From Podarcis vaucheri (taxonomy: Eukaryota), in NCBI GenBank assembly GCA_965113315.1, contig OZ220363.1: DNA of 64,000 nt. One strand, 5' to 3'. A model generated the notes under the pieces. The model searched no databases. It was not told the origin of the DNA and saw only the letters and a list, made by a program, of their open reading frames with translations. A program made the translations under genes and the position numbers. Each line of letters starts with the position of its first letter. Within the stretch, counting starts at the first letter, position 1. This document shows, piece after piece, positions 1 through 64,000 of the stretch.

Positions 1-362
1 CCTCTTCTATCAGTGGGTGGAATGCAGTTACTGAAGACATTTTCGATTGCCCAGGTTTTTGGTTCTTAACATATATAGTTCTATGGGTATGATTTATGAC
101 CTATTTTTGGTGCTAATCTTTTAACGAGGTGGAATCCTTTTTATTACTGCTTTTGGAAAAATATCTTAATACATTTTTATGCATATTTATTCTGTGTTTT
201 TAAATGGTTGACAAGTTGTTTGGTATTTTGAAATATTTTGTATATTGTTTTGAGACATTTTTGTAGAAAGTGATGAATCAATGCAATAAATAAAATAAGC
301 AGCCACCAGCCAAGCAGCAGATTTGAGGAGGAAGAGGGAACAAGTGTTTGAGAGACCGTTTT

Positions 363-394
363 TGTGTGTGTGTGTGCGCGCACACACACACACA
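363..394. repeat. Self-complementary (TG)n-CG-(CA)n microsatellite
   Basis: TGTGTGTGTGTGTGCGCGCACACACACACACA forms a palindrome. Confidence 0.8.
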
Positions 395-765
395 TGTGCA
401 TGTAAGAGGTTCTAACAGTATAGCATCTTTACACAAAAGGAAGTCCTACTCAGTGGGGCTTGTTCCCTGTTGCATCCATGCCATACATGGTTTGGAAGTT
501 GTAGATGATGTACTTTAACACAGGCACAGAAATACAAGGTGCTTTTAGTTTTCATTATTTAATCCTACCCTTTCTCTAAGCTCTGGGTAGCTTTGCAAGG
601 TTCTCCTACCCCCTTTATCCTCAAAAGATACTGGTGAAATGAGTTAGCCTGAGTGATTGGTCTGCTGGTGTACTGCTTCTGACAGCAAAATGTTTTGAGC
701 TGGCTTGCTTCCCCAACTACCAGCCCAACTCCCTTGACATGGTGTTTTCTTTTTAAAAAATTCAG

Positions 766-3700
766 TTTCAGGAGCTGCCCGCAGGACCAATGCCACCCCC
801 TACCCCGAAGTTTGCATATGGCTATGTATCCGTACCCCAGGTGAGTGAGAGCTGGAAGCCATTCCCTTACAAGTGCATGTCTTTGGTTGGATGGTGGAGT
901 GACTTTGCTCTCTTGTGGGCACCTTCCTGAACATTCAGTGTGTTTCAGCTGAGGTGCAAGTTGGTAAGGCAGAAAAACAATCTGGGGAGAAGTCTGAAGG
1001 AAGTCAAATGGGAGCTGGTGGAAAGCAGAGGAGCCTCTGTGATGATTGTATATGAGAGACTGCACATGTAAAGATAGGTACAGGGCCTTCTTGGTGGTGG
1101 CACAACAGACTCATTTTTAGATTGTGCTTAAAGTGGTTTTTATTTCTGAAAGCATTTTATGATTGACTCTACAATCTTTATTTGTTTTCTCCTGGTTTTA
1201 GTGTTGCTGTATCCTTAGCTTTGGGGTGATAAGAAAATTAACAATAGCCATTTGGGTGGGTTGGGGGAAGCATACTTGAATAATTGAACAATTTAAAGGC
1301 AATAAATGAACCCATTATCTTTTCTGTAGCGTGTGGCCTTGCTGGATGTTCTTGCCATTCTCTCGCCTTCCTTGCCGTTCTATTCCTCCTATCCTATTAC
1401 CTTTGAAGCTCTGAAGCAGGTAAGAAAGTAGATTAAGAGTCTGGGTCAGCAAAGGCCCATGGCTATTTCTGCTTAAGAGTCCCCAGTGGGATTGCAGTTG
1501 ACACCTCTTGCGGATTCTGTTCTGCATTCCAGGCCCATGGCTTCATGCTCTACCGGACCCTTCTACCACAGGAAATCGTGGAGTCTGCCTTGCTCAGTGC
1601 CTCTGGGAATGGGGTCCATGATCTTGCCTACGTTCTGCTCAATGGAGTAAGGTGGAGAGTGGGAACCTTCCTAGTGGGTAGGGAAGATTATTACTTAGGT
1701 AAACGGAAGGGTATAACAAGTCCTAGGCCCACACTCTGGTTCACTGCATTTTCATAGGATGGGTCAGAGCCTGGAGCACACAGGAGCTTTGCTTCAGCTC
1801 TGTCTTGGAGCACCAGCTAACCTTATTTCTTTCCTGCTTCAGGAGTACCAGGGGACACTGGAAAGAGACAGAGTGAATGGGATCAATATATCGGGCCAGC
1901 TTGGGGACACATTGGACTTGGTGGTGGAGAGCATGGGTCGCATCAACTTTGGGGCCAATGACAGTGACTTTAAGGTGCATTTGAAAAGGGAGCCTGGGGC
2001 TACTACTGCCAGAATAGTTGGCTGAAGGATAACACTTCCACTATTGCCCACTGGAGGCATGCATGGTTGGCATGGACTTAAAGGCTGCTGTTTCATACGC
2101 ATATGGGAATAACTATGGAATTCAAGCTGTAATACTGTACAATCATAATCAGCACATTACTATGGCAACTACAGGAAGAAAAGTCATTAAGTGGTCCACC
2201 AAGGCACTCGGCAATTTTCAAGTGTTCTGTGGGGAACCACTGGACTAGAGTCTAATGAAATAAGTGAGGGCCTTCTCTGCGTTTTGGAATGTTGTATTGT
2301 GCTGCCTTAGGAAATGGGCTACAGTAGAGCTGAAGTGGGGCAGTCCCACTTTTTAGCCGCTGCAAGATCTGATGTGACTTAAGTCAATAATGTGAATAGC
2401 AAAATAGATCTAAGAATGAACACTCAGGGGTGTTGGGGTGCACTGCTGTGCTGGTTATTTGCCAGCTATCTACTCCACCATTTCCTCTTGTGGGTGCTTT
2501 TCTAACCTTATTCTCGACTGCACCTAACCTGCCTCTAACTTATCTTTGTGCCCAGGGTCTGATCCACAATATCACACTGGGTCCCTCCATACTCAGTGAC
2601 TGGATCATCTACCCCCTAGACATAGACACAGCTGTAGCCCATGCATGGCCGCCAACTGCCCAGTCAAGCAGTGGGCACACAGGACCTGCTTTCTATACAG
2701 GAACATTCACAACACCGGGCATCAGCGAGGACTCCTACTTGAAGCTCCCAGGTTGGACCAAGGTACTGCAATCCTCAGATTAACTCCAATTTATTCAATT
2801 ATTAAACTGATACCTGCCAGTATTCAAAACTCCCATTGTTCCTTTTGTGACAGGGAATTTCATTAGTGCAAGCAGTTTCTGCGCTCTGGGCGTAGTACTG
2901 CACCTAAAATTTCAGATTAGAACTGCAGAGTGGAAGGAAAGGGGGACCATTTTCTGCCTCCCCACTTCCAGCTATTCTCTGAAGACTGGCAAAGAGACCC
3001 TCTTAAGAATATTGGGGGCGGGGGGCAGGGGGCTCGGAAGGAGTAGACCATGTTAAAAAATGAACATATTTTAGCTGCAGCTCATTCATTTTAAGCTTTG
3101 TATTCTTGTTATAAAAAAGGGTGCCTAGACATTCCGTTGTTGTACCCATGACCTAAGTTTAAGGTGCCATTTAGCTCCTAGCTTTCATCTCTGTTTCTAA
3201 CACTAATACCCACCCTTCCGCCTATGGCATCATAATGAATAGACCAACCTTCATTGAGACAGCTATGTTCTTTCCCTCAGCTTTTCTGCTGTGTCTAGTT
3301 ATGGGAAAACGGCTCCTGCCACCCAAACAGCTAGTTGCCACTCTTACACATTGATAATCTTAAAACAGTGGCTGGAGAAAGGGTAATAGTATCAAACTAA
3401 TGGTATATTAAATGTTAAGACCATGGAAATAAAGTCAGTCTATGCCCACCTACTCCCTAAGAAATTGTGCTTAAAATCAGTGCAGCGTGTTTTGAAGGAA
3501 ACATGTTTCCCACTGCACCCATCAAGCTGTGTTTGTTTCAAAAGATCTAGGCATAAATCACAGTAGATAAAAGTGGCTGTTGGAACCAAGAAGAGTAGTG
3601 TTTCAGGGTGCTCCAAAAAATGCATTGTTTTATAAAAAAAACCCTCTCACGTTTTCACCCAGGGTCAGGTCTGGATCAATGGTTTCAATCTGGGCCGGTT

Positions 3701-3881
3701 CTGGCCAGTTCGTGGACCGCAGCAAACTCTCTATGTGCCTGGCTCATTCCTCAGTGGCTCAGCCATCAACACTCTCGTCGTTCTTGAACTGCAGAATGCC
3801 CCAGATAATCCCAAAGTGCTTTTTGTTTCCCGCCCCCTTCTCAATGTTACCTACAACTACACCCACAAAGACAGGAAGTGA
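766..3881 (+). CDS. GLB1L: Beta-galactosidase-1-like protein (GH35), last six coding exons; 5' part lies upstream of the window
   Basis: Phase-0 GT-AG exons 766-840 (FQELPAGPMPPPTPKFAYGYV), 1330-1419 (..PITFEALKQ), 1533-1646 (AHGFMLYRT..NGVHDLAYVLLNG), 1843-1974 (..LDLVVESMGRINFGANDSDFK), 2556-2762 (..GPAFYTGTF..LPGWTK), 3663-3881 (GQVWINGFNLGRFWPVRGPQQTLYVP..; TGA 3879-3881). These are typical GLB1-family C-terminal motifs. The position tail-to-tail with ANKZF1 identifies GLB1L rather than GLB1. Confidence 0.93.
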
Positions 3882-4969
3882 GAGGAATTACTGTTCAGCT
3901 ACGAAGTTGCTGAGATCTGCACGTGTTACTCCAAGGGGAAGACTGAAACCATCACAATGTAGGAGGCAAATGAATAGAGGGCACTGTCAGATGAAGGTCC
4001 TGTGCTTTTAAAGAGTAGCCCAGGCAAAAAAACAAAACTAGAAACAGATTGTAAGTATAAAAAACCGTTCAGCGGAGTATCCTTCACAGCTGCTGCTGTA
4101 TAGGGCACATTACCATGGACAGACTCTTGGTGCCTTAATATGGTGTTTTAGGTACTGGACCTTGGATTAAATATTCATACACCTACCACAGTTCTGCATT
4201 GTAGTTTATTCATTCACAATACTTTGAGAGGCTAGGGCAGGGGAAGAGAAAGGTATGGAGAAAGGCAAATAAGAATGGCTCCAGTTGGAAGCTGCCCAAA
4301 CAATGCAATGAAAATAGTGGTGGTGGCCATCCAAGGGGTGGCAGAGATTGATGACATGGCACAATACCCCCAACCTCTATGCAACATTAGAAGGGAGAAA
4401 TTCTCTGCACCACCTTAAAAAGGACATTTGTTGTATCTTGACTCATAAGCCTTCTTCTATAACTTGTTTTGCAGTAACTTTTAGAGACATAGTCAGGACT
4501 AGAGATAGCAGCTGGTCCATGTTACTGTAGCTATTATTTTATTTGAGGAAATAACTGATCAAATAGTTCTTTTCTTGGGGAAAAAATTCTCATGAGGATT
4601 CTGTTAACATTGGTATACTTGGAGCTAGCAAAGAAACCAGTGTCTCACCCTCTTCTCTCCAGTCTCTAAAAGGAACCTGTACTCCTTTCCTCATGGAAAG
4701 CAGTCTTCCAATGCCTCCTCCAACCCCATTTCCCATACATAAAATCCTGCTTCTAGTATAAAATGGAAGAAAAAGACCTTTTAGAGGTGTCATTTCTCAG
4801 CCAGTAAGGTACCAGCTGCCCAGGTTAGCCTCCTCTGGAGTACACAGAAGGAGCTAAAATGTTTTTGCTGCACTTCCTCATCTAAGTGACAGCAGTCATA
4901 GACTAGATTTTTTATTTCCATTCAGATTCTAGGAAGTAATCATTAAGGCCCAAATTTTAAAAACCCTAG

Positions 4970-7900
4970 CTAGGACAGGGCAGCATTTGCTTGTCGATGA
5001 GTTCGCAGACAGTTCGTGGAGCAGAAGGAGAAGTCAAGGTAATGGAAGGGAATGCGGCCCAGTAGCGACTCTCCACATAGCCAACAGCGCCTATAGATAC
5101 CAAAGAGACAGCATGAGCTTGGGATCATTGTAGTTGGAGGTCATGCCAAAAAGGAACACACCACTCACGCACCTTACCTGGTATTGGTAAGAGTTGCACT
5201 GGAGTCTTTTAGTTGGGAAGCAAGTCTCCTCTCAGCTGCCAATGCACGCTAAGAAGCAATACACACATACTATTAGGAATAACATCAAAGAACTGTCCCC
5301 CAGGGTCTATAGGGAGAAGTGTCTTCATCCCATTGTACAAAATCCTATGTAAAACAAGCAGTTCACTTAGGAGGATGTGCAAGGATGTTCCAGAGCTGGG
5401 TCAAACTATAAAAGCAATCTGCTTGTATGTCACATACCAAGTCCAGAGTTAGCCATGTTCCTTTTGTTCAAGGGAGCTTGTGGAAACTAAAAACTAAACA
5501 GATTTCACCAGAGATCTTCCTAACAGGAGGGCGTAAGTATTTTAGTAAAATGCAGCAGAAATGCCCTATGATATTTAAGTCCTTCAGAATAACACACATG
5601 GTTTACAGAGCAGGAACAGACTGGTTCAGCGTAGCAGGTTCCAAATTCCTTTCTCTTTGGCTGTATAGCAAAGACTCAGGAAGTAGGACAGATCTGTGAG
5701 TTATTCTCTATCTCAGGAGGCCTTTCTTAAATATAGGTCATGTCCATGGAAAAGACAGAGATGCCTACCTAGATTCAGGACATATCCCAGCATGACAACA
5801 TTAAGTAGATCTTCAAGATCCTCATTACATTCTAAAACAAAAAACCCATTCTGCTTGTCTTGCACAGATGGGTTCAGAAATGGCAACAAAAACACTCCAA
5901 AGTGGCCGATGTTGCCTGGTTCAGGAAAAACAGTATAATATGTCTTATCAAGTGTCTTTCTCAGGAGATGCTAGAACTAGAAGGATCTCCACACCAACAG
6001 GGATGACCCAATATAACCAACTGTCAGGATAAGGAAAGGAAACAGCAAAATCTTTTCTTTACATGAAATCACAGCTTCTCTCAGACAACATTGGTCAAGC
6101 GAGCTCTTTGTGATCAGCACAGCAGATGATGCCATGTATCATATCAGGAAACTTGTAGCACCAGAAGTGATACCATCATCTGTTAAGTCGCCTTTTCTTC
6201 CTTTTAGTCACCTGAGTCTTAGGCTCTCACCTTCTCACGATCACTCAGCAGGGCAAAGCACCGTTTCTCATCCTCTTCTTGCTCAAGCAGCTGCTGTGCC
6301 TCTCGTTTCTCTTTCTCACGCTGCTTCCGCTGGGCCTTTTGTGCTTGGCGGCGTTCTGCCTGTCTGGCTTCCATTTCTGCCGTCAGGGGTCCAGGCACCT
6401 GCAATTACACAGTAGATGTGGATCCAGCAGAAAAGGGCCCGGGCCCGGCAGCAAGTAGCCAGAAGAGATCCTGAAAGGGGCTCGAGTCTCCCTTTGTTCT
6501 GTGTATGTTGCTGCCCTACTACATCTCTGGATGCAAAATCCCTAGACACCATCAAAATTCATTTCCTTCCCATCTCTGCTCACTCCAATAGCATATTTAG
6601 AGCTGGGAGATTTAAACAAACACACAAAAAAATCCTTCATACACATACCCAAAGGTATCTTCCACTTAAATTAATGCCTGCTTGAGCGAGCATTTGATTA
6701 AGATAAATCCAGGGTGCCTTTTGCACTGAGTGTGAGATTCCAGAGAGATATGCAAAGGATGGGTACGGGTGGCAGGGTCTAAAAGAGCCCCCCACCACAA
6801 ATAGTTAAGTTACGTGGGAATTAGTGGAAGGAAGACAAAAAGGACTCTGGAATTCTTCTTATCAAGCGTTCCCTTCTTAAACTGCAAGCTGTGCAACTCA
6901 AAAACTGTCCAAGGTCAGCAACATACAAGAACAGATAAGGAGTCTTCTGTGGGCAGCTGGCTTGGCCCAGGATTATCAACTTGCACTTGCCTTCTATTTA
7001 TTCACAAGTGTAAGCGTCCACATTAGACACTTTCCAATTCTTCATACATGCATCCAGAGCATTCTACATACATGCATCCACCCACCTGGGCCCGGTCGTA
7101 ATCATATTTCTCAGGCTGTTCACCCCGGAACCTTCGGAATTCATTACGAGTTTGTTTATTGGCAGAAACACAGTATGGAGGCTGTTCCTGTCTGTCCCTG
7201 GGGAGGAAACACAATGTAACTTTAGGTCCCGATCTGTGACCTACACCACAGTTAGGCTGCCATACGTCCAGATTTCCCCAGACATTACTGGGATTTCAAA
7301 GGGGGAATGGACGTCCGGGGGGAATTTCCAGAAGGCAGCGCTTTGTCCTGGATCTTAGGAAAGTCAATCAAAAATTCACTTTTGGGGGGGCTTTTGGGGT
7401 GCTCTGGTTGTTATTTTTGGAAATATGGCAACCCTAACCACTGTAGAAGATGACACTGCTGGGAAATGGAAGCAGCATGTGCCACATCACTTTTGTTGCT
7501 TCTATGACTGGGTACTGGAAGTGAGAGAGAAGCCCAAACCATCCCAGACTATGAACAGATTTGAAATTTGTCCCAGAGAGTGGAATGTCCTCCAGCTTTC
7601 TATGCTTGCATAGGTACTTGGACAAAGTGGCCCTCAAGTGCTCTGGCCCTTTGAGAACAACTAATTCTCAATACCTCTGAAAGACCTGGGCTCAGACTTA
7701 ATGTGTAACTGAGTCAAGGACAGCTGACACTCAAGAGGAGCAGCTTGAATTTCATGGGGTCAGCAGTTTGACTCAGAGCAGAAGTGCAACTCAAGAACCA
7801 AGTCTTAGGACTCTAGGCATCAATATAGTCTTCTCAAGCTGGGCATTACCTAAGGGATGGGTCAGCCCCTATCTCCAACAGCAGCCGCACAACTGTACTC

Positions 7901-10900
7901 CTTCCAGCTGCTGCCGCCACATGCAAAAGGGTCCAGCCACTCTCATCCAGGGGTGAGTTGAGCAATTGCTGCGGGGTGATACCATTGCAGTCATCTGCTT
8001 TATCTGCTGTGCTATTATCTCTCCCCAGAAGATGCTGTAGTGCCTTCAGGTCTCCCATCTTACAAGCTGTGAACAAGGCATCTTGTAACGATGTGCTAAG
8101 ACCTAGAGGAAGGAAGGAAGGAAGAGTCTCACAATGAAATATCCATGAAATATCCATGTTACCTATAAGGGTAAACAGAATGTCAAGTCTTGGATCTGCC
8201 ACTCCCTTAACCAGCACAGGCTTCCAACCTACAATAATGGCCCAAATGGCAAGTTGTTATAGAACCCCTTATTATAAAACGGAGTGGGGAAGTGCAGATC
8301 TTGCTGATGCTCACACAACCACCCCCAAACTCACCATCATATTTCAGACAATTCTGGGTCTTGGGTGACTCTGTTCTGGGCAACAAAGCCTTGGGCTCTT
8401 TCACACCTCCTGAAGTCTCAGTGGAGGACTCTGCTTCAAAAGAAAGAACATGCAAGGTGTTGTTTCCTCTCCAGTTCATTTTAGTCTATCAGTACCATTC
8501 TGATCCCCGTAACTTTGTCTGGAATGACCCAGAAATGCATGAATGATGGATTCAGGTGAACTAACCAGCATGCAGGACCCATGTTCTAAAAGCCCACCCC
8601 TCTCTCCCAACTTGCTCCAAGTGTCACTAACATCATGGCTAATAGGATGCAGCATGAGGAGAGCAGTCCCAGAGAACCATCAGTTTTGTGATGCTGATAC
8701 TGTTCCACACAAACAGAAAGACAGGAGAACTGCGGTTCCCTTTTTCTGCTTGGGAACAGCTGATCATCAACGGCACTGCTCTGACTCCAAAGCTGCTGCA
8801 GCAGCAGCTTCTGCTTTTCACCTTAAGACTAGAGATGGATGCAGTCCAACCTATAACATTGAGATGATGCAGATTCAGAAGGGGTAATTTAGAAGGGTGG
8901 TTTAAGACAGCCTTCATTTGCGCTCTCTTAAATCTTTGGAACCATCTCAGCTGACACTGACTTCTCTGGGTCTGCGGTGGCTCCTCTTCAGCCACACAAG
9001 TCATTCCATAAAAGGCAGGTAGTATAATGAAATCCAGCACACCTATCAGATTTCACTTTAAAGCCCCAGTCCTCATGAGTAAAGAAAGCAGAACAAAGAT
9101 GTGAAAGCACTGCCTCCCAGAAAGTAGAAGAGGGTGGACTCTCTTGCGGCAAGTACAAAACTGATTTCCCCATAATGCAATGTCCCCTCCACCCCGCCTC
9201 TGTCTACAGGAATCCTATGTGTTCTATTTTATCATGTTGGTTGCCATTCTTCTATTGCACATTTTTAACCTAGAACAGATTACCTAACAGAGACAGCGGT
9301 GCTTTGATCAGGTAAGATGTTGCCATTTCTGCAAATGCTGAATGCAGTTTGTCCCAGGGGTTTGCTTTAATGGAATATCCAATGCTTGCACAACTTTCTT
9401 CCCAAACGGACTGTATTTCAGTTTCTGGGTTGTAGCTTCTGACTTTCTGTGAACTAAGATCCCTCTAGATTATGGCCCAGGGCCCATCATGGCTTTCTTA
9501 TCCTGGGAGCCTGCATCTTGATAGGAAGCAGCTGCCAAGGACACCAAACTGTGGGGCTCTGGTCGGTGTCTCTCAAGGCAGGCAAATAATTTAGCCATTC
9601 TAGAAAGAGAATGTACCCACTATCTGTACCTAATAATAGGTCCATTACCTCAGCCACCTACCCATCAGTGTTTTTTGTTTCTTCCTTCTCTTCTTGCGAT
9701 TTAATTTTGGTTCCACTTCAAATTCTCGGAGTTCCAGTGTACTCAGTGTCTGCTCTACCAACTCCAGCTGCTGTAGACTTTTCTCTTCCTCCTCCTTCTC
9801 CTCCTCTGGCTTTGCTGCAGAGACTGTAAGAAAACGGGATCGCGGTTAAGCCTTTCCTTCTCAGCTTCTGATGAACAAAGTAGGGATCATTCAATGAACT
9901 TGAGGATTGGGGTATGGAAGGTGATCCAAATCAGCCTATCAGTCCTCCGTCAGCTGAACTGCAGCCACTGTTAGATCACATCCTACACATTAGCAGCCAC
10001 CATCGTGATTTCAGCATTTTCCTGCCTGCAGCCCTCTTTCAGGGCTCTCCATAAAGCCATTTCCCAGTGGAGGCAGAATCCCCTGCTTTACTGCTTTTAG
10101 CAGCCCATAGTGGTCTTTCCACCCAATAGCCTAGATAATTATGATGGTAAAAAGTGAACATAGCATCTGCAGTGGATGATGGATTGCTACAAGGGCAAGG
10201 ATGGCAAGGCTCTCCAACTCACTAGTGTCTTGACTCTGTGAAGATGCTTCATCCAAAGGAAGGACCTTTTTCCAGCTCTTCCGAGGGGAGGAAATCAAAT
10301 CTGCCACTGCTGTGTCTTTGCCTGTCAAAAGAATCAGAATGGTGTTTTCTAGGATGGAAATCCTCTTGGTTTCATACCCTCCACTCCCACTCCTAAGGGC
10401 AGATTTCTAGATAGACAATTCCAGCAAGAGCAAAAGAGCTAAAAGAAAGAAACAAGGTCAGACTAGAGATATGGGAGGGAAATGACACACACACTCCAAT
10501 ACTCCACCCCATCCCTGGGCCTCCACATCTCTAGGCGAGAACCAAGATTATAGTCAGAAACAGTATACACAAAGACTTTGGGGCATTATTTCAAGTACTT
10601 GGGTACTAAAAGCTGTGCTCACCATACACTTGCAGACTGCTCAGAACCCCATGCACCCGCTGCACCTCGTGGAAGGTGGCTCTCCGGGTGCTGAAAGGAA
10701 TGCCCCGGATACGGGGATCATCTCGCTGAAGAGGGCTATTTTTGCTGCCAAAAAACCGAGCTCGGTTGGTGCGAGGGGCACGAAGGAAGATACACTCTGC
10801 TCCTTGCAAATGCCCTGTCCAGCTGGCCAACAACTCCTGAATATCCTGCAGGAAAAGACAAGTATAACAGGTAGGCCCATCGTTGTTGCCTTTAGTGCAG

Positions 10901-13900
10901 CCGAAGTAACCACAATGAAGGCTGAGTTGCATAGGGCCTGAATGTAACCATTGGTCACCTATTTCCAAGAGATCCCCAGTGCCATTTATACATAAAATAT
11001 ATCATTTCAAAAGAGAGAATGCAGAAACAGTCTGAATGGTATGGAAGAGCTTCATTTCTCAATATGGAATCTGCAGCAAGAAGGGATTACTTAGAGATAC
11101 CCAGTGCAATGCCTTCCAGATGTGGTTGGACTCCAACTCCCATCAGCCCCAGCCAACAGGACCAATGGTCAAGGATGATGGGACTCATTGATGGACTGCA
11201 TCTGGAAGACACCACATTGCCTGCCCTGGTCTACATCATTGGGACTAGAGTGGTCTATCCTCCTCTTCTGTCACTGTTTTAATGCACAGACTACTGACAA
11301 GAACTGGCATAGACTTGCAGGAAAAGTCAACTGCATCTTTCCTTTGTGAAGGCAGAACAGCTGGGACAATCTTACTCAAACAGCAAAGCTCTCAAATAGC
11401 TGTCACCTTTTCATTTTGTGTGTTCACCCTTGGTTCTACTAGGGTCCGCACTCACCTTGAGCAAGGCAGCCTCATTGTAGCGCCGCAGTGTGGCCCCAGC
11501 TGATTTTGGCATAGACCCTTGAGCATCTCTCACTCCTTGGGCTGTCCCTCGGCGAGCTCGCACTGTATACCGATGGAACGTCTTATGCTCCAGCACCTCA
11601 TTTCTGGGAAGAAAGTGACGGTAAGCCTACAGCAAAGACCAACATCCAGAATAATCATCTTAGCATGAATGTCTTCACTAGGAAACAAGTCTAGCCAAAA
11701 TGGACTCAGGTTTTATCCATACCAGGAATATGGAACCTGAGGCCTTCTAGATGTTGCTGGACTCCAACCACCACTGGTCCCAACTAGAATGGCCAATGGT
11801 CAGGGATGATGGGGCTCTGTAGTCTGACACTATCTGGAGGGCCACAGGTTCCCCACTCTTTTGTAAGCAATATCCAGATGGATGGATCAGATGTCTTCGT
11901 TCGTGTTAGGCTGAAGTGGCTTAGGAAAGGATGAAGACCTTTTATCTCACATCCTCAAGCTCACAAAATGGGCTGCTTGATATTGCATGCATCCATGAAG
12001 ACCTCAAGTTTCTCCAGGGAGGAGGTGCTGGTGAGTCAGTATTGAGTGGAGACTGTTTTTGCACACACACATTATGTGGTTGTTCTTGGCTGAATTTGCT
12101 TTGCCTCATCATGATTATGCTTTGCGTCCACTTCTAGCCTTCCTGCCTACTGATAAACTCCTTGAATCCAGGGCATGGAGAACCTGTGGCCCTGAAGATG
12201 ATGTTGGACTACATCTCCAACATCCACCTGGGCATTGGTCATGTTGGCTGGAGATGATGGGAGTTGGAATCCAACATCAGGAAGGCCAAAGGTTCCTCAT
12301 CTGATTTGCACCTTGAATGGGGTCCAGCAGATTACAGATATAAAGCACTCTACATTCCCCACCCACCCAATCTCTCTCTTCATGAACTTCCAGGAAACTG
12401 CTTAGTGGAGACCATGAGATGAGCATTAACACTGGCCTGGAAGCACATGTGGGATCGTGGTTTATCAGCCTTCTGACACAGTCACACTCTTAAGGCAGCT
12501 GTTACAGCTCGCAAGTTGACCCGCATGACAGACATCCCCCTCTGTGTTCTTACCCCTTAAAGACAGCTCCTGCAAAGTGTCCCCCGCCAGCCATTAGGAT
12601 CACCCAGGAGGTTCCTGAGCTCTGTCTCTGAAGGGACGCCACTAGCTCTTCAGGCTCCTCCACACTGCCCTGGATGGACAAAAGACCCCTTCAGTTAGCG
12701 AGAGGTTACTGACTGAGCAATGAGAGCAGCTTTCAGCCTGGCTGTTAAATAGGGATGGGCAGGGTGTTAGCTGGTCCCAAACAGACAAAAGGATTTCAAG
12801 GGATGTTCCCTTCCCACAGAAGTTTTGGAAGTGGGGGAAATGCTTCTTTCATCCTGCAGAAATTCAGGTTTCTTCTAGGAAAGCATCAGGTACAAAACAG
12901 AAAGCATAGCTGTCAACGTTTCCCCTTTTTAAAGGGAAATTCCCTTATTCCAAATAGGATTCCTCGCAAGAAAAGGGAAAAGTTGACAGCTATGAGAAAG
13001 AATAATATCAGGAAAGCAAAATGGGCCAGTTTGATGTTAAAAATTAATGGGCAAGGAAAAGTCAGTCAGGTGACTAGAGGAACTGTGCAGGACTCAAGAG
13101 AGAAACCCACACATTTATGGCAACAAGCCAACACAGGCCCAACTGGCTGAAATTATAATACCTGCTTGGGAGGAAGAGTTTGCAATTAAAGCAAGATAGT
13201 AGATGGGAAAATTAAGACCAACCACTTTTATGCTTATTGCAACAGACACTAGACTTCCTTAAAACCTGGCCACAGCATTATCCTCTTGGTGTGTGTGTGT
13301 GTGTGTGTGTGTGTTCGTGATAGGCATTTATCATTTGGTGAGAGACAGCTGGTAACTAAAACAGGAAGGGACCAAAAGCCAGAAAAGGAATGAGGTCCAG
13401 TAGGCTCTTTGTGACATGCCTTCATAGTGTTTAGCACACAGCGATAGACTGAGATGAGCTGGCCTTGGGCATTTCTGAACAGAACCCGCTGGGAGCGTCG
13501 ACATGGAGAGGGGCTCCGATGACTGCCTTCACTGTTGGGTGGTTCAGATTCATTGTCCAAGTCAGAGTCACTGGAATCCGACCCAGAGATGCTGGAGACA
13601 TCACCTGTGGACCAAGGTAGTAACAGAAAAGAAAATCACACCATCAAGAAGGAAGTGCATCATGTAACGGATTCCAGAAATCCTATTTCTGGAATTTTAT
13701 ATCTGAAACTCCTGCCTACAAGGCAGAAAGACAGAGCATTCTCATGCAAAGAAGACAGTTTGGACTGGTAAAGCTGGAAAATTCTCTACTTAAGACAGCT
13801 CAGGACCACAGCAAGGAGGAAATATATGTGTGGATCTAGACGACTGAGCTCCTTTGGACATACATTTGACTAATGGAGTACGTTGTCATAGCTAGAGTCA

Positions 13901-16900
13901 AACCAAAGGGGTCATTATAGTAATGAACTGGGAAATGAACTAGCATCCCATGCTGGATGAGATTGAGTCTAAGGCACCCATCTGAGACTTATTCTACCCA
14001 GTCTGTTAATGAATGGCTGTGAAGCTGGATGCTTGGAATCTTTGTTAAGGCAAAATGGAGCTCATTAGGACCATCAGAGCTCTTGAGTAGTATTCATAGA
14101 ATAATAAATTTTAGAGTTGAAAGGGACACCAAGGGTCATCTAGTCCAACCCGCCTCAATGGAGCACTCTCAGCTATTGAACCCATATTGTGTGCCTCTCA
14201 CCTGCTTGAGTCTTTGCCTCAAATTCTTCAGCTGTGAGCATGCGGTGACCCAGGAGCCGCTGCTTTAGGTTGAAACGATGCCAATCTAGTCGATAATGCT
14301 CAGTCTGAACAGGAAAAGAAAGGGACAGTGGGAGAGCCAACAAAGGCCACAGTAGTAACTGGTTCAGTGTTCGGCATCTATATCTCAGGCTACATAGGGC
14401 AGGCAAAAGCACCTCTTTGCAATGATCCTGAAATACTGAGTGCTTAGTTAAGGACATAAAACAGTATCTGGGTCAGTCCAATATGGAAGTTGCATATCTG
14501 TTATTACTATGAATCTAGGGACTACAATTCCCATCATAAAAAATCCTATTTGTGTTGTGATTTGGGGGACTTGAAGTCTTAGGAACATAAGAGAAGTCCT
14601 GATAAATTGGACCAAAGGTTCATCTTAGTCCAGCATTCTGCTCTCATAGTGGCTAATTAGATACCTATGGGAAGCCTGCAAACAGGACCCGAGCACAACA
14701 ACACTCTCCCCACTTGTGATTCTCAGCAATTGGTATTTAGACATATTGCCTCCAATAGTAGAGGCAGAACATAGCCATTAAGACTGGGTGCCATTGATAG
14801 CCTTATTCTCTATTACAGGGGTGGGGATTCTTCAAACCATGGGTCTAATTGGATCCACGAGGCTGTTTTCTTCAACATGCCCACTTCCAAACCTCACTTC
14901 ATATGTGACATGAGATTTGGGGCAGGTAAGCAGATGCTTACAAAAGAACAATTGGGAGCTTAAAGTGAGTGCTTGATTGTCCCTATGCAAGCAAGGCTTG
15001 CTGACAGTCCTGAGCAGCACTGTTAATGAGCATCTTTGAAGGCATACTTTGACTGACAGCGAACCTTAAAAAAGCCTTGCAGCAAGTCCCTTTGAAGTCC
15101 TTTTCGGGTGCAATTTGAATCCAAACTGCACCTGCAAACAGACAACAAAGAAGCTTGCTACCACAGATTAGCTGCCTAGCAGTTACAGCTTGGTTAAAGA
15201 AATTGGCCTGGGGAGGATGGAGGAATTAAGGATCTGGCCTGCAGACTGGATCCAGTTCCCCACCCCTGAGTTTGTCTAATCCTCTTTAAGGCCAACCAAG
15301 TTTGTGGCCCTCACTACATCCCAGCAGAAAAAATAGCATAGTTTTAACTATATGATAAAGTCCTTCCTTTTGCCTGCCCTAAATTCCATCAGTCAGCTTT
15401 ATTAGATGACTCGGGGTTCTAATATTACTTTTTTAATTTATATTTTTATACCTTGACGTTCAAAAAAGCAAAAATGCCAAAAGAGAGGGGAGAAAGAATG
15501 TGTTATATCAATGAGAAACAATTTTATGTACAAAATTATCTATCCCTTTTTCATTCAGTACTGAATAAACAAGAGCCATCTCTTGATAAAACAATGTTGC
15601 AAGCTGTTACTTATAGCTTCCCTTTTATATATTAACTGTGGGAGTAATTCAACACTGGTTGTTCTGTCAGTGCAAACATTTCAGCTTTGAAGTCCCAACA
15701 ACCAGCTGACAAATGGGACTTCCGAGTGCAGTGCACGGGATCAAACTACACAACACTTTGAAGCCCTGATGATCAACTGATTGTTGGAACTTTAAAGCAC
15801 TATATCACCAGTCATTGTGAGGTGATTGAAAGGAGAGGTGGCTCCACCCACCTGTCAAATTTCACCAGTGCAGAGCGTAGGGTAGGTTAATTGGGGGGGG
15901 GGGGTTATTGGGTTGTTTTTGTTTTAATTATGTATGTTGTGTTTTTATATTGTGATTTTATCCTGTGAACTGTCCTGAGACCTGCAGGTATAGGGCAGTA
16001 TACAAATTTAATAAATAATAATAGTAGTAGTAGTAGTAGTAGTAGCAGCAGCAGCAGCAGTAGTAATAGAGATAAGGATCTGGCCCACTGGCCATATCCA
16101 GATTCATGCCGTTGATCTACTGGATACTGCATTTCATCTGAGGACAAGAGACAAATGGATTTTTGCACCATCCTGTTTCCACAGAAAGCACTGTTCAAAA
16201 ACATTCAGCAACACCCACCTGCTCCTCTCTATTGTCAAAGGCTTTTGAGCAGGCAGAGCAGTACATCCTGTCTGACACCTCTAAGATCCTACTAGGTCGA
16301 TCTGCTCCCTTAGTCACTGTGGTGAACAGAATGAAAATGAACACAGTTACTGGCACAAATACAGTTATGTATGAAGGAATGTAAATCTTTATTTAACACA
16401 ACTCAAATGTATAACACCTCAGCGAATTCTGAGGGGCTTAAGAATGTGAAAATCCTGATACAGAAGGCTGCATATCTTAAACATTAGAATGAAAACCAAA
16501 AAAGGGAATTGAGAAATATTGTGTGAGAGAGAGTATCACTAACACCTCAATAGGAAGAATCCTGGATGGAATACACAAACAGACCCAGTATTTAGTTTAA
16601 ACATAACTGGTTTTAACTAATTGACAAAGATGAAAAATTACTAAAGCGGCACACTGATGATGTCATAAAGTGACACACTAACAAACACAAAAGGAAACCA
16701 TGGTTTCTCATTACATGAATAAGCCACAGAAAGCCTACAGCTTCCTCTTTTTGTGGTCATGAGGATAAAATCAGAAGCATTTGATTCCCATTTTAAACTA
16801 AAAGTTTTCTAAGATGTTTGAGCTCCGGGAATTGTTGCTTGGTTACCAAGAACAAGCCAAGATCAAACTGTGGTTTCAAATCCTTATGTGTTTTCACCAA

Positions 16901-17110
16901 CTGTAGTTTTAAACTCATGAGTCATGAACTCTGTAAACCTGGTGAACCCTTGGCCAGAACCCTTTCCCAGATATATGGCCCTTTAAAAGCAGTACCTGGA
17001 ATGGCCACCGATGTGACATCTCCTGATGATTCAGTTACAAGGCAAAGTCCATTCATTAAAGCTGCATTCTGAGCTGCATCAAACACAGACAAGGTCTCAG
17101 CAGGCTGCAT
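4970..17110 (-). CDS. ANKZF1: Ankyrin repeat and zinc finger peptidyl-tRNA hydrolase 1 / tRNA endonuclease (Vms1 orthologue, ribosome quality control); complete, 689 aa
   Basis: Coding exons in transcript order: 16996-17110 (ATG at 17110), 16219-16316, 14202-14304, 13420-13604, 12554-12669, 11456-11603, 10623-10845, 10223-10321, 9662-9823, 8335-8430, 7850-8102, 7086-7197, 6231-6398, 5178-5248, 4970-5090 (TAG at 4970-4972). Total 2070 nt with consistent phases. Domains: C2H2 finger CSAC..HYRLDWH; VLRF1 domain with [10 protein letters not shown] and catalytic loop [18 protein letters not shown] (Gln codon 11537-11539); ankyrin repeats ([19 protein letters not shown]); coiled coil; VCP-interacting motif [12 protein letters not shown]; C-terminal CWLC..FCSTNC zinc module. 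Confidence 0.96.
7253..7436. mobile_element. Non-autonomous hAT-like DNA transposon
   Basis: TIRs TAGG(-)CTGCCATA / TATGGCAACCCTA; 8-bp TSD ACCACAGT (7245-7252) / ACCACTGT (7437-7444). Confidence 0.7.
11100..11225. mobile_element. Degenerate palindromic hAT-type MITE (related copies ~11730-11860, 12170-12300, 37905-38035, 47210-47340, 53610-53713)
   Basis: CCTTCCAGATGT..ACTCCCATCA / TGATGGGA..CATCTGGAAG inverted arms, same family as the intact copy at 35114-35249. Confidence 0.7.
11988..12300 (+). pseudogene. Diverged duplicated fragment of ABCB6 (3' half of coding exon 4, donor and start of following intron) inside ANKZF1 intron 11604-12553
   Basis: 11988-12040 matches 53405-53457 at 46/53 nt (peptide [15 protein letters not shown] vs [15 protein letters not shown]). 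12118-12157 matches intronic 53540-53579 at 33/40. Both copies are followed by the same family of palindromic MITE. Confidence 0.85.
12905..12994. mobile_element. 90-bp MITE
   Basis: Perfect 13-bp TIR CATAGCTGTCAAC / GTTGACAGCTATG, flanked by direct repeat AGAAAG (12899-12904, 12995-13000). Confidence 0.8.
14580..15425 (-). mobile_element. CR1-like LINE 3' fragment interrupted by a hAT-like element at 14816-15268
   Basis: CR1-type 3' end text (GAACATAAGAGAAGTCCTG..GGACCAAAGG..TCCAGCATTCTG..GCCATTGATAGCCTTAT[insert]TTTGTCTAATCCTCTT). The insert has TIRs CAGGGGTGGGGA / TCCCCACCCCTG. Confidence 0.65.
15905..16067 (+). repeat. LINE (L2-like) 3' tail ending in compound (AAT)(AGT)(AGC) microsatellite
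   Basis: TGTGAACTGTCCTGAGACC..GGGCAGTATACAAATTTAATAAATAATAAT followed by a trinucleotide run. Confidence 0.6.
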
Positions 17111-17445
17111 GATCTGAGGGAGAAAGAGAGAAAATCAGCAAGCTTTTTTGGAAAGGGACCCTTCACTCCTACGGTTAACAACACATCCAGCTGTTATATC
17201 TCTATAACCAATAAGGAGTTATAAAAAATCTCCTTTGTCCTCAAGGGACAAATGCAAAAAACAGCCCCCACCCCCCAGGGCTGGATTTCTGTGTCTGTAA
17301 CACACAGAAAGTATAATTTTTACAATAGGTGCAGCTTTCTCCTATTTCTCCTATTGACAATGAAGTTGCACCCTTCATTCTCCTTTCCATGGACAGCAAT
17401 TCTTAGGGGGACATATTATTCCGAGCCTATACCAGATATGACAAA

Positions 17446-17670
17446 CAGTGGTACCTTGGGTTAAGTACTTAATTCGTTCCAGAGGTCCGTTCTTAACCTG
17501 AAGCACCACTTTAGCTAATGGTGCCTCCCGCTGCTGCCACGCTGCCAGAGCACGATTTCTGTTCTCATCCTGAAGCAAAGTTCTTAACCCAAGGTACTAT
17601 TTCTGGGTTAGCGGAGTCTGTAACCTGAAGCGTATGTAACCTGAAGTGTATGTAACCCGAGGTACCACTG
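17446..17670. mobile_element. Tc1/mariner (Tigger/pogo-like) MITE
   Basis: TIRs CAGTGGTACCT(T)GGGTTA / TAACCCGAGGTACCACTG followed by TA. Same family as 43933-44158, in the opposite orientation. Confidence 0.85.
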
Positions 17671-19062
17671 TATAGGCTAAAGGCTTCTATTTCTTATTAT
17701 AAATACATGGTAGGGCAGTAAGCGGGTTGTTTTGTAAACAGCTTTGAGGGTGTGTGTGTGTCTGTTTTAGCAACCAAGCAATGAATACATTTTATGAAAT
17801 AAATAAACAAAACAAAACAAGCACAACCCTAAATCTGCCTGTTTTAGGTCAAATCAATTATTCTTGGAGACACCTTTTCCCCTCAGATTCATGAAAGTGC
17901 ACCTGCATACATGGTTACCTGTGAAGAACATTTTGTGCATATTGTCACTGAAGTTCCTTCTAAATCAGGGCTAAATTCTATTACTGTATTGAGGCCCTAC
18001 TCCTTTCATATTTTAATATCTTTTGGCCCTGGTACAACACTGAAATAAGAAGTTGCTGGGGCAGAAATAATCAATTCTATTTTACAACAGCATAAGATAC
18101 TAAGCTCTGGGATCAGATGACCAGCACACAGTTGCTCTCAAACTTTCTGTGTCCCAACTAGTGTCCAAAAGATCCAAAATCTCTTGGTGCCTCTATGATA
18201 TGTCTCAATTTCCTAGTGGTGCTTGCAACAGATATTATTACAGTATTAAAAGTCTTTAACGGTTAGTCAAGAGCTGGAAAGAGTTAGTCTGAAAAGCTGT
18301 GTGTCTTGGAGAATTGTGCAGTAGTTCACTCACAACTGTACTGAGGTGCAACTGTGCACTAAAAATAATGACCAGGTCAAGGAAGGTCAGAAAATGAAGG
18401 ATACGTCAGCTGTTTCAGACTGACTGATAAGTCATTCACCCCACCAAAGGTGAAGGTGGGGCAGAAAGGTCACCCAACCAGTTGTGCAGGCTACATACAC
18501 AGTCCCAGAGTCAAGTATAAGAAGATCACATCATTTGTCTACACTGCAAGCAGCAACATAACAACAGAGCAAGAGACAGAGGAAAAAACTTCTCACGAGT
18601 CATAATCGAGACACAGAAACCACAGGACAAAACAGGCTAGCTATTATTATTTTAATTACTTAAGGCTAGCTATTGAGTCATAAGGATTACACATGCACAA
18701 GAAGTTACAGCAAAGGAAGAAAAGGCCAGTGCGGGTGGGGGCCGACAAGTGTCAAGAAAATCAATCAGGGTATTTGTCAGGGTATTTTCCCCCCTGGGGG
18801 AAAAACCAACAATATCCTTTGACATGCTATTAAAGTATCCCAAGAATTCTTTGAGATAAGTATTAGTCCTGAGAGCAGAGCCACCATTCACTGCCAGGGG
18901 TTCATATGACGGGGTGAACCATTGTTCAGGCGCCGTGTCAGCTGCCACGTTCAGCAGGGCTGGTGGAGAAATGCAGCGGGGAAGAGGCCAAGAGAGGTAA
19001 GCCGCGCCACCCCGAGCGTTTCAGGAGGCCCCGGGGATGCTGGCGGAACAGGGGGCGCTTAC

Positions 19063-19130
19063 CACTCTCCGGGCTGGAAAGCACACGAGGCGCCCCTGCT
19101 TGTCTGGCTGCGGACCTTCGCCCTCTGGCG
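19063..19130 (-). other. ANKZF1: Probable non-coding first exon of ANKZF1 (5' end approximate)
   Basis: Minus-strand donor GTG|GTAAGC at 19062 inside the CpG island. The start-codon exon has an acceptor (17114-17115) only 3 nt before the ATG, so an upstream non-coding exon is required. Confidence 0.7.
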
Positions 19131-19329
19131 CACGTCACTTCCGTTTGTCACGGACCCCGCCCTCTCCCGTCGGAGACAATCCTTTCCCCGCCCCGCCTCC
19201 TCCCCTTCCTCCCCCCACCGCAGCTTTCCCATTGGCCCTCCCCGAGCCCACCTCCTCGTCCTTTCCCGGCCTTCCATTGGCAGCGGAAAGCGCCCGCCGG
19301 TCGGGACAAGGGAGGAGGCGAGTGGGGCG

Positions 19330-19426
19330 GAGAGAGAGAGAGAGAGTGACAGACAGAGCCTGGGAAGTCGCGGCGGCGGAGGAGGCTGAGCCCCGGGTCC
19401 GGTCACTAGGGGCGACTGTCCTGGAG
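19330..19426 (+). other. ATG9A: Probable non-coding first exon of ATG9A (5' end approximate)
   Basis: Strong donor GAG|GTGAGC at 19427 in the CpG island. The start-codon exon begins with an acceptor at 24286-24287. Confidence 0.75.
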
Positions 19427-19867
19427 GTGAGCCGCGCAGTCGCCGCCGGGAAAGGGATGGCCGGGGGGGGGGAGGACGGGGACGTGGGCCTCGCCTTGGA
19501 ACCCCCGCCGCGCCGCCTCCCTCCCGCTTCCCAAGTAAACAACCTCCGAGGAAGGCCCCTCCCGGCCCGGCTCAGCCAAAACAAAACAGCCTCGGAGGAG
19601 CTGCCTGGGGCCGCCCAAGGAAAAGGCCCCCCCCCCGGTCCCTCTCTCTGCAGCGGTGCCTTTCCAACTTGGGAGGAGGGATCCGGCGGATGAGCTGGCT
19701 CCCCTCCGGCTCTTCCTCACCTGGCGAAGCAGGCCGTCTCGCCCTGGATTCCCTCTCTTTTGATTCGCGGCGCCGGGGGAGCAGAACCAGCCCCTTCTTC
19801 GCCAATCAACCCTACAAAAGGGGCCTGGAGCTGGTCCTGTTTCCGGTTGGAGAGTGTTGAGTGGAAC

Positions 19868-20134
19868 CAGTGCTGGATTTACGTATAAATTTTGGGGCCC
19901 CAAAAAAAATTAAAAGGAAAAAAACACCAAAATATAAGATAAAACTAAATAAATTAAAACCCACATACAGCAACAGTGTTTTGTGTTGTGTATGGACCTA
20001 TTAGGTCCATAAATTACCATATAGCATATATTCAACACAAAAAACAGGAACAATTTGTTGCTGACAGCTGGACATATAAAGGGCCCTATTACCTTCAGTA
20101 GCTTAGGGCCTCAGCAAACCTAAATCCAGCCCTG
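19868..20134. mobile_element. Non-autonomous hAT transposon in ATG9A intron 1
   Basis: TIRs CAGTGCTGGATTTA / TAAATCCAGCCCTG; perfect 8-bp TSD AGTGGAAC (19860-19867, 20135-20142). Confidence 0.88.
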
Positions 20135-20236
20135 AGTGGAACCAGAAGCCTCCAAGGGTCATCCTGCCAGCCAAACGGCCACATGCCCCTTGAAAGTCTC
20201 CATCTCCAGTGTACATCCTGCCTTTTTTCTTTTCAG

Positions 20237-20343
20237 GCAGGGGGGAAAAGCACATTGGGGATCCAAGGCTAGAGATGCCAGTCAGATGCCCAGAGCACAG
20301 CACAAGCAGGGGGTTCCTGCAGCACTAGGGGTAGATGGAGCAG
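20237..20343 (+). other. ATG9A: Putative non-coding second exon of ATG9A
   Basis: Long polypyrimidine tract + CAG acceptor (20235-20236) and consensus donor CAG|GTGAGT at 20344. Confidence 0.6.
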
Positions 20344-21339
20344 GTGAGTCTCTCAGTGTGTGTGTGTGTGTGTGCACCATGTGCATAGGTGTTGCTTCAA
20401 GAGGGATTTATTTTGCCATTTGTTTTTGTCTGTCTGAATTGTAGTAGCTTACACCAAGTAAGATGGGTGTGCCCTTCCTGTAGCTGTAGGCACTGCATCT
20501 ACATGAGTCAAAGTACATGGTAAATAAGGAGAAATATTTAAGAATGGGTGTGGTTGTTTTTATTTGCAAAAGTGGCAAGAATATATGTACATGCTCTGAA
20601 TTAAGAAAAATCATTTGACATGCTGTTACAGTATCCCAAGGATCCTTTAATCCAAGTGTGGGTTGAAACTTTGTAGTAGTCCATGGGTGAATCACTGATT
20701 TCTGGTTGGCCTGCTGGTTGGTAGAATTCTTGCCAAGAATGTGGGAGTAGGCTAACTCTGGTCTTATCCAACAATACATGTCTTATCTACTAAGGCAAGA
20801 ATGGATACGTTCGATCGCTTGTTGAAAAGAAAGAGAGAAGAGGTCACACATGACTGTAGTCCGCCCATGTTCTAGTCATGACAGACAGTTAAAAGTTCTA
20901 AATATCCTAAATGATTGTGCTGTAGAACATTTGGTCATGGAACTTATCTGAGACGCGACCCTGAACTTACTCGTAAGTGGTGCCAGTACTTTGTGCAATA
21001 TTTTAAGTGTTGTTCAACTAGTTGGAAACAGTAACCAAAAAGTTATCAAATTCAACATATATGTAAGCAGAGTAGAGAATGGCTAAGGATGTCCACAGTC
21101 ACATTTGACTTCAAAAAATGAAATCTCAAAAATGAAATGATTGGTTGAAAGTCAAGTTGAAAGTGAAAGACTAGAGGGTCAAATCTCTCCAAAGCATAGC
21201 TCGAATGTATACTGCAAGTCAGGGAAGATGCTAGTGTAATAGAAGCAAGGAAGCTGTTAGAGGCAATAAGGCTTCTTCCTTTCACAAAATGGGAGGTCTT
21301 GCTCAATTAAGGAGAACAAAATGGAACACATGCTTGCAA

Positions 21340-22790
21340 AACAAATTCAAAAAAGAAAGTAAGGTTTGAGGCGCATATAGCTAAAAACATTAAGATCAAC
21401 AATAAAAAATATTATTAAAAGTGTGTGTGACAGAAGTGAAAAGGGAAAATTACGTGCCAATGATTCCGTCTGTCACATCCCAAAATAGGATACTGTAGAG
21501 CTGGAAAGTGTGGAAAAGGTAAACCAAAAACATTGGGTAACTTTTTTTGTTTTTTTTTAAAGGGGGAGCATGTCAGAGGGAAATAACATTATACATGATG
21601 TGAAGCAAGTGGATAGAGAGGACTTTCCTCTTGCTCTGCCATAGTGCTGGAGCCTGAGGCCATTCAGCGAAGTGGGAGATTCAGGACTGATAAAGGGAAC
21701 TGATAAACACACCTGCAAAATTGAAATTTGATACCATAGGATGTAGTGAAAGCCATAAACTTAGAGAGCTTTAAAAAAGGATTTGACAAATTCATGGGGA
21801 TAAGGCTACTATTCACAATGCCTACCGTATTTTTCGCTCTATAGGACACACTTTTTCCCCTTCAAAAATGAAGGGGAAATGTGTATGCGTCCTATGGAGC
21901 GAAGACACCATAGCCCCGCGACCCTCTCCTGGCTGGAGAGGTGACGCGCGGCTATGGCAGGAACCTTTACAGCCCTGTGTCACCTCTCCAGCCGGGAGAG
22001 AGCGCGCGCGGGGCTAAAGCAGCCCCCCGCGACCTTCTCCCGGCTGGAGAGGTGACACGCGGCTATTGAGGCTCCTGCCATAGCCGCCCGTCACCTCTCC
22101 AGCCGGGAGAGCGTGCGCTGGGCTAAAGCAGCCCCCCGCGACCCTCTCCCTGCTGGAGAGGTGACGCGCGGCTATAGAGGCTCCTGCTAAAGCAGCCCCC
22201 CGCAACCCTCTCCCGGCTGGAGAGGTGACGCGCGGCTATAGCAGGAGCCTTTACAGCCGCGCGTCACCTCTGCAGCCGGGAGAGCGCGCGCAGGGCTAAA
22301 GAAGCCATAGCCCTGCGACCCTCTCCCGGCTGGAGAGGTGACGCGCGGCTATGGCAGGAGCCTCTCCGCTGCGCCTTTCCGCTGCTCCCTGACCTGCTCT
22401 TTGGGGCTGGTGGTGGGCTTCCCCTGAACCTGAAGCCTGGAGAGCAAGAGGGGTCAGTGCACACCGACCCCTCTCACTCTCCAGGCTTCCAAGGTAGCCG
22501 CCTGAACGCACCTTAAACGGCACCTTGTTTTAGAGCGGGAAAACAAGAGGGGGAAAGTTCTCCCCCTCTCTGTGCAGCGTCTCCTGCCACTTCACTGAAG
22601 GGGCGCTGGGCAGAGAGGGGGAGAATTTTTTTTCTTGTTCTCCCCCCTCTAAAACAAAGTGCGTCCTATTGTCCGGTGCGTCCTATGGTGCGAAAAATAC
22701 GGTGTATACTACCACCTGGATCAGAGGCAGCAGGCCACAGAATACCAGTTGTAGGGGGAACAGCAGCAGAACAACAACCCTGAGTAATTG
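21340..22790 (+). mobile_element. Decayed CR1-like LINE fragments (host of the nested element at 21825-22702)
   Basis: CR1-type 3' sequence GGATGTAGTG..GCTTTAAAAAAGGATTTGACAAATTCATGGGGATAAGGCTA, resuming after 22703 with ..GGATCAGAGGCAGCAGGCC..GAATACCAGTTG. Confidence 0.55.
21825..22702. mobile_element. Non-autonomous Tc2/pogo-like DNA transposon carrying a GC-rich inverted-repeat array
   Basis: TA + TIR CCGTATTTTTCGCTCTATAGGAC at 21825; GTCCTATGGTGCGAAAAATACGG ending 22702; subterminal GCGTCCTAT repeats at both ends. Confidence 0.85.
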
Positions 22791-24327
22791 CCCCCTTTGC
22801 CTACCTTTTCTGACCCTCTCTAGCAAGTTGCTGTGTGGCAGGAACCTTAATGATTAAATAACTGAAAATGCTGAGTTGCAATGATGATGAGACTAAAAGA
22901 CAGTGGCAATGAAAAGGTCACTGAATGCAAACCTCAAAAACTTAGATCCTTTTCTTGATCCCTTGAGACAGAAGGAGAGTCAACCTGAGAGAGAATCTCT
23001 CTTGATTACACTCCCTCATGGACACACACACCTCCCAGAAGGGTAGATTCTCCCACAGATAATTGCCTTTCATTCCACCTAGATGTCACTAAAATCCTCC
23101 TCATTATATCACTGGACCCTTTCCTTGTACGTACCATACTAGAGATCTCCAGACCTTACTTTAGGGTAGTTTGAGCATCAGTCTGTGTCTTTCAGTCACC
23201 CCTCCAACAACTGTCCATGCAACTCCATGTCACTCTCAAGGTACACCTTTAACGCAGTGCTGGGTGCCAGATCAAGAAGCCTGATAAGGGTCCTGTCACC
23301 CAGTATCATGAAGTTTGGTTCCCCAAAGAGCTGAAGTCACAAGGGCATAGAATTCCTGGCCCTAGTTATGGTCTTAGTCTTTTGCATACTTACATCCACA
23401 GAGCTGCAGGAATATCTCATCTGAGCCTCAGTAGATCACCTTTGGCAAATTCTCTCTATCTTCCCAGGGTCCCATAGCTCCATCACTTAATTTCACACCT
23501 TGTAGCATAGGAACTCTTGCTTTTCTCTAGACTAGAAGTTTGAATGTGTTAGAATATTGGCTATAAAATGCACCTTTGAGTTTGCATATATGTTGTGCTT
23601 TACTATGAATCTGTTTTGAAAATATGCATGTGAATGCATGCATACACAGGTTCTCAGATACACAAGAGCATGTGATTTGGCACCGTGGGTACAGGATACT
23701 AGACTAGATAAAGTTTTTTTATTTACCTTTTTTTCATTATATTGCATTTTTCACTTCTGGTATAGAAAGAAAGCTAGAAAAGTATGCTAAAATGAAAGTG
23801 AAGCTGAAGTTCTTCTAAACCCCAGCTAGATAGGTTTCCTTTAGTTGAAACGTTGTACTTTCCTTTGTGTGTGGGAAGAGATTGATATACTTGCAACGGT
23901 ATGTATCAAGTCCCTGCTCTGCCTGTTCATGAAATTAAATGTATAACAACAACAACTTTGTTGCAGACAACAGTTTGTAAATATGATGTAAAGCAAAGAT
24001 TCAAAACCCAGAATAGGTTTGGACAGGATGTTTCATGATCAGGCAGTGTTTCCTGCTCTCACCACCAATAATTATTTCCTACTTCTTAATTTGTGCTGTT
24101 TTGTCTCCTGCTTTCCTCTCTCCACTCTTTTCCTTCCTTGCCCTCTGCTATTTGGTCCCCACCAGAAGCTTCCAGTTCCTTTTAAGGGTAAAACTAAAAT
24201 GAAATGTGTCTCCCAACCCAACTGATGCCTTCTAGTTATGTCTTAAATGTTACTTTTTTTTTACCCTGTCTTTCCCCCCCCCCCCAGAGCCTGTGTGATG
24301 TTGGATGAGGCCCAGCTCAGTGACAAC

Positions 24328-27300
24328 ATGGCTCACTTTGATACAGAGTATCAGCGGCTGGAGGCGTCCTACAATGACTCTCCCCCAGGAGAAGAGGACC
24401 TGATGGTTCATGTTGCCGAGGGCAGCAAATGTGAGTACAGCTGTGAGTGGCCAGCCTTGGCGCCAGGCACCCCACAAATCAGTGCTGATGGTGCCTGGGA
24501 TTAGTGAAAGACTAATCTGAACAGGAAGTGGGATTCTGACTCTGTTTCTGGAGAAACTGCATTTGCTGTGCAGCATGTTTTCAAGCATGCCAGTTCCTGG
24601 GAAGCAGCAGTAATAGGAGAAGGCAGTTGCATTCTTGTATTGCTTGTGGATTTCCCAGAGGCATGTGACTGGCCACTGTGGGACTAGACGGGCCTTTGGT
24701 CTTATGTTCTTAGTAAGTTCCCACAAAATTGAGCAAGGCTTTCTCTCTAGAAAGTGTCTTTAGGGTTCAGCTTTGAACTTTTGTTCTTAAAATATTGGGC
24801 TTGGATGGGGCCATGGGATGCTGTGTCGCAGCTCCCTCTCCCTCTGGCTTCTTTCTGCTGTGTAGAATTTTAGGGTTCTTTTTTCACTTTGTCTTTCTTG
24901 CAGCTCCCTGGCACCACATTGAGAATCTGGACCTCTTTTTCTCTCGTATATCCTTACCTGAAGGGCAGGGATGGTTGTATCCCAGCTGTCAGGATTGGTG
25001 GTGGGGCTCGGTTGCAGCAGAGCTGGGAACCCTTTACAAGGTTCCTTGTGGCCCATTAAACACTCCAAGAGGCAAAGGACCTTTCAGTGTCAGTTCAGGA
25101 ACAAAGGATAGCATAATCAAGAACCAGCCTCTGGAACCCATACAGGTTTACAGGCCAGACAGCAACATAGCAATACAAGGAGATTTGCAATCACCCCCTC
25201 AAATGGAATTCTTTACGGCAGAAAGTTACTGACTCTTTCCTCCTGATGGTGGCTAATCGTGACTTAATAGCATGGCAGGTTGAACTGGAAAAGGAGATGC
25301 TTCCTGCTAATGGGAGACTAGTCTCTGGTGAAACTAAGGGTGGGTACTGCAACCAATATTCTGAGCAATTCTCTTTGACTGTACCCCTCACGTCTATAAC
25401 CTGCACCAGAAGAATGGCTTCACCTGTATGCTCATCAGTGAGATCTTTGAATTAATGTGAGTATGAACTCCATGTCTCTTCCAGTAAAACAGGATTGGAA
25501 GTGGACATCCATTGTATTACCATGGGCACCTTGTCAGAGGTGAAAAAAAGAGTTCTGGTTTCCTGCTGGAGCTAGTGATCCTTCCCTGGCCCCAATTCCC
25601 TGTCATTCAGGTTGATAGGAAAACAAATCCTACTCCTGATTCTCTTTATGCAAGATGTCTCTGGTATGAAGGATTTATACAGCTGGTGCCTTCTGCTGGC
25701 CCAGATAATTTGAAGATGGGAGCGGGGAAGGCTGAGTGCCTCCTAGTGTGACACATCTTCTCTTCTCACAGGCAGTTCATCTTTGTTGTGGCCTTCACCA
25801 CATTCCTTGTCAGCTGTGTTGACTACGATATCCTGTTTGCTAACAAGCTGGTGAATCACAGCCAGCATTCCAGTGACCCTGTCAAGGTGACCCTGCCAGA
25901 TGCCTTCCTGCCTCCCAATGAGTGCAGTGCCAGGTAAAGTTAGCAAGGACTATCCTTTCCTAAATTTGACCACATCTTAGCCCATCTTGGTCGGGTCTAA
26001 AATCCAAGAGGCCTCTTGAAGTGGAAGATCCTCTACTTTGCATTTTAAGTCACACTCAATTGTAGCTGAAGGCTCGGAAATTTAGTTCTTGCAAAGTGAG
26101 CATTGCTGTCAAAACTGCTTTCAGATGTTTGCTTCTATATCCGCCAAATCTGGGGTCTCCAGTGTTAAACTAATGTCAGTGATAAAGTCGGGCCCCTGAC
26201 GAGCCAGCTGGACTTTTAATATACTAGACAATATTTGGCCCCTCAGTGTCTTGTGGATTAACTGTGAGAGAAAGCTTTGTATTCACATTTGTAGCTGTAC
26301 CCATCTTCTCTCAGATTTTCCAGCCCAGATGCCCATTAGTACAGTTTAATGTATCTCAGCACTGCAAAGCCTTGCACCCACCTGAATTCTAGCAATCTAA
26401 GAAGGAGGGGTTGGCACATGCTTTGGAAATAACTGTGACGACCAGAAGGGAGGTAGCTGCTTCTTCCTTTCTGTGAATCCATCTTTCTCATAGGATCCAG
26501 GCCAATGGCTTTCTCATCTCTATCCTGGTGATTGCGGGGGTCTTCTGGATCCATCGGCTGATTAAATTCATCTACAACATTTGCTGCTATTGGGAAATCC
26601 ACTCTTTTTACATCAACGCTCTCAAGATTCCCATGGTAAGATGCTGTGCTCTGGGAACTGTTAGACATGCATACACAAATTTACACAATGTGCTATTGAT
26701 AGGGAATGTTGACACCTTAGCAATATAGTTCTGATTACCTGATTACAAGCAAATCAGTACTGCCATATCCTTCCCCCACTTTTTTTTTTTTTTTTTTTGC
26801 AAGCTTCCCAGGAGCATTTGACTGACTGTTACTGGAGGCAGAATGCTGGACCAACATGACTTTTGGTTTGACCCAGAATAACATTTGGGTTGATCCTGCA
26901 ATTCAGTTCTTAGTGTCTCATGTTCTTTTCCAAGCAGTGAGAAGCCTGCAGATAAGACCTGTTGCTTCTTCTCCTTTAAGGGAAAAATCTTCCACTCCTG
27001 AATCTTCCTCTGTCCCTTAGTGACCTTCCTCCAGAGTTGTACACTGCTGCTGATCTTTCTGGTCTGCTGCTAATCCCATGGTTGCTCAATCTGACTTGCT
27101 TGGTTGAGTGGCAGGGCTAGTATGTTCTGCAGCTGTCATTGTCTGGTTTGCCAGTGTTTGTTATTTGGTCCTTGCCCAAGAGTGTTAGAAGTTGAGTCTC
27201 TGCATAACCAATTCCCTTCCCCTTTTTCAGGAGTGGGGAAAGTTTTTGTTTGTTAAATCTGTCAGTCACTTTAGCTTTCCCAAGACAACTCAAAGCAACA

Positions 27301-30300
27301 AACAAACAACCAAATGGACAAAAAAACCCATCCCCAGATACATCAAAACCATTGTGGGGTGGGGGGAGAAATATATTAAAAACCTACCCACTTCTAAAAG
27401 GCCACAGATAGTTAAAGGCCAAAGGCCTGGATATCAAGGGAAGTTTTTGCCTGGCACATAAAGATATATAATGATGGCACCAGGTGAACCACTGTGTGGA
27501 GAGCATTCCACAAATGGGGAGCCACCAAAGAAAAGGCTCATCTTCATGTTGCTACCCTCTGGACCTCTTGTGGAGGGGGGACATGAAGAAGCACTTTAGA
27601 TGATGACTGCAGGGTCCAGGTTAGTTCATATGGAAAGAGAAGCACTTTAGATGATGACTGCAGGGTCCAGGTTAGTTCATATGGAAAGAGATGGTCCTTG
27701 AGGTGTTGCGGTCCTGAGATGTTTGAGGCTTTATATGTCAAAATTGGGCCCAGAAACTAATTGGCAACCAGTGCAGTCAGGCCAAGATTGGTGTTACATG
27801 CTTGAACAGTCCTGCCTTGTTGAGCAACCTGGCCACTGAATTCCGCAACAGCTGAAGTTTCAGAAATGTCTCAGAGACAGTCCCATGTGCATTGCAGTAA
27901 TCTAACCTAGAGGTTGCCAGAGCAAGAGAAGTTAGGCTATCCCTGTCCAGTTGGGGTCACCTGAGCCACCAGCCAAAGCTGATGGAAAGCACTCCATGCC
28001 ACTGAGGCCACCTGAGCCTCAAGTGACACCAATGGATCCAGAATTATCCCCAAGTTGTGTACCTGCTCCTTCAAAAGGGAGTGTATACCCATCAAGAGGA
28101 TTAGCCTAGTCACAGCACTAACCTCACCATCCCTCTCTTTGCCTGCAGTCCAATTTGCCCTACTACACATGGCAGGAGGTGCAGGCACGGATTGTCCAAA
28201 TCCAGAAGGAACACCAGATCTGCATCCATAAGAAGGAGCTGACAGAACTGGACATCTACCACCGCATCCTGCGTTTCAAGAACTACATGGTGGCCATGGT
28301 GAACAAGTCGCTATTGCCTATGCGCTTCCACCTCCCCCTACTGGGCGATACAATCTTCTATACGCGTGGCCTCAAGTACAACTTTGAGCTCATCTTCTTC
28401 TGGGGCCCTGGCTCACTTTTTGAGAATGAGTGGAGTCTCAAGGCTGAGTACAAGCGAGGCAGCAACCGCCTGGAGCTGGCTGAAAAGCTGGGCACCCGCA
28501 TCCTCTGGATTGGCATTGCTAATTTTCTGCTGTGTCCGCTCATCCTCATCTGGCAGATCCTCTACGCCTTCTTCAGCTACACAGAGATTCTGAAGCGAGA
28601 GCCAGGAAGCTTGGGGGCTCGTTGCTGGTCTCTCTACGGCCGCTGCTACCTGCGGCACTTCAATGAGCTGGACCATGAGTTGCACTCACGCCTCAGCAAG
28701 GGCTACAAGCCAGCCTCCAAGTACATGAACTGCTTCATTTCACCTCTGTTCACTGTCGTGGCTAAGAATGTGGCCTTCTTTGCTGGCTCCATCCTCGCTG
28801 TCCTCATTGCCCTCACAATTTATGATGAAGACGTGCTTGCTGTGGAGCATGTCCTCACCACAGTCACCATTCTGGGTGTGGCTGTCACTGTCTGCAGGTG
28901 AGTTGAGATTGGCTGTGAACAGAAGAGTTTTTGTTTTTGTTCTCTGAGTCTTGGCATTAATAGGGTGGTTGCCATTATTATGAGGAGCACCCAATCAGAG
29001 AATTGACAGGTGAATAATTAAAGGCATTCTGCTGACCAAAAATTGCATTAAGCTACAAAAGTTTTTCTGCTGGGTCTCCCACTGAGAAAGTTAATGGGAG
29101 ATGAATTGCCTGTATTGCCTTTTCCTTCCGTGGCAATGGTAGCTAGGACACTTGAGGAAATTGATTAAGCTTAACAGCCCACGTCTTTCAGCTCTGCAAA
29201 ACAGGTTGCTTCCCTGGTTTAGTGATCTCAGTGATGGTGGTGCCTTGGAGTTGTTTAAACTGTGACATCTGCAATGAGAAGGCCCCTGGGATGGTTCGAG
29301 GCAAAGCCTGGTTTTTCTAGAATAGTGCAACCTTAGACTTGCCTTTCAGCTTTTGCCTAGATCAAGCAAGGGCAGAGCTTCTATCTGTCCCTGAAGAATG
29401 TGACAGGCACTGCTTGAAGGTAATACTCTGGGGTGAGTCACAAACTAGGGTAAGCGGACAGAAATGGGGGGGAAAGGCGTTGGAAACATCAGCTCAGCTT
29501 GATATCTGAGAGATGAAACAATGGTGGGAGTGGTATAGCAGGTATAGCTGCTGGTTAAAAAGAGTTAGCTGTGCTGTATATTGATGTGCAGTAAAAATCA
29601 ACCTGAAAATTCCTATGTTGTAATTGATAGTTGATCAGCTTCTGACATTTTAGATTGATGTAACCTGCCACTGACTTAATGTTGAATTAGGAGTCAGAAA
29701 TCCAGAATTTAGGAATTTGGCTGATCACTGAATCTGTATTACCCTTTTATCAAAGGCAGTCTGAACAGTTCTGTACTGCAAATAAGGATATAAATAAGTA
29801 CATAAATGTGTGAAATTATCATCTCCCTCCACAGTGAACCAGTTTGTTAAAGCTGAACCTGCTAGATCTGACCCATAAATAGTTTATCTCACTACACTCC
29901 TCTGTGTTCATCTTTCTATGAAGAGGGAACATGGGGCTGGGGACCCCTAGAACATAAGGTGCCTGTCTGCTTGCTTTTATGAAGGAAAGTAGCTCTCCTT
30001 GACACCTGTCCCATCTGTCTTGCAGATCCTTCATCCCAGACCAGCACCTGGTCTTCTGCCCAGAGCAGTTGCTTCGGGTGATTCTGGCACACATCCACTA
30101 CATGCCTGACCACTGGCAGGGCAACGCCCACCGCTATGAAACCCGAGATGAATTCTCCCAGCTCTTCCAGTACAAGGCGGTGAGGTGGGGCAGGGTAGGG
30201 TGGGAGGAAATCATATAAGAGCTGCCCTTTGCATAAACCCTGACTAGATCCAAGCATGTATTGTCCATGGAGTTCCCCCCCCCCAAATGGGGGAGGTTCT

Positions 30301-33300
30301 CTGACCCCAGGGCATGTGGGAGGAAAGAATCACTGGTATTTCCCCCAGTTTTCCTCCCCAATGCATGCAGTCATGTCTTGAGGCTGTGCTGTGGTTTCAC
30401 AAGTGATACACACCCGTGCAGTTGTTGAACTTAATGCCTTTGTCTCCTTTACTTAAGGTGTTCATCCTGGAAGAGCTGCTCAGCCCCATTGTGACTCCCT
30501 TGATCCTCATCTTCTGTCTGAGGCCCAAAGCTCTGGAGATAATTGATTTCTTCCGCAACTTCACTGTGGAGGTGGTGGGTGTGGGAGATACCTGCTCCTT
30601 TGCCCAGATGGATGTGCGGTGGCATGGACACCCTGCGGTAGGTCCCAGTGAGGGGCAGCATCATGGGCCCGACATGCCTTGCCTCGTCCTGGGTCACAAA
30701 CACCCTGCAGTGCCCCTGTCCTACCCCAGTATGCAGCTGTGATGCTGCTCGCAGGTCAGGTCTGCAGTGCCCTTGTGTCTGCTGGCTGCTCCTAGTCCCA
30801 TTGAGGCAGCTGCACGGTGTGTGCAAAACACCCTGTCCCTCTCTTGTTTTGCAGTGGATGTCAGCCGGGAAGACAGAGGCTTCCGTTTACCAACAAGCCG
30901 AGGATGGCAAGACGGAGTTGTCCCTCATGCACTTTGCTATCACCAACCCACACTGGCAACCTCCTCGGGAGAGCACGGCTTTCATCGGCTTGCTTAAGGA
31001 GCGTGTGCACCGCGACAGCAGCCTGGCTCTGGCCCAGCAGGCTGTCCTGCCTGACAATGCCCTCTTCACCTCCATTCAGTCCTTGCAGTCAGAATCAGAG
31101 GTATTGGGAACTAGTGTGTGGTAGAACAGGACATAATCCTGGTTTATCATAGGGAGAGATTGGGAGTGAACTGTTTCTTTTTGGTGGGATGGGGGTAATG
31201 TTTCTGTGTGGGCTTCTGGGCTCAGTGTGGAGTCATTTGAGTGCCATGGTAGTATGGCTGCCACTGTCTCATTGTGACCTAATTAGACTACCTTCCTCTT
31301 GCAAGCATGCTAATTCTGTCTCCTGTTATCTCTTCAGCAAATGTTAGCCATACTCTCCTAAAAGTTGGCACCTTCAGATTCTCCACGTTACCCATCCTCT
31401 CTCCCCACTCCTTTATTTCCCAATTCCTTTCCCTAGAATATCTTATTGCTTCTGTATATTTTTATTGTGAAAGTTTTAAGCTTACGGAAGACTCAAAGGT
31501 TGCAAAATGGAATTGTGATGAATCAATGAGATTCCTGTTGATATGAATTGATATTGGAATAAATATTGTTCAATAAGATGCACAAATAACACTCAAATGT
31601 AAATAAAGTCAGACATAAATAAGCAACATCCCTCCCACCCACCCCCAGAAGGTCCTTGGTGTCTTGTGGTTACATTATTGCAATTTCACTCATCCAACTG
31701 CATAGAATCAAAAACCTAAGGTCCTTTTGTGTTTAGGATCTCTTAATGTGATTAACAATCCCCTTCTCACTGAATCGCTTGTCTTTCCTATAAGAAAGCC
31801 CCCCAACACCTGTAGCATCTTCTCTTCCGAGTGTCACCATTTAGAAAGCATTTGAATTGCGGGGGCTGGAGATGGGTGGGCTAATTTTCCAAAATGTGGA
31901 GAGAATTCAGGATCCCCATTGCAAAGGCAAAGGTGAAGTTATTTATTTTTATTTTTAGTAAAATAAAACCGCCCTTCATCCAAGAATCACAGGGTGGTTT
32001 GCAAAGTTCAGTTGTGGTGGTGAAGCGTTGAATGTAGATAGATGGGGCAGGCTTTGGATCTTCCTGCCTGGGTCACACCTCCCTCCTCTGTTCTCTCCCT
32101 GCAGCCACACAGCCTGATTGCCAATGTGATTGCAGGCTCCTCAGTCCTGGGCTACCAGGCAGTCCGTGATGGGCAGGCCTCACGGCATCTCTCGGCTGTG
32201 TCTGAGGTGGCATCTGCCCTGCGTTCTTTCTCTCCTCTTCAGTCAACGCAGGCAGCCCACAGGAGTTCCCACACAGAAGGTTCCCAACATCGGGGTCCTG
32301 GCACAATGGCAGGCTCAGGGTAAGAAGCTGCATGTTGTAAAGGGCTATTGAGCACCTCACCAGCACTTTACCCAGAGTGTTCGGAGGACTATTTCATGAG
32401 GCTTTTCCCAGCACAGCTATACATTACTGTGTGTTAGAGCAGGAGGCAGCCTCCCAGATGTGCCTTTGAAGCAGCAGCAAGAGCTTTTTATGCCTTTTAT
32501 TACCTCCCTCCTATTGGACTCCCAGTTCCCATCAGTGCCAACTAGCATGGCCAGTGGCAAAGACTGGTCACAAGCTCCCCACCCATGGCTTAGGGTTTCC
32601 TTGTGTTTGGAGCTGAGGTTATGAGGGACAGCAGAAAGCTATCCAGTTCTGCAAAGCTCCCCAAAAGATTGCTGTGTGTCTAAACACACACTTTGGAATC
32701 CTTTTAGTTATCAGGCTACAGCGGTGGTATGGTTGATGTCACCCTTTCTAGGCTCGGAGGGGGGAAAGTGTGGAGTGGCAAGAAGGTGCCTTCTGGACTC
32801 CAAATTACTCTTTCTAACACATCTTGACTTGACTCTTTTCTCCCTTCTGGCTTGCAGGGTTGATGCCAGGACAGCTAGTTCTGGCAGTAGTGCCTGGGAG
32901 GGCCAGCTTCAGAGCCTGATCCTTTCAGAATATGCCTCTACTGAGATGAGTCTGCATGCACTCTACATGCATGAGGTGAGCTGAACATCAAGAATCATGC
33001 AGGCCTTTGCAATGGGCCCTGAAGGTTCTGTGTAGACCTGCATCTTGAGACGTGTGTACCTGAATGAGCACAGCAAAGGAGGACCGAATAAGCCTCTGTA
33101 CTGTGATATAGCTCCTAACCTAAGGGATAGGCCCTTCATTATACAGAAATCAGGCTGGGAGCAAAGGCTTCCTTCACTGGGCCATGATTTATGACAATTT
33201 GTGCACAACTGAAGATAAGTAGAGAGTCTATAGGCTTGCAGGATGTGAGCAAAACTTTCATGGATGCAGGTGATGACTTGCATAGACCTGTGTAGAAGCA

Positions 33301-35657
33301 TGTGAAATTAAGGCTGTAAATGTGATATTTATGTGGAGGCCTGTGATACTTGGATTGTATCAGGTCCCAAACTGGGCTTGCTTGGGACACACGTCAATGT
33401 CACCATAGTGTTCTAGTTGGCTGCCCATTAATACTCCCTGCCATTCTCAGTTACACAAGCAGCATGCCCAGTTGGAGCCTGAGCGGCACTTGTGGCACCG
33501 GCGAGAGAGTGATGAGAGTGGTGAAAGTGCCCAGGAGGAGCCCGATGCTCATCAGGGCACCCCAAGCAGTGCCATTCCCCGTTCAGCCAGTTATCCTTTC
33601 GCCTCGCCTCGCCAGGCTGGTGATGAGACAGCTGCTCTGCAAGCCGGCTTCCAGCGCCGATATGGTGGTGTCTCAGGTATGTTTCAGGAACACCAAACTC
33701 ACAGCACTTCCATATTCCTTAGCCAGAAAAGGCTTTATTTCCTGCCAAACCCTGCACATACACATGCTGGCATTTCTTGTTAACTACAGGGCAATGAGAG
33801 AAAAAGATTAGATATCAGTCTGACATGCTGCTTGACAGTTTTGGTGTACCCTTTTGATGACATGGCCAGCGCATCATATATAAGAGGCAAGCCTTTACCT
33901 GTGCTGCCTACACTCTCAGATTGCCTCAAGCCTTTACTCCTTGCTGATCAGCAGGTTTGGAGCACTGGCTAGCAGTGCTACAAGAGTGGCATTATGAGTT
34001 TGGGAAGTTCAAAAATCCATTTTGCTTTCGTTGCTGCCGTTTCAGAAGGCACCATTTTCTCTGTGATTTGGGCTCTCATTTTCTTTAGTTTTGATTTTCA
34101 GAAGGCTCAATTTTCTTTGGTTATGAATTTCCAGAAGGGTAACCATGCCAGTCCATGAAAGCATGTGGCACCTTAAAGACTAATTTATGACATATTCATA
34201 CCTCATCAGATGGAGTAGACTATGGTTCATAATAAATTTATTAGTCTTAAATGGTGCCACAAGAGTCTTCGTTGTTCTGGTCACAAAGCTATCCATATAC
34301 TTATTTCTTTCAACAAGGGGCATGGCCAAAGCTGGCAGGGTAGGGTGTTGCTTAATAGACTTGGTTAGAGGAGCAGGTGGAAACAAAAAAGACCAAGAGT
34401 ACTTGCAAGATATTATATTTCCACTTACGCCACTGTTTCCCAGCTACTGTATCTGTGTTGGGTGGTAATGAGGAACAGAGCAGACTGGAAGCCCCAAACA
34501 GATTTTGCAGCAAACTGATCTCATTTAACTTTGGCTACCCCATCCGGTGGTTATCTTTCCCTCTTTGTTTTCCCACAGACCCTGGCATGGTGCACAGAGC
34601 CCCATCACACTTCGCTCGGCTGCCACTTGGGGGGTGGGCTGAAGATGGCCAGACTGCTCGGCACCCAGAGCCTGTGCCAGAGGAGAGCTTGGAAGATGAG
34701 TTGCCACCTCAGATACACAAGGTACAGCCTGGTTGATACTTGGGCATTGGCAATGGCTGTGTCATGAAACCAGAGGAATCTGCAGCCTCTTAATGCAGCT
34801 ATATGTATTACTGCACTATCATCACCAGAAGCTACCTGGCCAAAGACTAGTTACTACAAAAATAATTTGATTTTGTGTTTTGGAAGGCTCTACTGATATG
34901 AACTAGTCGGGCTTTCAGGAACTCATACACAAAGCAGACCAAATAAATCAGGCAATGCTATCCTGTAAGCTGCCCCGTGTTCCTTGGTTGAAGGGAGAAA
35001 TTTAAATTTATAAATTAAAGAAAGAAAGCCATGTTTGGGTAGACTCCCCCCCCCTCAAGTGTCATCTCAGAGTAAGAGGGAAGAGAGTAATATGAGAAGT
35101 TGAGAGAGTAAGCCAGGCTTCCTCAACCTTGGCCCTCCAGATGTTTTTGGCCTACAACTCCCATGATCCCTAGCTAGCAGGACCAGTGGTCAGGGATGGT
35201 GGGAATTGTAGTCTCAAAACATCTGGAGGGCCGAGGTTGAGGAAGCCTGGAGTAAGCTATGGAGGGACAGAGAGCAATGGCAGGCATTCTGTGAAAGATC
35301 TCTAGCTTCAGTGTGCTAGCCACACACAAAAGAAGGCTGGGGGCATTTTCTGCCTTGGAAAGGGGAATTTCAGTATATGCAGCATTTCTGCCCCTCCATC
35401 AGCTGTAGCTGTCAAAATGTTCTCTTCCATATGGGTTTTAGAGGTGGAGGATCCTTATTCTCCTTTGCATGTAGTCAGCTGATATTGCTAAATAGCCTAC
35501 AGCTTGCTTAAAAATAAATACTGAAAGTTTCAGGAGGTGGGTTCTTTGTTTGGCACAAAATCTGGAGTATTCAGAGCTTTGCTTTGACCCAGTCTTTCTC
35601 CTCACTGTCCCCCTTCCCAAATAACTTCCTTTGCCTTCCCAATTCCTTCAGGTGTAG
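24328..35657 (+). CDS. ATG9A: Autophagy-related protein 9A (lipid scramblase); complete, 850 aa
   Basis: Exons 24328-24430 (MAHFDTEYQRLEASYNDSPPGEEDLMVHVAEGSK), 24904-24947, 25392-25456, 25772-25933, 26494-26635, 28149-28897, 30026-30179, 30458-30637, 30855-31100, 32105-32319, 32858-32975, 33451-33676, 34579-34721, 35652-35657 (GTG TAG). Total 2553 nt with consistent phases. Near-identical to vertebrate ATG9A motifs (WHHIENLDLFFSRVYNLHQKNG, LTELDIYHRILRF, RSASYP AMPK/14-3-3 site, C-terminal LPPQIHKV). Confidence 0.98.
24948..25391 (+). other. ATG9A: U12-type (minor spliceosome) AT-AC intron of ATG9A
   Basis: 5' site ATATCCTT at 24948, branch site TCTTTGAC at 25372-25379, terminal AC at 25390-25391. 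Joining restores the conserved FFSR|VYNLHQKNG. Confidence 0.93.
27380..28120 (-). mobile_element. L2/CR1-clade LINE ORF2 3' fragment (decayed), with perfect 51-bp tandem duplication 27587-27688
   Basis: Minus-strand peptides VHNLGIILDPLVSLEAQVASVAWSAFHQL and YKASNISGPQHLKDHLFPYE are typical of the region downstream of LINE reverse transcriptase. Confidence 0.8.
35114..35249. mobile_element. Intact palindromic hAT MITE in the last ATG9A intron
   Basis: Long inverted arms CAGGCTTCCTCAACCT(T)GGCCCTCCAGATGTTTT / AAAACATCTGGAGGGCCGAGGTTGAGGAAGCCTG; perfect 8-bp TSD GAGTAAGC (35106-35113, 35250-35257). Confidence 0.93.
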
Positions 35658-38358
35658 CTGTGAAGGCTGAAGATCTTGTGTGGGCTCCACATGGTGGGCC
35701 CGCCTCAGCTGGTGGGACATTGGGTTACCCTGCCCTACAAAGTATGGGTTGGCTCAAGTCCCCATGTCCTGGGCGTCAGTGCCAGAGTGAGGAAGGTGTG
35801 AAGACAGCAGTGCCTTCATCGTGGCCGGAACTCTATCCAGACATGCCTCATGCCGGTGGCACGCTAGCTGGGCATGGGCTGGATGTGTGTGTGATTACAT
35901 ATATTTGTCCGTGTCTGCATCCGTGTCGTCCATGTTGGAGAACCATCCGAGACTTGCACAGTACACCACGGAGCACACTACAGTGCAGGAGACTGGCATC
36001 CATGCTTGCCCTGCCTGAAATGTCCTGTTGTAGCAGGAGGAGGACCTGCTGTGTGGACCCCCGTTCAGAGGCAGGAAGAGCTGTAACACTGTCCAGACTA
36101 CAGCGTGGAATTAAAGATGCAATCAAGCGATAGATTTGGACTCAGGAAAAGAAGGGCTGCAAGAGATTATTTTTGTAATGGGAATGGGGCACAGGCTTCC
36201 TCCAGTGGCAGAGCCTAACTTGGATAGAAGCTTTTCACACACAAGAAGGGTGCGTATCTTCCTCCCTGCTTTACCATTCACTCACAACCTTTGAAGCCAA
36301 GCCAAAAGAGGCAGTCTTGCAGTGCCATCACCACCCATGCCGCAGGATTTTGTCTTCCTGTGGGCACAAATGATTCTACTGTTTGGGGCCACATTTATTT
36401 CGGATCCCTCTTGCAGTATCAAAGCACAGGCTTCGCAGGGTATTGCTTCACAGCCCGTACCAGATTTTGCTTGAGGCAATATCTGAAATGACCAAAGTCT
36501 CCTTCAAACTTACCAAATGGCACCCAGCTCCAGACCGATGGCTCCATTCTGAGGTAGCCCCTTGCTCTCACCTTGTTCATCCTGCTAGGATTTAGACTCA
36601 AGTATGAGGCTCTGCCCCGGGTACTGTACTTGTGGGTATGAGGGATGGGTGGAGGAAGGCGATACTTGTCTGTCCCCACCCCCATCGCTCTATTTAAATA
36701 TTTCCCAGATTCCCCATACACTTCCTGTGGGCACAAATGTTTGGGTTCTTCTCCAAGCTAGTGCTGCCCTCCTTGTGATGTCTCTTTTCTATGGATGCCT
36801 TAATGGCAAACATCCAGATCTTGTGGAAGTGCCAGCAAGAGAAGAGTTCCTATATGCCAAACATATTACCTGTCACAATCTGAAGAACTGGGGTGGGCTT
36901 CAGGTTCTTGTTGAAAGGGCTGAACCTCTCGCCTGGCTAGACAAGGCGTTCTCTTGAACAGTCTACAGAAGTTCTGCTGGTTCTACTGGTTCCCCCACTT
37001 TATTACTAAAGAACACCATGCCATCGGCTCCACTGTCGTCCTCTAATTCTTATGGGCTATGTGGTCTTAGCACAACAGCAAAATACTTTTATGGTTTGCA
37101 TAGCAAACATCACAAATAATACTTTCCAGACTGCCCAGTGAAAACATTGTATCCCAAGAGGGTGTGGTACAAACCAGCCAATTATTGCTTAGGGTGATGC
37201 TAGCGCTGTCATCAGAGCTACAGGTCCCAATATGGCTTGGTTAACCCTGTGGTTTTGACTCCTTTGTCTTCTCTGTGGGGCCATTTTTTTTTTTTTTTTT
37301 ACAGTGGCTGCTGCAACCTCCAGTAGCTGTTTGTCAAAGCTCCTGTTGTACATAGGAAAAGCAGCTTGCCATTACTGTCACAGATAAAATATGCATCCTT
37401 CCTCTCTATGGGCACAGGCCGGGTTGCATGGAGATCCCTATATGGCCTTAGAACTGACATTGTAGGTCTTGGGAGCCAGGACTCTTGGGATTTCTTTTCT
37501 TCTTTGCCCTCTTTCAGAATTGAAGAGATTATTTGCACTCAGCAATGAATTGATTACAGCTGGTAGTTCACCTGCTCTAGAAAGGAGATTATGCCCAAAA
37601 AGTATACTGTACTTCCCCACTCCCTAACCTAGTTTAACAGAAGAGTGGTCATTGGTGTTGTGGGGTACATGCTAAAAGGGAAGTTGGTGAGCAGCAGTTT
37701 CAAGCTGTCAGTAGTTTAGATGTATGGCTGGTGCTGGGATTTCCCCCCGTTCTTCAGATTACTGGTGCATTTTAAGGAATTCAAAACAACTGATGGTAAA
37801 ATATTAATTTGCTGTCTTTCCTGCAAAATACACATCCCCTGGAGTGTAGAAAGAATAGCTTCATAGACTGCAACTTTGATCAGTGCTGGTTATGTACTGT
37901 TGGGATGGGGAACCTGTAGTTTGTGAAACTTTACTTTATTACAACTCCTATCATCCCTGACCATGGAGCATGGTGGCTGGAGCTGATGGGATTTGGAGTC
38001 CAACAGCATCTGGAAAACTACAGGGTCACAGTCCCTGCACTACAGCAATCAGCTGCAGAGCAGCCCCATTGGCAGAGATGAGCCTGCTGCATCCTAGTGG
38101 AAATGTTACTGTACCCCTGGTCTAGCAGTGAATAAAAGGAGCGTTCTCAGCTAAAACATGGGGTGGGTGGGAATTCTAGCTGTCATGTATTATGCTTGTC
38201 TTGATTTTGCCCCCATCTTTTTGTGCATGGTACAGCCACCTGTGGCCTCCTGCTTCGTTTGTGACACTAGAGGCTGGCCTGTGAGTTATGTGGAGCACTG
38301 CAAGTGGTTTGTAAAACAGAGCTTATGTCTGACATCCTGTACAGTACTGTATCTACTG

Positions 38359-38364
38359 AATAAA
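38359..38364 (+). terminator. Likely polyadenylation signal of ATG9A (3'UTR ~2.7 kb); alternative AATAAA at 38131
   Basis: AATAAA followed by a GU/U-rich downstream tract (GTGTTCCATTCTTTGATCGCTGTGG..TTGTCTTTCATTGTGTC). Confidence 0.55.
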
Positions 38365-40129
38365 GAGGGGTGTTCCATTCTTTGATCGCTGTGGCCGTGC
38401 CTGTGGAATTGTCTTTCATTGTGTCTGAGGGTAACAGCCTGCTACCTACAAGATGAATCCAGGTGGATCACAGGATAGTTGGCCATCATCACAATGCTTG
38501 TGGCACTAATGGGGTAGTTACTATCTACTGGATTTTTGTACATGCACTGCTACAGTGCTATTTTTCAAAAGAAATAATGCAACTCATCATGAACACTCGG
38601 GTTCTCTTAGAATGGCAATGGCGCCCACCTGAGAGGTGCCAGAACTGCGTTCCAACCAGTTGCCTCAGAAAAAAAAGCCCCAGACTGCTATAATATCCAA
38701 AGAGGCACATCTTTTCTGGCCCTAATGAATGCTGAGAAATGTGTGTGTCACGTCTAGGAGCAAAAATATATTTAGCATTTACCATGTGCTTAGGAGCTGT
38801 TGTTTTTTTTATAGGGAACATAGCACCAGTTTGGGTACATTTAAAGGGGCGTGCTAAATGCATTCTGGTACTTTTGGGTTTATAATTCTATAGCCAAATA
38901 CTGCTAAGAACTCATATGTAGCAATACTGATTTTGTGTGTGAATGCAATTTTAAAATGTATTTCCAATTTATAAAATAAGTCAGGACGTGAGGGGACAGG
39001 GAGGATCAGAGGGCATCTATGCTAAATGTTTAAGAATTGTGGCCATGACCTGTGGTGATGCTCTTGACCTAGACAACTTCCCTTATCCCCATCTCCATCC
39101 TTAATCTGAAGGATTAGACTGTCTTTTCTGAGGCAAGCCACAAGAAGGCCTGCCAATATAAGGAAAGAGCTGTGCGTGGGAGTACATATACTTTGTGTCA
39201 TTATTAAGATTTAAAGTTCTGACTTCTGGCTCTGGGATGCCCCGTCTTGTTGATAATCTTAAGGAAACTGTCTTTATAGTTTTAACATTTGTTGTAAATT
39301 GCTGAGAGTTTTCACTCCAAGCAGTATATATACTTTGTTAAATAAAAAGCCCATAATATCTGCATACAATGGAACTGTAAGACAAGCTGATTTTAATACA
39401 TAACTAGCAAATTAAAACAAAACAAACTAGTCATTTTTACTGCTTAAAAATAGTCCTAGGAAATCCTTGTATCCGGGTTGCATCAGGATCTAAAAAGAGG
39501 TATAACCCAATACTATGAATATCTATTCAAATTTAAATAATAATTAACTAATTATTTCAGTGGAAGTTACTAACAAAATGGGGTTTGCTTATTTATTTAT
39601 TACAACATTTATATCCTACTGTATACTGGTGCCAGGGCACCACTCTGCAGCTGACAGCTTAAAATTACTGGTTTCATAAAAGTCGGGTAGTTAACTTGTC
39701 CAAGATGAAATTCATAATGATGGACACATGCTGGGTAGTGACAGCGGCAAAAGGCACTCCTAAGGCTCTCACGTGCACTCTGTTCCTTTCACGTCTTAGA
39801 TATTTCAGAGCAGAGACTTTATGAGCCTTGGCTCAATTAAGCTTTGAATGGAATGAGACAGTTAGAGTCACAGCGGTGCCCCTATCCTTCTCTAAACAGC
39901 TCTGCATGATATCCTCACAACAACCTTGTGAGGCAGAGAAAAAGTGATAGGCTCAAGTTCGCACACTTTCCCCCAAGGCTTTTTTTTTTGCTGCCGCCGC
40001 AGCACCTTTCACAGCAGCGTTAGCAAACTGAACCCGGATTCAAAGCCACACTCGGACGCACGCTCGTTTGCGATGTGTACACACATGCTTAGGATTGTGC
40101 TGACTCATTCCAGTTCGGTATCCTTGTTT

Positions 40130-40910
40130 TAGACTGCGGACGTACAAATGCGGAGGAGCGGGATCGGGGTGAAACGCTGGCCCATGATAAATTTGGGGAC
40201 AGCACCTGCCCTCGATCGTCCCACCTTCACAACCTGCGTCGTGCGCTCTTGCTCGGCGGGAAATAAATAAGAGCAACGGCCCGGAGCGTGAGCGCCTGTG
40301 TTGGAACACGCGGGCACTAGGACCCAGGCGGAATCTGCCTAACAAGTGTTGACAAAGGCGGCGCTAGGACCCCGGGGGCGCCGATCGGGCCTGCCGCGGC
40401 TCCCGAAGCTCGGCTGCGGACGCGCCGCTGCACATTGGCCGAGCCAACCGGGCGGTGGGGAGAGTGGGTGGGCTGGACTGACGAGACCCGAGCAGGCAAG
40501 TAGACGTTGGTGGGAGAAGGGGGCAGGCGGGGGGGATTGAGGGGAAGCGGGCGGCGGCGGCGGCCCCTTTGCTGCGTCCTCGCCGGCTGGCAGCACAGAG
40601 AGGCGGCAGGGGGCGGAGGATAACACAGCCCCATGGCTTGATCTCCACCGCCGCCTCCTCTTCCTTCTGTGCCCGAGCCCATTGCCCAGCAGCCAGGCCT
40701 GTTGCCCAAAGTGTGTGGGGTAACTAACAGGCGTAGGCGGCGAGGGTGGGTGCTCAGCACCGTCGTCTCCTCGCTGTGCTCCCCGGGGTGCCCTTGAGTC
40801 AGGAAGCTGGCGGCTTCTGCCTGGGAAAGTTCACCGCTTGGAAAGTGGGAACACACAGCAGCTGGACCCGGGGAGGGCAGGAATCCCAAGCGCCACTCGA
40901 GGGCGCGGAG
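40130..40910 (+). promoter_or_regulatory. CpG island promoter / non-coding first exon region of ABCB6
   Basis: CpG-dense block with GC boxes and an inverted CCAAT (~40433), about 2.5 kb upstream of the ABCB6 start-codon exon, which begins with a splice acceptor (43352-43353). Confidence 0.8.
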
Positions 40911-42244
40911 TGTAGTCATAACAACACGGTGATGATGTGCTATTTTGATATCGTGCATCAGAAAGGACGGATTAAAACCCACGGAGAGGTGTGGAGGAAG
41001 GCATCAGAAATATCCGTTGAGGATATTCATGGAGGAAAAGGCTATATCAGTGGCCCTTAAAAAAAGAAGACAAGTTTCTAGCATTTGGGAAAGTAGCTCA
41101 GGGTTTATTTGTGTATTAAAAGCTGTGGGGCAGAGGGAAGATAGCTGAGCAAAAACTTCAGTGCATTGCATCCATTCTAGTAGCACCAGCACTGTAAATT
41201 ACGGTATGCCAGCCAGCAAACTGATGCAAATATGTTTAATTTGTTTATTTTATCAAAGTGTCAGCTACCAAAGTCATATGGGTTGGGTTCAGAGGAGGTT
41301 AAACATTAATGGAACTCAAACCGAGGAGAAAGCAGTTAGGTGCAAAAGGTTATGGAGAGTGGCAACAAGGAGTCACACAGTGCATGTGTTCTCAGAAGTA
41401 AGCCCCACTGGGCTCAATGGGGTTAATTCCCCGGTTAATGTGCATACTTGCTACCATAGTTGACCTGTGAAACTCAATGATCTGGGATCACGCTATTGTA
41501 CGCACACAGCAGGCTTAGAGGTTTTGTTCTGTTTTTAAAGGATCAATTTCATCAGAAGAGTCTATCAACATCTACGGAACTGCCATCCTAGAATAGACTT
41601 GTGAAGGGCCAGATGTCTTTGTGGCAACCCACAGCACTAGTGCCATACGTGACCCTGCCCCCAGTTTCATGTGGGTGACAAGGGGAAGGGGGTGTTGGGA
41701 TTGCAGGAGAGGGAATGGGGATGAACCCACCTACTGCCTGAAATAGATCCCTCTTTCCCCAAAGCAGCCCTTGACATATGCCCTTGACATATGTAAATCC
41801 TTCCCATAAAGGAAGGCTATCTACTTGCCAGCCGATGGCAGATTATCCCAAATATTCCAGAGCACTGTGCCATAAGCACAGAACATCTGCACCACAGAAA
41901 GTGTCTGCACAAAAATTGTTGCAGAAGACTTAGGAAAGCAAGCCATGTTAGAAGGAAAAGAGGAGTGGGGGGCAACCTTCCCCATGGCTACTGGAAAATC
42001 TAAAATTGTGAAAAAAAATCCTACCTGACCTAAACATGAGTAAACCGATAGGCCCTAAATATGAGCAAAATCTATCCACTATTCTGAAAAGAAAAATGTT
42101 ACCAAGATACAGCTCCTCCCCATGCAGCTATCACTCTGATTTTAAGTGTGGCAGTTCTTGATGCCTTGTGCTAAGCAATTCCTTAAACTAGGAGGTGGGG
42201 TGAACAACAAGGTGAGATCTCTGCCCCAGATACTGTGTGGTTTC

Positions 42245-42835
42245 TAATAATAATAATAATAAAAATAATTTTTTATTTATACCCCGCCCTTCCCAGTTCA
42301 AAAACCGGTCTCAGGATGGCTAACAACAAATTTAAAAGCACTTTAAAACACTTAATTATAAAAGCAGCATAAAATACAGTATAAAAACATGAATAACAAT
42401 AAAATTCAAAAATAAAAAATCAATTAGATAATCCCCAGGGCTAGCTGGCTGAATTGGTCCTACTTGGGCCAGTGAGGAGGCCAGGGTTGAATTAGCTGTG
42501 GGGTCTCAGAGCGGGTGATCTTCATTAAAGGGGAGGGGGAGGGAAGAAAAGGGAAATAAAAGATCAGGCTGAATTCAAATTAAAAGCCAGGTGGAATAGG
42601 TCTGTCTTACAGGCCCGACGGAAGGTCAAATCCTGAAGGGCCCTAGTCTCATGGGACAGAGCATTCCACCAGGTCGGAGCCATCACTGAAAAGGCCCTGG
42701 CCCTGGTGGAGGATAGTCTGACTTCGTTAGGGCCTGGGACCTCTAAACTATGGTTATTCATGGACTTTAAGGTCCTCTGCGGGGCATACCAGGAGAGGCG
42801 GTCCCGTAGATACAAGGGCCCTAAGCCACAAAAGG
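42245..42835 (-). mobile_element. L2-like LINE 3' end with microsatellite tail
   Basis: Minus-strand ORF2 C-terminus YLRDRLSWYAPQRTLKS..RARAFSVMAPTWWNAL..FRRACKTDLF, then 3'UTR and (AAT)n tail at 42245-42265. Confidence 0.85.
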
Positions 42836-43089
42836 CTTTTGCATTTCCCTATGAAGTGTCTCACCCTGCCTCTTTTGATGGGGTGGCATGTTGAGCAAGA
42901 AGGATTAAAAAAATTGTCCAAGATGGGTGACTGCTTTCATGCCTGCATAGTGTGTGTGTGTGTGTGTGTGTGTAGCATCATGTGGCATGTTTACTTCTGC
43001 ACTTGAATTTAAGCCTGTGAGAACATCATATGCCTGTGGGTTTGCATATATTATATCTAACATATTTGCAGACAGCGTTGAAATATAAA

Positions 43090-43280
43090 GCCAGTGTGGC
43101 AAAGCAGTGTGTTGGACTGAGACCTGTGAGACCATGGCTTGAATCCCCACTTAGCCATGAAGCTCACTGGGGGACCTTAGACCAGTCACTCATTCTTAGC
43201 CTAACCTATCTCACAGGCTTGTTGTGGAGGAGGAGGAGGAGAATTATGTATTCCACCCTGAGCTCCTTGAAGGAAAGGTG
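43090..43280 (+). mobile_element. tRNA-derived SINE (Squam3/L2-tail type)
   Basis: tRNA-like head with B-box GGCTTGAATCCC, core GCCATGAAGCTCACTGGG..CCAGTCAC..CTAACCTATCTCACAGG, and tail CTGAGCTCCTTG..GGGATAGAAATAAATAAAT. Ends about 75 bp before the ABCB6 start-exon acceptor. Confidence 0.8.
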
Positions 43281-43369
43281 GGATAGAAATAAATAAATAG
43301 TAGCCCAAGCATACGTTCTAATTTCCTTGTTTCTTTCATCTGTGTTTCTGCAGCTCCCCAGCCGACAGG

Positions 43370-62508
<19,139 letters not shown>

Positions 62509-64000
62509 GTAACGAGGCAATTATGTTGTGGCGATAGGAGAGGTGGGATTCACCTAACCAGCCCCCTCAGTGGAAGACCTGCACAAAGACTTCTTTCCCT
62601 CTCCTCCACCCCACCCCACCCTGCCCCCTGGAATTAGCTTTGGGGGGTGGTCAGGAGCACCCCTAGTACAGTGGGCAGTGGGGAGGGGGAGAATAGTTCC
62701 ATCTGGCAAGTAGCAATGCTTGCACAGACGAAGTGAATGGAAGAGCGCAATGGTGAAATCCTCATGAAGGCTTCATTAGTGAGGTGCCAGAGTCTTCCAG
62801 CACGGAATGGAGACAAGGCTCTTGGCATGATGAGTGGGAGGAAGGAGGTGTCACCCAAAGGAACAAGCAGCTGGCATCCTTGGAATCATGTTCTTCTGCT
62901 TAAAACAAGGAAGGGGAACCTCAGTCCCAGGGCGGCCAAATCTGGCCCTGTGCACTTCTCTGTTTGGCCCTCAAAAGTCTCCCCAGGCAACAACTCTTCT
63001 CCTCAGGCCATATCCTTCATTGTCTTTCACTTTGCACCCTCCATGAGTGTTTTTGCCTGACTGGAATATGTCCTTCGATTGCTGAGAAGATATTTCTTGG
63101 TTGCCTGAATGGACGACACAGAGGGGAGTGTGGGAGTGTGTGAAGAAACTAGAGTGTTGTGGAAAGATAACATTTAAATGTGTTGCTCGGCCCACTTGCA
63201 TCTCTGGCCCTGCCCGCCATTGCCATTTGGCCCCCAGGCTTAAAGGTTCCCCCACATTGTTCTAAAGGGCTAAAGTAGCCCTTGAATGGCTCTGCCACCT
63301 TCCACTTGCATATACTCACTCACTCAGGCACATACATTTCTCCTTCTGCTCCTCAGGACTTTTCCTGCCCCAGCCCAGATGCTTAATTCCTGGTTTCTGC
63401 TGGTTGCCCCCAGCAAAGCAGAGACGTGTGATTCCATTTAGGGACGGATGAAAGAGCTGTGCTGGGGAAGGCACAGCTGCAAACTGCCTCCACCTCTCCT
63501 CTGGCCACCCAGGCTCACTGGGGGGACTGCTACAGGATATCTGGGGAGAGTCCTAGGTGCCCCATCTGGGTGCCAGGATTTCATGAGGGTCTGAGGTTGG
63601 GGGGCGGGGGGGGGGAGAGGATTGAAGGGCAGCTGCTCTTTTCATGTCTGCTCCAGCTGCTTGCTGTCTGCTCTTTTGAAATGTGTGGTTTCCCTAGTCT
63701 CCCCCACTAGGGTTTTTAATTTTTTAAAAAAACCTATCCTGCAGGGTTCTTATTTTCACTGGTCATTCGAGCAAAATATCACTAGGAAGCAATGGATGCT
63801 GATATGCAGGGTAGATGGCACAGGAAACAAGTGTGTAAGAGTGTGAAGGGAAGCTTGAAAGATACATCCCTTCCCATGTGTTGTGTGCGCACACACTTCT
63901 TTTCTCCCTCTGATCAAACCATTCTCCCCCCACAAACCTCTACCTAATTTCCCAAAAATAGCAAAACATGTTTATCAAAAGCAACAGAAGAGCAGGTGTC

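What the first reader, a model, noticed from the sequence alone, without database searches (positions are those of the whole stretch)
11988..12300. Orphan copy of the ABCB6 exon-4 donor region embedded antisense in an ANKZF1 intron, 41 kb from its source
Seen: 11988-12040 is 46/53 identical to ABCB6 53405-53457. This includes a perfect 23-nt block GGAGGAGGTGCTG|GTGAGTCAGT (12018-12040 = 53435-53457) that spans the 5' splice site. A second, intronic block (12118-12157 vs 53540-53579, 33/40) and a following MITE are also shared, so the copy arose at DNA or pre-mRNA level, not from spliced mRNA. The 5' half of the exon and its acceptor are absent. Inference: ANKZF1 is transcribed from the minus strand, so its intron RNA is complementary to the ABCB6 exon-4 donor. 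That exon is 93 nt and phase 1-1, so skipping it keeps the frame. This is the geometry of a natural cis splice-switching antisense element between neighbouring genes. A neutral duplication relic is the simpler explanation.
Basis: partly seen in the sequence, partly recalled or inferred. Interest (0 to 1): 0.8.

Follow-up and report, generated by a model that had tools for sequence, protein, structure and literature searches.

The report
Decaying ABCB6 exon-fragment copy in ANKZF1 intron
A piece about 320 bases long from the lizard's ABCB6 gene (end of one exon, start of the next intron and a mini-transposon) was copied long ago into an intron of the nearby ANKZF1 gene, and everything I could test says it is a decaying by-product of DNA repair or transposon activity, not a splicing regulator.

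Summary
11988-12040 matches ABCB6 53405-53457 at 46/53 (E 3e-12), with a perfect 23-nt run across the 5' splice site. Colinear homology then runs through the intron and a shared palindromic hAT-type MITE, to about 12303-12325 against 53713-53745. The copy lies on the + strand inside ANKZF1 intron 11604-12553, and ANKZF1 is on the minus strand, so the antisense geometry is correct.

The regulatory reading is not supported:
- Substitution divergence is even along the copy (exon part 0.16, intron blocks 0.13-0.17, MITE 0.26).
- The 23-nt run is not unusual (P about 0.1).
- One mismatch is a recent synonymous change in the source, and the copy did not follow it.
- MITE pairs give the same two pre-mRNAs complementarity that is as strong or stronger.
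- In two RNA-seq runs of a congener, all 24 junction reads include the exon (20 for exon 3 to 4, 4 for exon 4 to 5). No skipping joint reached the listing threshold.

The host intron, most of which is this insert with its MITEs, is held in five other closely related organisms, so the copy most likely predates their split.

Best reading: an old, neutral, DNA-level or pre-mRNA-templated patch duplication with a passenger MITE. Earlier scan notes report hAT elements carrying gene fragments elsewhere in this genome. A composite-MITE origin here remains possible but unproven. Low interest.

The parts
11988..12030 (+). Copy of the last 43 nt of ABCB6 exon 4 (source 53405-53447); 36/43 identical; frame no longer meaningful
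12031..12168 (+). Copy of the first ~155 nt of ABCB6 intron 4. It includes an intact GTGAGT donor (12031-12040, 10/10) and the 33/40 block 12118-12157. Many indels in 12041-12117
12169..12303 (-). MITE copy 'm121' (palindromic, CAGG..CCTG termini, hAT-type family), homologous in position and orientation to the source MITE 53603-53713; a passenger of the duplication
12304..12325 (+). Probable last ~20 nt of the duplicated segment beyond the MITE (16/21 matches with 4 gap columns vs 53721-53745); weak, right border uncertain
   Evidence: extended flank not significant
53355..53447 (+). Source: ABCB6 exon 4 (93 nt, phase 1-1); only 53405-53447 was copied
53448..53745 (+). Source: 5' part of ABCB6 intron 4 with the degenerate MITE 'm53' (53603-53713, 17-nt internal deletion) and ~30 nt beyond
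11723..11861 (+). Second MITE copy 'm117', inverted relative to m121 and 126 nt left of the copy. It has no counterpart at the source. It is either an independent insertion or the other end of a composite
11604..12553 (-). ANKZF1 intron (950 nt) that hosts everything above, between VLRF1-domain exons ending at 12554 and starting at 11603

Best explanation
An old, selectively neutral micro-duplication. A stretch of about 320-340 bp of unspliced ABCB6 sequence was copied, in the same orientation, into an ANKZF1 intron 41.4 kb away on the same chromosome. The stretch held the last 43 nt of exon 4, the first ~155 nt of intron 4, a resident hAT-type MITE and perhaps ~20 nt beyond it. The most likely route (inferred, not shown) is repair of a DNA break in the ANKZF1 intron with a patch templated from nearby ABCB6 DNA or pre-mRNA. 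This is the class-2 'templated sequence insertion' type: no poly(A), possibly a 4-nt TGCA microhomology at the left junction. The MITE was a passenger. Since then the copy and the source have drifted apart at roughly the neutral rate. The antisense relation to the ABCB6 donor follows from the two genes being on opposite strands and has no detectable effect on ABCB6 splicing.
For: The homology is real and colinear over exon, intron and MITE. The MITE lies at the same site and in the same orientation in both places, so the template was unspliced. There is no poly(A) at the 3' end. Substitution divergence is even: exon part 7/43 = 0.16, intron A 0.13, intron B 0.17, MITE 0.26. A perfect run of 23 or more has P = 0.105 given 7 mismatches in 53 columns. 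It has P = 0.19-0.64 for 188 nt at 13-20% divergence. Exon mismatches are 3/29 at codon positions 1-2 and 4/14 at position 3, as expected if the source changes only synonymously while the copy drifts (counted by eye). Place 53419 reads C in a congener's ABCB6 mRNA and C in the copy, but T in the window's ABCB6. So that mismatch is a recent synonymous change in the source, not matched in the copy. The host intron is held at 0.68-0.76 of sampled words in five other organisms. The insert with its two MITEs makes up about 60% of that intron, so the copy very probably predates their split. That split corresponds to about 1.1% divergence by my arithmetic on the word share, far less than the ~16% between copy and source. 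RNA-seq of a congener shows 20 reads joining exon 3 to 4 and 4 reads joining exon 4 to 5. No exon 3 to 5 joint was listed. No Rfam family covers 11988-12168.
Against: No empty site was obtained, so the exact borders, the junction features and therefore the repair mechanism are inferred. A DNA template and a pre-mRNA template cannot be told apart. Two inverted MITEs bracket the copy, and earlier scan notes report composite or gene-carrying hAT elements elsewhere in this genome, so a transposon-mediated origin is not excluded. The RNA test used another species of the genus, two libraries of unknown tissue and only 24 junction reads. The anchors for a skip read were short (44 and 40 nt). Skipping at a few percent, or only in some tissues, is therefore not excluded. 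Genome-wide copy number could not be measured.
Confidence: 0.85

Rival explanations
1. Natural splice-switching antisense element. ANKZF1 intron RNA pairs with the ABCB6 exon-4 donor, hides it from U1 snRNP and causes in-frame skipping of the 93-nt exon.
For: The geometry is right. The copy is on the + strand in a minus-strand gene. The predicted duplex is -87.6 kcal/mol and includes a 23-bp perfect helix over the donor. The exon is 93 nt and phase 1-1. In the predicted fold of the intron RNA, the antisense segment sits in the large loop closed by the two MITEs and is about half unpaired.
Against: All 24 junction reads include exon 4, and no 48188>54105 joint was listed. The core is not conserved beyond chance. 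The source changed at 53419 without a matching change in the copy. MITE pairs 11129-11183/47240-47294 (-104 kcal/mol) and 11732-11858/47212-47337 (-161 kcal/mol) give the same two pre-mRNAs equal or stronger complementarity. Such pairing potential is therefore commonplace. From general knowledge, a 950-nt intron is short-lived and would have to act in trans on a transcript made 41 kb away. The exon encodes about 31 residues just before human ABCB6 residue 322, in the first helix region of the core transmembrane domain. Skipping it would probably give a dead protein (inference).
Confidence: 0.03
2. Cargo of a composite hAT element ('Pack-hAT' type). The two inverted MITEs (11723-11861 and 12169-12303) and the 307 nt between them moved as one unit into the ANKZF1 intron, carrying the ABCB6 fragment with them.
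For: The MITEs are inverted relative to each other and bracket the copy. The family is hAT-like: copy 35114-35249 has CAGG..CCTG termini and a perfect 8-bp target duplication. The outer 8-mers of the putative composite (11715-11722 and 12304-12311) match at 4/8 and all four mismatches are transitions. m117 alone shows only 1/8 and m121 alone 3/8 (read, post hoc). Earlier scan notes describe composite and gene-fragment-carrying hAT elements elsewhere in this genome (unchecked leads).
Against: The source locus has only one MITE, the homologue of m121, and it sits at the same site relative to the shared flank. Nothing at the source matches m117 or the 126 nt between m117 and the copy. Homology seems to continue about 20 nt past m121, which a transposon end should not allow. 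A 4/8 target duplication is within reach of chance (P about 0.11 for matches alone). No second copy of the composite is known.
Confidence: 0.09
3. The shared sequence is a member of a multi-copy repeat family that happens to overlap the ABCB6 exon, so the two places are not a source and its copy.
For: Part of the shared segment is a repeat: the MITE has at least seven copies in this window.
Against: The exon part codes for conserved ABCB6 protein sequence contiguous with the next exon, which matches human ABCB6 structures. The non-MITE part 11988-12168 has exactly one other match in 64 kb. RNA depth over 53345-53744 is low, on one strand and without loose ends. This contrasts with the pile-ups of hundreds of reads over true repeats at 48345-48744 and 49545-49944. 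A look-up by sequence in the scan's notes found nothing, though a blank there carries no weight.
Confidence: 0.03

Closest known systems
Class 2 templated sequence insertions (TSI/TSIP; Onozawa et al., reviewed in PMC5110952)
   Same: A short patch (tens to hundreds of bp) templated from a distant locus, which may include intronic sequence, sits in unrelated DNA. It has no poly(A) and no clear target duplication. Microhomology at a junction is possible (TGCA at 11984-11991).
   Different: Those were described in human cells and populations as recent or polymorphic events with known empty alleles. Here the event is old (~16% diverged), fixed in several lizard species, and no empty site is available. 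The junction features are therefore unverified. The donor lies only 41 kb away on the same chromosome.
Gene-fragment capture by DNA transposons (Pack-MULE/Pack-hAT, composite MITEs; earlier scan notes s1-849501, s1-854978, s1-850197 for this genome)
   Same: An exon end with its splice donor sits in another gene's intron, bracketed by hAT-type MITE copies.
   Different: One of the MITEs is also present at the donor locus at the same site, so it is part of the copied DNA, not a capturing vehicle. The other MITE and 126 nt of the 'cargo' have no counterpart at the donor. No convincing target duplication and no other copies are known.
Natural antisense transcripts that mask splice sites, and synthetic splice-switching oligonucleotides (general reviews PMC10196821, PMC10761088, found by title and not read; examples such as the Zeb2 NAT are from my own knowledge)
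   Same: RNA complementary to a 5' splice site could in principle block U1 binding and change exon use.
   Different: Known natural cases are transcripts that overlap their target locus in cis and are themselves stable RNAs. Here the complementary RNA would be part of a short-lived intron of another gene, imperfect outside 23 nt. No change in the target's splicing is seen.

Membership tests
Templated sequence insertion, class 2 (DSB-repair patch) | Insert is a colinear copy of a stretch found elsewhere in the genome | tested here: met
   11988-~12325 is colinear with 53405-~53745
Templated sequence insertion, class 2 (DSB-repair patch) | No poly(A) tract or cryptic poly(A) signal at the 3' end (distinguishes it from LINE-mediated class 1) | tested here: met
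   No A-run at or after 12303-12330 on the + strand; the age of the copy weakens this test
Templated sequence insertion, class 2 (DSB-repair patch) | No target-site duplication; NHEJ signs (microhomology, small deletions) at the junctions | tested here: inconclusive
   TGCA is repeated at the left junction (11984-11991). An 8-mer CCTTGAAT recurs at 12160-12167 and 12310-12317. Without an empty site neither can be interpreted
Templated sequence insertion, class 2 (DSB-repair patch) | An empty (pre-insertion) allele exists in relatives | not testable with these tools
   All five related organisms hold most of the intron.
Composite / Pack-hAT transposon | Transposon ends (here whole MITEs) at both borders, in inverted orientation | tested here: met
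   m117 is '+' and m121 is '-' against the family profile. They pair over 102 bp in the predicted intron RNA fold
Composite / Pack-hAT transposon | 8-bp target-site duplication flanking the whole unit | tested here: inconclusive
   11715-11722 vs 12304-12311: 4/8, all mismatches transitions
Composite / Pack-hAT transposon | Homology to the donor gene is confined to the cargo between the ends | tested here: not met
   Homology to the ABCB6 locus includes m121 itself and probably ~20 nt beyond it. The 126 nt next to m117 are not from ABCB6
Splice-site-masking natural antisense RNA | Complementarity that covers a splice site of the target | tested here: met
   53 nt at 87% including 23 perfect bp over the donor; duplex -87.6 kcal/mol
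Splice-site-masking natural antisense RNA | The target exon is alternatively used | tested here: not met
   20 + 4 inclusion joints and no skip joint listed in two RNA-seq runs of a congener; low power below about 10%
Splice-site-masking natural antisense RNA | The complementary segment is kept by selection (slower decay than its flanks, or co-variation with the target) | tested here: not met
   Even divergence; run length not unusual; an uncompensated source change at 53419
Splice-site-masking natural antisense RNA | The antisense RNA accumulates as a stable species | not tested
   Six small contig sets guessed to be RNA hold 15-35% of the intron's words, but their nature is unknown

The most novel reading that the evidence does not exclude
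The fragment is a tissue-restricted or low-level natural splice-switching antisense. In cells where ANKZF1 pre-mRNA is abundant, its intron, held open as a loop by the two paired MITEs, pairs with the ABCB6 exon-4 donor and tunes down functional ABCB6 by in-frame exon skipping. The present data exclude skipping only as a major event in two libraries of a sister species.
Probability: 0.02. Interest if true: 0.75.

Novelty: new member of a known kind. Interest (0 to 1): 0.12.

Why it matters
As it stands it matters little. It is one more fixed, decaying micro-duplication of a gene fragment, useful at most as a phylogenetic marker for wall lizards. It is also a small data point on how unspliced gene pieces with resident MITEs get scattered in a MITE-rich lizard genome. 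If the antisense idea were true it would be a rare natural trans-acting splice-switching element between neighbouring genes, but nothing measured here points that way.

Tried and rejected
- Extending the homology. Smith-Waterman of 11862-11987 vs 53150-53404 and of 12300-12560 vs 53714-54110 scored no better than shuffles (103/300 and 31/300). A 21-nt match 12644-12664 vs 54186-54206 falls in an ANKZF1 exon and is chance.
- Testing whether m121 and m53 are each other's closest relatives. Pairwise identities (0.58 vs 0.50-0.56 to other copies) are too noisy to tell. m53 is simply the most degenerate copy.
- Target-site duplications of m117, m121 and the putative composite were inconclusive.
- Fetching orthologous lizard introns through protein words. 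The 68-aa ORF over the copy gave no candidate. The 120-aa ANKZF1 exon ORF gave one distant 59% hit from a 2.7-kb contig (not followed). Lizard whole-genome contigs seem not to be gene-called in that collection, so a blank means nothing.
- The scan's own notes by place, sequence and words had nothing on this locus.
- Rfam found no family on the copy, only sub-threshold mir-5408 hits on MITE hairpins.
Exons were searched one by one by reference.
- I did not use the large representative-protein search, because no claim here rests on it.

Full report
**What is there**

11988-12040 vs 53405-53457 is 46/53 identical, ungapped, with E 3e-12. The last 23 columns are identical. Weaker colinear homology continues.

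A gap-tolerant global alignment of 11988-12325 with 53405-53745 gives these figures:

| Segment | Match / mismatch |
|---|---|
| Exon part | 36 / 7 |
| First ten intron bases | 10 / 0 |
| 12041-12117 (49 gap columns) | 48 / 7 |
| 12118-12157 | 33 / 7 |
| MITE | 84 / 29 |
| Next 22 nt | 16 / 5 |

Beyond these limits neither flank aligns better than shuffled sequence. The duplicated unit is therefore about 320-340 bp. Its left border is near 11988, and its right border is at or about 20 nt past the MITE.

**Gene context**

ORFs on the minus strand at 12550-12681, 11411-11596 and 10606-10968 hit successive parts of the VLRF1 release-factor domain. 7846-8217 hits ankyrin repeats. This is the ANKZF1/Vms1 architecture. 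Reading the splice sites places the host intron at 11604-12553.

On the + strand, the exon after the source matches human ABCB6 structures at E 1e-26, residues 322-384. ABCB6 coding exons lie at about 43.3-43.9 kb, 45.6-45.8 kb, 47999-48188 and 53355-53447, so 'exon 4' is correct.

The source exon is 93 nt and phase 1-1. Its borders are confirmed by RNA joints with GT..AG ends. I searched exons one at a time by reference and built no joined spliced model.

**The MITE**

The window holds at least seven copies of a ~135-bp palindromic element. Copy 35114-35249 shows CAGG..CCTG termini and a perfect 8-bp target duplication, GAGTAAGC. That is the signature of a hAT-type MITE.

The copy at 12169-12303 and the degenerate one at 53603-53713 have the same orientation against the family profile. 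They abut homologous left flanks: the 11 nt before the terminus match 8/11. The MITE was therefore already in ABCB6 intron 4 when the segment was copied, and it travelled as a passenger.

A second MITE (11723-11861), inverted relative to the first, lies 126 nt to the left of the copy. It has no counterpart at the source.

**Is the core specially conserved?**

No.
- With 7 mismatches in 53 columns, a perfect run of 23 or more occurs in 10.5% of random placements. Over the 188 non-MITE bases at 13-20% divergence it occurs in 19-64% of trials.
- Substitution divergence is about the same in the exon-derived part (0.16) and the intron-derived parts (0.13-0.17).
- Within the exon part, mismatches fall 3/29 on codon positions 1-2 and 4/14 on position 3, and all four third-position differences are synonymous in the ABCB6 frame. 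This is expected if the source accepts only synonymous changes while the copy drifts freely.
- The 13 exonic bases of the core encode the invariant Gly-Gly-Gly-Ala motif, and the 10 intronic bases are the donor. The source side cannot change there, so identity only requires that the copy escaped mutation in 23 sites.

**RNA evidence**

The look-up of sequencing runs on the host intron found it at 0.98 of sampled words in one organism, presumably the source of the window. It was at 0.68-0.76 in five others. By (1-d)^31 this is about 1.1% divergence. The insert plus its MITEs makes up about 60% of the intron, so those shares imply the copy is present in all of them. Copy and source are ~16% diverged, so the event is roughly an order of magnitude older than that split (inference).

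- Joint 48188>53355 has 3 + 17 reads.
- Joint 53447>54105 has 1 + 3 reads.
- All have the first mate on the minus strand, consistent with + strand RNA in a stranded library.
- No 48188>54105 joint was listed at a threshold of 3 reads and 2%.

Power is limited. There are 24 reads, the anchors are 44 and 40 nt, the tissues are unknown and the species is a sister one. Skipping as a substantial isoform is excluded in these samples; rare skipping is not.

The same table shows that the congener's exon 4 reads G at 53392 and C at 53419. Both are synonymous third positions. At 53419 the copy (12002) also has C. The window species' ABCB6 therefore changed after the split and lowered the complementarity, without any matching change in the copy.

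**Is the complementarity unusual?**

The two genes are on opposite strands, so any same-strand repeat shared by them makes their pre-mRNAs complementary. Two MITE pairs give predicted duplexes as stable as the exon copy or more so:

| Pair | Identity | Predicted duplex |
|---|---|---|
| 11129-11183 / 47240-47294 | 91% over 55 nt | -104 kcal/mol |
| 11732-11858 / 47212-47337 | 74% over 128 nt | -161 kcal/mol |
| Exon copy 11988-12040 / 53405-53457 | 87% over 53 nt | -88 kcal/mol |

The exon copy is special only in where it would pair.

**Mechanism of origin**

The features are a colinear unspliced patch, no poly(A), a donor 41 kb away in cis, and a possible TGCA microhomology at the left junction. 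They fit break repair with a templated patch, as in class-2 templated sequence insertions (PMC5110952). This step is inferred.

Earlier notes of this scan identify the genome as a wall lizard. They report composite hAT MITEs and a hAT element carrying an exon and donor of another gene. I took these as leads and tested a composite reading here.
- For it: the two MITEs are inverted, and they pair over 102 bp in the predicted intron RNA fold. The outer 8-mers match 4/8 with only transitions as mismatches.
- Against it: the right-hand MITE is itself part of the copied ABCB6 DNA. Homology seems to run past it. The left MITE and the adjoining 126 nt are foreign to ABCB6.

I rate the composite origin at about 9%.

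**Verdict**

Novelty is that of a new instance of a known kind, and interest is low.

Noticed in passing
window 35106-35257: MITE copy 35114-35249 with long terminal inverted repeats (CAGG..CCTG ends) and a perfect 8-bp target duplication GAGTAAGC on both sides. It is the best-preserved copy in the window and the basis for calling the family hAT-type.
   Followed up: partly
window 11119-11202 (-) and 12199-12279 (+): The MITE hairpins give sub-threshold Rfam hits to the miRNA precursor family mir-5408 (30.8 and 25.9 bits against a gathering score of 90). That miRNA family may itself derive from this MITE family.
   Followed up: no
window 11723-11861 and 12169-12303: The two inverted MITEs in the ANKZF1 intron are predicted to pair over 102 bp in the intron RNA, looping out 307 nt. 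This is a long intronic double-stranded RNA of the kind ADAR enzymes edit; editing was not tested.
   Followed up: partly
window 12160-12167 and 12310-12317: A perfect 8-nt direct repeat CCTTGAAT sits on both sides of the MITE m121, 1 nt from its left terminus but 6-7 nt from its right terminus. The chance of such a repeat in these small windows is about 0.3%. It could be a displaced target duplication or a coincidence; unexplained.
   Followed up: partly
window 48345-48744 and 49545-49944 (ABCB6 intron 3): RNA-seq reads pile up in the hundreds on both strands. Most are only 90-95% alike and have consistent loose ends (for example at 48486, 48559, 49766 and 49799). These are interspersed repeats whose other copies are widely transcribed, not ABCB6 expression.
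   Followed up: no
window 53392 and 53419 (ABCB6 exon 4): The congener with RNA data reads G and C where the window has T and T. Both changes are synonymous, and they are the only exon-4 differences listed.
   Followed up: yes
window 18900-19900: A very GC- and CpG-rich stretch just upstream of the first ANKZF1 exons on the minus strand. It is likely the promoter island shared head-to-head with the next gene on the + strand (ATG9A by synteny, from my own knowledge). Judged only from the Gly/Arg/Pro-rich ORFs in all frames.
   Followed up: no
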